Notes under the pieces: generated by a model | Databases searched by the model: none | What the model was told of the DNA's origin: nothing | The model's input: the letters and a program-made list of their open reading frames with translations, nothing else | Program-made: the position numbers and the translations under genes | DNA from: a virus | Lineage: Duplodnaviria; Heunggongvirae; Uroviricota; Caudoviricetes | Length of the DNA stretch: 64,000 nucleotides | Direction: 5' to 3' (one strand) | Virus record (IMG/VR): IMGVR_UViG_3300028048_001412 | Span: 173,858-237,857 of that record | Part shown: in pieces, positions 1 through 64,000 of the stretch | Numbering within the stretch: position 1 is the first letter of the stretch | How the letters are laid out: each line of letters starts with the position of its first letter

Positions 1-77
1 ATATCACGTAATTGTAGAATAATATGGTAATTCACTTAGAAATAAGAGATGATGGTTCAATTCCATTCAATAGATAT
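1..77 (+). ncRNA. tRNA-like element with GAAA tetraloop in place of the anticodon loop
   Basis: D arm GAAT-AATATGGTA-ATTC, CTTA-GAAA-TAAG, T arm GATGG-TTCAATT-CCATT, irregular acceptor; may be cut by the window edge. Confidence 0.55.
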
Positions 78-89
78 TTATTATAATAT

Positions 90-162
90 AGTCCTTTAAC
101 TCATTGGGCAGAGTGTCTCTCTTACAAAGAGAAAGCAATTGGTTCGATTCCAATAAGGACTA
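90..162 (+). tRNA. tRNA-Val(TAC)
   Basis: Acceptor AGTCCTT/AAGGACT, anticodon arm TCTCT-CTTACAA-AGAGA, T loop TTCGATT; no encoded CCA. Confidence 0.95.
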
Positions 163-165
163 CAA

Positions 166-343
166 TATCCGACGGGATAGACAAGAGGTTCGAAACTCTC
201 GGAAGATTAAAAGGTTTTCTAATAAAGATATGAAAGTAAGATTATAATATGTCTTATGAAATCAGGAAAAGTTAGATGTAAAGCAAACACTGGGAGAAGT
301 GACATAATCCCTTGGCAGTGCTCCCGAATCAAAATCTTTTAAT
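166..343 (+). ncRNA. unidentified structured RNA between tRNA-Val and tRNA-Leu
   Basis: T-loop hairpin GAGGTTCGAAAC; 13-bp closing helix 206-218/331-343; possible pseudoknot CACTG/CAGTG with GGAG/CTCC. Confidence 0.45.
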
Positions 344-352
344 AAGCAATAA

Positions 353-426
353 GCTCTCGTGATGGAATAGGAATACATGCTTCTCTCAAAAAGAAGATTT
401 TAAGAGTTCAAATCTCTTCGAGAGTA
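353..426 (+). tRNA. tRNA-Leu(CAA), short variable loop
   Basis: GCTCTCG/CGAGAGT acceptor, CTTCT-CTCAAAA-AGAAG anticodon arm, 5-nt variable loop, T loop TTCAAAT. Confidence 0.9.
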
Positions 427-440
427 TCTTTATAAATTAC

Positions 441-520
441 GCCCTTATGATGAAATTGGTATACATATGGGACTTAAAATCCCAGGCGAAAGCATATCGG
501 TTCGAGTCCGATTAAGGGCA
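441..520 (+). tRNA. tRNA-Leu(TAA)
   Basis: GCCCTTA/TAAGGGC acceptor, TGGGA-CTTAAAA-TCCCA, long variable arm with GAAA loop. Confidence 0.95.
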
Positions 521-538
521 TTAATTCAATGCAAAAGT

Positions 539-642
539 AATGATGAAACGGAGTGTAATGCAATACGTAAGGTGTGGATAATATTCAGAAGTAATTCCAC
601 TGAGTCACTCATCATTTTGTAGGTAATCCACATTAAAACCTA
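539..642 (+). ncRNA. unidentified structured RNA
   Basis: AATGAT/ATCATT and GAGTG/CACTC stems; hairpin TAGGT/ACCTA whose loop complements 571-579. Confidence 0.4.
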
Positions 643-662
643 TATTGAATTTTATAAATTAT

Positions 663-734
663 TCCTCTATGTTGTAATGGTTAGCATACTTGACTGTCTA
701 TCAGGAGATGAGAGTTCGATTCTCTCTAGGGGAG
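663..734 (+). tRNA. tRNA-Asp(GTC)
   Basis: TCCTCTA/TAGGGGA acceptor, CTTGA-CTGTCTA-TCAGG, G discriminator. Confidence 0.93.
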
Positions 735-737
735 CAA

Positions 738-807
738 GCAACCTGATGGTGTATGGATGCACACCGCGTAGAGCGGAGGTAATGGTTAGATTCCATTGAT
801 GGTGGCG
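738..807 (+). ncRNA. tRNA-like element with shortened anticodon arm
   Basis: D arm GTGT-ATGGAT-GCAC, CCGC-GTAGA-GCGG, T arm AATGG-TTAGATT-CCATT, imperfect acceptor. Confidence 0.55.
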
Positions 808-952
808 AAGGTATCTCTTAAATAAAAGAAATGAAGTTTGGTGCAATATTCGCGATAAAAGCCAACGTAGTAAAAGTAAGTGATAAGAGATTAGCTTAAT
901 TAAGTACAAATTAAGTGGTATAAGGCATCTTTAAATTCTTCCTTATACATTT

Positions 953-1027
953 GGTTCTGTAGCTTAGCCCGGTTAAAGCAGTGAGCTGTTAACTCAAAGA
1001 TCCTTGGTTCAAATCCAAGCGGAACCG
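953..1027 (+). tRNA. tRNA-Asn(GTT)
   Basis: GGTTCTG/CGGAACC acceptor, loop CTGTTAA, T loop TTCAAAT. Confidence 0.95.
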
Positions 1028-1053
1028 TAAATATTCTTTATGAATATTAAAAT

Positions 1054-1127
1054 GCACATTTGGAGAAGAGGTCTAACTCGGTGAGCTGCAACCTCACTAT
1101 TCACTCGTTCGAATCGAGTAATGTGCT
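1054..1127 (+). tRNA. tRNA-Cys(GCA)
   Basis: GCACATT/AATGTGC acceptor, GTGAG-CTGCAAC-CTCAC, U discriminator. Confidence 0.95.
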
Positions 1128-1189
1128 TATATAATAAAGTTTTTGCAAATATCAAAATACAAGAAATTAATCTTTATTATTTTTAATAA

Positions 1190-1262
1190 CGGGACATGGC
1201 AGAGTCAGATATGCACTGGATTTGGGATCCAGACCACGCGGAGGCAGAGTCCGCTGTTCCGT
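1190..1262 (+). tRNA. tRNA-Pro(TGG), non-canonical D/T loops
   Basis: CGGGACA/TGTTCCG acceptor, CTGGA-TTTGGGA-TCCAG, T arm GCGGA-GGCAGAG-TCCGC, D loop has AG instead of GG. Confidence 0.85.
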
Positions 1263-1267
1263 CTTAG

Positions 1268-1540
1268 CCAATGTGAAAAGATATATCATTGGGTGCAATT
1301 ATGAGTAGTGTTAGGTAAGGGAGTACAAAAATAATTGTAGAATATTTTATAATATTATTAAAATTGCTTCCCTTATATTTATAGACAAAGTTTAAGGCCT
1401 TAATTACTTATCTATAAATGCAACCCTTAATAATCAAAAATATAAAGGTCCAGATTGATAATGACTGTAGAAGTAGTTATCCATTTTATGAGGTGTTAGA
1501 GCCGCAAACAGGGTGACAAAGCAAGTCCCAACTTAAAATG
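1268..1540 (+). ncRNA. unidentified multi-helix RNA after tRNA-Pro
   Basis: Helices 1268-73/1287-92, 1291-97/1419-26, 1316-23/1368-75, 1378-85/1411-18, 1482-88/1534-40; no ORF. Confidence 0.5.
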
Positions 1541-1618
1541 ATAAGGGTTCTTTGGTATTTTCTTCCTTAACTCCATTTCATTATTATAGATAATGGAGAA
1601 TAGAAAATATTATTATAT

Positions 1619-1703
1619 CGCGGGATAGTGTAATAGTAACATGTCGGGCTCATAACCCGAAGAATCTGAAAAAGTGTTGGTGGTGCAAATCCATCTCCCG
1701 CTA
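1619..1703 (+). tRNA. initiator tRNA-fMet(CAT) with extended variable region
   Basis: C1:U72 mismatch, three consecutive G-C pairs in TCGGG-CTCATAA-CCCGA, T loop TGCAAAT, 18-nt variable region. Confidence 0.88.
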
Positions 1704-1814
1704 CTAAATCATTATTAAAAATTTCCATAGTGAGTCCAGGCACTATGACATCCATTACTTTTTGATAATGATAAAAAGTTTCTAAAAATTCTTCTTCAAA
1801 AAGAAATATAATAT

Positions 1815-1896
1815 TGGTGGGTGGCAGAGTTGGTCGATTGCGCCTGACTGTAGATCAGGATCGAAAGACGCGTGGGTTCGAATCCTACCCCACCAA
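1815..1896 (+). tRNA. tRNA-Tyr(GTA)
   Basis: TGGTGGG/CCCACCA acceptor, CCTGA-CTGTAGA-TCAGG, long variable arm. Confidence 0.95.
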
Positions 1897-2008
1897 CACG
1901 CTTAAGAATAAAGAATATGAAGAATCATAATTAGTCGACGAGTTATGTATTAAAGATTATTTCGAGTAGGTTTTTATTCCATCGCTTTTTTGAAATCCTA
2001 CATTTTAT

Positions 2009-2081
2009 GGATTGTAAGCTAATCTAGTGAAAGCGCCTGGCTGAAGACCAGGAGAGCAACGAGCGTAACGTTGACAATCCA
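2009..2081 (+). tRNA. tRNA-Phe(GAA), non-canonical D/T loops
   Basis: GGATTGT/ACAATCC acceptor, CCTGG-CTGAAGA-CCAGG, T arm CAACG-AGCGTAA-CGTTG, D loop AG. Confidence 0.87.
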
Positions 2082-2087
2082 CTCTTT

Positions 2088-2175
2088 GGACACTTAACCC
2101 TAATTGGTAAGGGAACGGTCCTGAAAACCGTTAGTAATCCGAAAGGATGTGAAGGTTCGAGTCCTTCAGTGTCCG
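2088..2175 (+). tRNA. tRNA-Ser(TGA)
   Basis: GGACACT/AGTGTCC acceptor, loop CCTGAAA (C at position 33), long variable arm, G discriminator. Confidence 0.9.
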
Positions 2176-2190
2176 TAATTAGATGATTTA

Positions 2191-2250
2191 ATAGGTGAGG
2201 TTCGAAGCCCACTTCCCCGATGAAACAAATTATTGTGAGGGGAAACCTAT
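2191..2250 (+). ncRNA. small structured element with T-loop
   Basis: ATAGG/CCTAT, TTCCCC/GGGGAA, GAGGTTCGAAGC T-loop hairpin. Confidence 0.35.
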
Positions 2251-2329
2251 ATTTCAGAGGATATTAAATTAACGGATAATTCTAGAAATATCTGTTGTAA
2301 TCGCAAAAGATGAGTTATCTAATTTTTAA

Positions 2330-2414
2330 GGGGAATTGTGTGAGTGGTTGAAACAGTTCGTCTACTAAACGAATAAGCAGAAATGCTTCAAAGGTTCGAA
2401 TCCTTTATTCCTCG
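2330..2414 (+). tRNA. tRNA-Ser(ACT)
   Basis: GGGGAAT/ATTCCTC acceptor, TTCGT-CTACTAA-ACGAA, long variable arm AAGCA-GAAA-TGCTT, G discriminator. Confidence 0.9.
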
Positions 2415-2448
2415 TTTTGATAAAAGTATAATTTTATAAGAGGAAAAT

Positions 2449-2766
2449 ATGGCTAAAAACTCTCATTTAAAAATCGCAAATGATAAAATAAAAGAACTTA
2501 AATTAAAGACTAGAAGATTTTTAGATGAAGGTAAATATAACGAAGAAAAAGATTACGGAAAGATATATGGAAATATAAAAGATAAATGTTATAATTGCAG
2601 TTGGGTAAGTATTCTCTTTGATAAAAAGAATTGTAGATTTATTCCTTATTGTAAATTTCCGGGACATAAAGGAAGACTTGTAAATGTAGATTATAATAAA
2701 TGGAATACAACTTATGATGAAAGAGAACGAATATTTTTATCGAAAGTATTAAAGAAAGATTGTTAA
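2449..2766 (+). CDS. hypothetical Cys-containing protein inside tRNA cluster
   Basis: 105-aa ORF, RBS GAGG, upstream GTATAAT. Confidence 0.75.
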   Translation: MAKNSHLKIANDKIKELKLKTRRFLDEGKYNEEKDYGKIYGNIKDKCYNCSWVSILFDKKNCRFIPYCKFPGHKGRLVNVDYNKWNTTYDERERIFLSKVLKKDC

Positions 2767-2772
2767 ATATAT

Positions 2773-2844
2773 GTATCTATAGTATAATGGATAGTACAGA
2801 AGCCTTCTAAGCTTCCAGTCAAAGTTCGAATCTTTGTAGATACG
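2773..2844 (+). tRNA. tRNA-Arg(TCT)
   Basis: GTATCTA/TAGATAC acceptor, GAAGC-CTTCTAA-GCTTC. Confidence 0.95.
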
Positions 2845-2846
2845 CT

Positions 2847-2922
2847 TGCGGTTGAGTGAAACGGATTTATCACGCTGTCCTCATAAGTCAGAGATACCAT
2901 GGTTCGACTCCTGGAACCGCAC
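2847..2922 (+). tRNA. tRNA-Met(CAT), probably elongator
   Basis: TGCGGTT/AACCGCA acceptor, loop CTCATAA, bulged T stem. Confidence 0.8.
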
Positions 2923-2968
2923 TTATAAAAACTTTGAGAATAGCTGTAAATATTCTCTAAACAAATGT

Positions 2969-3086
2969 TCAATCTTTATTACAGTAAGGGTTGAGATAAT
3001 AAGTTTATTTATAGAAACGCTAACAGACGCCTATAAGAGTTCCTCGGCGAGAGTCGGTGGAAAGCTCCAGTGAAGTTCTTATTATC
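2969..3086 (+). ncRNA. unidentified structured RNA
   Basis: 9-bp closing helix 2995-3003/3078-3086, TATAG/CTATA, TCGGC-GAGA-GTCGG GNRA hairpin. Confidence 0.45.
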
Positions 3087-3091
3087 ATTTT

Positions 3092-3162
3092 GCTCTTATA
3101 GCTCAATGGTAGAGCCTCGGCTTTGTAACCCGATGATATCTGTTCAATTCAGATTAAGAGCT
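3092..3162 (+). tRNA. tRNA-Thr(TGT)
   Basis: GCTCTTA/TAAGAGC acceptor, loop TTTGTAA. Confidence 0.93.
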
Positions 3163-3167
3163 TTTAT

Positions 3168-3241
3168 GAAGCTATAACTCAATCTGGAAGAGTCCGCGAC
3201 TTTTAATCGCGTGGTTGCGAGTTCGAGCCTCGCTAGCTTCA
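3168..3241 (+). tRNA. tRNA-Lys(TTT)
   Basis: GAAGCTA/TAGCTTC acceptor, CGCGA-CTTTTAA-TCGCG. Confidence 0.95.
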
Positions 3242-3245
3242 CTTC

Positions 3246-3322
3246 GGAGACATAGCTCAGTCAGGTCTTAGAGCATCCGGCTCATAACCGGGCGGTCCAA
3301 GGTTCAAATCCTTGTGTCTCCA
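3246..3322 (+). tRNA. tRNA(CAT), Ile2-like (lysidine type)
   Basis: GGAGACA/TGTCTCC acceptor, TCCGG-CTCATAA-CCGGG; resembles Firmicute tRNA-Ile2; Ile2 versus Met assignment is inference. Confidence 0.8.
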
Positions 3323-3334
3323 TTTAAAATATAT

Positions 3335-3407
3335 AGGTCTATGGTGTAATCGGGTAGCATTATGGTCTCCAAAACCACAGGTGAGAGTTCAAATCTTTCT
3401 AGACCTG
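3335..3407 (+). tRNA. tRNA-Trp(CCA)
   Basis: AGGTCTA/TAGACCT acceptor, loop CTCCAAA. Confidence 0.95.
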
Positions 3408-3416
3408 TTTATATAT

Positions 3417-3493
3417 AAAGGTGTAGCTTAATTTGTTAAAGCATTTGTCTCTTAAACAAAAGGATAAGAGTTAGAGTCTCTTCACCTTTACCA
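3417..3493 (+). tRNA. tRNA-Lys(CTT), CCA encoded
   Basis: AAAGGTG/CACCTTT acceptor, TTTGT-CTCTTAA-ACAAA, T loop TTAGAGT, ends ACCA. Confidence 0.92.
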
Positions 3494-3498
3494 AATAT

Positions 3499-3570
3499 GC
3501 GGATGTAAGCTAATGGTTAAACGACATCTCTGATAAGGATGTTATAGTAGTTCGATTCTACTCATCCGTA
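3499..3570 (+). tRNA. tRNA-Ile(GAT)
   Basis: GCGGATG/CATCCGT acceptor, CATCT-CTGATAA-GGATG; weak D stem. Confidence 0.88.
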
Positions 3571-3604
3571 CTAAAATTAATAAATAAAAAGTATAATATA
3601 TAAT

Positions 3605-3871
3605 ATGAAAATAAGAAAAGAAACAATTGAATATTCAAATAAGATATTGGATAATATTTCTAAAAATGAAGAAATATTAAATAAGAAATTTATAATTTAT
3701 GTTCAGAACAAAGGACAAGAAAAATTATATGTATTATTTAATGAAGATAATAATGAATATAAATTAGTAAATGATAAATCAATAATTATTCCTATAAGTT
3801 GTATTCATTCTATTTATATTACTAATGAATTATTAGGAAAATATGATATTATAGGAAGAGAGTCGATTTAA
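3605..3871 (+). CDS. hypothetical protein
   Basis: 88-aa ORF between tRNAs, upstream GTATAAT. Confidence 0.7.
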   Translation: MKIRKETIEYSNKILDNISKNEEILNKKFIIYVQNKGQEKLYVLFNEDNNEYKLVNDKSIIIPISCIHSIYITNELLGKYDIIGRESI

Positions 3872-3874
3872 TAT

Positions 3875-3945
3875 AGCGGATTGGTGTAGTGGTAGCACAA
3901 GCGACTTTGACTCGCTTAGGAGAAGTTCAAATCTTCTATCCGTTG
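3875..3945 (+). tRNA. tRNA-Gln(TTG)
   Basis: AGCGGAT/ATCCGTT acceptor, AGCGA-CTTTGAC-TCGCT. Confidence 0.93.
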
Positions 3946-3947
3946 CT

Positions 3948-4021
3948 GTGGCTGTAGCTTAATTAGGTAAAGCAGTGAGCTGTGACCTCACCATATACCG
4001 GTTCAAGTCCGGCCTGCCACC
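3948..4021 (+). tRNA. tRNA-His(GTG) lacking encoded G-1
   Basis: GTGGCTG/CTGCCAC acceptor, GTGAG-CTGTGAC-CTCAC, C73, base -1 is T. Confidence 0.9.
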
Positions 4022-4212
4022 TTAAAATAATAAAAGTTTAAAAAATTTATATATTTTATAATATAAATATATAAATTTTATGGGTAAGATAGAATTTATA
4101 ATAATTAAACATATTATTATAATTATTATAATTCGTGGGAGTTTATGAAACTGGTTCTTACCCAACTGGTTTATAAAACTCTCATATTTTTTATAAGAAA
4201 GGGTAAGTTCTT

Positions 4213-5145
4213 ATGGAAAAGATAAAAGAACATAAATTAGTATGTGAATGTGGAAGAACTTTCAAAAACTCTCAAGCTCTTTTTGGACATTATAGTCATT
4301 GTGAAAAACATTTAGGCCACAAACCAATAAAAAGAAATTTTTTAGCAGAATGGGCTAAAAATCATAAAGGTAAAAATAAAAAATATAAAGATAAAAATTA
4401 TAATGAATCTGGAAATTGTCGATATTGTGGTAAAGAATGTAAAAATCAAAATTCTTTAAAACAACACGAAATAAGATGTAAAGAAAATCCGAATAGAATT
4501 ATAATAATAAATAAAGGAAATACTATAAGTCATACTGCTTGGAATAAAGGATTGACAAAAGAAACTGATGAAAGAGTAAAAAAGAATGGAGAAACTCTAT
4601 CTAAAAGAATAAAAGAAGGAAAAACGACCCCTTCTTTTAAAGGAAAACATCATAGTAAATCAACAAGGGATTGTATGTCCAATAAAGCAAAAGAAGGAAT
4701 AAAGAATGGAACTCATTATGTGTGGCAAATAAGGAACGGACATTCTTACCCAGAGAAATTATTTATAGAAATGCTTAAAGATAAATTTAATTATATAGAA
4801 AATATAAATTATGAAACTGAGTATAAAATAAATACTAAATTTGCTGATTTTTATTTTAAGAATTTAAATTTAATAATTGAAATAGACGGAACTCAGCATT
4901 ATAAAACCAAAAATGATATTTATAGTGATATAAAACGAGATAACTTATTTAAGAAAGAAAAATACAATATAATAAGAATACCTTGGGATAATTATAAAAA
5001 GAATACGGATTTTTGGATAGGTTTTATAAATAAGATATTTTCTAATGATAATTTAATTGAATTATGCAGAATAAATAGAAAATTCATTGAACATAAAAGA
5101 AAATTAACATTTAATAAAATAAATATAATAAAAACAACAGGATAA
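4213..5145 (+). CDS. free-standing homing endonuclease (Zn fingers, NUMOD-like repeats, DUF559/PD-(D/E)xK-like C-terminus)
   Basis: CECGRTF..HYSHC, AWNKGLTKETDERV, FKGKHHS, ADFY..LIIEIDG.QH motifs. Confidence 0.8.
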   Translation: MEKIKEHKLVCECGRTFKNSQALFGHYSHCEKHLGHKPIKRNFLAEWAKNHKGKNKKYKDKNYNESGNCRYCGKECKNQNSLKQHEIRCKENPNRIIIINKGNTISHTAWNKGLTKETDERVKKNGETLSKRIKEGKTTPSFKGKHHSKSTRDCMSNKAKEGIKNGTHYVWQIRNGHSYPEKLFIEMLKDKFNYIENINYETEYKINTKFADFYFKNLNLIIEIDGTQHYKTKNDIYSDIKRDNLFKKEKYNIIRIPWDNYKKNTDFWIGFINKIFSNDNLIELCRINRKFIEHKRKLTFNKINIIKTTG

Positions 5146-5156
5146 GATAACGTAAC

Positions 5157-5181
5157 GTGAGTTCAAGTCTCATCTGGCACC
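5157..5181 (+). pseudogene. 3' tRNA fragment (T arm plus acceptor 3' strand, His-like)
   Basis: GTGAG-TTCAAGT-CTCAT followed by CTGGCAC-C; tRNA-His ends CTGCCAC-C; no matching 5' half seen nearby. Confidence 0.6.
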
Positions 5182-5207
5182 TTATAAATAATTGGAGGAA
5201 TTATTTT

Positions 5208-5978
5208 ATGAATGAAAAAATGAAAAGAGAAGTTGAAAAAGCAATTTTAAATAAAGATTGGGGAGAATATTTAAGACAAAATATTTGGAAAGATCATAAC
5301 AATGTTAAAAAATACATTCCTGCCATGGATGAAAATTATATTAAAAATTGCATTAAATGGTTAGATGAATCTCTATGCGGAAAATATATACCAGATAAAG
5401 ATTTAAGAGCTCAATTTAAATCTTTATTTCAAAATGAATTAAGCCATAGAGATACTACTAATAGATTAGAACAAAAATCAATTAATGTAGATAATTTACC
5501 TTCTTTATTAGATGTTCAAATAGAAGAATTTTTAGATACATTAAAAGTAGAGAATTTAAATTTAGATATTTCTTCGAGAAAATATTGTAAATTAAATAAA
5601 GAAGATGTTTTAAAATATTTATCTAAAAAAGGATATTCTAAATATGATTTAGATAAATATGGAAGAAATATTTATTCTACTTTAAATATAGTAGATGCTT
5701 ATTCAAATGATGTAATTTGCCCAGATCAAAACTCATTTAAAAAAGCAATGAATATAAAAGAAGATTCTGTAAATCATCCTTCTCATTATAATAATTCTTC
5801 TATGGAAGCAATAGATGCTATAGAAGCAATGATAGAACCTTATGGAAAAGGAGCAGTGGAAGGATTTTTAGCAGGACAAGTTCTTAAATATATATGGAGA
5901 TTTCCTTTTAAAGAAAATCCAAAAAGAGATTTAGAAAAAGCAAAATGGTATTTAGATAGATTAATCAAAAAATATTAA
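5208..5978 (+). CDS. protein with C-terminal DUF3310 (T7 gp1.7-like nucleotide kinase) domain
   Basis: VNHPSHY...EAIDAI...VLKYIWR..FK..PKRDLEKAKWYL; GGAGG RBS before ATG 5208. Confidence 0.85.
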   Translation: MNEKMKREVEKAILNKDWGEYLRQNIWKDHNNVKKYIPAMDENYIKNCIKWLDESLCGKYIPDKDLRAQFKSLFQNELSHRDTTNRLEQKSINVDNLPSLLDVQIEEFLDTLKVENLNLDISSRKYCKLNKEDVLKYLSKKGYSKYDLDKYGRNIYSTLNIVDAYSNDVICPDQNSFKKAMNIKEDSVNHPSHYNNSSMEAIDAIEAMIEPYGKGAVEGFLAGQVLKYIWRFPFKENPKRDLEKAKWYLDRLIKKY

Positions 5979-6008
5979 AATATATGAAAAATGGAGGATT
6001 AGAATAAT

Positions 6009-7940
6009 ATGAAAGCAGATTCAAAAAATTATTTAGTATTTGATAAGATGGCTCAAAAATTACAAATAACTCCTTGGTTTGAATTAGTAAATAATGAACC
6101 AAAAGTTAGTTTTGTAGATTGCATCAAGAACGGATTCATAGTAATTAACTATAAACATGAACCAAAAGATATTACTAAATCTATGTTTGAAATGTTAAAA
6201 TCTGACTTTTCAAGAAATAATAAAACATTATTTGGTAATTTTGAGAATGTAGTAAATATGACTGATGCCGAATACTATGCTCATCAAATCCTTCATTATT
6301 TTAGTACATATGGATTAGAATCATTAGGATTACAAGCTCATCCATATATACCAGCAAAAGAATTATGGGCTGGAAAAGATGAAGTATTGAAAGATATAAA
6401 TGAAGATGCTAAAATCACAGTTATAAGATTATTAGATGATGAAGATTACATCAATGAATTAACTTCTTATATTTGTGAAATGAAAGCTCCTAAAAATGAT
6501 ACATTATTTTATGAATATTGCTTTGATTTAATACCAAATTCAATTACTGAAAATGATATAAGAAGTTATGAAATGAAAGCGATATTCTATAATAAGAGAG
6601 GAATATATCCTAAGAATCCTATTGATTTTTTAAGATATGTAATATATTTAGCTATTGGAAATACTTTAATGATTAAGAATAAAGCAATGATGAATTCTAT
6701 TAAGAGTGTTTGGGATTCTAAATCTAAAGAAAAAATAGTAAATGCATTTAAATCATATGATTTAACTAAATTAGCATCTATATTTTATAGATTTAAACCA
6801 TTATTCTTATCATTTAAATCAGTAGATCCAAAAATAAAACCTATTATAAATAAGATAAGAAAACTTGCACCAACTTATCATAAACCATTAGAAGGATTAT
6901 GTGTTCAAAATGTATTTGAAATGAGTGATTATTTTACTCAAGATGAATTAAAACTATTCATTAAAGATATAGATACAAGAGATCTTTTCAAATTATTAAA
7001 TGCTTGGGCTAATGCTAATAATGAATATAGAATATTCGGAATTAGAAATGGAAAAGCATATGTAAAAGAAAAGACTCAAGATAAAGATCTTTACAATTCA
7101 TCTATGTTTAATACTGTAAAATCTATAATGGATGAGATAAATGATAGATATGCAAAGAAATTTGAAGGAAAAGCAATAATTATACCTTCATATATAAATT
7201 ATAGATTACCAATATCTGAAAAAGATATGGTTGGTAAATATCCAAATGGAACTTATTTAGAAGTAGGTAAAAATTCATTATCATTAGGAATTGCTTGGAA
7301 TAATAAAGAAGATAAATCAGGATATGATTATGATGGAAGAGTTGATATTGATTTATATTTAATATCTGCTACTAAAAGATTTGGATGGAATTCTTCAAGA
7401 ACAGATGGTGATATAATATATTCAGGTGATATGACAGATGCAACTAATGGAGCAGCTGAAGCATTCTATATAAATAATACAAATGATGATTATATTATAG
7501 ATACTAGATTATATACTGGAAATGAGCCTGTAGATATGAATTTATTTATAAGTAAGAAAAAGGTAGAAAGAAGTTATGGAAAAGATTATATATATGACCC
7601 AAATGAAGATATAATTCCAAATATACCACTTACTATAAAGAATGAAGGATTAAATATAGGATTATATCACGACGGAAAAGTATATTTATATAATAAATCT
7701 ATAAGTTCTGGTATAGTTCCTACTAGTCATTATGAATCATTCATAAAAGGATTAGTAGAAAAACTTGAAAAGAGTGTAGATTTAAAAGATATATTTGATA
7801 TATTAAAAGTTCCAGTTTATAATTCAATAGAAGATTTGAGAAAAGATTATGATAATACTCAAATAGAAGATGCTAATATAATTGATCTTGATCCTTCTAT
7901 TGTAACAGAAAAGACTTTATTTGATTTATTTGAGAAATAA
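6009..7940 (+). CDS. helical (putative ROT/TROVE-like) protein with C-terminal TerD-like domain
   Basis: C-terminal DIDL..GWN..YSGDMTDA.NGAAE resembles TerD; N-terminal QILHYFSTYG and LASIFYRFKPLFL motifs recalled from this phage family; the ROT-like call is inference. Confidence 0.6.
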   Translation: MKADSKNYLVFDKMAQKLQITPWFELVNNEPKVSFVDCIKNGFIVINYKHEPKDITKSMFEMLKSDFSRNNKTLFGNFENVVNMTDAEYYAHQILHYFSTYGLESLGLQAHPYIPAKELWAGKDEVLKDINEDAKITVIRLLDDEDYINELTSYICEMKAPKNDTLFYEYCFDLIPNSITENDIRSYEMKAIFYNKRGIYPKNPIDFLRYVIYLAIGNTLMIKNKAMMNSIKSVWDSKSKEKIVNAFKSYDLTKLASIFYRFKPLFLSFKSVDPKIKPIINKIRKLAPTYHKPLEGLCVQNVFEMSDYFTQDELKLFIKDIDTRDLFKLLNAWANANNEYRIFGIRNGKAYVKEKTQDKDLYNSSMFNTVKSIMDEINDRYAKKFEGKAIIIPSYINYRLPISEKDMVGKYPNGTYLEVGKNSLSLGIAWNNKEDKSGYDYDGRVDIDLYLISATKRFGWNSSRTDGDIIYSGDMTDATNGAAEAFYINNTNDDYIIDTRLYTGNEPVDMNLFISKKKVERSYGKDYIYDPNEDIIPNIPLTIKNEGLNIGLYHDGKVYLYNKSISSGIVPTSHYESFIKGLVEKLEKSVDLKDIFDILKVPVYNSIEDLRKDYDNTQIEDANIIDLDPSIVTEKTLFDLFEK

Positions 7941-7998
7941 TAATTTTATAATATATTTTATAAGTATTTCTCTTATAAATCATGTATAATATATTTAT

Positions 7999-8489
7999 AA
8001 GGCAGAAATGGTTCCTATTTTTACTTTAAAAAGCAGGTTTTACCATGGGCCTTTTGATATAATAGATGTTGTTAAGCAATTTCACTATTACTAAACCAAA
8101 GAAGAAGTGCTTGAGTTAGGATTCTCGGAAATAAAAATCCATTTTTAGAACAAGTTGGCAAAAGAACTTCCTTTAAACCACAAAATATTAAGCCTTCGGG
8201 CTTATCTAGTTTAGTTCTAGCTAACGTTTAGAGAATAGGACATAAAATACTTCCTTTATATCTTAATAGGTAAAGAGAAGACCCTATATTCTCTACCCAA
8301 AGAGAATGTAGTGGATTATAGTATTCGTCCTGGGATTAGTTTTAGGCATATAATACTTCCTTTAAAAAATTCAAATTGATAATTGAAAAAATAGTATTCG
8401 CCTATTTAGTAAAAAGCTTATTTGTAGAAAAAGTCATAGAAACTTCCTATATTTAAGAAATAATTCTAATATGGTTTTAGTTTCCGATT
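7999..8489 (+). repeat. array of five structurally conserved RNA modules (UUCC motif)
   Basis: Modules 7999-8053, 8154-8225, 8236-8332, 8343-8404, 8432-8489 share outer stem, asymmetric internal loop, inner stem, TTCCT and TA linker, with compensatory changes. Confidence 0.8.
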
Positions 8490-8500
8490 GTAAATAAGCG

Positions 8501-8578
8501 TATAGTTGAACTTAAATTATGATGGTCATAGCCTTCGCCTATGGAGGTGATATATAGGTTCGAATCCTATCAACTATA
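8501..8578 (+). ncRNA. tRNA-like domain (no D stem, loop CCTTCGC)
   Basis: 8-bp TATAGTTG/CAACTATA, CATAG/CTATG arm, T arm ATAGG-TTCGAAT-CCTAT. Confidence 0.7.
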
Positions 8579-8600
8579 TTTGTTCAGTTAAATGATAGAT

Positions 8601-8632
8601 GAGGGATTCTTTAATAGGATCCCTCTATTCTT
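8601..8632 (+). terminator. terminator-like hairpin closing the non-coding unit
   Basis: GAGGGATTC-TTTAATA-GGATCCCTC followed by a weak T-rich tail. Confidence 0.55.
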
Positions 8633-8641
8633 ATAGAAATA

Positions 8642-8670
8642 TTGATTTATGAATAAAAATATCTTATAAT
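8642..8670 (+). promoter_or_regulatory. sigmaA-type promoter
   Basis: TTGATT-17 bp-TATAAT. Confidence 0.75.
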
Positions 8671-8699
8671 ATATTATTATAAAATGGAGGAACAAAATT

Positions 8700-9278
8700 A
8701 TGAATAATATGTTGAGACCAAGATTAAATTGGAGAAATTTATGTATAATTTTTTCAATGATCTTTTTCATTGTGGGATTTAATATAGGAAAAGTATTTGC
8801 TAGTGGGATAAATAATGCAGGAATAATTACAGGAAATGGACCAAAAACAATAGTTTATAATATTGAACAATCTAATTCTAATAATTTTCAATTTAATGGT
8901 AATTTGAAACCTGCGACTCCTTTTATTCCAAATAATAATCTTCCTGAAACAGTAATTATTACAGGATATGCTCAATTAACTGATGGAGGAACGGTAATAA
9001 TTCCAAATTCATTATATCAAATATTACCTCAATCTTATTATAATTTAGTAATAACTTATAATAGTCCAGTTCAATGCCTAGCTGTATTTACCATTCAATA
9101 TGATTTAAATGGTGTAAAACAAACTAAAGAAATAGTTCAACCTATTAATGCAGGATTTCAAACTATAACATTGTATAATTGGATGATTAAAAGTTCATAT
9201 AATTCTTTAGGTGTTCCTGTTAATTTTGACATTCAAAATCTAGTATGTACAAATGTAAGGCCAGTGATGTCAAAATAA
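8700..9278 (+). CDS. exported or membrane-anchored hypothetical protein
   Basis: N-terminal hydrophobic helix, GGAGG RBS. Confidence 0.75.
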   Translation: MNNMLRPRLNWRNLCIIFSMIFFIVGFNIGKVFASGINNAGIITGNGPKTIVYNIEQSNSNNFQFNGNLKPATPFIPNNNLPETVIITGYAQLTDGGTVIIPNSLYQILPQSYYNLVITYNSPVQCLAVFTIQYDLNGVKQTKEIVQPINAGFQTITLYNWMIKSSYNSLGVPVNFDIQNLVCTNVRPVMSK

Positions 9279-9339
9279 TAAAAATCAAATATAATATATT
9301 TTATATGAATATATTATTTTATATATTATAATAAATATT

Positions 9340-9642
9340 ATGACAAAACAAGAAAAATATAATAAAATTAAACATTTACTTCCAAAAATAATAACTTGCA
9401 TGGGATCAGAAATAGAAGAGATGAGAAAACAAGGAAAAGAAAGTTTCTGGTATAACGGATTACAATGTGCAATAGATTCAGAATTAAAATGTGAAGTAAG
9501 AAGTACACAAATAGATTCAGAAATGGCATATATAGTTGCTGATTATTTTGGAATTAAAGGAACTCATTATGAGAATATAGAACCTTTACATATGAAAATA
9601 AGAAGAGAAAAGAAAGGTTCAATTTTAAAAAGAATTAAATAA
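9340..9642 (+). CDS. hypothetical protein
   Basis: 100-aa ORF. Confidence 0.7.
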   Translation: MTKQEKYNKIKHLLPKIITCMGSEIEEMRKQGKESFWYNGLQCAIDSELKCEVRSTQIDSEMAYIVADYFGIKGTHYENIEPLHMKIRREKKGSILKRIK

Positions 9643-9664
9643 ATTAAAATTTCGGAGGAAATAA

Positions 9665-10459
9665 ATGTTAGGACCACAGCATAAGCAATTCAATATACCA
9701 TTTAGTATTTTAATATCATGTATATTAGTAGGAATATTAGGATTTAGTCCAATATTCTTCGCTTCTATTCCAGTAGGAATATATACATATTCTTTATGCG
9801 ATATAGATGCTCAACATGTTCCAAGAAGATGGAAAATGTTAAAAACATTATGGATATCTTTAATAGTAAGTATATTTATAGTATCTTTAGTTGCAACTGG
9901 ATATTTTGGATATAATATATTTACACAAAAAATGAATTATAATGATGTAATTCAATATTTCGGATTATCTTTAGGAGTAGTTTTATTTTATATATTGTGT
10001 TTCAAATATAATAGTTCTTCTAAAGGAAAATGGTTAACTGCACATAGAGGATTTACTCATAGATTGATAGTTGTTATTATCCCTATGTTAGTGTTTTGGC
10101 AATTAAATAGTTTAATTCCTAATTCAAATGATAAACAAATAATTCTTATAAAAACAGCGCAAGTATTTTTAGCAGGATTAAGTACAGGAATATTAGGACA
10201 TCAATTAGCCGATCTGGAATGTGCTCGAGGTATAAAAGGTTGGTTATGGCCTTTATTTCCAGAAACAACTATATCTATAGGAAAAGCTATAAGCGCAGAT
10301 CCTAAAGATCCTAGAAAACCACACAAAAGTTCAATCATATATACTAATATTAGTTGTGTAATATTTATAATATTAACAATTATTATTTTAATTAAATTCG
10401 GAGATAATTTTATCAAATTATTGCCTATTCAAATAAGAGAATTGATAAATGTTAAATGA
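9665..10459 (+). CDS. membrane metal-dependent hydrolase (YdjM-like)
   Basis: Multiple TM helices, N-terminal H, DID, HRGFTH, GHQLAD motifs. Confidence 0.8.
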   Translation: MLGPQHKQFNIPFSILISCILVGILGFSPIFFASIPVGIYTYSLCDIDAQHVPRRWKMLKTLWISLIVSIFIVSLVATGYFGYNIFTQKMNYNDVIQYFGLSLGVVLFYILCFKYNSSSKGKWLTAHRGFTHRLIVVIIPMLVFWQLNSLIPNSNDKQIILIKTAQVFLAGLSTGILGHQLADLECARGIKGWLWPLFPETTISIGKAISADPKDPRKPHKSSIIYTNISCVIFIILTIIILIKFGDNFIKLLPIQIRELINVK

Positions 10460-11717
10460 CAAGAAAATATTAGAAATATTTTTGAGAGATAATGGTACAA
10501 TTATTTCATCAAAAACTTCTGAAAATTATTTAAAATATCATCTGGAACAAAAAGAATATTTAATTAATAGATATCCAAAAGAAGAATTTGTAAGTTATTC
10601 TTTTACTATATGGAGAATATTAAATAATTTAGAGGATAGACCTGTTTGTAAAATATGTGGAAAACCATTAACTAGAATGAAAACAAAATATTGCTCTAAA
10701 AATTGTGCTAATAAAGATGAAGAGGCTTTTAAAAAAGAAGGACTCACTTTAAAAAATACAATTGCAAATTTTAAAAAGAGTAATCCCGAATTATATAAAA
10801 TAAGATGTGAACAGACTGGAAAAAGTAGAAAAAAGCATATAAAAGAAGATCCTGAATGGCATAATCGAGTAATGGAAAAAACCAGACTTACTCTGACAAA
10901 AAATCATCCAGACGATCCGACATGTGGTCAATTCGGTTCTAAACGCCATGAAGAAGCAATGATTAAAAAATACGGTGATAAGAATTATAATAATGCTGAA
11001 AAAATGAAAGAAACAATTGCCCATAAATTGAAAGAGGATCCTGATTTTTATAATAAAATAAATTTTAAAAGGAAACAAACTTTATTAGAAAAAATTGGAT
11101 ATGAAAATAATTCACAAGATCCGAAAAATAAAGAAATAATTTCAAAAATATGGGATGAAAAATCAGAAGAAGAAATATTAAACATTAGAAAAAGAGCTTA
11201 TGAGACTGCAAAAAGAAATAATCCTGATGATCCTTTAAATTCAAGAAAAGCAAATAATACTAAAATGGAAAAATACGGCACTTTTTATCCTAAAAGAATA
11301 TATAAATTAAATCAAAAAATACTAGATGAATTAAATATAAATATTAAAATAAATGAAGAAATTAAATTTGACTCTTTTCCAGAAGTATTATTTTTTATAA
11401 CATCTAAATTAAAAGGAAAAGATATAATTAGAAATAAAAAAGGATATGAATATAAAATAAATAATAAGATTCATCATTATTATCCTGATTTTATAATAAA
11501 TAATGATATTTATGAAGTTAAAAGTAATTTAGGGATGGATGATAATGGAAATTTAACTAATATTTTTACTGGAGAAATAGAAAATGTAGAAAAATGTCAA
11601 TGCATGAAGGATAACAAAGTAATAGTAATAAAAGAAAAAGAAATATATAATGAGATAAATAATTATTTGGATAGATCTATTGTAAAACAATTAAGGATTA
11701 AATGTAAAACTTGGTAA
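10449..11717 (+). CDS. putative homing endonuclease (Zn finger, repeats, PD-(D/E)xK C-terminus)
   Basis: CKICGK..YCSKNC; YYPDF..IYEVKS. Confidence 0.65.
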   Translation: MLNDKKILEIFLRDNGTIISSKTSENYLKYHLEQKEYLINRYPKEEFVSYSFTIWRILNNLEDRPVCKICGKPLTRMKTKYCSKNCANKDEEAFKKEGLTLKNTIANFKKSNPELYKIRCEQTGKSRKKHIKEDPEWHNRVMEKTRLTLTKNHPDDPTCGQFGSKRHEEAMIKKYGDKNYNNAEKMKETIAHKLKEDPDFYNKINFKRKQTLLEKIGYENNSQDPKNKEIISKIWDEKSEEEILNIRKRAYETAKRNNPDDPLNSRKANNTKMEKYGTFYPKRIYKLNQKILDELNINIKINEEIKFDSFPEVLFFITSKLKGKDIIRNKKGYEYKINNKIHHYYPDFIINNDIYEVKSNLGMDDNGNLTNIFTGEIENVEKCQCMKDNKVIVIKEKEIYNEINNYLDRSIVKQLRIKCKTW

Positions 11718-11805
11718 TTTTATTGCATAATATAATTATAATTTCAAAATGATGTTACCTAAATAAATCAATTTGAATATTATTTAAAAGGAGGGCTAGA
11801 TATTA

Positions 11806-12540
11806 ATGGCTAAAAATAAAAAAGAAAATATAGATAAATCAAAAACTAAAACTGCGATTAAAGATAAATCAAATAAAAAATCTGTTAAAAATAATAAAAA
11901 GAATATAACTAATCTTTCATATGAAATGCAAATGAAGATGATAGATGAAATGACATTATCTAAAAAATTATTTTTAATGAGAGAATTTATAGATTATGTT
12001 TCTTTGGGTTTATCTGTAGATGTAGCAGTGGTAGATAGAGTATATGAAGATTTGTTAAATTCATTAAAAGATTATGAATATTTAAAAGAACAATATATGG
12101 ACTATTTAGATTCTTTAGATAATCCTCCTGAATATTCAGAAGAAAATAATAATGATATTTTAAATAATGGAGAAATTACTAATACTATAGATTCTGAAAT
12201 TCCTGCTGGATCCGAAACTCCTGTTGCTCAACAAACGACTGTAGAAGGATTAGCGCAAATATTATATGGTAAAAATTATACTAAATTAATAGACGGAATA
12301 GACGATATAAATCAAGATCATGGATTATTATATAATATTTATTATCATCCATTTCCTCCTAATAATTTAAGAATTAAAATATACGATGATAATGAAGGAA
12401 AATTAATTAGATGGTATGAAAATAAAGAAGATTTAGATGAAAATTTAGAAGAAGATTTAAATACTTTATTTAAAAGAAAAAAGTCTTATTGGTATAAAAT
12501 TCCTAAATTAAGTCCTAATAAAAGTGAGAATAGAGAATAA
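11806..12540 (+). CDS. hypothetical protein
   Basis: 244-aa ORF, GGAGG RBS. Confidence 0.75.
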   Translation: MAKNKKENIDKSKTKTAIKDKSNKKSVKNNKKNITNLSYEMQMKMIDEMTLSKKLFLMREFIDYVSLGLSVDVAVVDRVYEDLLNSLKDYEYLKEQYMDYLDSLDNPPEYSEENNNDILNNGEITNTIDSEIPAGSETPVAQQTTVEGLAQILYGKNYTKLIDGIDDINQDHGLLYNIYYHPFPPNNLRIKIYDDNEGKLIRWYENKEDLDENLEEDLNTLFKRKKSYWYKIPKLSPNKSENRE

Positions 12541-12564
12541 AATATAAGTATAATATTTATATTT

Positions 12565-12636
12565 CTTCCAATAGTTCAATGGATAGAATATAAGGCTACG
12601 AACCTTAAGATGAGAGTTCGAATCTTTCTTGGAAGT
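12565..12636 (+). tRNA. tRNA-Arg(ACG)
   Basis: CTTCCAA/TTGGAAG acceptor, TAAGG-CTACGAA-CCTTA; directly upstream of tmRNA. Confidence 0.95.
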
Positions 12637-12640
12637 TTAT

Positions 12641-13006
12641 GGGCTTGACAGGTTTCGACCGGCTAAATGGATAAGCAAGGACACCCGTTAGAGTACAGAG
12701 TTCGTCATACTCGGTACAATCGAATAAACGCTAATAACGTTGTTCGTGCTAATAGAGTAACTAGACCAGTTGCTCTTGCAGCCTAAACTAAATCCTTTAC
12801 TATTTAATAGATAAAGGTAGTTGGTAAGAGTAATTCCTATAAACTCTTAAACTTAATCTGATTAGGATAAGCTTTGAAAAGCGTTAGATGAGTTATATTC
12901 TAATTTCTAGACTCATTGAAACTATTTAAGAAGTTAGAGATGGTGTTAATTCCTTAAATTGAAAGATAGTTGGGACAGGGAGTTCGAATCTCCCTCAGGT
13001 CCACCA
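12641..13006 (+). ncRNA. ssrA: tmRNA; tag (A)ANNVVRANRVTRPVALAA at 12730-12786
   Basis: 5' GGGCTTG...GGTTTCGAC, 3' T arm TTCGAAT plus CAGGTCC-A-CCA, G3:U70 Ala determinant, ATAAAC-GCT resume context, tag ends ALAA-stop. Confidence 0.95.
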
Positions 13007-13066
13007 AAAATAATCCTGAAAAGGTTTATATAAATAAAAATTGATATTATTGAGGAGGAAAAATAA

Positions 13067-13318
13067 ATGTCAAGTTTAAGAGAAGAATTAGCAAAACAAC
13101 CAAAGGTTCCTTATATAAAGGATTCCCAAATTACTCAAGCAAAATATGAGATAATGAAAAATAAGATGGAAACTATTAAAGAAGCTTGTACTAGGTTAAA
13201 AAATAGTGCAGTTTCTAAAAATGATGCTTTAAGAGAGATTAAAAATATTATTCTTTCTAAAGATGAAGATGATAAAGTTTGGAAATCATTACTTGGAGAT
13301 GCTTATCAAGGAAAATAA
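13067..13318 (+). CDS. hypothetical protein
   Basis: 83-aa ORF, GAGGAGG RBS. Confidence 0.7.
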   Translation: MSSLREELAKQPKVPYIKDSQITQAKYEIMKNKMETIKEACTRLKNSAVSKNDALREIKNIILSKDEDDKVWKSLLGDAYQGK

Positions 13319-13324
13319 TTTTTA

Positions 13325-14482
13325 ATGAAAGAAAATTTAATTTTAACCATAGAAGGATGGAAACCTTTAAGTAAATGTAAAAAAGGTGAGAAAGTATTTG
13401 ATGGTAAAGGTAATTTAACAACCATTTCTTCTATAAGAACTAAAGAATCTAATATTTATAAAATAACTTATGATGATCATTCTATATCATTAATAGATGA
13501 AAATACTAAAATAGATTTTTATAGATATGATGTTATTTCTCAAAAAAGATTGCGAGATAAAGAAGGTCATCTTTTAGAAAAAAGAGATATAATTTCAGAT
13601 AATGTAGATTATTCAATGACAGCAAAAGAAATTATAGATATTCTTAAATCTAAAACTACAATAAGAAATAAAAGATTGAGAATAAAAAACGTTTCTATAA
13701 AAGGATTAAAAACTAAATTATTAGTTCCTCCTTATATATTAGGAATAATGTTAGGTGATGGAACTATTTCTAAAACTACTAAAACTCCTACATTTACTTG
13801 TAATACTAGTAAAATGAAAGGTGATCCAGATATAGCAATGTTTTTAGAAAAATATTGTAAATCCATTGGAGATTATTTGACTCCCATAAGAAAAGGTAAA
13901 TGGAAAAAGACAATGGATTTTAGAATTAACGGAATGCATTTAAAAGAATTGCTTCAAAAGATAGGAGTTTATGGTCATGATTCAACTGATAAATATATTC
14001 CTGTCAATTATTTATTAGCAGATAGAGAAAGTAGATTACAATTAATTAGAGGATTGATGGATACTGATGGATTTATTACTTTAAGAAAGAAACAAGGAAG
14101 AGATACAGGATATAATTACGGATTCGAAGTAGTATCTAAATTATTAGCGGATGGATTAGATTTCTTATTGCATTCTTTAGGATATGCAAATACTAAAGGA
14201 TATAAAGCAGAAAATTTCTATATTAAAAATGGAATGAAATTTCCAGGAAAGCCTGTATTTAGAAATGTTCCGAGAGTTCCATCAGAAGTAAGTTTATTTA
14301 ATTGTAAGAGAAAGAAAGATAGAGAAATTAAATATAAAGAAAAACATACTAAATTAAAAACAGTAGATAAAACAATTAAAAAGATAGATAGATTAGGTAA
14401 AGGAAAATATTACTACGTTTCTTTATCAAATGGATGTAATTCATATATAGGTAGTAACTGGACTAAAATTAATTGTAAATAA
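13325..14482 (+). CDS. free-standing intein-like (Hint plus LAGLIDADG) endonuclease without exteins
   Basis: ILTIEGWKPL..G..V Hint N-terminus, YILGIMLGDG and LIRGLMDTDG helices, C-terminus ..INCK-stop. Confidence 0.8.
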   Translation: MKENLILTIEGWKPLSKCKKGEKVFDGKGNLTTISSIRTKESNIYKITYDDHSISLIDENTKIDFYRYDVISQKRLRDKEGHLLEKRDIISDNVDYSMTAKEIIDILKSKTTIRNKRLRIKNVSIKGLKTKLLVPPYILGIMLGDGTISKTTKTPTFTCNTSKMKGDPDIAMFLEKYCKSIGDYLTPIRKGKWKKTMDFRINGMHLKELLQKIGVYGHDSTDKYIPVNYLLADRESRLQLIRGLMDTDGFITLRKKQGRDTGYNYGFEVVSKLLADGLDFLLHSLGYANTKGYKAENFYIKNGMKFPGKPVFRNVPRVPSEVSLFNCKRKKDREIKYKEKHTKLKTVDKTIKKIDRLGKGKYYYVSLSNGCNSYIGSNWTKINCK

Positions 14483-14537
14483 GATTTAGTCCTTCATAAT
14501 TTACAGATTAGTTTATTGATCGATACAGTTCCTCCTT

Positions 14538-14573
14538 AAAATACACTCTCCTTTAAAGAGGGTGTATTTTTTT
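14538..14573 (+). terminator. rho-independent terminator
   Basis: ATACACTCTC/GAGGGTGTAT hairpin plus T-tract. Confidence 0.85.
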
Positions 14574-14721
14574 GCTGTTTTTCAAATAGTCAATGTAAAA
14601 TATAAGGAATCAGTAAAACGTCGCTTTATATCGCAAAATTCAAAAATTCACACGAAAAAAGCGTTGAAAATCCAACATATTTTTTCAGCAAAAATTGACC
14701 AAATTTTTTTAAAAGTTTCCC

Positions 14722-14765
14722 TTGATTTTTTCTTCAAAGTATCTTATAATATTATTATAATATTA
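14722..14765 (+). promoter_or_regulatory. sigmaA-type early promoter with tandem TATAATATTA repeat
   Basis: TTGATT (14722)-17 bp-TATAAT (14745). Confidence 0.8.
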
Positions 14766-14795
14766 AAATAATATTTTTAAGGAGGAATTAAAAAT

Positions 14796-15434
14796 ATGGC
14801 AAAGAAATTATTAGAAAGAGGAAATTCATTACCTTTTGAAAAACAAAATCATTGTAAACTATCTTTAACTGATATTCAAGATATTAGAGAAAGATATGAA
14901 AACGGAGAAAAGATGACACATATTCATCTTGATTATCCTCAAGTATCTCTTCCAGCAATTAGATATTGGGTTAAAGAAGAGAATAGACTTGAAGATATTG
15001 AAAGAAGAAAGGATAGACCAAGTTATACAGAAGAAAGAGATAAGAGAGAAAAAGAATATTATAAAGATTATTTTCAAAGAAGAAAAGAAGCAGGGTTGAA
15101 AATAAATAATTATAAATATACTGGAAGAATAAATAATACTACTCCATTATCAAATGAACAAGAATACGAAATAATAAAGTTATTTGAAAGTGGAAAATCA
15201 GTAAATACTATAGCTTCTGAAATGGGATTAAAAAGAACTAAAATTCAATCTTACTTTGATAATATAAATCCTATTTGGTATAGAGATGTTATAAATAGAA
15301 AGAAGATTGATAGAATCGTTAGAAATAGTAAAGTGTTGAGTTTATATTTTAAAGGCAATTCAATCAAAGAAATTTCAAAACAAACTAATATTCCTAAAAC
15401 GACAGTAATGGGAATAATATATAGGAATCAATAA
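14796..15434 (+). CDS. multi-HTH DNA-binding protein
   Basis: Three HTH-like units (IRERYENG..; LFESGKSVNTIASEMG; LYFKGNSIKEISKQTNI). Confidence 0.75.
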   Translation: MAKKLLERGNSLPFEKQNHCKLSLTDIQDIRERYENGEKMTHIHLDYPQVSLPAIRYWVKEENRLEDIERRKDRPSYTEERDKREKEYYKDYFQRRKEAGLKINNYKYTGRINNTTPLSNEQEYEIIKLFESGKSVNTIASEMGLKRTKIQSYFDNINPIWYRDVINRKKIDRIVRNSKVLSLYFKGNSIKEISKQTNIPKTTVMGIIYRNQ

Positions 15435-15449
15435 AGGAGGAACTATAAT

Positions 15450-15593
15450 ATGAAATGCGTTATATGTGGAAAAGAAATTAAAGGTTATGGTAATAATGCT
15501 GAACCTGTTAAAAATGGAAAATGTTGCGATGAATGTAATATGAAAGTAGTAGTTCCTAAAAGAATAGAATTGATAAAGAAAGGAAAAGGATAA
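15450..15593 (+). CDS. small zinc-finger protein (47 aa, not in ORF track)
   Basis: MKCVICGKEIKGYGNNAEPVKNGKCCDECN..., AGGAGG RBS. Confidence 0.75.
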   Translation: MKCVICGKEIKGYGNNAEPVKNGKCCDECNMKVVVPKRIELIKKGKG

Positions 15594-17000
15594 ATTATGA
15601 AAGTATTTCAAGATGAATTTGAAACTTTAAAAGAATCATTTATACTTGGAACTCACTTTACTAACAATCAATTATTAGTTTTAACTACTGAACCTGGAAA
15701 AGATGCTTATTTATTACCTCAGAAATTTGAAACCGAAGATAAAGCAATTGAGTATTATAAAGCACATTTAAAAGAGGAGGTTGTATAAAATGGATAAAAC
15801 CAATAAATATAAAAAATGGCAAGAAGAATTAGACAATTTGCAAAATAATAAAAGAACCACAATGTCAAGAGCCATTTTAGATACTATAGTAAGAGATAAA
15901 GAAGAAAATAAAAATGTAGTAATTATTGATCCCAAAAGTGAATATGAAGAATTAAAGAGGTTTATAGGTCAAGAAGATGATGAGCCTTGGGATAAAGTAA
16001 TATCAAGAGCATTAGGATTAAGTAAATAGACATTAAATTCAATTAGGAGGGCAAATAATTGAATTCAAGGAGGAATTCTAATATGAATTATTTATCTGTG
16101 AAAGGTAGAAGCAGAAAAAGAACAAATACTAGATTATTAGGAAGATCAAGAAGACAATACCCCTCTATATCTAGAGATACTTATAAAACATTTATAAAGG
16201 CCTGTAATAAATATTCTAATACTAATAATGCTACTATAATTGATGCATATGGGAATATTATAGGATTTAGTACTTTTAAAGATATAACTTTACCTACTTT
16301 TAATTAAGGAGTTGAAAATGGACGAAATGTTGAAATCATTAAAATTAATAGATGCTATTCTCCAAATGAGTAAAGATAAATCATTTAGAAATAATGCTTT
16401 AACCGATGCTATAAATGAATATGTTATTGATACTTGTTGGACATGTGATTGTGGATGGGAGACAGCAATTATTAAAAATAATGATATAAAAATAGTAAGT
16501 AGATATGTCGATGATAAAAAAGCAAAAGAAGGCCATAATAAATGGATAGACAAAGTAAAAGATAATTCTTTTAATTATGATTCAATTAAAGATTTAGGAT
16601 ATATGGAAGTTCAAGAAGAAATTCTAGAATTGGAGGAAAAATAAAATGTTAAAAGAAAAATTGAGTCCTATAATATTATTTCCACTTACTTTTATGTTTA
16701 TTCCAGCAAGCGGTTTTATAATATCTCTTATGGTTTTACAGGAATATTATTCAGTGGCTATTATATCTTCAATTGTAGTAATATTAACTTGCATATGGAT
16801 AGTAATAAATGTAGATTATAAAGAATATTATAAAAAAAATAATGTTCCTTATAGAGTTTATTTAACTAAAGACGAAATAGAAGAACTTATATGTGGATTA
16901 GAAGATTTAGATTATGATATAAAAACATTTTCAGAATCAGGAAAATCAGAACCAAATCCACTCATTCATAAATTAAAATCAATTATAGAGGAGTAAAATT

Positions 17001-17402
17001 ATGAAAAATATAGTAGTAAATTTATATACTTTTAAATCAGGAGCAACTAATTTCCAAATAAACAAATGGATTGAAAATAAAGGAATAAAAATAGACAGTT
17101 TTACTCCTGAAAAATCTGAAATTTGTCTTCACGATAAAGATTTAGCAGATAATTTTACTAAAATATATGAAGAACTTTATAAATCATTCAATATAATTAC
17201 TTTCAATAGTGCTATAATGAATGCTTTTAGAATTGCATATAAGAAGAAATTGAATACAGATGTAAAAGAAATCAATTTCTATATAATAGATAAAGATTTT
17301 AATGAAGAAAAAATTACTGTAAATGAAGATGGTTCTTTATCTAACTGGCCTGAAGATTTCTTTGATATTTGGGAGAAGCAATTATCACAAATAATAGCAT
17401 AA
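17001..17402 (+). CDS. DUF3696-like protein
   Basis: C-terminal I.V.EDG.L.NWPEDFFD motif. Confidence 0.5.
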   Translation: MKNIVVNLYTFKSGATNFQINKWIENKGIKIDSFTPEKSEICLHDKDLADNFTKIYEELYKSFNIITFNSAIMNAFRIAYKKKLNTDVKEINFYIIDKDFNEEKITVNEDGSLSNWPEDFFDIWEKQLSQIIA

Positions 17403-18889
17403 GGAGAAATATATGAAAGAAAGTAGTATAATTAAAATAGGAAATGATTTAGTAAAAGTTACATTTAAAGAGAAAAAAGCAATTTTAGGTGGAGGAGAGA
17501 TGCACAATCTAGATGATCCTTTTACTATCAGCTCTGAAGAATATAAAAGAGAAATAGAAAGCATAGAGAAGGTAAAATAAATCATGAAAGAACAAAAAAT
17601 TGAACTCAAATTATTAGCAATATTTTCAATAATATGTTTAACAATCAATTTATTAACTATATTTTCAGGATTTAAAATAATAAATTTAATATCCTTAGTA
17701 ATTTCTTCGATTGGAATAATCACATGTTTATTTAGTTCATCTCAAATAGATAGATTTGCAGAAGAAAAGGAGCTCATGAGAATTATCGGAATTTCAAAAT
17801 CAAAACTTACTAGAAACAATCCTAAAGAAATGCAATTATTAAATGAAAGATTACATAGTTATGAAAATATAATTAAAGGACTCAAAAATAAAAAGATTTC
17901 TTTATTAAAAGAAATAGATACAAATCGTAACTTAACATATGCAAATTTACAAGCAGATGAATTCATATTTAAAGAGTTAGAATTAGGAACTTTATAAATC
18001 ATTAATTTTGGAGGGATAAATGACCAAAAGGACTAAAAATAAAGGTAAAATATTAAAAGAAGTAAATATAGAAAATATGAAAGGGAATGTGTTAAGATGT
18101 TCTTGTTGTGGAAAACCTATAAATACTTTCCTAAAAAATATGTCTGAATATGGATGGAAAATAAAGAAAGTAAAAAACAAAAAAATTAGTTTAAAATATT
18201 TTTGTTCTTATACTTGTTATAAAAAAGAAATTGATAAAGAAGAAAAAATCAAAGATAAAAAACTTAAGGCTAAATTATTAAATAAATATAACGGAGTACT
18301 AACTTTGCCAGAATGTTTATTTATGGATGAATTATTAGGACATATAGGATTCAAAAGAGGAACTATTCCTAAAGTTCATATTAAAACAAGAGAAGATTTT
18401 GAAAAATTTCTTGATAAATATTATGATTATGCAGTAGAGGTAATAGAAGATGAGTAAATATATTCTTACAAAAGAACAAATGGCAAATAGCCTTATAAAT
18501 TTAGGAGCAGTTCCGGTTTCAATGAAATCAATGTTAATGCATTCGAATAAATCAAGAATTCTTAAAGATTTTCAAGAAAAGATTAAACCAGAGTGCAGAT
18601 CTTTAATAAAACAAATGTCTTTTTGTAAAAATGGAAATATTAATTTTGAACAAGTTAAGAGAGAATTTCCTAATCCATTAAGAGAAATGATCGTCGAAAC
18701 TGTATCTATAAATAAAAAAGAAATAAATCCACAGCCTATAAATCATATAGAACCTGTAAAAATTAAACGTGAGAAATCTATTTCAGCAAAAAAGAAAGCT
18801 TTGGCAAAAAAAGAACCTAGACCTCAATATGAAATAGATTATTTAATTAAAAAGATTAATGAAGTATTTTCATAAAAGGTGATTTTGAA

Positions 18890-19294
18890 ATGGAAATTAA
18901 AAAATTAAAAGATGAAGATTTTTTAGATGATTTATTTGTAGAAGATGATTTTCCAGAAACTGTTCATATGGATTCTGAGGAATTTAGATATAATAGAGAA
19001 TTATTAAATGATGATTGGTTTGGATTATTTGAAGATGATGAAATGATAGGAATTGCTTGTATTTGTCTTAAATCTCCAACTGAAGCTAAAATAGAATCAT
19101 TTGAAATCAAAGAGAATTATCAAGATAACGGATATGGGACTAAATTAATGAAATATATCATTCAATATTATAATTTTGTAGATAAAATATATCTTGATTG
19201 TTTATATAGTGATTTAGATAGATTTTATAAAAGATTTGGATTTGAAATATATAGTAATGATGTAACAAAGAAAATGGTATTAAATATAGGATAA
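18890..19294 (+). CDS. GNAT acetyltransferase
   Basis: YQDNGYGTKLM motif A, FYKRFGF. Confidence 0.85.
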   Translation: MEIKKLKDEDFLDDLFVEDDFPETVHMDSEEFRYNRELLNDDWFGLFEDDEMIGIACICLKSPTEAKIESFEIKENYQDNGYGTKLMKYIIQYYNFVDKIYLDCLYSDLDRFYKRFGFEIYSNDVTKKMVLNIG

Positions 19295-20239
19295 AAATAA
19301 GGGGGATTAAAAATATGCAAAACAAAATATTCAATAGAATAATTTTGGCTCTATGTATTCTCGGAGTAACAAGCAGTTTAAATGGTTATTTAGATAGACT
19401 TATAAATAATACTGATGGCCGTTTCTATTCATTAGGATGTCTTACAATCAATTTATTCTTAAGTATTTTATGGGCTATAACTATCATTAAGGAGGATTAA
19501 AATGAATAATATTATTTTTGCAATATTATATCAATTAATTCAAACTATTCCATTTTATTTCTTGTATAATAAAATTTTAACTCAACTTATTCCTGGACTA
19601 GTTGCTAGAAATTTTTTACAATCGGTGATTTTATACTTGTTAATAAGCCTTCCTGTCGAATTTACAAATGCTATGATGAATAGAGATGATTTAAATTCAT
19701 CATTATATAAGATTTTAGCATTAATTTTCTTCACTATATTTTGGTTCTTAATATTCGGAATATATCAATTTATTAAATAAGGAGAATTAAAATGCCAAAT
19801 ATAGGAAAATATAAATATATAGTTACAAATGAAGTAGATGGTCAACTTATTATTCAAGGAATATTTGATGCCGAAGAAAGAGCTCAAGCTTATGCAGATA
19901 TGTTAATGAAAGAAGGATATCAAAAAGTTCATCATAGAAAAGTTCATTATTTTCCAGAGGAGGATTTTTCTAATGGATAGAATGATAACTCCATTTGAAG
20001 CAATGAGAGAATTAGAAAGAGCAAGAATAGATTCAATAAAGAAAGCAATTAAGAATGGAACTTATAAACCTTATCCTGGAAATGGAATGAGTGTAAGTAT
20101 TTTACAAGCAATAGAAGAATTACAAGAAGAAAATTTTCACGTGAGTCCTATAGATAATTTGGCAAATGAAGTATTCAAAATAACTTTTTCTAATTTATTA
20201 AAAGATGGAAAGATAAAATCGAATAAAGAGGTTAAATAA

Positions 20240-21307
20240 ATGAATAGAAATGAAATAAGAACACAATTTAAAAAGAATTTTCCTAAAATAGCAGAAGTAG
20301 TATCAAATGATCCTTCTTATAATTTTTTATATAATAATGAAAATTTAGGTAAGAATTTAATTTTTCTTACTTTGGGTGGATCATATGCATATGGAACTAA
20401 TATAGAAAGTTCTGATATTGATGTAAGAGGAATAAGTCTTAATACTAAAAGAGAAATTCTATTAGGTAGAGACCATGAACAATCAATAAATGAAGCTACT
20501 GATACTGTAATTTATACTATAAATAAATATATATATTTATTATCTAAAATGAACCCTAATACGGTGGAATTTTGTGGAAATATAGATAGAAATTCTCTTT
20601 ATATTCATCCTATATTTAAAGAAAATATATTAGATAATATGAAATTATTTTTATCTAAAGATGCTTTTTATTCATTTGTTGGATATGCTAATTCTCAATT
20701 GTCCCGTTTATTTAATAAATTAGGTAGAAATGAAGAAAAAATAGAACAACAAAATATATTGAGAAGCATAGATAATTCAAGTAAACATTTGCAAGAAAGA
20801 TATGGTGTAAATATTAAAACATTATTTCCAATAGAAAAAAGAGAAGGATTATATATTATAGGAAGAGAAGATAATAACTTTGATTTAATTTTTAAAAACG
20901 TAACTAAGGAAGATGCTCAAAGTTTTCTCAATGAATTATCTAGTATTTTTAAAGATTATAATAAATTAGGCAAAAGAAATAAAAATGCCGTTGAAAAAGG
21001 AAAATTAGGAAAACATTTTATGCATCTTATAAGATTAACTTATATGGGATATGATATATTAGTTAACCAAGAAATAATTACATATAGAGAGAAAGAACAT
21101 GATCTTTTAATGAGCATTAGAAATAATGAAAACAATAAATGGATAACTAAAGATAATCATTTAACAGAGAAAGGAGAAAATCTTATAAAAGAAAGAATGA
21201 AAATTTTAGAATCAGCGAAAGATCAAAGTAAATTAAAAAATAAACCAGATGTGTCTGAAATAGAAAATTTAAAAATTAAAATTAATGAATTAATAATTAA
21301 AGGATAA
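20240..21307 (+). CDS. phage nucleotidyltransferase (Pol-beta-like)
   Basis: GGSYAYGTN..SSDIDVRG; KHFMHLIRL. Confidence 0.85.
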   Translation: MNRNEIRTQFKKNFPKIAEVVSNDPSYNFLYNNENLGKNLIFLTLGGSYAYGTNIESSDIDVRGISLNTKREILLGRDHEQSINEATDTVIYTINKYIYLLSKMNPNTVEFCGNIDRNSLYIHPIFKENILDNMKLFLSKDAFYSFVGYANSQLSRLFNKLGRNEEKIEQQNILRSIDNSSKHLQERYGVNIKTLFPIEKREGLYIIGREDNNFDLIFKNVTKEDAQSFLNELSSIFKDYNKLGKRNKNAVEKGKLGKHFMHLIRLTYMGYDILVNQEIITYREKEHDLLMSIRNNENNKWITKDNHLTEKGENLIKERMKILESAKDQSKLKNKPDVSEIENLKIKINELIIKG

Positions 21308-21310
21308 AAT

Positions 21311-22096
21311 ATGTTATATTGTGAAAACCGATTAAATACTTATGATGCAACGAGTATATATGGTTATATTTATAAAATTACTCTTCCGGATGGCAGATAT
21401 TATATAGGACAGAAGAAAGGTTTACCTGAAAATTCAAGAAGATATTTTGGGAGTGGAACTCATATAAAAAATTGGTTCAAGAAATATTTTGGATTTTCAT
21501 CTGAAAATGTAGATTTGGAAATAATAAACAATCTTGTAAATAAAGAAATTATAGATTATGCATTAGATCAAGATGAATTAAATGAAGAGGAAATTGAACA
21601 TATATGTTATTATAAAAATATCCAAGAATATAAAGGACAATGTCTTAATATAAATCAAGGAGGACAATGTTTTTATATTCCAACTGAAGAGGATAAAGAA
21701 ATATGGCGTAAAAAAATGCAAAAACATTTTGATGATCCAAATGGTTATTGGAAAAATCATAAATGGCAATGGGAAAATAATTTACCTAAAATGTGGGAGG
21801 CAAATAGAAATAGAATATGGACTAAAGAAGAAAGAGAAAGACATTCTAAAATATTAAAAGGAACTAAAGTAAAAGATACTTCTAATATGAAATTAGCTCA
21901 AACTGGAAGTAAGAACCCCGCATCCAAATTAGATGAAAATAAAGTCAAAGAAATAAGATTATTTATAATTAATAATAATGAATTTAAAGAAAATAAAAGA
22001 AAAATAATAAAAGAATTATCTGAAAAATATAAAGTATCAGAATGGACTATAGAATTAATTATTGATTATAAGACTTGGAAACATGTGAAAATTTAA
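21311..22096 (+). CDS. GIY-YIG homing endonuclease
   Basis: GYIYKIT..YYIGQKK..YFGSG, NUMOD-like and HTH C-terminus. Confidence 0.85.
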   Translation: MLYCENRLNTYDATSIYGYIYKITLPDGRYYIGQKKGLPENSRRYFGSGTHIKNWFKKYFGFSSENVDLEIINNLVNKEIIDYALDQDELNEEEIEHICYYKNIQEYKGQCLNINQGGQCFYIPTEEDKEIWRKKMQKHFDDPNGYWKNHKWQWENNLPKMWEANRNRIWTKEERERHSKILKGTKVKDTSNMKLAQTGSKNPASKLDENKVKEIRLFIINNNEFKENKRKIIKELSEKYKVSEWTIELIIDYKTWKHVKI

Positions 22097-22162
22097 AAAT
22101 TATAATTCAAAGATTGAAAGAATTGCGAATATCAATAAATAAAGAAATATTAGGAAAATAGA

Positions 22163-23623
22163 ATGAGAACAAAAGTAAATGTATCCTTAAAGGAATGGTT
22201 ACAAGTAAATAAGAAAATGCCAATATCAAAAGATATAAAACAAATATTTGATACTTTAAGCCAAAATGGTTATGAAGCATACCTTGTTGGAGGTTGCGTC
22301 AGGGATTTTTTATTGGGTAAAGAACCTCATGATTATGATATAACTACAAATGCCACTCCAGAACAAGTCAAATCTTTATTTTCAAAAACTATTGATACTG
22401 GAATTCAACACGGGACTGTTACAGTTTGTTTAGAAGATGGACAATACGAAATAACCACTTTTAGAAAAGATGGAGATTATTCAGATGGAAGACATCCTGA
22501 TAAAGTAGAATTCACTTCATCTATTGAAGAAGATTTATCTCGTAGGGACCTTACAATAAATGGTATAGCTTATTCACTAGGAAAAGGTTTTGTAGATCCT
22601 TTTAATGGAAGATATGATTTAGAAAGAAAAGTTATAAAATGTGTAGGCAATCCTGTAGATAGATTTAATGAAGATGCTTTAAGAATGATGAGAACAATAA
22701 GATTTAGTTGTCAATTAGGATTTACTGTAGATAAAGATACATTAAATGCTATAAGCTTATTAAAAGATAAAATTAGTCAAGTAAGTAAAGAAAGAATTCA
22801 AGCAGAATTAACTAAATCATTTTTAGGTAGTTGTGTAGAAAGAAATTTTTATTATTATATAGATACCGGTTTATTATATGCAATAGACCAAAGATTTAAG
22901 AACTTAAAACATTATGCTGGAATAATGAAATGTTTTGAAATGTCATCTCTTAAACGAGATTATACTGATTATTATGCTACTTTATTTATGATTGAAGATA
23001 AAAATATAATCGTTGATTTATTAAAAGACCTAAAATATTCAAATGAAGTTATAGATAAAGTAGAAATGACTATAGAATTGTTTTCAAATATAAATGTTTC
23101 TTATGGAAGAACTGACTTAAACTATTTTGGTAAATATTTATTAAATAAATATGATATAGAAAGCATTCCATTATTTGTAATGATTACAATTCAAAACCGA
23201 TTATCAACTAATGAAAAATTAAACAAATTCAGGACTGATTTATGGAATGAATTAGAAATGATTAAATATACAAAGGAACCTTATTTATTAAAAGATTTGG
23301 CTATAAATGGAAATGACCTTATAAAATTAGGTTATTCTGGTAAAGAAATAGGTGAAGTATTGAGTGAATTACAAAAAGAAGTATGGAAAGATAAAGGCCT
23401 AAATACAAAAGAAAAACTCACTGAATTTCTTAACAATAATGTTCTTTGCTCAGAATGCAATCGATTGGTTCCTAAAGAACACTATGACAAAGATAAAAAG
23501 ATGTGCAAAAATTGTATTCAAGCTTACGAAGATTATATGCAAGAACAACAGGAAATGGACATGAGATACGAACAATTAGCCAGAGAGCAATATGATTTTG
23601 AAAGAGGAGATTGGAAATACTAA
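22163..23623 (+). CDS. cca: CCA-adding tRNA nucleotidyltransferase with extra Cys-rich tail
   Basis: LVGGCVRD..DYD, EITTFR, RRDLTIN, EDALRMMR, SKERI motifs. Confidence 0.93.
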   Translation: MRTKVNVSLKEWLQVNKKMPISKDIKQIFDTLSQNGYEAYLVGGCVRDFLLGKEPHDYDITTNATPEQVKSLFSKTIDTGIQHGTVTVCLEDGQYEITTFRKDGDYSDGRHPDKVEFTSSIEEDLSRRDLTINGIAYSLGKGFVDPFNGRYDLERKVIKCVGNPVDRFNEDALRMMRTIRFSCQLGFTVDKDTLNAISLLKDKISQVSKERIQAELTKSFLGSCVERNFYYYIDTGLLYAIDQRFKNLKHYAGIMKCFEMSSLKRDYTDYYATLFMIEDKNIIVDLLKDLKYSNEVIDKVEMTIELFSNINVSYGRTDLNYFGKYLLNKYDIESIPLFVMITIQNRLSTNEKLNKFRTDLWNELEMIKYTKEPYLLKDLAINGNDLIKLGYSGKEIGEVLSELQKEVWKDKGLNTKEKLTEFLNNNVLCSECNRLVPKEHYDKDKKMCKNCIQAYEDYMQEQQEMDMRYEQLAREQYDFERGDWKY

Positions 23624-23639
23624 AAAGAAAAGTATCCAC

Positions 23640-23687
23640 TATAATAAACTTCATTCTGAATATAAGAAATTATTTGATATAAATTAA
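23640..23687 (+). pseudogene. relic of nucleotidyltransferase gene 3' end
   Basis: 42/48 identity to 36960-37007 by manual alignment. Confidence 0.65.
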
Positions 23688-23697
23688 AGGAGAAAAT

Positions 23698-26562
23698 ATG
23701 AGAACAAAAGAAGGTCTTAAAGATATTGAAGATATAACTATATTACTTCAATATCTTTATATGGATGAAAACCATAAAATAGTAATTAAAAATTCCATTG
23801 GAGTTCCTTTAGAATTATACATGAATGATGATTTTGAAATAGGGTGTAGAAATCTTAATTTTCCAAGTGTTCCTCCTATGGATTGGAGAAGTGAATCTCA
23901 TCCAAGTAATCTTATTGGAATTATATATGGATTAAAGAAAGAACCTGCAAAAGAATTTCCAGAAAGATTTAAAAATAGATGGGAAGAAATTAAAACTATA
24001 ACATTATCAAATATGACATTAAATTTCAAATAAAAGAGGAAAATAAAGATGATTAAAGAAATAATTTGTAAAATAATATGGTTCATTATAACTTTACTTA
24101 AAAATTCAATATTATATTTGGGAGGAGAAGCCATGATATATGTATTTGGATTTAAAGAGATTATAGATTCAAATTCATTAACAAGTTTATTTTTAATATC
24201 ATTGGCTATTAATTTCATATATTTGATATTTGAGTTTAAAAAAGAATGGGATAAATTTAAAAGAGAGGTTATATAAATAATATGAAAATATTCATAAGCA
24301 TAATTCATTTTGTAAGTCTTATTTCACTTGGATATATTTGTAGAATATTTTATGAAACCAGAGATATGAATTTCATATATGGGATAATAAGTATTTTAGT
24401 CATAGTAATTTACACAGGATATTTAGAATATAAAAGATTATTTGGATAAAACCCTTGATTTTTCTTCAAAAATATCATATAATATTAGTATAATATTATT
24501 AGGAGGAAATAATATGAAAAGCTTAATTTTAATAATACTTATAATGATATTACCTATAAATTTTTTATCATGTAATAAAGGCCCAAGTATTGCACCCGAT
24601 ATGCCGAACAGAAATACCAATGGTCCTTTATTTTTATCTGATCCAATTGAAGAACATATTGAATTAACAGATGAAGAAATAGAATATTGTTGTAATAATC
24701 CAATTGAAAAAATCATGGTAGAATATTTTGAAGGAAGACATATAAAAGAATTAACTCCAAGATTAGGGGAAATGTTATCTTTAGCAAATGATTATTCTTC
24801 TTATAAAGATAATGTTAAATTAAATAGAACATCAAAAGAATGGAAAGAATTAGAAAGTACTGAAAGTGATATATATCTATTAGTTATAGATACTAAATAT
24901 AAAACATTAGATATAGAAAATATACCCATAGAATTATCTTAAATAAGGAGGATAAATACATGTTATTTAGAGACAAATCAAATGGAGATATTGTAATATT
25001 CTTAAATGAATCTGAAGGATATTATCATAGATTCGGATATTTAGCTAGAATAGTAAATGTAAGTAAAGAACAAACCATTCTTATAAAAGATGAGGTTCAA
25101 AAGAAAAATGAATTAGATAAATTAGAACCTATATCTGAAAAATTAAAATTATCAATCCTTTCAGATAAATTCAAATATGAATTGTATGAAATATTTAAAA
25201 CTGAAGATAATGATATAAGATATGTATTTAAGAGAAATGATCATGTACTGGTAGGAATAGATAAAAATTCTAGTTTAATAGGATTCACCGTAAGATCTGA
25301 AGATTTCACATTGGATGAAATAAAAGCCATTGTAGAAACAGCAGATCAATTAAAAAGACCAATAGGATTTTAAAGAAATATGAAAAGAAATATAAATAAT
25401 AAAGTTGTAAAACAAAAATCAATTATAAAAGAAGTTAAAAGAAAAGATGATAAAATCATTCCTTATAATTCTTTTGTAACCGACGATTTCATAAAAGTAA
25501 ATATTTCCAAAGGACAAACTACTTACTTATTATCAAATAGAATTGAATTTGTAGATACTAAAAATATATGTGATAATGCAGAAAAACCAGATGAAAAACA
25601 TACACATTGGGTTATAAATTATGCATTAATTAATGGAGAAGAAATATTAGATGTTACTCCATATAAAACAAGAGAAAAAGCAGAAAAAGTTGCAGAGAAT
25701 ATAATAAGAAGATTACCAAAATCAGTTCCTATAACTTCAATTACTAATAATATATCTTCTAATTCTGAATTATCAAATGATATAATTGAACCTATAGGTG
25801 AACAAAAACCTTATAAGATAGGGTTTAGATTAGATGGTAATGATGAGTAAAATGAGGCAGATGAAATGTTAAGAATAGAAATAATAGCAATAATTTTAAC
25901 TATATTATTTATACTTATTGGTTTTATTATAGGAACAATTAGAAATCATATTGAAGAATATGAATCTACAGATATTCAAAATTCATTTAAAGAAGAATAT
26001 GCCAAAGCAATAACTACAGAAGAAAAAATCAATGTATTGAATAAATATTTAACTGAAGAAGATATAATTGCTGTAGCAAAAGATTTGGAAAAGATGGGAG
26101 AATATTTTAGACAAGTTATTCCTATTGAAGGATGTCAAGGTTGCTTATATAAACCGAATTCTCCACATTGTAAAGATTGTAAATATAATGGATAATGCTT
26201 ATCAAAAATTAAATATTAATGGTTTACCTATAATTGGAGATCATTGCGGATTTTGCCATTACAATAGACATAAAGGATATTTAACATTATCTGATATTAA
26301 AAGTCACGATTGTTTTGGAAAAGGATGTTCATTTCTAGAAATAAATAACATGCATCCTTATTGGTTTACAAATGAACAAAACAAATTACTTAAGAAATAT
26401 AGAAAAGATGTTAAAAAGAGATATTATGAAGGAAATATAACATATAGATATTATCAGAAATTAAGTAAGATCACTAATATAAGATACATTATAAATTATT
26501 TCAACACTTCACGTTTATCGCAAGATATGTGGAGCAAAATCTTAAACAAGGAAGATATTTAA
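23698..26562 (+). other. block of small hypothetical genes including a putative lipoprotein (24514-24942)
   Basis: Packed + strand ORFs; signal peptide ending FLSC. Confidence 0.7.
24455..24483 (+). promoter_or_regulatory. sigmaA-type early promoter
   Basis: TTGATT-17 bp-TATAAT. Confidence 0.8.
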
Positions 26563-26576
26563 GGAGGAAATTTAAA

Positions 26577-27125
26577 ATGAAAAATGTATTAGTAACAATT
26601 GGAGTAGTACTTGTAGTAATTATAGGAGTAATTTTTATGGGATTTTCTTATAAAAATACTGCTATAAGATTAGAAGAAAATATCAAAACAGCAGAAAGTA
26701 ATATCAATTCTCAATATAAGAGGAGAGATGATTTAATTCCTAATTTAGTTGCAACAGTTAAAGATTATAATAAATATGAATATGATACTTTAATGAAGAT
26801 TGTGGAAGCAAGAAAAACTAATTATACTGAAGAAGATATTAAGAATATCCAAAATGCAGTTAGAGTAGTTGCAGAACAATATCCACAATTGCAAGCAAAT
26901 ACTAATTATAATCAACTAATGACTGAATTAGCAAATACTGAAAATCTTGTATTTAATTATAGAAGTGCTTATAATGAATCAGTAAAAAGTTATAATAGTT
27001 ATATTCAAGCATTTCCTAATAGCTTCTTTTTAGGAGTTACAGGATATGCAATTAAGAGTTATAATTATTTGAATTTTGAAAATGTATCTGAAAATGCACC
27101 TAATGTTTCAGATTTATTAAAGTAA
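26577..27125 (+). CDS. lemA: LemA family protein
   Basis: N-terminal TM, QYKRRDDLIPNLV, YPQLQAN..Y..LM.EL..TEN, YN..I..FP. Confidence 0.9.
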   Translation: MKNVLVTIGVVLVVIIGVIFMGFSYKNTAIRLEENIKTAESNINSQYKRRDDLIPNLVATVKDYNKYEYDTLMKIVEARKTNYTEEDIKNIQNAVRVVAEQYPQLQANTNYNQLMTELANTENLVFNYRSAYNESVKSYNSYIQAFPNSFFLGVTGYAIKSYNYLNFENVSENAPNVSDLLK

Positions 27126-27127
27126 AA

Positions 27128-27988
27128 ATGTTTGGATGGAATATTGAACAAGCAATTTTATATCCAATTATCATAGTAGTATTTTTATTCTATTTTCATT
27201 ATAAAGTATTTGGAGAAAATTATTACGTGGAATTTACAAATAGAGAAAAAATAGTATCTGTAGGAATAGGAGCTATAATTATAACAATTATAGTAGTTTT
27301 ATTTAATAGTTTAAGTGCTAAAGAAGGTGAATATTCAAGAATATTAACTTCAGCAACTTATATTGATAATAAAGATACTTTTGATTATGCTAGTAAAACT
27401 TCCATTGGTAATTCTATTATATCTACTACTTTTTCTACTAATGAACCTATAAGTGATAGGATAGCTGAAAATTGTTTATATTTGAAAAGAGATTACGAAG
27501 AATATAGACAACATACTTATACTACTACTGATTCTAAAGGTAATACTACTGTTCATACTTATTGGTCATGGGATCTAATAAATACAGATATATTTAAGTC
27601 TAATTCTATAAAAATATTTGATAATATCTTTAATATGTCTACTCTTAATATAGAATTTAGAAATCTTGAGGATATAGGAATAGATGAATTTGCTTATCAT
27701 AAGAGATATATTTATAGAGGCATTTATAATAATTCTCAAGGAATATTATTAACTTTTTTAGAAAATAATAATATAATAGATAATGATGTTTTAATTGAAA
27801 AACATACTATATTCTATAATAAATTAGATTCTAAAGAAGCAATTATAAATCAAATTCAAAATGAAGTTAATCAAGGTAAAATAGTAGTAATAATATTCTT
27901 TATTATTTTAGGAATAGGAATTATTTTATTCTTTGCTTATGCTGAAAATGATTGGCTTAATAATGAAGGTAGAAGACCAAGATGGTAA
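27128..27988 (+). CDS. membrane protein downstream of lemA
   Basis: Two N-terminal and one C-terminal TM helices. Confidence 0.75.
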   Translation: MFGWNIEQAILYPIIIVVFLFYFHYKVFGENYYVEFTNREKIVSVGIGAIIITIIVVLFNSLSAKEGEYSRILTSATYIDNKDTFDYASKTSIGNSIISTTFSTNEPISDRIAENCLYLKRDYEEYRQHTYTTTDSKGNTTVHTYWSWDLINTDIFKSNSIKIFDNIFNMSTLNIEFRNLEDIGIDEFAYHKRYIYRGIYNNSQGILLTFLENNNIIDNDVLIEKHTIFYNKLDSKEAIINQIQNEVNQGKIVVIIFFIILGIGIILFFAYAENDWLNNEGRRPRW

Positions 27989-28504
27989 TTAATATAAAAC
28001 GAGGTTAATATGATAATAAATGGATTAAAAAAGATATTTTCAAATCTTTATAAATTGGTTCCAAAGAAGAAATATACGTCTATGAACTTTAAAAGAGATA
28101 TGGATGATTATAAATTTGAGGTAAGAAATTATGCAAAAAAATAAGGCAAGATACAAAGTAAGTTTTGAAAAGGCAGGAGTTCCATTTTGTTCATATTCAA
28201 ATGATATAGTAGAAGCAACTAGATTTGCAAAAACTAAAACTGTAGTTACTGATCATCCTATAATTATTTCGGATGAGAAAAGAAATCTAGTTTTACATAC
28301 TATTTGGTAAGAAGGAATTCAATTATGAGTAATATGTCAGAAAAAGATATAAGAAAAGAAATAGATGAAAAAATTAAAGAATGGACTAAAAATAATCCAT
28401 TGGTTAGTTTTATCAAACAAAAAGACAAAACATTTTTAAAGAGATGGATAGAAGCATTTAAGATTCATCTATTTGAAGAATATATGGAAGGAAGCGAATA
28501 ATTT

Positions 28505-29335
28505 ATGAATAAAGTAGCTCAAGGTTCTATTGCAGATAGAATGAAAGAAAATTATGAAAATAGAAGTAAAACTTATTTAACTAGAAGAATACCAGTTATT
28601 ATTAGATTAGATATGAAAGCGGGTTCTTCTTATACTTCTCATTTTTATAAGCCTTTTGATGATATTTATTCAAAAACAATGGAATATACTGCTTATAATG
28701 TAGCAAAAGATGTTCAAAGTTGTAGATTTGTTTACACCCAATCTGATGAAATATCACTTCTTTTAAGAGACGATTTTGAATTAAATACAGAGGCATATTT
28801 TGATTATAATGTTCAAAAGATTGTTTCTATAACCTCTGCTTTAGCTACTTATTATTTTAATTATTGGATGAATCAGTTTTGGGATTCTTATAATAGAACA
28901 GATTATTCATATACATTAGATAAATTAATGAGAGAATTTGAAATAAATATAGATAAAACTAAATTAAAAGAAAATAGTGAAGTTTATGATCCATATAAAA
29001 GACCGGCTTTATTTGATTCTAGAGCATTTAATATTCCGAAAGAAGAAGTTTGTAATTATTTCATCTGGAGACAACAAGATGCTTCAAGAAATTCAATTTA
29101 TATGTTAGCAAGAAGTTTATTCTCTCATAAAGAATTACAAGGATTGAATGGAAAACAATTACAAGATAAAATGTTTGAAGAAAAAGGTGTAAATTGGAAT
29201 GATTTACCAACTAGAGATAAAAGAGGAATGTGTTTTTACAAAGGAAATACAGTTGAAGATAGAGGTTGGAATCCCGATGAAAATATTCCTATCTTTACTC
29301 AAGATAGAGATTATATAGAAAAATTTATTAAATAA
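28505..29335 (+). CDS. thg1: Thg1-like tRNA-His guanylyltransferase / 3'-5' polymerase
   Basis: IIRLD, TQSDEIS, FDSR, YFIWRQQDA.RN motifs. Confidence 0.9.
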   Translation: MNKVAQGSIADRMKENYENRSKTYLTRRIPVIIRLDMKAGSSYTSHFYKPFDDIYSKTMEYTAYNVAKDVQSCRFVYTQSDEISLLLRDDFELNTEAYFDYNVQKIVSITSALATYYFNYWMNQFWDSYNRTDYSYTLDKLMREFEINIDKTKLKENSEVYDPYKRPALFDSRAFNIPKEEVCNYFIWRQQDASRNSIYMLARSLFSHKELQGLNGKQLQDKMFEEKGVNWNDLPTRDKRGMCFYKGNTVEDRGWNPDENIPIFTQDRDYIEKFIK

Positions 29336-29353
29336 TTTTACAATGGAGCAAAT

Positions 29354-32149
29354 ATGAGCAAGATTTTAAATAAGATAAAAAATCATTTCAAATTAGAATA
29401 TTTAGGTCAATCTAATCCTGAAAGAGATGAAAAAGTAATATTCAATGAAAATATTAGAAAAGAAATATTTCAAAATAGATTAAAAGAAAAGAGATGTTGG
29501 ACTTGTAAAAATTTTGAAAGAAAATTTAAAGAAGGTGGACTTCATTGTGTTGGTGATACTAAACCTTACGGGACTTGCGGTTATATGAAAGATATTGATG
29601 AATATTATGAAAAACCATTGGTATATGAAAACGATACTTGTTCTCATTGGGATGACAAATATAATTTACCTTATTTAATAGAAGATATTGATAAACATAT
29701 AAATTAATTAAATAATGGATTAGATAAAAATGAAAAACTCAATTAAAAAAATAATTGAAAAAATGTTTGGGACTAGTGAACAAAGAAAAAATGCTCCTAA
29801 AACTAAAAAGAAGTGTAATATTTGCGGTAAAGAATTTGAAGCTTCTAAATATTACTGGGGTAATGATCCTTGGCCTTTATCTATGAATCCTAATTATGAT
29901 AAAGGTTATTGTTGTGATAGCTGTAATGCTCATATAATAGCTCCAGTAAGAGCAAATATGAATATTACCGTAGATTATGATGGTAAATCTATTACTGATT
30001 TAGCCAATTCTACTTGTAAAACTTATTTGGATGATAATAATATTACATTAAAATCATGTTATTCAGTAGAAGAAATTAGAGAATTATTAAAGAATGGATT
30101 AAAACGTAGAATTTGGGTTGATTCTTATGGAAAAACTACTCCTATAAAAGATATGTCTACTAGATATATTAAAAATTGCATAAAAGCAGTTAAAAAAGAA
30201 AAGATTAAAAATTCACTTTATGGACAATATATTCCATTATTAGAAGGAGAATTGTTAAAAAGACACGATGAATAAAAGATATAATAAATATAGATATTTG
30301 TATATAGAAGATTCTGAAAATCCAAATATAATGTATCCTATTAAAATAGCTTTAACTTCTATGCAAGAAAGAAATAATTTTCAAAATTTTCCTACTGATA
30401 ATAATCCGTTTAAATATGAATTATGTAGACAAAGAGTTGAAGGATTATCAAAAAGTTTATAATGAATAAAATGTTAATGAACGAGGAATATATTTATGAA
30501 AAATAGACCTAAATTTCCAGAAGGATATAAGAAAAAATTAAGTGCTCAAAAATTACAATCAGATTTACTTAAAATTATAAATGATGCATATCCAACCTTA
30601 AATCTCACATCAGATAATTTAAGAAGTTATTTATCTGTTGAACCTTATCAAGTGGATTATCCTGACGCTTTTGATAATATAAATTTATCTCAAGAAGATT
30701 TTGTATATAATGTTGATGTAAGTCTCAATGAGGGTGATATAGGCTCTGATCTTTTTGAAGCTTCTAATGATATCGTTAATATGGTGAGTGAAAAATTAAA
30801 AGAATATAATCTTTATATAAGGGTATTTGATTGGGGTGGCGATAGTTGTGATGGAGATGCTATAGATGAATGCACTTTTTATATAAGTAATAAAAACTTA
30901 AATGAATTTTATAAAGAAGTTAAGAGAGGAGAATTACCATATAGTGAAGATATAAAAGATTGGCACAGATAAAATATTTAGAGGTAATAATTATGATAAA
31001 ATGCGATAAAGGTTTCTATAGAGAAAAAAAAATTAAAGAAGATAAAGAACTTATGAAACAATCTATTATTATAATTTCAATTATATTAAGTGTGATTATA
31101 AGTTGTATTTTTAACAATCTTCGTGAAAGTGCTATTGAAGGGACGGCAAGCTATACTATTTTTGAAAATATGGAAACACTTTTTGGAGTAATTTTTATTA
31201 TATCATTTGCGAGAATGGTTCTTTATATGTTTTCCGTAACCTATAAAGATACTTTCATGAAGGAGGATGAATAATGAAAAAATTTATTTACTGCCAAGAT
31301 AGACATAGACAACCTGATTTAAGAAATAGAAATGAACGAAAGTGGTTTTGTGTAGGAGAAACAAGTAAGAAAGCCGCAGATAAGTTAATTCATAAAACTT
31401 TTGTAGGTAAATCTATTGAATATATTGGAGAACTGGATAAACTAGATTGGACCTATTATAATTTCAAAGATTATTGTGTAGAATTGCATCAAATAAGAGA
31501 AATTTAGGAGAAAATAAAGTATGATGGCAACTTTTATGAGAAAAGATTTAATAAAGATGCACAATGAAATTCCTGAAAACAAGAAGAGTAAGAAAAGTCA
31601 AGCTTATATAGCCTTTCTTCAAGATGTAAAAGAATTTAATGAAGGCAATTTTAAACCATCTAAACGAGGTTTAATAACCGTAAAACTTGGAGGATTATAA
31701 TGAGAATAAGATTAAATAATTGTTATGGTGGAAAAGCTACTTATGATAAAAACTTTAGATTTGGAAACAGAAAAAAAAGAAAATATCCACCGGTTCCAAA
31801 AACAAGTGGAGTTAAATCAACCAAGGAGAATTAAATTATGAATTATTATAAGAAACCAGACTTTAAATTAGCATTATTTATGATAGCGTTTCTATCTGTA
31901 ACAGCCATCGGAGTAATTACTTATAAAAAGCCAGAACAAGTTCAAGCTTATTATGAAACCGGTTCAAATTACATAACTAATACTAATGATAAAGTAAAAA
32001 TAATTGCCGAAAGTACAAAAGGAAATTTAGAAAATTCAATAAATGAGTTTCTTAAAGAAAATATTATAATTAACATTGATTACGAATATTGTAGTGGAAT
32101 AATTGGAGGCAATTATCAAGCATTAATTCATTATAAAGAAAAGAAATAA
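29354..32149 (+). other. block of small hypothetical genes (29730-30275 has a zinc-finger motif)
   Basis: Packed + strand ORFs. Confidence 0.7.
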
Positions 32150-32181
32150 ATATAGTATTAATTATCTTATAATATAAATTA

Positions 32182-32218
32182 AAATAGATATTTCATAAAA
32201 GAAATGTCTATTTTTTTT
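32182..32218 (+). terminator. rho-independent terminator
   Basis: ATAGATATTTC/GAAATGTCTAT hairpin plus T-tract. Confidence 0.8.
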
Positions 32219-32229
32219 ATATAAAACCC

Positions 32230-32275
32230 TTGATTTTTTCTCTGAAATATCATATAATATTATTATAATATTATA
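32230..32275 (+). promoter_or_regulatory. sigmaA-type early promoter with tandem TATAATATTA repeat
   Basis: TTGATT-17 bp-TATAAT. Confidence 0.8.
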
Positions 32276-32297
32276 AATAGTTTGGAGGAACTTTTAT

Positions 32298-34212
32298 ATG
32301 AGAAGTAGAAGAAAGGATTATTCTAAATGGTATAATCAAATATGGCGGGATAATATTTGGTTTCATTTTAAAAAACCTATTATAATAGGAATTTTAATTA
32401 TATGTTCTTTAATTTCTTTAACTTATTTAGGATTTAAAGGATATAATTATATTCAAGAATCTAAAAAAATAAATGCTGAATGGGAAATTGTTCATCAAAA
32501 ACTTTTAGAAGAACGAGAAGAAAAAGAAAGAAAAAAGAAAGAAGAATATGAACAATGGTTAAATAGTCCTTACAATGCAGTTAAATTAGCAAAAAGAAGA
32601 GCTGAAATAGAAGAAGAAAGAAAACAAGAATTAAAAGAAAGAGAAAGAAAAGCATATAAAATAGGTGACCAAATAATAATTCTAGATTTAGATAATGCTA
32701 TAAACTTTCAGGGCAAATTAATAGCAAATAGAATAGGTGTAGACGTAGTTAGAGGATTTACTGAATATGGAAGTATTATAGGAGATAAAGGAACTTATTC
32801 AAGAGATTATATTAGAAAACCTTTTTCAAAATCAGAATTTAGAGAATTATTGAATTTAGAATTAAAAGGAGAGTTGAAATAATATGAATTTTGAAACATT
32901 TGAACTATTATTAGAAATGATATTAGGATTTTCTTTTATAATAATTATTATTATTGTAACTTTAAAAGTAATTGATTTTATGAATAAAAGAGATGAAAGA
33001 AAAAATGAAAATATAGGAGGAATATAACTTACTATGAAAGATTTTATGAAAATAATATTATATGCAATTGTGATTATATTGATATTTTTCATATTTAAAG
33101 GAATTGTAGATAGAGATGTTGTAATTTCAAATAAAAATAGAGAAGAATTAAATAAACTTTCAATAGAATATGTAAGTGAAGGAGAGTTTAAACCATATGA
33201 ATTAAAATTTCTCTATTTAAAATCTACTCTTAAAAACTTTGATTATTATCTAGTATATGATGTAAGAACTAAAATAGTTTATTTGAAGAGTGATAGAGGA
33301 ATTACTAATTATTATTCAGAAAACGGAAAATTATGTAAATATAATCCAGATAAAGATATAATTGAGGAGATAAAATAATTATGTATGGAGTATTATTAAA
33401 TAGAGAACCTATGGGATTACAAGAACAAACAGGAGTATTTAAACCTATAGTATTTAATACGATGGAAGAAAGTCAAAACTTCTGTGAGAACTTAAAGAAA
33501 TCATTCAATTATAATCCTAATATAGAAGTTATTCCTTGTAATATAATGACTAAAGAAGAATATGAGAAGAAACAATATAGTAATATTCCAGGAATAAATG
33601 AAGTAAATACTTATTCAAGATTAGATTTCTATGATGGAGAAGGTGAACAATGAATGAATTCTAAAGAGTTTAACGAAATAGTTAGAAAAAGTGAATCATC
33701 TAAAATTAAAATCATTGCTCCTACTAGAGTTGGACATCATATATCTCTTAATGAAAAAGAATTAAAAGATGGAATAGATATGATTCAAACTATGATTAAA
33801 GAGGAACATTCTAAACTATGATAAGTTCAATTCCAGAAATTAATAAAAATGAAATAGGCCATTATTGCAAAGGAAGAATTACTACTATTCATGGAGAAAC
33901 ATTAAAGGAAGCAATTAATCTTTTTCAAAAATTTAATTCTCATATTTATATATTAGCAAATATTTTTAATGAGAAAATGAAGAAAAAGGAAATCAAATAA
34001 TGAATTATATAAAATCGGGAAATACATTTATAGGAATAGATGATATAACTAAAAGAAAAATTGATATTTTATTATCTGATCCTAATATAGAAGAATTAGA
34101 AGTATTTTCAAACGGAGTAATAAAAGTAAAAAAGAACTATTCTATACTATTAGCAGAAAAATTCAATGATATGATGAAAAGAGGAAATAATAATGAATTG
34201 GTACACAAGTGA
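32298..34212 (+). other. block of small hypothetical and membrane genes
   Basis: Packed + strand ORFs. Confidence 0.7.
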
Positions 34213-34948
34213 TTTACATTTAGGTCATGTTGCAATTATCGGGATGCAGAATAGACCGTTTGCAAATGTAGAACAAATGAATAATACAATAATTTCAAAT
34301 ATAAATTCTATAGTAACTCCTAATGATAAACTTTTTATTTTAGGAGATTGTTCTTTACATATTTCTTTAGAAGAAACTATTAGACTATTAGATAGAATTA
34401 GATGTAAAAATAAATATCTTATTAAAGGAAATCATGATAAAGATGGATATCCTGAAGGTTATTTTAAAGAAATTCGTGATTATATGGAATTAGAAGATCA
34501 TAATCATTGGTGGATTTTAGAACACTATCCTTTACTTTCATGGAGACATCAAGGAAGAGGATATATTCATTTACATGGGCATCAACATAATTCACCAGAA
34601 TATAATATCAATAATAAAAACATTGGTATTTTAAGATATGATGTAGGAATGGATGCAAATAATTTTATGCCTGTAAATGCAAAACAAATTATAGAATTCT
34701 TTGGTGAAGATAATTTACAAAATCCATTTAAAGATCACCATAATAAAGATAGAGATATTTTAACAGAAATTACTAAAGAACAGCAAGAATTATTTGAAAA
34801 ATTGATGAAGTTAAGAAGATTTCTTAATTCAAAATCTATTTACAATGTATCTCAATCACAATTAAATGGATTAGTTAGACAAGAATCAGCAATGACTGAT
34901 TATTATAATTCTTTACAAATGAGAATTGAAGATTTAAGAAAAGGATAA
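34193..34948 (+). CDS. calcineurin-like metallophosphoesterase
   Basis: TSDLHLGH, LGD, GNHD, HYP, LHGHQH. Confidence 0.9.
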   Translation: MNWYTSDLHLGHVAIIGMQNRPFANVEQMNNTIISNINSIVTPNDKLFILGDCSLHISLEETIRLLDRIRCKNKYLIKGNHDKDGYPEGYFKEIRDYMELEDHNHWWILEHYPLLSWRHQGRGYIHLHGHQHNSPEYNINNKNIGILRYDVGMDANNFMPVNAKQIIEFFGEDNLQNPFKDHHNKDRDILTEITKEQQELFEKLMKLRRFLNSKSIYNVSQSQLNGLVRQESAMTDYYNSLQMRIEDLRKG

Positions 34949-34953
34949 TTTTT

Positions 34954-35751
34954 ATGAATAAAAGATTATTCAAAAAACTTAAAAATTGGTCTTACAATGG
35001 CTTAAGTAATGAAGAAAAAATTAAAAGTCATAAAGAAAAGATAAAATTATATAATGAAGACCCATTCTATTGTAAACATTGTGGAAAAGCAATACTAATA
35101 GAATCATTTGATGAATTAAAAGATAGAATGAAAGCTTATGAAAATGGAAATAATATATTCTGTAGTTCTTCTCATGCGGCTATTTATAATAATAAGAATG
35201 GAGGAGAAGAAAGATATAAGAAAAGAGCCAAATCTTTATATAAAAAGTTAGAAGAATATAAATTTCCTGATTCTAAAATAAAAGAAGCTTTTAATAAAAG
35301 TAAATCTATAAAAGAATTCTTAAGAAATCTAGGATTAAAGAAAAAATATATAACTACTTATTTAATAGATAAATGTGAGCAATTAGGATTAGATTTAGAA
35401 CATATAAAAGTAAAACCTGCTGATTTTTCTAAAATAACTAAAAAAGAATTATATGATAAAGGTTATGCTTATGCTAGAAGTGCTATTACTACTAATGCAA
35501 AATCCATATATGATAAGTCAAAAAGACAAACTAAATGTTGTAATTGCGAATGGGATATTCATATAGATATCGCTCATATAAAAGCGGTTTCAGAATTTTC
35601 AGATAAAGCATTAATATCTACTATAAATAATATAGATAATTTAGCTCCTCTTTGTCCTAATTGTCATTATATTTATGATAAAACTAAAGGGAAAGAAAGA
35701 GATGAAGTAAAAAATTCAATAGATAAATGGTTGAAAGAACAAAATGATTAA
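34954..35751 (+). CDS. HNH endonuclease
   Basis: CCNC..DIAHIK..NLAPLCPNCH. Confidence 0.85.
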   Translation: MNKRLFKKLKNWSYNGLSNEEKIKSHKEKIKLYNEDPFYCKHCGKAILIESFDELKDRMKAYENGNNIFCSSSHAAIYNNKNGGEERYKKRAKSLYKKLEEYKFPDSKIKEAFNKSKSIKEFLRNLGLKKKYITTYLIDKCEQLGLDLEHIKVKPADFSKITKKELYDKGYAYARSAITTNAKSIYDKSKRQTKCCNCEWDIHIDIAHIKAVSEFSDKALISTINNIDNLAPLCPNCHYIYDKTKGKERDEVKNSIDKWLKEQND

Positions 35752-36025
35752 AATAAATGTAAGATAAGGAGATTTTATAAATTATGAAATTATATGCACT
35801 TTTAAAATTATTAAAAAATAACTTTTTAGATGATATTTATCTAAATGGTAAAAGAGTATTTTGGTATAAAGATATTGAAATATTAAGAGATGGTGTTGAT
35901 TATACTGCAAATGATATTGAAGATGTTGAAATTGAAGATCTTCTAATATTGCCAGGTGAAAGATTTCCAGAAGAAAATCCAATAGTATTAAAAATAACAA
36001 CAAAACAAGAGGAGGAATAAATAAT

Positions 36026-36415
36026 ATGAAAAAAATTGTAAGTTTATTGCTAATTTTATTATCAGCATTTAGTCTATGTGGATGTAGAGAATCTGATATT
36101 GTAAATCATAATCTATCAAAAGAAGCCGATTTCTTCAATGTAGAAAGAAGAATAACTGTTTATAATTGTAGAACTGATAAAATTCTTCTTAATATTGAAG
36201 GATATATGTCTTTAAGTAACAATAGTGAAAATGAATTAGTAGTTACTTGTAAAACAGGAGTAAATGAATACAAGAAAAACTATGTAATATTAAATGATTG
36301 GGTTATTTATGTAGTGGAAGATATTACAGGAATTCATACAGATCCATATCATTATCAAGTAGTATTTAATCCTGAAGCTGTAGTACCTTCTATTCAAAGT
36401 GCAAGAAGTCAATAG
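36026..36415 (+). CDS. conserved phage lipoprotein
   Basis: Lipobox LCGC; NLSKEADFFNVERRITV. Confidence 0.75.
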   Translation: MKKIVSLLLILLSAFSLCGCRESDIVNHNLSKEADFFNVERRITVYNCRTDKILLNIEGYMSLSNNSENELVVTCKTGVNEYKKNYVILNDWVIYVVEDITGIHTDPYHYQVVFNPEAVVPSIQSARSQ

Positions 36416-37007
36416 TATGAAATTAAATGTAAATAATGAAAATTATATAAATATTTATCTTCGAGGTTCAAGGCTATTTGGAACTGCAAATGATAAAAGC
36501 GATTATGATTACATCGTAGTTGTTAAAGACTTCACTGATTATCCTTTAACTGCAGAAGATGGAAATGAATCTTACGCTTTTGTAACTAAAAGTGCTTGGG
36601 AAAGAATGGCAAGAAAAAATCAAATTGAGATTTTTGAAGCTGTTTTTGCTCCTAAAGAATTCAAGATTAAAGAAACTTATATTCCTAATTTTGAATTTAA
36701 CTACGAATATGTAAGAAGGAATTTTAGTAAGCAAGCCTCTAACTCTTGGGTAAAATGTAAAAAGAAATTAACTTTACCTAATGAAGATAAATATATTGGA
36801 AGAAAATCAATGTGGCACTCATTAAGATTACTTATGGAAGAAGCTCAACTACTAAAATATGGTAAAATAACTGATTTTCAATGTGCTAATAAATACTACG
36901 ATGATATAGTAAATACAGATAAAACTTGGGAAGAATTAAAAGAAAAATATCAACCTATATATAATGAACTTCATTCAGAGTGCAAGAAATTATTTGATAT
37001 ACATTAA
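36399..37007 (+). CDS. second nucleotidyltransferase (Pol-beta-like)
   Basis: GSRLFGT...SDYDY; KSMWHSLR. Confidence 0.8.
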   Translation: MQEVNSMKLNVNNENYINIYLRGSRLFGTANDKSDYDYIVVVKDFTDYPLTAEDGNESYAFVTKSAWERMARKNQIEIFEAVFAPKEFKIKETYIPNFEFNYEYVRRNFSKQASNSWVKCKKKLTLPNEDKYIGRKSMWHSLRLLMEEAQLLKYGKITDFQCANKYYDDIVNTDKTWEELKEKYQPIYNELHSECKKLFDIH

Positions 37008-37013
37008 TTAAAA

Positions 37014-37676
37014 ATGAATAAAATCAAATCCGCAAAAATAAATAAAGTATTAAAACATAGAAAGTTAAAACCTTTCTTAAAATATTTTAATTCTGTAAAA
37101 ATAAGTTACGGAAATAAAGTACTAAATGTAACTGGATTTGATATTTATAGAAGAATAATAAATATAAATGATTCTTATTATTTAAATCCTGTAACTTTTA
37201 TTCATGAGATTACTCACTTTAAAGATTATTATTGTAATAAAAGAATTTGCACTATACCTTCTCCGACTGGATATCACATAGATTATTATATAAATGAAAA
37301 AGAATATAAATTATTAAAAGAGACACTATTTAAAGATATAGAAATAAAAGAAATAGAAAGAATAATGTCTAAATTAGAAGGATTATTTAATAGATATAAA
37401 TATAAAGAACATTTACAAGCTATGTTAATAGATATATTCAATAGCATTAGTGGAGGAAAATATAGTATTTACATCTATGGAAACGTTAATACTCATAATT
37501 ATAGATATTATAAAGATAATGTTAAAAGATTTATTGAAGTTAATGCAAATTTCACAGCTTTAACTTCAATATGCGGATATGATAAAATAAAAAGAATATT
37601 CACAGAATTGAAATACACAAAACTCTATGATAATTTATACAGAATGCATAAAATAGTATCTAGAGAATACATTTAA
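37014..37676 (+). CDS. hypothetical protein, HExxH motif
   Basis: FIHEITH, EVNAN. Confidence 0.6.
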   Translation: MNKIKSAKINKVLKHRKLKPFLKYFNSVKISYGNKVLNVTGFDIYRRIININDSYYLNPVTFIHEITHFKDYYCNKRICTIPSPTGYHIDYYINEKEYKLLKETLFKDIEIKEIERIMSKLEGLFNRYKYKEHLQAMLIDIFNSISGGKYSIYIYGNVNTHNYRYYKDNVKRFIEVNANFTALTSICGYDKIKRIFTELKYTKLYDNLYRMHKIVSREYI

Positions 37677-37783
37677 AACTTGTAAAATAGAAGAAAATAG
37701 TATTTTATAATATATTTTATTAGAAATTAAGAATAATAAATGTATAATATTATAATAATATTAAATGGGGGAATAATTCAAAT

Positions 37784-38557
37784 ATGAAAGTATTAGATAT
37801 GGAACCTATTATAGAAAAGGTAAAAAAGTCTATTATTGAAAATCTAGATATTGAAAGATTAGTTATTTTTACTGATTCTAATCCTGATAATTTAAGTTAT
37901 TGTAAAGGAATAAAGAAAGTAAATGATAAAGAACATTACGTCGATGAAGTAAAAATAATAGATATAAATTCAGAAGAATTTGATAGATTTAGTATTGGAC
38001 CTATGGCTTGTTTCTTTTCTAGTAGAGTATATATAATGGATTCTGTGTTAAATGATGAAAAAGTAAAATCTTTCATAGATGAATTTGGGTTTTTATGCTA
38101 TAGTGAAAAAGCCACTAATTGTAAATTAATTACTCCTACTCCAAATGCAATAATAGATACTATTTTATATTATTATAAAAATGATTTAACTAATATTGTA
38201 ATTACTATAGCAAATAGAAGTAATTTAATAGGAAAACCTACCGCATTTAAATTAATAGATTTAAATGCTACTATAAATTGGGTTCATACTAAAACAAATG
38301 ATTTATTAAAAAATCAATATTTTAATGAATGTGATTGTATTATAACTGCCGCAGGAAAACCTAAATCATTCTCTCATTGTAATAATGGAGATAATGAACA
38401 ATTAATTATAGATGTAGGAATAAATGTAGTAGATGGAAAAGTATGTGGTGATTGGGATATAGATAAGATTGAAGATAAAAATATAATAATAACACCTAAT
38501 CCAGGAGGAATAGGAAAACTAACTACCTATGAACTATTTAAGGAAATTCTCAAATAG
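37784..38557 (+). CDS. folD: FolD-like methylene-THF dehydrogenase/cyclohydrolase, divergent
   Basis: NRSNLIGKP, HTKT, IITAAGKP, IDVGIN..GD, TPNPGGIG.LT. Confidence 0.8.
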   Translation: MKVLDMEPIIEKVKKSIIENLDIERLVIFTDSNPDNLSYCKGIKKVNDKEHYVDEVKIIDINSEEFDRFSIGPMACFFSSRVYIMDSVLNDEKVKSFIDEFGFLCYSEKATNCKLITPTPNAIIDTILYYYKNDLTNIVITIANRSNLIGKPTAFKLIDLNATINWVHTKTNDLLKNQYFNECDCIITAAGKPKSFSHCNNGDNEQLIIDVGINVVDGKVCGDWDIDKIEDKNIIITPNPGGIGKLTTYELFKEILK

Positions 38558-38627
38558 GGTAGGAAATACAGTATCTCATATTTTAAAGTTAGTTCTATGA
38601 GGAAAGGCAAACCGATGTAAATATTTT

Positions 38628-39191
38628 ATGAAGTTAATAGTGATGGCAAATTTGATACAAATATCTTCTATATTATTATCATTTTACGCAAATACAGTAA
38701 TAAATAGAAGAAAGAGCTCTATTTTATGGATAATAATTTGTTTAATAGATATAATTCCTTACTATATGTTAAATGCTTATTGGGGAATATTTGCTTCTTT
38801 ATGGTATCTGTCAATAAAAACAATTACTTTATTCTTACATAAAGAAGAAAAGATAGTCCAACCAATTGGAGAAGCAATTATATTAGCAATTCCAATAGTA
38901 TTTATAGGAATAGCATTTTATAAAATAGAAAATAATCCATTTTATATAGTTTTAGGAATTGTGAATGCTATAAATTCTATGTTATTTATAGTAAGAAAAG
39001 ATATTCATAGATATATGTTAGATGCAACTTTTGATATAGGATATATTACTTATGATTTTTATGTATTAAATTTTAGTTCAGCAATAAGATATATAATTGA
39101 GATTATAATATTTATTTGTAATATTTATAGATTACATAAAAACAGTGAGGGTAAATATTATACAGATAAGACAAACGTAATTGAAAAGTAG
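38628..39191 (+). CDS. multi-pass membrane protein (YgjV-like)
   Basis: Hydrophobic pattern. Confidence 0.6.
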   Translation: MKLIVMANLIQISSILLSFYANTVINRRKSSILWIIICLIDIIPYYMLNAYWGIFASLWYLSIKTITLFLHKEEKIVQPIGEAIILAIPIVFIGIAFYKIENNPFYIVLGIVNAINSMLFIVRKDIHRYMLDATFDIGYITYDFYVLNFSSAIRYIIEIIIFICNIYRLHKNSEGKYYTDKTNVIEK

Positions 39192-39202
39192 AGGTAAATT
39201 TT

Positions 39203-42200
39203 ATGAGTAAGAAAATTAATGATTTGTTAAAATGGGAAGGAACAACTATAATAATGGATAAGAAAGGAAAAGTTAAAGGAACTTTTGATAAGTCAAGCAT
39301 AAATCCTTCTGAAATTTGTAATAATATAAAAGAATTATCTAAATATTATGAACTTCAAATTAAAGATTTAGAAGAAGAAATAAAAGAATTAAAATCTAAT
39401 AAGGCTTATAAAGATTTAGAAAAACAAAATAAAGAACTTAATAATAAATTTTGGGATAATTGTTTATGTCAATTAACTGATAAGGAAGCAAAAGCAATTA
39501 AAGATTTTAAAGATAAACATTATAAAAAATGTGCAGAGAAAAAATTAAACGAGATGTATAAATCAGGCCGTTTTCCAGTAAATGGAAGTACTTTCGGTTC
39601 TACTTATATTTATACTATAGAAGGAACAAGTTTAGGCTCTATTATAAAAGTAAAATGTCCTATTTGCGGAGAAGAACAAGAAATTACAGATGGAGATAAA
39701 TTCTAAAATGAAAAATATTCCTAAATTAAAACCATATCAAGAATATAGTGAAGAAACTAAAATGGAATGTGCAAAAATAATATCAGAAAAAATCAAATGT
39801 ATGCAATCAAGATTATTTTCTGATATATTTTCATATTTTGATAGAATAGTTGAAAAAGAAGGATTTAAATATGAGTAGAGAAGTTTTAAATGAAAGAGAA
39901 TTAAGACTTATTTATGATATATTAAGTGAATATTCAGATAATATGGATGATCTTTTAGGAGATGAATATTCCGAAGAATTATATGAACTTTATCTAAAAT
40001 TACATAAAAAATTTGGTGATTCTTATGAAGATGAAGAGGAAGAAGATGAGTAAAGGAACTGAACAAGAATTCATAGAATATATGAAATCAATTAAAAAAT
40101 GTAAAATAAGTAAAGAAGAAGCAAGAAAAGTATTATTTGAAGCTGGACTTATCACTAAATCGGGTAAACCATTTGATTTTAGTAAACATTGGTTAGGAGT
40201 AGGACCTAAATAATTATGAATGGAAATTTTACAACAGAAAATAACACATCAGTTTTTAATAAAATAACTCAAAAGTTTATAGATGAACCCGCAATAATTA
40301 TGATGAAAGATATTGGTTCTCCATTAAGAATAGGAGAATATAAAGAATTGAAGGCTTATTTTGATTCTATTCCTAAAGAAATTAATGAGAATTTTGAGTT
40401 AATTCAATTTAACGAATTCAAATTATCTACTCAAGAAATTTGTGATTTGTTTAACTATCTTCAAAATTACACCATCGGCAAAGAAAAATGGGATGAAATA
40501 AAATCATATAACGAAGTTCAGATGAAAGGATTTTTGAAATGGATTACGAATATTTAATTAAAAATAAAATGATTGTTAATCATACAAGCAATCTTGAAGA
40601 ACTTATTCCTTTAAATCATTGTTCTAATTTTATTTTAACTGAAGAGTTGTTATGGATATATATGAGAGCGGAAGATGGAACACAAGATAGAGAAAGAGAA
40701 CATTATTTTAAAATGATTACTCATGAATTAAAGGAACGAATAGAAAATCATGGATAATCAAAATTGGGATTTAGAAGAAGAATTTGAAGAAATAGATTTT
40801 ATACCTAAACATAAAACATTTCCAGTAAAACTTAAAATAATTAAAAGAGAAAAACATAAACCTTTCTTCGATTTAGAAGATATATCAGAAGATTTTGAAG
40901 AATTATAAATGGATAAGATAATTATAAAAAATAAAACCGGTAATGGTTTTCATATGAGACTCAAACAATTCTTACTTAATGAACATTATAAAGGAAATGA
41001 AGTAATAATTGAAGATTCTAAAGGTGAATATAAACAATTTATTAAATTATTAGATTTGAATAAAGATGAAGTTTGCATAATGGAGGAATAATAAATGTTT
41101 TTCTTTATAAGTTATTTTGTAGTAATGGCATTATTATTTATAATTGATTGCGCGAAAGAATAAATTATAAGAAGCGAGGGTATAAATTATGAAAAAATTA
41201 TTTATTTGTTTATTGTTAATTTTAGGAATAACTAATAGTACTTTTGCTTTAGGAAATGGTAATAATACTTATCATATTAGTTCGCCTATTCCTACAGTTA
41301 AAGATATAGTAATAAATCCATTTAGAGCAGAAGATACAACTTTTATAAATGGAATTTATATCATAAATCAAAGAGTAGATGTAAAATATGAAAGTCCAAT
41401 AACTGGAAATGTTATATTCAAATGTAAATTAATGAATACTTATACTAAAACTGAATTTCCGATTATGATACCTAAATTTGTAAATGCAGGATTGAATGAT
41501 TTAAAAGATTTCTATATATTGCCATCTTTTTATTGCCAAGCCAATGATATAAATAATTTAAATGATTGGAAAAATTATTTTAATATTATAAATATTGAAA
41601 ATGTATTACCAGGAGGTCAATAATGAGTTATAAAATAATAGGAAGTTTTATGGATACATATAAAGGAAATAGAACTTCTTTAAGAAAAGAACATCATAAT
41701 AAATTAATAGAAGTTATAAATCATCATATGCATTCTGAATTTTATAAAGGAAAAGAATTAGATTTTCTTCATGATAAAGGATTTAATTTATACTTTAAAA
41801 ATAATGAAGGAATATTATCAAGAGGAAGTGGTAAAACAGGATTCAAATTCAATATAGATAATGAAGGTAAAGCTCATGTTGATTATATTAAATCTTGTTT
41901 CCTTGATAAATTTGATTGGAGAGAAGATGATGATTGTTCAATTCATCCAACTTTATTCTTTACTAAAAATAAATTAAGAAAATATATACAGGACAGAATA
42001 GATTATTTACCTGTAGATATATAAAGGAGGAATTATTTATGTCAAAAGTAGATAAAGTATTTTTACAACATGGCTATCAACCACAACCAGAAGAAGGAAA
42101 ATCAATTGAGGATTATGGTAAAATAATACCTCCAAAAACAATTAGTAATGCAGTAATGCCTAAAAATAACGGGTTAGAAGATTTTATCAAACTTTGTATT

Positions 42201-42335
42201 GATAAATTCGGAACAGATAAAGCAATTATTTGTCTTGAAGGTAAAAACTGGGGAATTCAACCTATTAAAACTGATAATAAAGGAACTATAACTGATATTA
42301 TGCAAGGAGTAGCTTATTTTGGAGCAAGTAATTAA
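39203..42335 (+). other. block of small hypothetical genes
   Basis: Packed + strand ORFs. Confidence 0.7.
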
Positions 42336-42344
42336 AAACTTCAT

Positions 42345-43662
42345 AATACAGTAAAAGTATTTTACTAAAATTAACCATTATTTATTTTAAGAAAGGAGAG
42401 ATATTGGTTGTAGAAAGAACGGAAAGACATATTCTAAAGTATAATTTAAAAGAAATTGATGAACTATGTTTTAACTCAAAAAATCTTTATAATTATTGTA
42501 ATTATATTTTAAGGCAATCCTTTATTCAAACTGGAAAATTACCTAAAGAATATGAATTATCAAAACAACTGACAAAAGAAAAACAAATAGATTGGGTCAA
42601 AATGGGATCAAATACAAATCAACAGATTTTGAAATTACTTTATAAAAATTGGAAATCGTTTTTCAAAGCAAATCAGGAATATAAGAAAAATTCAAGCAAG
42701 TTCAAAGGAAGACCTAAATTACCAAAATACAAAGATAAAGAAAAAGGAAGAAATATTGTAATTTTCCCTTGTAACAATAAAAATAATATTTATGATAGTT
42801 TATTTCATTTTCCAAAATTTACTAAAATAAACCCAATTAAAACCTTTGTAACTAATAAAAATTTGGCGCAAGCAAGAATAGTTCCACAAACTAATTGTTA
42901 TATTTTAGAAATTGTTTATAAAATTAATATTTCAGATAATAAGGTTTCGGATGATAATATTTTAAGTATTGATTTGGGAATAAATAATTTAGCTGCTTGT
43001 TTTGATAGAGATAATAATTCTTCTTTTATAATTTCTGGTAAAATTATTAAATCCTTTAATCAGTTTTATAATAAACAAAGTGCAAAATTAAAATCTACTA
43101 CTAAAATTGTAAATAATAAAGAAATAAGCAAACGATTAAAAAGATTATCACTAAAGCGAGAAAATAAAATTATAGATTATTTTCATAAATCAACTAAATA
43201 TATAATAGATTATTGCATGGAACATAATATAGGCAAGGTAATAGTCGGCCATAATAAAGATTGGAAACAAAATTCAAATCTCGGTAAAATAAATAATCAA
43301 AAATTTATCCAAATTCCATTTAACAAGTTTATTCAACAATTAAATTACAAATGCGAGAATATTGGATTAGAGTTTATTTTAACAGAGGAGAGTTACAGTT
43401 CAAAAATTGACCATTTAGCAAAAGAAGAAATGAAACATCAAGAAAGCTATTTAGGTAAAAGAAAGAAAAGAGGACTATTCCAAAGCAGTAGAGGTTTTGA
43501 AATTAATGCAGATATAAATGGAGCGATAGGAATAATGAGAAAAGTAATCAGCAATTCTGAATTTAATCAGATAGTTGATAGAGGCGTCGTAATAACGCCA
43601 AATAGAATAAACATTTATTCAAAATAGATGAGTTTCTATTAAAAAAGACTTTAAATTTTTAA
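42345..43662 (+). mobile_element. non-autonomous IS200/IS605-family element carrying tnpB (ends approximate)
   Basis: Hairpin GTAAAA-GTAT-TTTTAC upstream; GGCGT..ACGCC and AATAG..CTATT hairpins at the 3' end; no tnpA adjacent. Confidence 0.6.
42404..43627 (+). CDS. tnpB: TnpB RNA-guided nuclease family protein
   Basis: SKNLYN, PKLPKYK, SIDLGINN, EESYSSK, NADINGA. Confidence 0.92.
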   Translation: MVVERTERHILKYNLKEIDELCFNSKNLYNYCNYILRQSFIQTGKLPKEYELSKQLTKEKQIDWVKMGSNTNQQILKLLYKNWKSFFKANQEYKKNSSKFKGRPKLPKYKDKEKGRNIVIFPCNNKNNIYDSLFHFPKFTKINPIKTFVTNKNLAQARIVPQTNCYILEIVYKINISDNKVSDDNILSIDLGINNLAACFDRDNNSSFIISGKIIKSFNQFYNKQSAKLKSTTKIVNNKEISKRLKRLSLKRENKIIDYFHKSTKYIIDYCMEHNIGKVIVGHNKDWKQNSNLGKINNQKFIQIPFNKFIQQLNYKCENIGLEFILTEESYSSKIDHLAKEEMKHQESYLGKRKKRGLFQSSRGFEINADINGAIGIMRKVISNSEFNQIVDRGVVITPNRINIYSK

Positions 43663-45048
43663 TAGTTTTTATATTATAAAATATTCTGATAATAGAGTAC
43701 TTAATGATTTCACTATTGGATTAAATAATGAATTATCTGAATTTGGACCTATGTCAGGTTCACCGATTACTAAAGAAGAATTCAATGCATTACAAGAATT
43801 TCAAATATTATTTAGAGGAAGTTTAATGTCTAGAGATATATTCTATAATTCATTTAGGTCTATAAGGTAAAAGATTTGTGAATTATCACTTGTAATTTAG
43901 AAAAGGAAATATTTAAATGAATGAAGCGTCATTTAAAGAAGAAATTATTGAAAATGAAGAACATTTAGAAGAAAAAGAGATTGAAAATAATGAAAGAGAA
44001 GACGAGAAATTAAATTATAAAAAATTAAATTTAATCATTGGATTCATCATAATAGTAATAGTTATAGTAATTATATTATCAATCTTTCTTATATTTAAAA
44101 ATCCTATGAAAACAGAAATAATAAGAGGGAGTACAATAGGACCAAAATAAGGCAATATTAAAATGAAAATAAGTAAATTGATAACGATTTTAGAAAATTA
44201 TAAAGAAAAACACGGAGATATTGAAGTGAAAGAATGGGAAGGTGCCGAAGGAGTAGAACCTAGATTTACATTTGAAGAAAAAGATAAATTATTGTATATT
44301 TCAAATTAAGAAAGGATTTTATTATGAGATACGAAGAATACATAAAAATGTGCACTCAAGATTTTTCAGCCAATTCAAGACAAGATAATTCTCAAAATTC
44401 CATTATTACAATTATAGTTATATTTATTATATTGATATTAATGGGATTATTATTAATGGTTGCATCATCTTTATAAGGAGATAAAAATGGTTTTCATATT
44501 AGAATTAATTTTAAATACTTGTTCCACTATAGGAATTTGTACTATTATGTATGTTATTGCAAATCAACCTATTACAAGATTTACTGTAATTGTATGGGGA
44601 ATTACAGGGATGATGATAAGAATAATGTTTTATATTTATGAGAATAGAAAAAAATTTAATTTCCATAAAGAAAATACTAATGAAAATAAACAGGAGGAAT
44701 AATATATGATGGAAATGGGATTTACTAATGTAATATTAGCTGAAAATAAAATCTTAAAAAAGAAATTAGAATATATAAAAGATTTAATCCAAGATGAAAT
44801 ATATCAAGGATTTAATCATCCTATTTATGATAGTATAAAAGCCATTTGCGAAAATAAAACTTGCAATACTTGTAAATGGTGGGAGAAAGAAGATATAACA
44901 GATGGAATGGTTTGTGTTAATGCTGATTCTGATGATGTAACCGAATGGACTGATGGTAATCATTCATGCAAATGTTGGGAAAAATGCGAAAAATTACAGA
45001 AAAACGATGAAAATTCCGAAAATTAATGCATAAAATAAGGCAAAAGTA

Positions 45049-45095
45049 TTGATTTATATTCAAAAATATCTTATAATATTATTATAATATAATAA
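45049..45095 (+). promoter_or_regulatory. sigmaA-type early promoter with tandem TATAAT repeat
   Basis: TTGATT-17 bp-TATAAT. Confidence 0.8.
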
Positions 45096-45328
45096 CAATA
45101 TTATAAGAAAGGAGAAATTATATTATGAACGTTCAAGTTAAAATATTATCTAATGATGATTATAATTCATTAGCTTTTGATGTAAGGAGTTATATAAATG
45201 AAAATTCTAAACCTGAAGATGTAGTGGATATAAAATATTCTACTGTATTTGATTCATTAAAAAATCAAATTATATATTCAGCTTTAGTTTATATTGAACA
45301 TAAGTAATTTTTAAGGAGAATTATAAAA

Positions 45329-45481
45329 ATGGATAACAAAGAAAAGAAATCAACAGTTAAAAAATTTGCATTAAGATTAGAGCCTGATGTTTATGAAAAA
45401 CTTGAAAAGAAAGCAAAAGCTGATTCTAGATCTGTAAATGCATATATTAATTTACTCATTAAAAAAGATGTAGAGCAGTAA
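45329..45481 (+). CDS. Arc-like ribbon-helix-helix regulator (50 aa, not in ORF track)
   Basis: KFALRLEPDVYEKLEKKAKADSRSVNAYI; AAGGAG RBS. Confidence 0.8.
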   Translation: MDNKEKKSTVKKFALRLEPDVYEKLEKKAKADSRSVNAYINLLIKKDVEQ

Positions 45482-45972
45482 AAAACATCAATCATATTTC
45501 AATAAGGAGGTTATTTTATGCAACCTGGAGAATATGAGAAAATGAAAAGATTCAATGCTTTTATGAATTGGATTGGTTTAAAGAAACCTCAACTTCTTTA
45601 TGAATATAATAATTATTTAGAAGAATTTGGAATGGATCCTAATTTGAAACTTAAAGAAAGAGATGTGATTATAACAAATGAAGATAAGTAAATCAGAAAG
45701 AATTCTACTAAATAAAAAATGTAAACAATGTTTAAAATGTGATTTTACTAATAAATATTGTAAACATTATAATAAACCTTTATCTAAAGAACTTATGATT
45801 TTATGTGAAGTAGATAAAAGAAAATTATGTTCTTTATGCAGTAATTGGGATAAAAATACAGAATATTGCTCTTTAGCTAAAATGGGTAAATTTAAAGATG
45901 GAGATACTTTAAGAATGTGTGAATATTCTTTCAAATTAAAAGAATAAATTATTTAAAAGGAAACAAATAACT

Positions 45973-46530
45973 ATGGAATTTTTAAGCAAAATTGAATTAA
46001 AAGAATTACTTATTTTTACAAGTCTCAATTTGATATACTGTTTATTATCAGTATTTAAAGATATTTTGAGGCAAAGAGGGACTAGAAATCAAAGTGCTTG
46101 GATGTCTACTTTTACATATGCAACCTATATTTTAGTAATCAAGCGCATAACTAATAGTAGTACAGAAGTTGCAATTATTGGTACTATGATAAGTAACTTT
46201 TTAGGAGATTATTTAGGAAGATGGATAATTGAATATTTTATACCTAGACAAGTAATATGTTATAGATATACAATATGTAAAGATAGATCAGATATTGAAA
46301 ATATAATTGATTTTCTAGAAAATAATGATTTAGGTTATAAATATGAAAATGCCCATTCTAGACATAAAGAATATTTATCATTTCAAGTTTATACTAAAGA
46401 CAAAGAAGAAGATAAATTAGTAGAAAATATGTTAAATGAACATAATATTATTCATTATAATAGAGGAGAATCTCGAAATAAAGGTAATATTAATTTAGGT
46501 CAAAAGCAAAATGAAAATAATAGCCAATAA
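45973..46530 (+). CDS. DUF2179/DUF5698-like membrane protein
   Basis: Three TM helices plus ACT-like C-terminus; paralog at 50125. Confidence 0.55.
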   Translation: MEFLSKIELKELLIFTSLNLIYCLLSVFKDILRQRGTRNQSAWMSTFTYATYILVIKRITNSSTEVAIIGTMISNFLGDYLGRWIIEYFIPRQVICYRYTICKDRSDIENIIDFLENNDLGYKYENAHSRHKEYLSFQVYTKDKEEDKLVENMLNEHNIIHYNRGESRNKGNINLGQKQNENNSQ

Positions 46531-46963
46531 TAAAAAAGCATATCACGATTATTTTGTAGAAGATACCTATGAAGCCGGTATTGTTTTGACTGGAAATGAA
46601 ATAAAGTCAATAAGACAAGGAAAATGTTCAATAAAAGAATCTATTTGTAGAATAATAAATAATGAATGTTTTATTATAAATATGAATATTTCTCATTATG
46701 AACATGGAACTATTTGGAATGGTGATCCTACTAGAACTAGAAAATTATTGTTGCATAAGAAAGAAATATCTAAAATAAATGGTCAATTAACTCAAAAAGG
46801 ATATACTTTAATTCCCATTGAAGTTTATTTAAAAGACGGATTATGTAAATTAAAGATAGGCCTTTGTTGGGGTAAAAAAATCTATGATAAACGCCAAGAT
46901 AAAAAGAATAAAGATATAAATAAACAAATTTCTCAAGCTCTTAAAAAGAGTATTAAATCATAA
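46511..46963 (+). CDS. smpB: SsrA-binding protein SmpB
   Basis: NKKAYHDY..EAGIVL.G.EIKS, RTRKLLLHKKEI, GKK.YDKR. Confidence 0.97.
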   Translation: MKIIANNKKAYHDYFVEDTYEAGIVLTGNEIKSIRQGKCSIKESICRIINNECFIINMNISHYEHGTIWNGDPTRTRKLLLHKKEISKINGQLTQKGYTLIPIEVYLKDGLCKLKIGLCWGKKIYDKRQDKKNKDINKQISQALKKSIKS

Positions 46964-47215
46964 CTTTTAATAGGAGGATAAAAATCTATGAGTAGATGTT
47001 ATGAATGTGAAAATACTGATTGCGCTTGTAAAGAATGCGATGCAAACCCATGTTTTTATAAAATAGGATATTCACAAGATGGGCACGAATGTTTTACTGA
47101 CTATTGTATTAAAAAAGATGAAGAAGGTGGAAATAACTTTTTAGGGTATGATGTGGATGATCCTGATGATTTAGAAGATTGTTTTGAAGATTTTCACGAA
47201 GGAGATTTCTAAAAT

Positions 47216-47743
47216 ATGACGTTTGAATGGCTTAATAAAAGTAATGTATTAGAAATGGAATCTATAAATAGAGAATTATTTAAACAAGATGTTAAAATGG
47301 TAAGAAATGAAGAAGGTTCTATTTATAGAGATGTATTATTAGGAAAATATCATAATTGTTCTAAAATGAATTATGCTTTAATTAAAGAAGATAATGGAAG
47401 AACAGTTGGAATTATAGGTTATTATCAACCTAATCAAGATCCTAATTCAATATGGATTGGATGGTTTGGAATAAAAGAAGTCTTTAGAAGACAAGGATAT
47501 GGAAAGAAAGCTTTAAAAGGATTGATAAATTATGTTAAAAAATCATTTCCTGAAATTACTACTTTAAGAGTTTATACTGGAATTCATGAAAATCCAATAG
47601 CATTACATTTATATGAATCTTTAGGATTTGAAAGGGAAAATAAATTATTTAAACTTAAAGAAGATTCTGATGAAACTGTAGTATTATCTATGTCTTTAGA
47701 TGGTAATCCTGTTAAATATTGGAATGAAGTTCCTATTTGGTAA
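47216..47743 (+). CDS. GNAT acetyltransferase
   Basis: FRRQGYGKKAL, LYESLGF. Confidence 0.88.
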   Translation: MTFEWLNKSNVLEMESINRELFKQDVKMVRNEEGSIYRDVLLGKYHNCSKMNYALIKEDNGRTVGIIGYYQPNQDPNSIWIGWFGIKEVFRRQGYGKKALKGLINYVKKSFPEITTLRVYTGIHENPIALHLYESLGFERENKLFKLKEDSDETVVLSMSLDGNPVKYWNEVPIW

Positions 47744-47748
47744 AAATT

Positions 47749-48180
47749 ATGAAAAAATTAAGTTGTGGAATAATTGTAAAAGATAATCAAAATAGAATAC
47801 TTGCTTGTCATCCTACTGGAAGACCTAATTTTGATGGTAATTATGATTTACCTAAAGGAATTCATGAAGAAAATGAATCTGAAATAGATACCGCAATTAG
47901 AGAATTATATGAAGAGACTAACTTACAAATTCCTGATAATTCAATGTTAAAAGATTTAGGAACATTTGAATATCTCAAAGATAAAGATTTACATTTATGG
48001 GTATTTGAACTAAATAATTCATTTGATAATATTAGAAATGAATTGAAATGTAATAGTAAATTTGAATTAAAAGGAGCTTCTGTTCCTGAAGTAAATTATT
48101 ATATATTTGCAGATAGAATAGAAACTTTTTATCCTAGTATTCAAAAAGTATTACACAAAATAGGAGGATTGTATGAATAA
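47749..48180 (+). CDS. Nudix hydrolase
   Basis: PKG..EENESEIDTAIRELYEET Nudix box. Confidence 0.9.
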   Translation: MKKLSCGIIVKDNQNRILACHPTGRPNFDGNYDLPKGIHEENESEIDTAIRELYEETNLQIPDNSMLKDLGTFEYLKDKDLHLWVFELNNSFDNIRNELKCNSKFELKGASVPEVNYYIFADRIETFYPSIQKVLHKIGGLYE

Positions 48181-48379
48181 AGTAACATTAGAATTTACTG
48201 AAGAAGAATTACAAACATTAGTTAATGCCATGGATTGTTATATTTATGAGAATGATGAATCAAAGGAAGATAAAGCATTATTTGATAAAATAAATAATGC
48301 ATTGAATTCTATTATTGATAAAAATGAAAAAGAACCGGCTTGTAGTTCTTGGAAAGATTTTGATTAAAGGAATAAAGAA

Positions 48380-49297
48380 ATGAGAAATAAATTATTACTT
48401 TCAATTGGATTATTATGCATATTATTTTCTTTTAATTCATTTGCTTCTACTGAAGTTAGTGAAAAAGGAAAAATGACAATTAAAATATTAGAAGAAAAAG
48501 ATGCTTCTTTTAATAAGAAATCTAATGCTTCTAATAAATCCACTCAAACCACTACTACTCAATCTAAAGTTCAAACTGCTCCTCCAACTTTATATACTGG
48601 ATGGCAAAATGTAATACCAAATACTCAATATTGGATTTATATGATTAATAATGTTCCAGTTAAAGGATGGTATTATGTAAATGGATGGTATTATTTTGAT
48701 GAAAATTCTAGTTTAATGTATATAAATCAATGGAAAGAATCTAATGGTAAATGGTATTATCTAGGAGTAGATGGTAAAATGTTAGTAAATGCAAATACTC
48801 CAGATGGTTATTATGTAGATGCTAATGGAGTATGGAATGGAAATGGTTCTAATAATTCAACTGTTTCTGTAAATAAAGATAATTCAGGAGTAGCAGATGA
48901 AAGTTCTAAATATCTTTATAATAGAGTAATATTTAGTAAAAATAGTAGTTCAATTACTAAATCTACTAAATTAGATGGTGAAACATTAAAAAAGAATATA
49001 ATAAAAGTTAATAATGATGGAGAATTTTATATCCCTAATACTAAAAAATATGTAAAATTAACTTTTGATTATCTTATAGAAGAGCCAAATAAAGATAATG
49101 AATATGATTTGGAAATTTATATAAATGATGAATTAGCTACTGAATTAACTGATTTTTCTAGTTCTAAACGAACATTTGAATTTGATTTTGAAGAAAATAG
49201 TACTATATTATTTAAATGGCATGTAAATACAGAAGATGGTTCTAAAGTAGCAAAAGCAGTAAATTTATATGTATATAATGGAATTTTAAGTAAATAG
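48380..49297 (+). CDS. secreted protein with cell-wall (choline-binding-type) repeats
   Basis: Signal peptide; GWYYF, WKESNGKWYYLG.DGKML, TPDGYYV..NGVW. Confidence 0.85.
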   Translation: MRNKLLLSIGLLCILFSFNSFASTEVSEKGKMTIKILEEKDASFNKKSNASNKSTQTTTTQSKVQTAPPTLYTGWQNVIPNTQYWIYMINNVPVKGWYYVNGWYYFDENSSLMYINQWKESNGKWYYLGVDGKMLVNANTPDGYYVDANGVWNGNGSNNSTVSVNKDNSGVADESSKYLYNRVIFSKNSSSITKSTKLDGETLKKNIIKVNNDGEFYIPNTKKYVKLTFDYLIEEPNKDNEYDLEIYINDELATELTDFSSSKRTFEFDFEENSTILFKWHVNTEDGSKVAKAVNLYVYNGILSK

Positions 49298-49301
49298 ACT
49301 C

Positions 49302-49330
49302 TTGATTTTTATCTGAAAATATATTATAAT
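49302..49330 (+). promoter_or_regulatory. sigmaA-type promoter
   Basis: TTGATT-17 bp-TATAAT. Confidence 0.75.
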
Positions 49331-49339
49331 TAAATATAT

Positions 49340-49529
49340 AAGGTAATAGGTAGTCCTCCTATGGTTCCTCTCATGAAATACCCTTGTAAAAAAGCATTCG
49401 GAGATTTACGAGTTATCTCCTGATTTTAAAAATAACTGAGGTTGAGAAGCAGTTTATAAATATTATTTTTGTTAATTGATAAGGAGCCTCAGATATGTAT
49501 CTCAACCATACATTGATGAAGTTCCTTAT
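49340..49529 (+). ncRNA. structured RNA with predicted kissing loops
   Basis: Four hairpin domains; loop GGTTGAG (49440-46) complements loop CTCAACC (49501-07). Confidence 0.6.
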
Positions 49530-50124
49530 TTAATTATATATTGTGTATGGAAAATAAAGAATTAGAAAATTTAATAATCATGGAAGGAATGGAAAATACT
49601 AAAGAAGCATCTATTGAAACTACTATTGAAGATATTACTGGAACTATACCAATGAGAGAGACTGAAACTACTGAAGGAGAAACTATTCAAAGTGATTTAC
49701 AACACTTATTAAATGCTACAAGAATAATTCTCCCTATAATTATTTCTACTTTATTATTAATATTTGTAGTATTATTCACCGACAAGATATTATATAAAAT
49801 GAATAATAAATCGAAAGGGAGATTGAAAAATGAAAACTAAATTTCTTTATGAATCTCATTTAGGAGGGTGTTTCTGGTCAGATAAAGAACTAACATATGA
49901 ACAAAGATTTTGTGACGAATGTTGTGATATAGATTATCTTGTAGGAAAAGCTAGTAATATAGATGAGGCAAAAAAATTAATAGATGATATATCTCATCCA
50001 TTTAGAAATCTTCCATCTGAAGATTTAGAAGATGAAGAAGATAGAGAATTTTGTCAATATACAGACGAACATATTAAAGAATTACTTGAAGAATTTGAAA
50101 GATAAAAAGGAGTTAATAATATAA

Positions 50125-50712
50125 ATGAGTAATATAATAATTGGTTCTGGATTTATAGGAATTACAATTTATCTTATATTAAGAATTATTCATGCTGGAT
50201 TGCACGAATTTAAGTCAATATTTTTCTTAAATAGTAAGAATATTATAGTTGCAGTCTTATTAGCAGATATTTATTGTGTATTTGATATACTTTGTATAAA
50301 AACAATAGCACAATCAGATGTAGTAATAAGTTGTGTAGTAATGGTAATAGCAACTACTTTATCTATAACTTCTGCAATGTTATATCAGCAAAAACATTTG
50401 AAAGAATATGTATATACATTTGAAATTACTACTAAATATCCTGATATAAGATTTGAATTAAAAGATAAATTTAAAGCTTTAAATATTCCTTATGAATATC
50501 AATGGTATTATTATGAAAATGATAAAAACAATGATGATGAAATATCTAAAGGAATAGAAAATAATGAATTTGGAGAAACTTTATACCATAGATATTTAGT
50601 TCATGCATTCACTAAGGGCCATAGCCGACAATTAGAAAAAATATTAAAAGGATATGAATATTCTAAAGTTAAATATTTAAAAACTCAAACTTCTTCATAT
50701 ATTGAAAGGTAA
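50125..50712 (+). CDS. DUF2179/DUF5698-like membrane protein, paralog
   Basis: Same TM plus ACT-like layout as 45973. Confidence 0.55.
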   Translation: MSNIIIGSGFIGITIYLILRIIHAGLHEFKSIFFLNSKNIIVAVLLADIYCVFDILCIKTIAQSDVVISCVVMVIATTLSITSAMLYQQKHLKEYVYTFEITTKYPDIRFELKDKFKALNIPYEYQWYYYENDKNNDDEISKGIENNEFGETLYHRYLVHAFTKGHSRQLEKILKGYEYSKVKYLKTQTSSYIER

Positions 50713-50717
50713 ATTAA

Positions 50718-51242
50718 ATGAGAAGATTAAATGGAATGGAAACAGCCGGATTATTGTATGTAATAGAACTTTTTAAAAATGATAAATCCAGATCTTATAT
50801 TATAATTGATATAATACTTATTCCTTTAATTAGCATTGGTTGTGCTTTTGTATCAGAATATGCTCACTCTATAAATCAATATGAATTAGTATTTGGTTTA
50901 TATTCATTGTTAAGTATTATTTTAGTACTTGTTTTAGTTGGAAAAGCAATGATTGTATATAATAGAGATAAAAATGGATTACCTACTAAATCATCTGAAA
51001 GTAAATTCTGGGTTTTACCATTAAAAAATACATTAATTTTATTCTTTTGTTTATTTTTACCGTCTTTTGGAATAATGTGGTTATGTTTATTTATAAATTA
51101 TCTCGAAAATAAAATAACAAAAGAAATGTTAATATTTTTATCTATTTTCTTTATAGCATTCGGAATAATATTATTTATGATTGCAAATGGAACTTATAAA
51201 TCAAATTTGGAGAAATTAAAGAAAGATGAAAAACACAATTAA
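50718..51242 (+). CDS. multi-pass membrane protein
   Basis: Four hydrophobic helices. Confidence 0.65.
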   Translation: MRRLNGMETAGLLYVIELFKNDKSRSYIIIDIILIPLISIGCAFVSEYAHSINQYELVFGLYSLLSIILVLVLVGKAMIVYNRDKNGLPTKSSESKFWVLPLKNTLILFFCLFLPSFGIMWLCLFINYLENKITKEMLIFLSIFFIAFGIILFMIANGTYKSNLEKLKKDEKHN

Positions 51243-51807
51243 AGAATTAATTATATCTATTGTATTTATTGTATTATTCATATCTAATGTTATTTGCAAT
51301 CCTAGAGTGGCAATTGTAGGAAATTCTCAAGCTTATTATATGGCTAAAGCAGTAAATGTGGACGATAATGTAAATAATATTTGCAGAACTAATAATGCTG
51401 TTGGAGGAACATTTATTTGGTCTCCTGATATTGAAATATCTACTTTTCCATATAGAGCACATAATTATGATGATTGTATATTATTTTTTGGAACTAATGA
51501 ATTATTAAATAATTTTACATTTAAAGATTATTTTGACTATTTTGTGTATTTCACAAAAGAAATTCATTATAATAATCCAGAAATGATAATAAAAGTAATT
51601 GAAATTCCTAAAGTAAAAGGATATAAACAATATGACGATATTATAAAAGGTTGGAATTATTTATTAAATCTTTATATAGAACAAGTAGAATATTTAGATT
51701 ATGTTAAAATTCCTAATAATCCAACTTTTAAAGATTATATTCATTTAGATGATAATACTTTAATAAAAATATATAATAACGCATTAGGAGGAAAAAATAA
51801 TGTGTAA
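51226..51807 (+). CDS. SGNH/GDSL-like hydrolase, exported
   Basis: VGNS, GG, GTNE, DYIHL blocks. Confidence 0.7.
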   Translation: MKNTIKELIISIVFIVLFISNVICNPRVAIVGNSQAYYMAKAVNVDDNVNNICRTNNAVGGTFIWSPDIEISTFPYRAHNYDDCILFFGTNELLNNFTFKDYFDYFVYFTKEIHYNNPEMIIKVIEIPKVKGYKQYDDIIKGWNYLLNLYIEQVEYLDYVKIPNNPTFKDYIHLDDNTLIKIYNNALGGKNNV

Positions 51808-52210
51808 AGTAATTGAATTGATTGGAATGAGTTTATCTTCAGATTTAATAGGTGATATATCTATTGTAATTGATGATAATACTTATTTACATCAATATTC
51901 TGAAGAAGAACTTAAAGAAAGAATAAGTGAAGGATTTGATGAAGGAGAAATTAGCATAGAAATTCATGATAAAAATCAAGAAACTATATACTATGAGAGT
52001 AATTTTCATACATTAGAAGAAGCTGAAAATAGATTAAAAGTGATTACTTCTATGTGGAAAGGATAAAAATACTTGAAAAAGATATTGATAATTGAAAGTG
52101 TAATATTAGCAATATGTTTATTTACATTAGGAAATTTATATAATAAATATAGCTATTTTTTCTTATCTAGACCTTATGAAGCATTTATTTTAGATAAATC
52201 TTTTGAAATT

Positions 52211-52520
52211 GAACTACCATTGATCTAAAGCTCAATGGATTCCAGTAAATGGTTCAATAGCCTAAGGTAATGAAAAGACCTACGATAGTTAAGTCATAAT
52301 ACCCTTAATTGCCGGACTAGATTGAGGCTCTATTATTTAAGATTAAGTTAGGTATGGAATGTAAAATTATAGCCTTGTGTCTTAAATGTAAAAAGCTTAA
52401 TTATCATTGGCGAAGTCAAGTTGGACTCTAAATTGAGAAATTCAGTTTAGATACACATTAAGGTTTAGTTTTGAACCTGCTTATAGCATTAAATCAAAAC
52501 AAAAATTCTATAAGGAGAAA
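52211..52520 (+). ncRNA. IscB omegaRNA scaffold (HEARO-type)
   Basis: CAATAGCCTAAG, CTACGAT, ACTAG..GCTCT, CATTGGCGAAG motifs upstream of iscB. Confidence 0.85.
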
Positions 52521-52522
52521 AA

Positions 52523-53809
52523 GTGTTGATGGAAAATCAAGAAAACAAAAGCATTAAAACTTATGTATATGTTCTTGACATGAATGGACAACCATTAATG
52601 CCCACAACTCGTTATGGAAAAGTTTACAGATTGTTGAAGCAAAAGAAAGCAAAAGTTATAAGAAAATGTCCATTCACAATTAAATTGCTATATGAACCTG
52701 AAACTCATATAACCCAAGCTTGTAATTTAGGTGTAGATACTGGTTCATCAAAAGTAGGATTTGCTGTTTATGATTCAAATTCAAAAATCTTATATCAATC
52801 TCAAGTTGAATTAAGAAACGACATTAAAGAAAAAATGAATGATAGAAGAGGCTATAGAAGAAGTAGAAGAAATAGACATACGAGATATAGACAAGCAAGA
52901 TGGTTAAACAGAAGAAATTCAATCAAGAAAGATAGATTTTCACCAACTATGATTTCTAAATTTCAAGGCCATATAAGAGAAATTGAATTCATTAAAAAGA
53001 TTTTACCAATAACAAGTTTAATATTAGAAACAGGAAAGTTTAACCCACATTTAATAAAAAATCCAACAATGAATCAACACTGGGGTTATCAGCAAGGACC
53101 AAATTACGGATTTGCAAATACGAAAGCAAAAGTATTGAATAGAGACAACTATACTTGTCAGTTATGTAAAGGTAAACATAAGGATGGTAAATTAGAAGTT
53201 CATCATATTATATTCAGAAGCCAAAATGGCTCAGATGATGAAAACAATTTGATAACATTATGTAAAACTTGTCATGATAAATTACATAAAGATTTCAAAG
53301 AAGGCAAAAAGATATTAAATTTAAAAGGTAAAGTCAAAGGACAATTGAAACATGCAACGCAAATGAATAGCATAAGAATACAATTATTGAAACAATATCC
53401 AGAAGCGATAGAAACATTTGGGTTTATAACAAAAGAAAATCGACAGAAATTAGGATTAGAAAAAGACCATTATATAGATGCTTGTGTTATAGCTTCAGGT
53501 GGAAATAAGTTTATAGATTTAGAAAAAGTATTTTACAAGAAGATAGTTCCTAATGGTGATAGAAGTTTATCAGCTTTCAAAAAAGTTCCGATTTCTATAA
53601 CTAAAGGCAAAATTAATGGGTATAGAAGATATGATAAGGTAGAATATAAGAATAAGATATATTTTGTAAATGGAAGAATGAGTTCAGGATATAGTATAAT
53701 TCAAGATATATCTGGAAACAAACCAAATACTGGATATAAAACATTGGGATATGTTAAAACAAAAGATTTAAAAAGAATTCAATCTTGTAAAGGATTTATG
53801 GTAGCATGA
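52523..53809 (+). CDS. iscB: IscB RNA-guided endonuclease
   Basis: PLMP, GVDTGS (RuvC-I), Arg-rich bridge helix, ILETG, CxxC..HHI..NLITLCxxCH (HNH), HYIDA. Confidence 0.95.
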   Translation: MLMENQENKSIKTYVYVLDMNGQPLMPTTRYGKVYRLLKQKKAKVIRKCPFTIKLLYEPETHITQACNLGVDTGSSKVGFAVYDSNSKILYQSQVELRNDIKEKMNDRRGYRRSRRNRHTRYRQARWLNRRNSIKKDRFSPTMISKFQGHIREIEFIKKILPITSLILETGKFNPHLIKNPTMNQHWGYQQGPNYGFANTKAKVLNRDNYTCQLCKGKHKDGKLEVHHIIFRSQNGSDDENNLITLCKTCHDKLHKDFKEGKKILNLKGKVKGQLKHATQMNSIRIQLLKQYPEAIETFGFITKENRQKLGLEKDHYIDACVIASGGNKFIDLEKVFYKKIVPNGDRSLSAFKKVPISITKGKINGYRRYDKVEYKNKIYFVNGRMSSGYSIIQDISGNKPNTGYKTLGYVKTKDLKRIQSCKGFMVA

Positions 53810-53890
53810 ACAAAAATTACTTAAAATTCAAGAGTCTTTACATCCATTAGTCTAAAGCCTAATGGTTTTACAGACTCAGGGTATAAAAAT

Positions 53891-54214
53891 ATGAAAACAG
53901 AAACTAAAGTTATAAATTTCATAAATCATTTTAAAGAAATGTATCCTAAACAAATAGAAGATATGTTTTTACATGGTCTTTGTTATTGGTTTTCTCATAT
54001 ATTAAAAACTCAATTTGATGGTGAACAATATTACGATCCAGTAGGTGGTCATTTTATAACAAAAATAGAAGATCATTTTTATGATATAAGAGGAAATGTA
54101 GATAATGAATATTTAGGTGAAAATGAAGATATAGTTAATTGGAATGAATATCAAGAATACGAAGATTTAGATTCTAGTAGAGTTATTAAATATTGTAAGG
54201 ATTTAAAGGAGTAA
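53891..54214 (+). CDS. hypothetical protein
   Basis: 107-aa ORF, GLCYWF..L..HFI..YDIRG. Confidence 0.7.
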   Translation: MKTETKVINFINHFKEMYPKQIEDMFLHGLCYWFSHILKTQFDGEQYYDPVGGHFITKIEDHFYDIRGNVDNEYLGENEDIVNWNEYQEYEDLDSSRVIKYCKDLKE

Positions 54215-54480
54215 ATACTTATAGAACTTAAATAAAACATAATATTTTCAACATAAATTTGATAAATTTCATAATATTTTTTATAGATTTATTATGAAAA
54301 TAAAAGTATAATATTATAATAATATTAAATAGGAGATGCGTTATGGATCCTAGAAAAATAGCAGAATATGAAGAACAATTAGCAGAAGAACAATTTGTAG
54401 AATACATGTTATGGAAGGAAGAACAAGAAAGAATTGCTAATGAAATGATTGAAAAAGGATTGGTTGAGGTATAATTATTT

Positions 54481-55149
54481 ATGAAAGTACTCGCGATAGG
54501 AGACATTCATCAAACTGAAAATTGGAAAAGATTTGACTTTACCAAATATGATAAAGTTATCTTTTTGGGTGATTATTTTGATGATCATGGTTCTAATTGG
54601 TCTAAATTGAATCCTATATCTAATCTATTAGAAATATTATCTTTACAATCTCAAGATCATGAAAAATACGTAGTATTAGCAGGCAACCATGATTTCCAGT
54701 ATTTAGCAGATGAAGAATATTCTGGAAAACAAGTAAATATGCAATGGGATATTAAAGAATTTTTAGAACAACATCTAAAAGAATTTAGATTATGCTATCA
54801 AATTGAAGATTATTTATTTAGTCATGCAGGAGTTTCTTCTATGTGGGCTAAAGAGATGAAAATAAATGATGTTAAAACTATAAATAGTTTTCTATGGAAT
54901 AAATGTTATCCATTATTGGGATTTTATCCTTGGGATTTTTCTATGTGCGGCCGACACCCTATGCAATCCTTAATTTGGATTAGGCCAGAAGCCCTATGTG
55001 AATATCCTTGGAAAAATTATAATCAAGTTGTAGGCCATACTTCAAATATAGGAAATAATGGAGTTGCAATATTTAATATGAAAAATGACAAGAAATTATA
55101 TGTTGTGGATAATCAAGAACATACAGCATATTTGGAATTGGAGATATAA
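54481..55149 (+). CDS. metallophosphoesterase
   Basis: GDIH, GDYFD, GNHD, SHAG, GHT. Confidence 0.9.
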   Translation: MKVLAIGDIHQTENWKRFDFTKYDKVIFLGDYFDDHGSNWSKLNPISNLLEILSLQSQDHEKYVVLAGNHDFQYLADEEYSGKQVNMQWDIKEFLEQHLKEFRLCYQIEDYLFSHAGVSSMWAKEMKINDVKTINSFLWNKCYPLLGFYPWDFSMCGRHPMQSLIWIRPEALCEYPWKNYNQVVGHTSNIGNNGVAIFNMKNDKKLYVVDNQEHTAYLELEI

Positions 55150-55201
55150 TATGAAAAATGCTCTGTTATATTAAATAGTTTATAAAAAAGAGGAAGAAGA
55201 T

Positions 55202-55546
55202 TTGCAAGTTCAAAGGGTTCAAAAAATAAATATTGATAAAAGCTATGAATATTATTCTTATTTGAAGTATTTATGCAAAGTATCTAAAAATTTATATAAT
55301 CAAGCATTGTTTATTCAAAGACAACATTTTATTGATTCTGGTTATTATGAGAATTATAACGATTTAGATAAACTTGCTAAAATTGATGGTTCACCTTTAT
55401 ATAAAAATTATCATATTTTACCAGTTCAAGTCGCTCAACAAACGTTGAGAGTTTTGGATAAAAATTGGAAATCATTTTTTGAAAGCATTAAAGCATATAA
55501 AAAGAGCCCAAATAAATTTACAGGAAGACCAAAAATGTTAAAATAA
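55202..55546 (+). pseudogene. tnpB: truncated tnpB (N-terminal part only)
   Basis: SKNLYNQAL..RQ, AQQTLR.LDKNWKSFF, GRPKM then stop; no RuvC. Confidence 0.85.
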
Positions 55547-55785
55547 TTTTATTAAAAAGGATTAAATTAAAATGTATTCTTTAGATGAAATAAGAAAATT
55601 TAAAAAAGATAATTCTATAGAATGGCAATTAGCCGGATGGACTTTAGCTAGACAAACTCTAGTGGAAATGATATTAAACGGTGAAATTCATAGTTATAAA
55701 AAAGTAATGGAAATAGAAAAAGAATTTGAAATTCCTCATGAAAAATGGTCATCATTCGGTTATTTAGAAAAGGATTATTACGGAG

Positions 55786-56931
55786 ATGAAAATAATTAAT
55801 TTAAAAGATTGTAAAGAAGATTTAAATAGAGATTTTGAAGGATCATCTAATAATTTGGCTGTTATTTATGATAATAACAGTTATATGGTAAAGTTTAATA
55901 AAACTAAACAAAAAAATGACAATAATTCTCTATTAACTATTCATAGACAATCAGCATTAACAGAATATATTTCTAGTAAAATAATCAATTCTATTTATAA
56001 CTATAGTCAAGAAGTAGAATTAGGATATGATTATAAAAAAGATGATTATTGTATATTATGTAAAAACTTTTTAAAAAATTCAGAGGACATTATAACTATA
56101 GAAAAAAGATCTTCTAGAGATTGTACCTATAATGTTAATTTTGTAAATAATTGGGATAAATATATTATTCCTACTATTTTTCCAAGAATTCCTTCTCAAA
56201 TACATGATAAATTAAAAACTCATTATTTTATACAATTAATATTAGATTATTTAATTGCCAATACTGATAGACATGTAGGAAATTGGGGATTTATATATGA
56301 TAGAAATACTGGACTAGTAAGAGTTTGTCCAATATTTGATAATGGTTCTTCTTTGGGAGTAAGCATAAGATTAAATAAAAATACATCTTTAGAAATGATT
56401 GATGATATTTTAACAAATTATCCTGTAATAAATGGTAAAAAAATAAAGACGGATTCTATACTTAATAAAGAACTTCCAGTTTCTTTTTATAAAACTAGAG
56501 ATATTTTAAAAAATAAAATTGATTTAAATAATTGTCTAAATATATTTAATGAAATATTAAATGTGAAAGACATTCCTAAAGAAAGAATAGAAATTTGTAA
56601 AAATATATTTTTATATAGATATAATGTATTATTTAATGATAAAATATTATCTGAAAATGATAATCCTGTAAAAGATAAAAAATTAATGTATTGCTATAAA
56701 TTTAATATAGATTCTAAAAATATAATTCAATTATTAAAAGAAAATATAAATGATAATGTTTGGCAAAAAGAAAAAGATAAATTAGATAATGGCAATAATA
56801 GAAAATATGGAAATACTCTTTATAATTTATATGTTTCCGATGATGAAAAATATTTTACTATTTATTGTTATAATGCAAAATCAATTGATAATATCAAAGA
56901 AATTTGTTTAAGAAATATTAAAAAGAAATAA
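55786..56931 (+). CDS. HipA-like kinase domain protein
   Basis: YMVKF, EYISS, D.LIANTDRH.GNWGF, PIFDNGSSL. Confidence 0.85.
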   Translation: MKIINLKDCKEDLNRDFEGSSNNLAVIYDNNSYMVKFNKTKQKNDNNSLLTIHRQSALTEYISSKIINSIYNYSQEVELGYDYKKDDYCILCKNFLKNSEDIITIEKRSSRDCTYNVNFVNNWDKYIIPTIFPRIPSQIHDKLKTHYFIQLILDYLIANTDRHVGNWGFIYDRNTGLVRVCPIFDNGSSLGVSIRLNKNTSLEMIDDILTNYPVINGKKIKTDSILNKELPVSFYKTRDILKNKIDLNNCLNIFNEILNVKDIPKERIEICKNIFLYRYNVLFNDKILSENDNPVKDKKLMYCYKFNIDSKNIIQLLKENINDNVWQKEKDKLDNGNNRKYGNTLYNLYVSDDEKYFTIYCYNAKSIDNIKEICLRNIKKK

Positions 56932-57162
56932 TTTTATTGAGGAGGAAAAACAATATGTCAAAAAACAAAAGGCCATTTACTGAGGAAGGCAAAAAGATGA
57001 TTCAATTCAATAGAATGATGGCTAAAGTAGAAGTTGAATTACAAAGAAAAGCTCAAGAAAGAAATAAAAACAGAGAAAATAAGAAAAATAATAATAAAAA
57101 GGATTCAAAGTAAATGTTTAATACTATCTTTTTTACAGGAGTAATAGTAGTGGAACTTATAG

Positions 57163-59607
57163 TTGCTATATGGATTATTATTTCTGAAAAGAAACGTGAG
57201 GAGAAAGAAAATGCCAGAAAATCACATAAAACTTCCAATTGATGAAGCGAATTTTCTAGTAGGATTTGCTGAATGTTGGGAAAATGAATTATTTCATGCA
57301 GTTCCAGAAGATGAATTTATAAGATTTATGGAATTATGTAATAAAATGAAAGCTGAATTAGAATACAATGAACAATATACTAGAAGGAGTTATGAAAATG
57401 AAGAAAGTAGATAAATATAAGAAAGAAATAGAATCTTATATTGAAAAACAATTAGAAAGAATTAAAAAAGCAGATAAAATATCTAAAATTCAACAAGCAA
57501 TAGATACTTTAGATCAGGATTTATTAGAATATTCTAGTAAATTAGAAAAGAAATTTACTCATGGAAAGTATATGCCTACTAATAAAGAATTAGATTCTTT
57601 CTTTGATCAAGAAGATTAATTTTCGGAGGTTCATAATGTCTTACACTGCTATTAATATTGATAAACAGGAATTTATTAAAAGTTTAGATGAAACTATAAA
57701 TATAATTAGAGATAATGATTTTAATATATCAAAAATTACTTTATATTTATGTAGAGAAAAATCTAATGAAAAATTTAATATTGATGTTCCTTTCGACTTT
57801 CTAGTAAAATCTTATGAAGATTTAAGACAACCATTAATGGAAAATATCGATAAGATATTATTAGAAATGAATCAATATAAAGTAGCGCTAGATGAAATAG
57901 AATTAGAATTAGTAAAAGACGAAAATACTATAAAAATACCTTTTATCACAAGTCTTTTAGAATTTTGTAAGGAAAGAATGAAAGAAAAGGAAATTATAGA
58001 TGAAATTAATTAATAGAGTTTTTACTAATCATAAAGAATTTGATAAATGGGCTCAAGAACAAAATGTAGAAAATGTATTTAAAATCAGATTAGATAATTA
58101 CAATCCAGATTATTGGTCAATAATTATACATAAGAAAGAGCATTTTAAAGATTGGGATTCTGATTTGGTATTATTATCTCCATTGGAAATATATGATTAC
58201 AAAGATAATAAATATGATTTAGTGTATCCACAAATGGGTCCAATCAACTGGAATACATTAGAAGTATTAGAAGAATATACGGAAGATGAAGTAGTAAAAA
58301 TCATAACTAAAAATCCAGATGCTAAAGTATATTTAAGAGATAGAAAAGAATAATTGTTTAAATTAGTAAGGAGGAAATTTATATGAGAAAAGATAATAAA
58401 TATGCTGGAATATACGATATTTTAGTATTAGATACTAAATATGATCTTTTCATAGATAATGATCCTTCTTATTTAGATTCTAATGATGCTGATGGATTAA
58501 CTGATGATATATTGAAAACAATTCATATAAAAAATGTATTTAAATTATATGATGATAAGAAATTTGCAGAAGAAGAATTTAAAAGAATATTGAGACATGA
58601 ACTTATACACGCTTTTATACATGAATGTGGTTTAACTGAAAATACTTCTAAAGATGTTAACTGGGCCGTAGATGAAGGTATGACTGATTTCTGGGCATTA
58701 CAATATTATAAGATAGGTAAATTATTTGAAGATGCTTATTCTATAATTCCTGAAATAAAAAAGAAAACCTATTTTGAATTGGATAAAAATTCTGGAATTA
58801 AAACTTCTAGAAGAGGCAAGAAATATAAAATTTAAGGAGAATTTCTATGAATAATACTACTGGCAATTTAACTCAAGAAGAAAAACAAGAAATGAATGAA
58901 TTATTAGATAATTATGAAAGTGTATTTGATGCTATTCATGACGAGAGATTATGTTATTTATTTGATAAAAAGGCAGGCCTTGTTTAATAATGGATTATAA
59001 TGATTTCTTTGATAATTTCACAGTAGAACAACTTAATCAATTATATGACATGTTTGATAATTCCATTCACGATATGAAAGAAGGATTAAAAATATTAGAT
59101 TCAATTGGTGAAGTTACTGATAAGAAAGAAAAAGAACTTATGAAAATAGACGTTAAGAAATATACAGGGAGATGGAAAAATGACAATTAATTTAAATATA
59201 TTTTCTATAGTCTTAATATTAGGAATAGTTTTCATTCTTATATTTAGAATGTTTCAATTTCTTTTTATTAATTTTCCTGTAGATAGTGTAGAATTTATGG
59301 GTCATATTATTTGGAGAAAAAAAATCAAATGAATAATCATAAATGTTTTTACTTTAGAAATACAAAACCAGATATAGATTATAATAATTTTTCATTTCCA
59401 GAAGACATGAAAAAGATAGTCAATTACTTAAGAGACATAGGAACAATAGAAGTTCCTATTTACTTAATTGAAAGATTGTATAAAGATTTTAGTGATAATG
59501 TATGTGCAAGTTGGTTAAAAGTAGATGATAATACTTTAGAAGATTTTGCAGAATACTTATCTAAATTAAATATAGAAAAAGCATTTAATATTAAGGAGGA
59601 ATTATGA
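57163..59607 (+). other. block of small hypothetical genes
   Basis: Packed + strand ORFs. Confidence 0.65.
58383..58835 (+). CDS. phage metallopeptidase-like protein
   Basis: LRHELIHAF..E. Confidence 0.7.
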   Translation: MRKDNKYAGIYDILVLDTKYDLFIDNDPSYLDSNDADGLTDDILKTIHIKNVFKLYDDKKFAEEEFKRILRHELIHAFIHECGLTENTSKDVNWAVDEGMTDFWALQYYKIGKLFEDAYSIIPEIKKKTYFELDKNSGIKTSRRGKKYKI

Positions 59608-60125
59608 TTAAGTTTCACAAAATAAGTTTAGAACAATGGGATAAAGATTTTGCAGTAGAAATATGTGATAAAAATGGAAATCCCAAGGAATATAAATGGG
59701 TATATCCATCTAATCCTTATGATGAAATAAAATTACCAAAAAGAGCAACTAAATTCTCGGCAGGATATGATATTTATAGTCCAGTTGATTTTAAATTAGA
59801 ACCTGGAGATGTCATTAAATTACCTTTAGGAATTAGAGTTGAAATGAATGATAATGTATTCTTAATGATTGTCCCTCGTTCTGGATTAGGATTTAAATAT
59901 GGATTTCAACTTACTAATACATGTGGGATAATTGACAAGGATTATTTTTATTCAGATAATGAAGGTCATATCCATGGTAAATTTATAAATACTTTGCATA
60001 AAACATTAGAAATTAAGAAAGGTGAAGCTATTTGTCAAGGTATATTTATGAATTATCTAATTACTGATGATGACAATGCTGATGGAATTAGAAATGGAGG
60101 ATTTGGTTCAACTTCGAAAGGTTAA
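59604..60125 (+). CDS. dut: trimeric dUTPase
   Basis: SAGYD, PRSG, GIIDKDY, CQGI, RNGGFGST. Confidence 0.95.
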   Translation: MIKFHKISLEQWDKDFAVEICDKNGNPKEYKWVYPSNPYDEIKLPKRATKFSAGYDIYSPVDFKLEPGDVIKLPLGIRVEMNDNVFLMIVPRSGLGFKYGFQLTNTCGIIDKDYFYSDNEGHIHGKFINTLHKTLEIKKGEAICQGIFMNYLITDDDNADGIRNGGFGSTSKG

Positions 60126-60267
60126 AAAATGTTAGAATTAGGATTTGTAATTTTAGGATTAGGTTTTTTATCTGGAACTAGTATTATAATAATTATAGGA
60201 TGTTTAATGTTATTAGCATCTAAAGACGAAATGTAGGATAGACTCAATTTATTAAAAGGATAAGAAT

Positions 60268-62586
60268 ATGAAAAAAGTTTTCTGTTATGTTTATGAAAAT
60301 AATAATTTTGAAAATAGAACTCAAGAAGATTTTTCTAAAATAAACGTATTTATTAAAGGTAATTCTTTTGAAAAAGATGGTAAACGTTTATGGGAATATT
60401 TTCATAAGAGATTAAAAGATGAAAAACAAAACGTAATAAAAGAATCCTTTTCCATTGATAAACAAGGAAAAAATCAATTTATTTTAATATATGGATACGG
60501 AGAAGAAGCTAATAAACTTAAAGAATCATTATTATTGCAGAAGAAAGAAAAAGAAGAATTAGATAATATAGTAAGTAATCTTAAAAATTACATAAAAGAT
60601 TATGATAAATGGGGAGATCCTAAATATAAAAACCTTTTAATTCATCTTTTAAAACATTATCCTACTATTTCAGATAATCAAAAGAAAGTATTATATATTT
60701 CTAATTCTAAATTGCAGAAATATCTTAATAATAAAAATGATGTTAGTACTATAATAAATGAAAATTCAGAATCTTTAACTGAAAATCAAAATAACATAGA
60801 TAATAGAAATATAGATATAGATGAATTAGAAGTAAGTTTAAAATATGGAGAAGATTTATTAAATCAATTATTATCTACATTTAAGAATGATATAATAAAT
60901 TATTCTAAAAATAATTGTCTAAAATATATAAAATTGGCAAAAACATTTAATGAATGGCCATGGAATAGAAAACGAATAATTATAGATAATGAGATTAAAT
61001 CCAATTTTCAACCTAAACTTTCAACAATTAAAACTTTTAATATAATTAAATTATATCCTTATTGGTATGATTCTTTAGGTGGATATATAATGTTAGTATC
61101 TATAAATAATGTTAATCATATTATAGATATAAATTATGAATATATAAATAAAAAAGAAAATGGGTTAATATTTGAATCTCCTAATATAAATTCAAATAAT
61201 TTTACCATAGATTTCATTAGAACAATTATTGATGATATAGATCAAGAAATAATTACTGATGCATTTTATGATATAAGAAAAGATAATGAGGATGAACAAG
61301 GCGAAAAGATAGAGTCTAAAATATTAGGAAAATATGAATTTTTACATTCTTTAAGCAGCCCATCTATTCCAGAATATATAAATAATTATAATTCTAATCC
61401 AGGATTTGATAAAAACATAGATGATTCTCAATTTTTAGAATTACAAAAGGTTCCAGATGAAAATATAGAAGATTCTCATGTTAAAAAGAGTTATTATTTT
61501 TGTTTTAAAATAATTATTGGAAAAATTTCATTTATTGAATATGATGGACATAATTATTTATATATGAGCATTAATAGTCCAGTTCTAAAAAATAAAATTA
61601 ATATAGCATATAATATAGATGATATTTCATTGGAAGATTTTAACAATCAAGAGACTATTTTAAAACTTATTAAATTAGAGCATTTGAAAAATGTTAATGG
61701 AAAATATATTGCTCATGAATCAATTCATATGATGTATATGGGCGATTCAGATGAAAATAATACATTAAAAATCAATAGTAGAAACGAATTTATAGATAAT
61801 TTAATAGAAGTATTAGAAAATCTAAATAGTGCGGATTCTAAAAATCCTGATAATATTGGAGAATTATATAAAGGCGAATCACCTTATGAATACAATGAAA
61901 ATAAAATAAAAATCCGAGAAAATAATTTAAAAGATATTCTTTTAAACTATAAAAATGGAAATATTAAAAAAGAAGAAACTATTTCTAAAATAATGTCATT
62001 AAATGATAAGAAATATTCAAATAAGAATACTATTGAATTATTATTAAAAGAGATTGATTCTATGGGTTCGAAAGATCAAAATAAATATAATATTTTAGAA
62101 ATGAAACCTGAATATTTTGAATTATTTTTAGGAAAAGGATTTGATAGCTGGGATGAAGGGGATGAACCAGTATATGATCATTTTAGAGATGATTGGGAAG
62201 ATACAAGCGATGATTGTGAGGATCCTAGAGATGAATATGAACATAAAATATATAATATTTATAAAGATGATGAAAAAAGAGATAGAGCATTTGAACATTT
62301 AAAAGCATTACATTATGAAGAAGCACATAATAGAAATATAAAAGATAAAAATTTAAATATTACAGGCAGTTGTTTTACATATGGAGCTGTATATTCTGGA
62401 ATTTTATTCTATGATACTTATAAAGGAAAAAATTATATTGTAGGTGGAGTATATGATTATGGACAGGAAGAAGGAGGATATTGTGAAGTATATGAGGCCG
62501 GAAAAATAACTAAAGGATTTTTTGAAAAGAATTTTAAAGAAATAATTAAAGTATATTTAACTATGGATCATACAGATGTAAATTAA
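60268..62586 (+). CDS. large hypothetical protein
   Basis: 772-aa uninterrupted ORF, no motif recognised. Confidence 0.7.
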   Translation: MKKVFCYVYENNNFENRTQEDFSKINVFIKGNSFEKDGKRLWEYFHKRLKDEKQNVIKESFSIDKQGKNQFILIYGYGEEANKLKESLLLQKKEKEELDNIVSNLKNYIKDYDKWGDPKYKNLLIHLLKHYPTISDNQKKVLYISNSKLQKYLNNKNDVSTIINENSESLTENQNNIDNRNIDIDELEVSLKYGEDLLNQLLSTFKNDIINYSKNNCLKYIKLAKTFNEWPWNRKRIIIDNEIKSNFQPKLSTIKTFNIIKLYPYWYDSLGGYIMLVSINNVNHIIDINYEYINKKENGLIFESPNINSNNFTIDFIRTIIDDIDQEIITDAFYDIRKDNEDEQGEKIESKILGKYEFLHSLSSPSIPEYINNYNSNPGFDKNIDDSQFLELQKVPDENIEDSHVKKSYYFCFKIIIGKISFIEYDGHNYLYMSINSPVLKNKINIAYNIDDISLEDFNNQETILKLIKLEHLKNVNGKYIAHESIHMMYMGDSDENNTLKINSRNEFIDNLIEVLENLNSADSKNPDNIGELYKGESPYEYNENKIKIRENNLKDILLNYKNGNIKKEETISKIMSLNDKKYSNKNTIELLLKEIDSMGSKDQNKYNILEMKPEYFELFLGKGFDSWDEGDEPVYDHFRDDWEDTSDDCEDPRDEYEHKIYNIYKDDEKRDRAFEHLKALHYEEAHNRNIKDKNLNITGSCFTYGAVYSGILFYDTYKGKNYIVGGVYDYGQEEGGYCEVYEAGKITKGFFEKNFKEIIKVYLTMDHTDVN

Positions 62587-62598
62587 AAGGATTGTGAA

Positions 62599-63696
62599 AT
62601 GAAAAAGTATTTATTTTGCTTAAGAGGTTGTCCCGCAAGTGGAAAAAGTACATATTTATCTCAACATAGAGCTTCTTTAAAGCCTTATACTTTAAGTTCC
62701 GATGAAATTAGAAGATTATTTCCTTGGCAAAGAGATATAAATGGATATAAACAAACAACTACTTTTTATGAAAATGAAACTTGGAAATTATTAATGATGT
62801 TTCTTGAAAAAAGAATGCAAATAGATGATTATGTTATTTTAGATGCAACTCATTATAAATTATCTTCAATATCTCAATATAAAACATTAGCAAATAAATA
62901 TAATTTTGAAATAGTTATAGTAGATTTTTATTCAAATATAGATTTAGATACTTTAAAACAAAGAAATAAAGCAAGAGAAATATACAAAAGAGTTCCAGAC
63001 GAAGTTATTGAAAGAATGTTTGAAATCATAAATTCTACTGAAAAATCTCAATATAAAATTATTTCTCCTGATGAAATGACTAAAATAATAGAAACTAAAA
63101 GAGATTGGGTAGACGTTGGTAAATTATTTGATGATATATTTATAGATAAGAATTATAATAAAGTATTTGAAGTATTTCCTATATTTAAAAATACTGTAGA
63201 TTTTGATCAACATAATGATTGGCATACTAAAACTTTATGGTATCATACTATAGATGTAATTGAAGGATTACCATTTAATTTAAAAGATTCTATGGTATAT
63301 TGGGCGGCTTTATTTCATGATATAGGTAAATTATATACTCAATGTAAAGGAAAGAATCCAGAAGATACTAATTTGCATTATTATGGTCATCCTATTAAAT
63401 CATTAGAGATAACTAAAAATCAATTTTTACCAGTATTAAAAAATAAATATGATTATGCAGATTGTGATTTAGAAAGATTATATAGATATATTGAATTCCA
63501 TGATTTAAGATTTAAAGGAAAAGTTCCTATTCAAAAATATTTTGAAAAAGGTTTTGAAAATAAAGAAGAAATAAAATGTTTATTATATTTACAATATGCT
63601 GATTTATCTGGACATGCAAGACCTGAAGTAAATGAATTAAAGCGACAATTAGAAGAGCAATATTTAGAATATTTTGGAGAAAAAATGATACATTAA
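62599..63696 (+). CDS. polynucleotide-kinase-like P-loop domain fused to HD domain
   Basis: GCPASGKST, LSSDEIR, ILDAT; H..HT..LFHDIGK. Confidence 0.85.
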   Translation: MKKYLFCLRGCPASGKSTYLSQHRASLKPYTLSSDEIRRLFPWQRDINGYKQTTTFYENETWKLLMMFLEKRMQIDDYVILDATHYKLSSISQYKTLANKYNFEIVIVDFYSNIDLDTLKQRNKAREIYKRVPDEVIERMFEIINSTEKSQYKIISPDEMTKIIETKRDWVDVGKLFDDIFIDKNYNKVFEVFPIFKNTVDFDQHNDWHTKTLWYHTIDVIEGLPFNLKDSMVYWAALFHDIGKLYTQCKGKNPEDTNLHYYGHPIKSLEITKNQFLPVLKNKYDYADCDLERLYRYIEFHDLRFKGKVPIQKYFEKGFENKEEIKCLLYLQYADLSGHARPEVNELKRQLEEQYLEYFGEKMIH

Positions 63697-63707
63697 GGAG
63701 GTAAGAC

Positions 63708-63890
63708 ATGAAGAATTTAATTTATATATTGATATTAACTGCTTTAATTTCTACTCCTAGTATTGCATTAAAAGATATTCCCAATATTGAAAAATTAGGC
63801 CCTGAATATCAGATATGGTTAGATAAAAATACTGGGCCTGGAATAGATTTAAAGAATAATGAATTACGAGATAATAACAAAACAGAATAA
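63708..63890 (+). CDS. small exported hypothetical protein
   Basis: AAGGAGG RBS, signal-peptide-like N-terminus. Confidence 0.6.
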   Translation: MKNLIYILILTALISTPSIALKDIPNIEKLGPEYQIWLDKNTGPGIDLKNNELRDNNKTE

Positions 63891-63900
63891 TTAGATATAA

Positions 63901-64000
63901 ATGATATTTTTAGACAATCAAAAAGAACAATTTTTCAGAATGACTAATATTACTTATGATGAAGTTTATCATAAGTTATTAGATGTCCTTATAAATAAAT
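63901..64000 (+). CDS. hypothetical protein, runs off window
   Basis: Open frame MIFLDNQKEQFFRM... Confidence 0.45.
   Translation, partial: MIFLDNQKEQFFRMTNITYDEVYHKLLDVLINK

What the first reader, a model, noticed from the sequence alone, without database searches (positions are those of the whole stretch)
6009..8632. Candidate phage ribonucleoprotein system: ROT/TROVE-like-TerD protein next to the module array
Seen: a 643-aa helical protein with a TerD-like C-terminus lies directly upstream of the five-module array and a tRNA-like domain. Established: Ro60/Rsr (TROVE) proteins bind Y RNAs through a bulged helix, bacterial YrlA-type Y RNAs carry a tRNA-like domain, and ROT/TROVE-like repeats fused to TerD are a described architecture with a proposed RNA-processing role. 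Inference: this locus encodes a divergent Ro/Y-RNA-like system with several Y-like RNAs, possibly acting in RNA surveillance or repair alongside the phage tRNA repair enzymes, or as a decoy against host RNA-targeting defence. The modules do not carry the canonical Y RNA sequence, so the RNA partner may be a new class.
Basis: partly seen in the sequence, partly recalled or inferred. Interest (0 to 1): 0.85.

Follow-up and report, generated by a model that had tools for sequence, protein, structure and literature searches.

The report
Phage Y-RNA-like RNAs with TerD protein
A giant phage gene for a helical-plus-TerD protein is followed by five small folded RNAs sharing one conserved "handle", a pairing that recurs in phages, bacteria and archaea and is built on the plan of the Ro60/Y-RNA particle, although the protein is not a recognisable Ro60.

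Summary
ORF 6009-7940 encodes a 643-aa protein with a helical N-domain and a C-terminal TerD-fold domain (AlphaFold pLDDT 90). It is followed by five RNA modules (7998-8491), a tRNA-like element (8501-8578) and a terminator hairpin (8601-8625).

The modules share a covarying handle: P1, an A-W-A/C internal loop, a 6-bp P2, then UCCU. A covariance model of it hits all five modules and nothing else in the 284-kb phage.

The same handle lies on the gene's strand beside homologues in 81 of 84 viral loci and 52 of 70 bacterial or archaeal loci, with no opposite-strand hit. In 61 related genomes, only the one with the protein has the RNA.

In relatives, long modules enclose YrlA-like permuted tRNA mimics, or a real tRNA. 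The gene often sits in phage tRNA arrays.

Best reading: a Ro60/Y-RNA-like ribonucleoprotein with a different protein. I found it in neither Rfam nor Pfam, nor in the literature I could search. No binding or expression data exist.

This scan has flagged the same pairing on at least eight other genomes.

The parts
6009..7940 (+). Gene for the 643-aa protein. It has an N-terminal helical domain (about 1-395, with an ARM/HEAT-like solenoid at about 160-335), a TerD-fold beta-sandwich (about 396-575) and a short helical tail.
   Evidence: ORF. Model pLDDT 90.1, pTM 0.91. TerD matches. The family has 1169 representatives at 50% identity and no Pfam, PHROG, NCBIfam or PADLOC family.
7998..8054 (+). 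RNA module 1. The handle is AGGC / AGA / AAUGGU-UCCUAUU ... ACCAU / GG / GCCU. Its internal loop departs from the consensus (AGA opposite GG, rather than AWA opposite C).
   Evidence: R1 43.3 bits; descriptor hit 8000-8052. A TATAAT at 7985-7990 lies 8-10 nt upstream (sequence).
8154..8225 (+). RNA module 2. The handle is UUGGC / AAA / AGAACU-UCCUUUA ... AGUUCU / A / GCUAA. The insert carries a UUCG-tetraloop hairpin at 8189-8204.
   Evidence: R1 28.2 bits, not in the training set; descriptor hit; hairpin.
8236..8332 (+). RNA module 3. The handle is AGGAC / AUA / AAAUACU-UCCUUUA ... AGUAUU / C / GUCCU. It has a 68-nt insert containing a hairpin at 8284-8311.
   Evidence: R1 25.1 bits with filters off, not in the training set; descriptor hit; inverted repeat I17.
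8342..8405 (+). RNA module 4. The handle is UAGGC / AUAU / AAUACU-UCCUUUA ... AGUAUU / C / GCCUA.
   Evidence: R1 42.1 bits; descriptor hit.
8430..8491 (+). RNA module 5. The handle is AGUC / AUA / GAAACU-UCCUAUA ... AGUUUC / C / GAUU.
   Evidence: R1 39.0 bits; descriptor hit.
8501..8578 (+). tRNA-like element that closes the array. It has an acceptor-like 8-bp stem, a 5-bp arm with loop CCUUCGC and a canonical T-arm, but no D-arm. It lies outside any handle. I infer it is a processing or stabilising signal.
   Evidence: Sequence. Rfam tRNA 17.3 bits, below the gathering score of 29. Not called by ARAGORN.
8601..8625 (+). Terminator-like hairpin (10 bp, 5 of them G-C) followed by a U-rich tail. 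It is the likely 3' end of the RNA unit.
   Evidence: 3 such sites found against 0.5 expected.

Best explanation
The 643-aa protein and the five small RNAs are the two halves of one ribonucleoprotein system, built on the plan of Ro60 with Y RNAs but using a different protein.

Each RNA is closed by a conserved handle. The handle consists of stem P1 ending in G-C pairs, an asymmetric internal loop (A-W-A opposite a single C), a 6-bp stem P2, and then UCCU opening the loop.

Inferred steps:
- The protein binds this handle. The conserved basic residues R209, R261, K263, R284 and R346 of the helical domain are the likely contact surface.
- The variable insert of each RNA acts as a cargo or adaptor domain. 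Here the inserts are hairpins; in relatives they are a YrlA-like permuted tRNA mimic or a true tRNA.
- The array is transcribed with or just after the gene and ends at the hairpin at 8601-8625. It is probably cut into units with the help of the tRNA-like element.
- Because the pair so often sits inside phage tRNA arrays, its most likely job is handling of tRNA or other structured RNA during infection: quality control, protection, or presentation to processing or decay enzymes.

Shown here: the protein's fold, the RNA structure, and the co-inheritance of gene and RNA. Inferred: binding, processing and biological role.
For: (1) The handle structure is supported by covariation in 104 modules. 94% of cells are paired, and the covariation score is 0.741 against 0.23 in shuffles (0/500 reach it) and 0.11-0.20 when partners are slid. 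Pairs that my selection did not require still covary: columns 10/64 are AU 47 and GC 47; columns 11/63 are GC 69 and AU 32; columns 2/70 are paired in 82/104.

(2) Co-occurrence. R1 gives 232 hits at E<=0.01 in 81 of 84 viral loci that hold a homologue, all on the gene's strand. It gives 73 hits in 52 of 70 bacterial and archaeal loci, again all on the gene's strand and mostly within 500 nt upstream.

(3) Specificity. Among 61 genomes of one bacterial family, a single genome has the protein. The same genome holds the only R1 hit, which ends 27 nt upstream of the protein match. In the own 284-kb phage the handles occur only at this array.

(4) Y-RNA-like design. Long modules in L030 and L053 enclose a T-arm, acceptor-like hairpin and D-arm in permuted order. 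They match Rfam YrlA at 37-41 bits, E about 1e-6 in a local search. One handle in L030 encloses a bona fide tRNA-Ile. The handle's 5' strand, GGC-AWA-RG, resembles the YrlA motif GNCGAAN0-1G that is linked to Rsr binding (PMC4201824).

(5) The gene-plus-upstream-hairpin layout matches Thermus phage phiLo Ro60 with Yrl1 and Yrl2 (PMC12135203).

(6) tRNA context. The gene lies inside tRNA arrays in the window, S-CRM01 and S-CBWM1, and next to a tRNA in Phass-1. tRNAs lie within 4 kb in 26 of 56 viral loci, all on the same strand. In L012 and L018 modules start 2-3 nt after a tRNA.

(7) In Bythopirellula (L108) the gene with its own handle lies 2-6 kb from a canonical Ro60 (TROVE plus vWA_Ro60), two YrlA-like RNAs and a tRNA array.
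Against: There is no direct evidence of binding, expression or processing.

In most loci the handles lie in what could be the gene's 5' leader, so a purely cis-regulatory role is not excluded.

Neighbouring protein genes in 40 cellular loci show no recurrent partner, so the pathway cannot be read from context.

The window's modules 1 and 2 depart from the consensus internal loop.

All descriptor-selected sequences were forced to pair at 8 of the 12 counted pairs, so only four pairs are unbiased evidence.
Confidence: 0.6

Rival explanations
1. The handles are cis-regulatory elements of the gene's own mRNA. The protein, or some other factor, would bind leader hairpins to autoregulate translation or termination, as ribosomal-protein and ThrRS leaders do. 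On this reading no free small RNAs are made.
For: In most viral loci and nearly all cellular loci the handles lie directly upstream of the gene on the same strand. In L108 the single handle ends 12 nt before the ATG and is followed by a U-run.
Against: In this window, L001, L005, L027 and L043 the array is downstream of the stop codon. In Phass-1-like phages it lies about 1.3-1.7 kb downstream, beyond other ORFs. Copy number varies from 1 to 7. Handles enclose tRNA mimics and a real tRNA, and in S-CBWM1 one sits between two tRNAs 2.5 kb from the gene. The window array has its own TATAAT and its own terminator.
Confidence: 0.15
2. The protein is a true but extremely divergent Ro60/TROVE homologue whose vWA domain was replaced by TerD. 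On this reading the system is simply a remote member of the Ro60/Y-RNA family.
Confidence: 0.15
3. The RNAs and the protein travel together as a mobile cassette but act separately. The RNAs might be decoys or processing punctuation for tRNA operons, while the TerD protein might be a Ca2+- or ligand-sensing stress or defence factor.
For: The cassette is sporadic (1 of 61 related genomes) and lies in mobile contexts. Distant relatives of the protein are fused to prokaryotic RING domains, which is not an RNA-related architecture. Classical TerD proteins are not known to bind RNA.
Against: Linkage holds across phages, bacteria and archaea, with strict same-strand adjacency and covarying handles. 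That is hard to maintain without functional interdependence. No third conserved gene accompanies the pair.
Confidence: 0.1

Closest known systems
Bacterial and phage Ro60 (Rsr) with the Y RNAs YrlA/YrlB (Rfam RF02553; Chen et al. 2014, PMC4201824; Thermus phage phiLo Ro60 with Yrl1/Yrl2, PMC12135203)
   Same: A large helical-repeat protein with a C-terminal metal-binding-type domain is encoded next to one or several small RNAs. Each RNA is closed by a bulged 5'/3' stem carrying a conserved purine-rich 5' motif. Some RNAs carry a permuted tRNA-like domain where the anticodon arm would be. The RNAs often lie directly upstream of the gene. The system occurs in phages and sits near tRNA or RNA-repair genes.
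   Different: The protein has no detectable TROVE or vWA_Ro60 domain; its C-terminal domain is TerD. The handle motif is GGC-AWA-RR...UCCU, not GNCGAA(N)G. The window's RNAs do not reach any Rfam threshold. R1 and YrlA models do not cross-hit in L108, where both systems coexist. Up to seven tandem modules occur. No partner exonuclease or binding data are known.
TerD domain proteins of the tellurite-resistance (Ter) system (PDB 3ibz, 2kxt, 2qz7; Pfam PF02342)
   Different: PF02342 gives no HMM hit. The domain is fused to a 395-aa helical domain. There is no Ter operon context (no TerB, TerC, TelA or PRTase neighbours). It is linked to an RNA.
MXAN_6230/SCO0854 RING-domain proteins (NCBIfam NF041916; Prok-RING_4 PF14447 clusters)
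   Same: Sequence similarity in the TerD region is weak (E 4.6e-4 for a family member). One Atlas cluster in which 21% of members carry the RING domain matches the Atlas's own model of this protein at TM 0.53 over residues 63-643.
   Different: Those proteins carry a RING domain and are actinobacterial or myxobacterial. Whether handle RNAs accompany them was not examined.

Membership tests
Ro60 / TROVE protein family (PF05731 + PF25045) | TROVE domain recognisable by profile | tested here: not met
   No PF05731 hit at E<=0.1 in the window protein or in any of 64 homologues. The positive control, Ro60 of L108, scores 1.9e-9. hhalign of A1 and A2 against TROVE alignment A7 gives probability 0.2%; A7 is shallow (Neff about 1.7).
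Ro60 / TROVE protein family (PF05731 + PF25045) | C-terminal vWA domain that closes the ring | tested here: not met
   The C-terminal domain has a TerD beta-sandwich fold, not vWA.
Ro60 / TROVE protein family (PF05731 + PF25045) | HEAT-repeat ring fold | tested here: inconclusive
Ro60 / TROVE protein family (PF05731 + PF25045) | Binds Y RNA on its outer surface and misfolded RNA in the central cavity | not testable with these tools
   This needs biochemistry or a structure.
TerD domain (PF02342) | TerD beta-sandwich fold | tested here: met
TerD domain (PF02342) | Match to the Pfam TerD profile | tested here: not met
   No PF02342 hit at E<=0.1 in 64 members. Only a related Atlas cluster carries PF02342, in 22% of its members.
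TerD domain (PF02342) | Ca2+-binding acidic motifs | tested here: inconclusive
   D446, D448, G473, D474 and E484 are invariant in 64 sequences. Their equivalence to the TerD Ca2+ sites was not checked on coordinates.
YrlA / Y RNA-like (Rfam RF02553) | Score at or above the gathering threshold (69 bits) | tested here: not met
   No YrlA hit at E<=10 in window 7941-8700. Relatives' long modules reach 29-41 bits.
YrlA / Y RNA-like (Rfam RF02553) | GNCGAAN0-1G motif near the 5' end (PMC4201824) | tested here: not met
   The consensus is GGC-A-W-A-R-R, with A invariant where YrlA has G.
YrlA / Y RNA-like (Rfam RF02553) | tRNA-like domain enclosed by the protein-binding stem | tested here: not met
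   The window modules enclose only hairpins, and the tRNA-like element 8501-8578 lies outside any handle. The feature is met in relatives L030 and L053.
YrlA / Y RNA-like (Rfam RF02553) | Encoded next to a Ro60/Rsr gene | tested here: not met
   The own 284-kb genome has no PF05731 match. The neighbour is the TerD-family gene.
tRNA (RF00005), for 8501-8578 | Cloverleaf scoring above threshold | tested here: not met
   17.3 bits against a gathering score of 29. ARAGORN makes no call. There is no D-arm.

The most novel reading that the evidence does not exclude
This is a separate, TROVE-independent class of ribonucleoprotein found in phages, bacteria and archaea. A helical-TerD protein grips a universal RNA handle whose insert displays a tRNA, a tRNA mimic or other hairpins. 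Phages carry it in their tRNA clusters to protect, triage or present tRNAs when host defences attack the tRNA pool.
Probability: 0.35. Interest if true: 0.9.

Novelty: new variant of a known kind. Interest (0 to 1): 0.78.

Why it matters
If the pairing is a true RNP, it adds a second protein family to the Ro60/Y-RNA theme. That family is large: 1169 clusters at 50% identity, spread over phages, bacteria and archaea including Asgard lineages.

It would also give a name to an uncatalogued RNA family that is abundant in phage tRNA regions.

It would offer a handle on two open questions. The first is why Y-type RNAs mimic tRNA. The second is what large phages do with their tRNA clusters beyond codon supply.

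Cultured carriers exist, so the hypothesis is directly testable: Synechococcus phages S-CRM01 (g174) and S-CBWM1 (gp22), and more distant structural relatives in Campylobacter and Lactobacillus phages.

Tried and rejected
- Sequence searches of the protein gave nothing useful: Pfam, PHROGs, NCBIfam, PADLOC and PDB sequences, both single-sequence and profile.
- Whole-chain Foldseek against the PDB was dominated by spurious multi-domain hits such as clostridial neurotoxins (TM <0.12). I disregarded these.
- The N-domain fold searches (VIA wide, Foldseek PDB, AFDB Swiss-Prot, Atlas) found only generic helical repeats or the family itself.
- An AFDB cluster hit to a ZorC EH-domain protein (E 8.5e-7, TM 0.31) and one to DUF4132 are noted as leads only.
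- I considered that the variable hairpins are anticodon-loop mimics. Folding 117 inserts showed no enrichment of 7-nt loops and mostly unstructured A/U-rich inserts, so I dropped the idea. Some inserts can pair GGA with the conserved UCC.
- I looked for a conserved protein partner (RtcB, PNPase and so on) next to the gene in 40 cellular loci. The top-25 tally shows no family in more than 4 of 147 neighbours, and RtcB is not among those rows. The own phage has no RtcB or TROVE.
- The sigma-70 promoter scan is uninformative in this A+T-rich DNA: 22 sites found against 26 expected.
- The search for related loci on genomes failed with the 64-sequence alignment and worked with 15 sequences.
- The Aravind-lab papers that might describe a ROT/TROVE-TerD fusion are not held.

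Full report
**Setting.** The window is part of a 284-kb virus record that CheckV rates 92% complete. G+C is about 24% and genes run on one strand. A tRNA array covers 11-4021, with 19 ARAGORN calls plus extra Rfam tRNA hits. A further tRNA-Arg and a tmRNA lie at 12565-13006. The finding sits between these.

**The protein.** ORF 6009-7940 (+) gives 643 aa.
- It has no hit in Pfam, PHROGs, NCBIfam, PADLOC or PDB sequences. None of 64 diverse homologues has a consistent Pfam hit.
- The family is nonetheless very large. An exhaustive search returned 1169 representatives at 50% identity, 627 of them below 1e-30.
- An AlphaFold2 model from a 64-sequence alignment is confident: pLDDT 90.1, pTM 0.91.
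- Invariant residues cluster in the TerD part: D446, D448, W460, G473, D474, E484. The helical part carries conserved motifs QxxHYFSTYG, IFxRYKPLFLAFK, IRRLAxxYHxPL and IRNGK.

**Is the N-domain TROVE?** I folded residues 1-392 separately (pLDDT 86.5).
- Foldseek against the PDB gave nothing below E 0.08. AFDB Swiss-Prot gave nothing below 0.06 and no Ro60. The ESM Atlas returned only the family itself.
- A genuine Ro60 turned up in locus L108 (TROVE 1.9e-9, vWA_Ro60 6e-13). I used it to build a TROVE alignment. hhalign against the family profiles gave probability 0.2%. That alignment is shallow, so the test has limited power.
- I therefore treat TROVE membership as not shown.

**The RNA modules.** The 760-nt gap after the gene folds better than shuffles (z -4.3).
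- A structural descriptor found five hits at 8000-8489. It found 3 other hits on the + strand and 18 on the - strand in the rest of the 64 kb.
- The same descriptor run on loci carrying homologues showed the key result. Nearly every locus has 1-7 tandem copies on the gene's strand, with consensus rGGC-AWA-RRnnGU-UCCUAWW ... ACnnYY-C-GCCy.
- In an alignment of 104 modules the two-helix structure is 94% paired. Its covariation score is 0.741, against 0.23 for shuffles (0/500) and 0.11-0.20 for slid partners.
- Four pairs that my selection did not force still covary strongly. For example, columns 10/64 are AU 47 and GC 47, and columns 11/63 are GC 69 and AU 32.
- So what looked like a 5-nt bulge is a 3-nt A-W-A loop opposite a single C, flanked by a 6-bp P2.
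- Covariance model R1, built from this alignment, scores the window's five modules at 43.3, 28.2, 25.1, 42.1 and 39.0 bits. Everything else in the region scores 6 bits or less. Modules 2 and 3 were not used in training.
- R1 finds nothing else in the window at E<0.4 or in the whole phage genome.

**Co-occurrence.**
- In 84 viral loci R1 gives 232 hits at E<=0.01, all on the gene's strand, in 81 loci. Two of the three exceptions have almost no upstream sequence.
- In 70 bacterial and archaeal loci from many phyla, including Promethearchaeota, Thermoplasmata and Pacearchaeota, it gives 73 hits in 52 loci. Again all are on the gene's strand, mostly within 500 nt upstream.
- As a specificity control I searched 61 genomes of one family (about 330 Mb). 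One genome has the protein, and the same genome has the only R1 hit, which ends 27 nt upstream of the protein match.
- Most arrays lie upstream of the gene. This window and its closest relative (56% identity, L001) have them downstream, as do L005, L027 and L043. Phass-1-like phages have them 1.3-1.7 kb downstream.

**Relation to Y RNAs.**
- No Rfam family reaches threshold on the window modules.
- In relatives whose modules have long inserts, the insert is a permuted tRNA-like domain: T-arm, acceptor-like hairpin, then D-arm. It matches YrlA (RF02553) at 29-41 bits, below the gathering score of 69.
- Reading L030 shows handles enclosing such domains. One has CCA after the acceptor strand, and one encloses a bona fide tRNA-Ile.
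- Chen et al. describe a 5' motif GNCGAAN0-1G in YrlA and YrlB that is tied to Rsr binding (PMC4201824). The present handle reads GGC-AWA-RG at the same place, which is similar in form but different in sequence.
- Thermus phage phiLo Ro60 likewise has two Y-like hairpin RNAs directly upstream of its gene (PMC12135203).
- In L108 the two systems coexist within 6 kb. The TerD-family gene has its own R1 handle. A canonical Ro60 has two YrlA-like RNAs (52 and 36 bits) and a tRNA array. R1 does not hit those YrlA RNAs.
- The design is therefore shared, but the two pairs look specific to their own partners. This rests on a single locus.

**Context.**
- The gene is embedded in tRNA arrays in S-CRM01, S-CBWM1 and this window, and lies near a tRNA in Phass-1.
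- 26 of 56 viral loci have tRNAs within 4 kb, all co-oriented. I did not compute a baseline, so "enriched" is an inference.
- In L012 and L018 a module starts 2-3 nt after a tRNA. This suggests release by tRNA-processing enzymes.
- The own phage has Rnl2- and Rnl1-type RNA ligases about 30 kb upstream of the window, but no RtcB and no TROVE.
- In 40 cellular loci the neighbouring proteins show no recurrent family.

**Interpretation.** The best-supported reading is a two-part RNP in which the protein recognises the handle and the inserts act as cargo or adaptors. It is analogous to Ro60 with Y RNA and probably serves tRNA or structured-RNA handling in infection. I give this confidence 0.6. The rivals are:
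- cis-regulatory leaders (0.15);
- a true but very divergent TROVE homologue (0.15, a refinement rather than a contradiction);
- co-travelling but independent parts (0.1).

Nothing here shows binding, expression or function.

**Novelty and earlier notes.** I found no description of this pairing in the held literature. The RNA matched no Rfam 15 family at its gathering score, and the protein matched no Pfam family. Earlier notes of this scan report the same RNA-plus-TerD-protein pairing on at least eight other genomes. My tests were run independently and agree with them, except that I did not see a recurrent RtcB neighbour in my sample.

Noticed in passing
L108 7894-13777 (Bythopirellula chromosome): A canonical Ro60 (TROVE + vWA_Ro60) lies 2-6 kb from the TerD-family gene, on the opposite strand. 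It comes with two YrlA-like RNAs (52.1 and 36.5 bits), a PcfJ-like gene and an array of at least 10 tRNAs. The region may be a mobile island that carries both Y-type systems.
   Followed up: partly
L030 2842-3744: An array of seven handles. Several enclose permuted tRNA-like domains, one with CCA after the acceptor strand. One encloses a genuine tRNA-Ile (anticodon AAT, 66.8 bits).
   Followed up: partly
L005 7136-7263: A RAGATH-33 RNA (RF03102, 129.9 bits, above its gathering score) lies about 1 kb downstream of a handle array in a 136-kb phage contig.
   Followed up: no
L085 2582-4750: In a 285-kb contig labelled a Lachnospiraceae MAG (probably a jumbo phage), an RNase R/II-type exoribonuclease (RNB + S1) is encoded about 1 kb upstream of the homologue and its handle. 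This recalls the Ro60/Y-RNA/PNPase partnership. It is a single case.
   Followed up: no
window 4213-5145 and 5157-5978: Two genes lie between the tRNA array and the TerD-family gene. One is a zinc-finger/DUF559 endonuclease-like gene (homing-endonuclease PHROGs). The other is a DUF3310 protein (PHROG 'nucleotide kinase').
   Followed up: no
window 11-71, 2009-2081, 2847-2922: Three Rfam tRNA hits (33-42 bits, above the gathering score) that ARAGORN did not call. They may be additional or atypical tRNAs in the array.
   Followed up: no
own genome G000:C1:144619-146863 (outside the window): Adjacent Rnl2-type (PF09414) and T4 Rnl1-type (PF09511) RNA ligase genes. The phage has no RtcB.
   Followed up: partly
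protein family level: Distant relatives of the helical+TerD module are fused to prokaryotic RING domains (Prok-RING_4; NCBIfam NF041916, MXAN_6230/SCO0854 family) in Actinomycetota.
   Followed up: no
window 9665-10459: A YdjM-like inner-membrane protein (PF04307, 1.2e-7) is encoded just downstream of the RNA unit.
   Followed up: no
L002 (Phage Phass-1, code-15 clade): The homologue lies next to an NAD-salvage cluster: nicotinamidase, PRPP synthetase and nicotinamide phosphoribosyltransferase. Its handle array is separated from the gene by three small ORFs.
   Followed up: no
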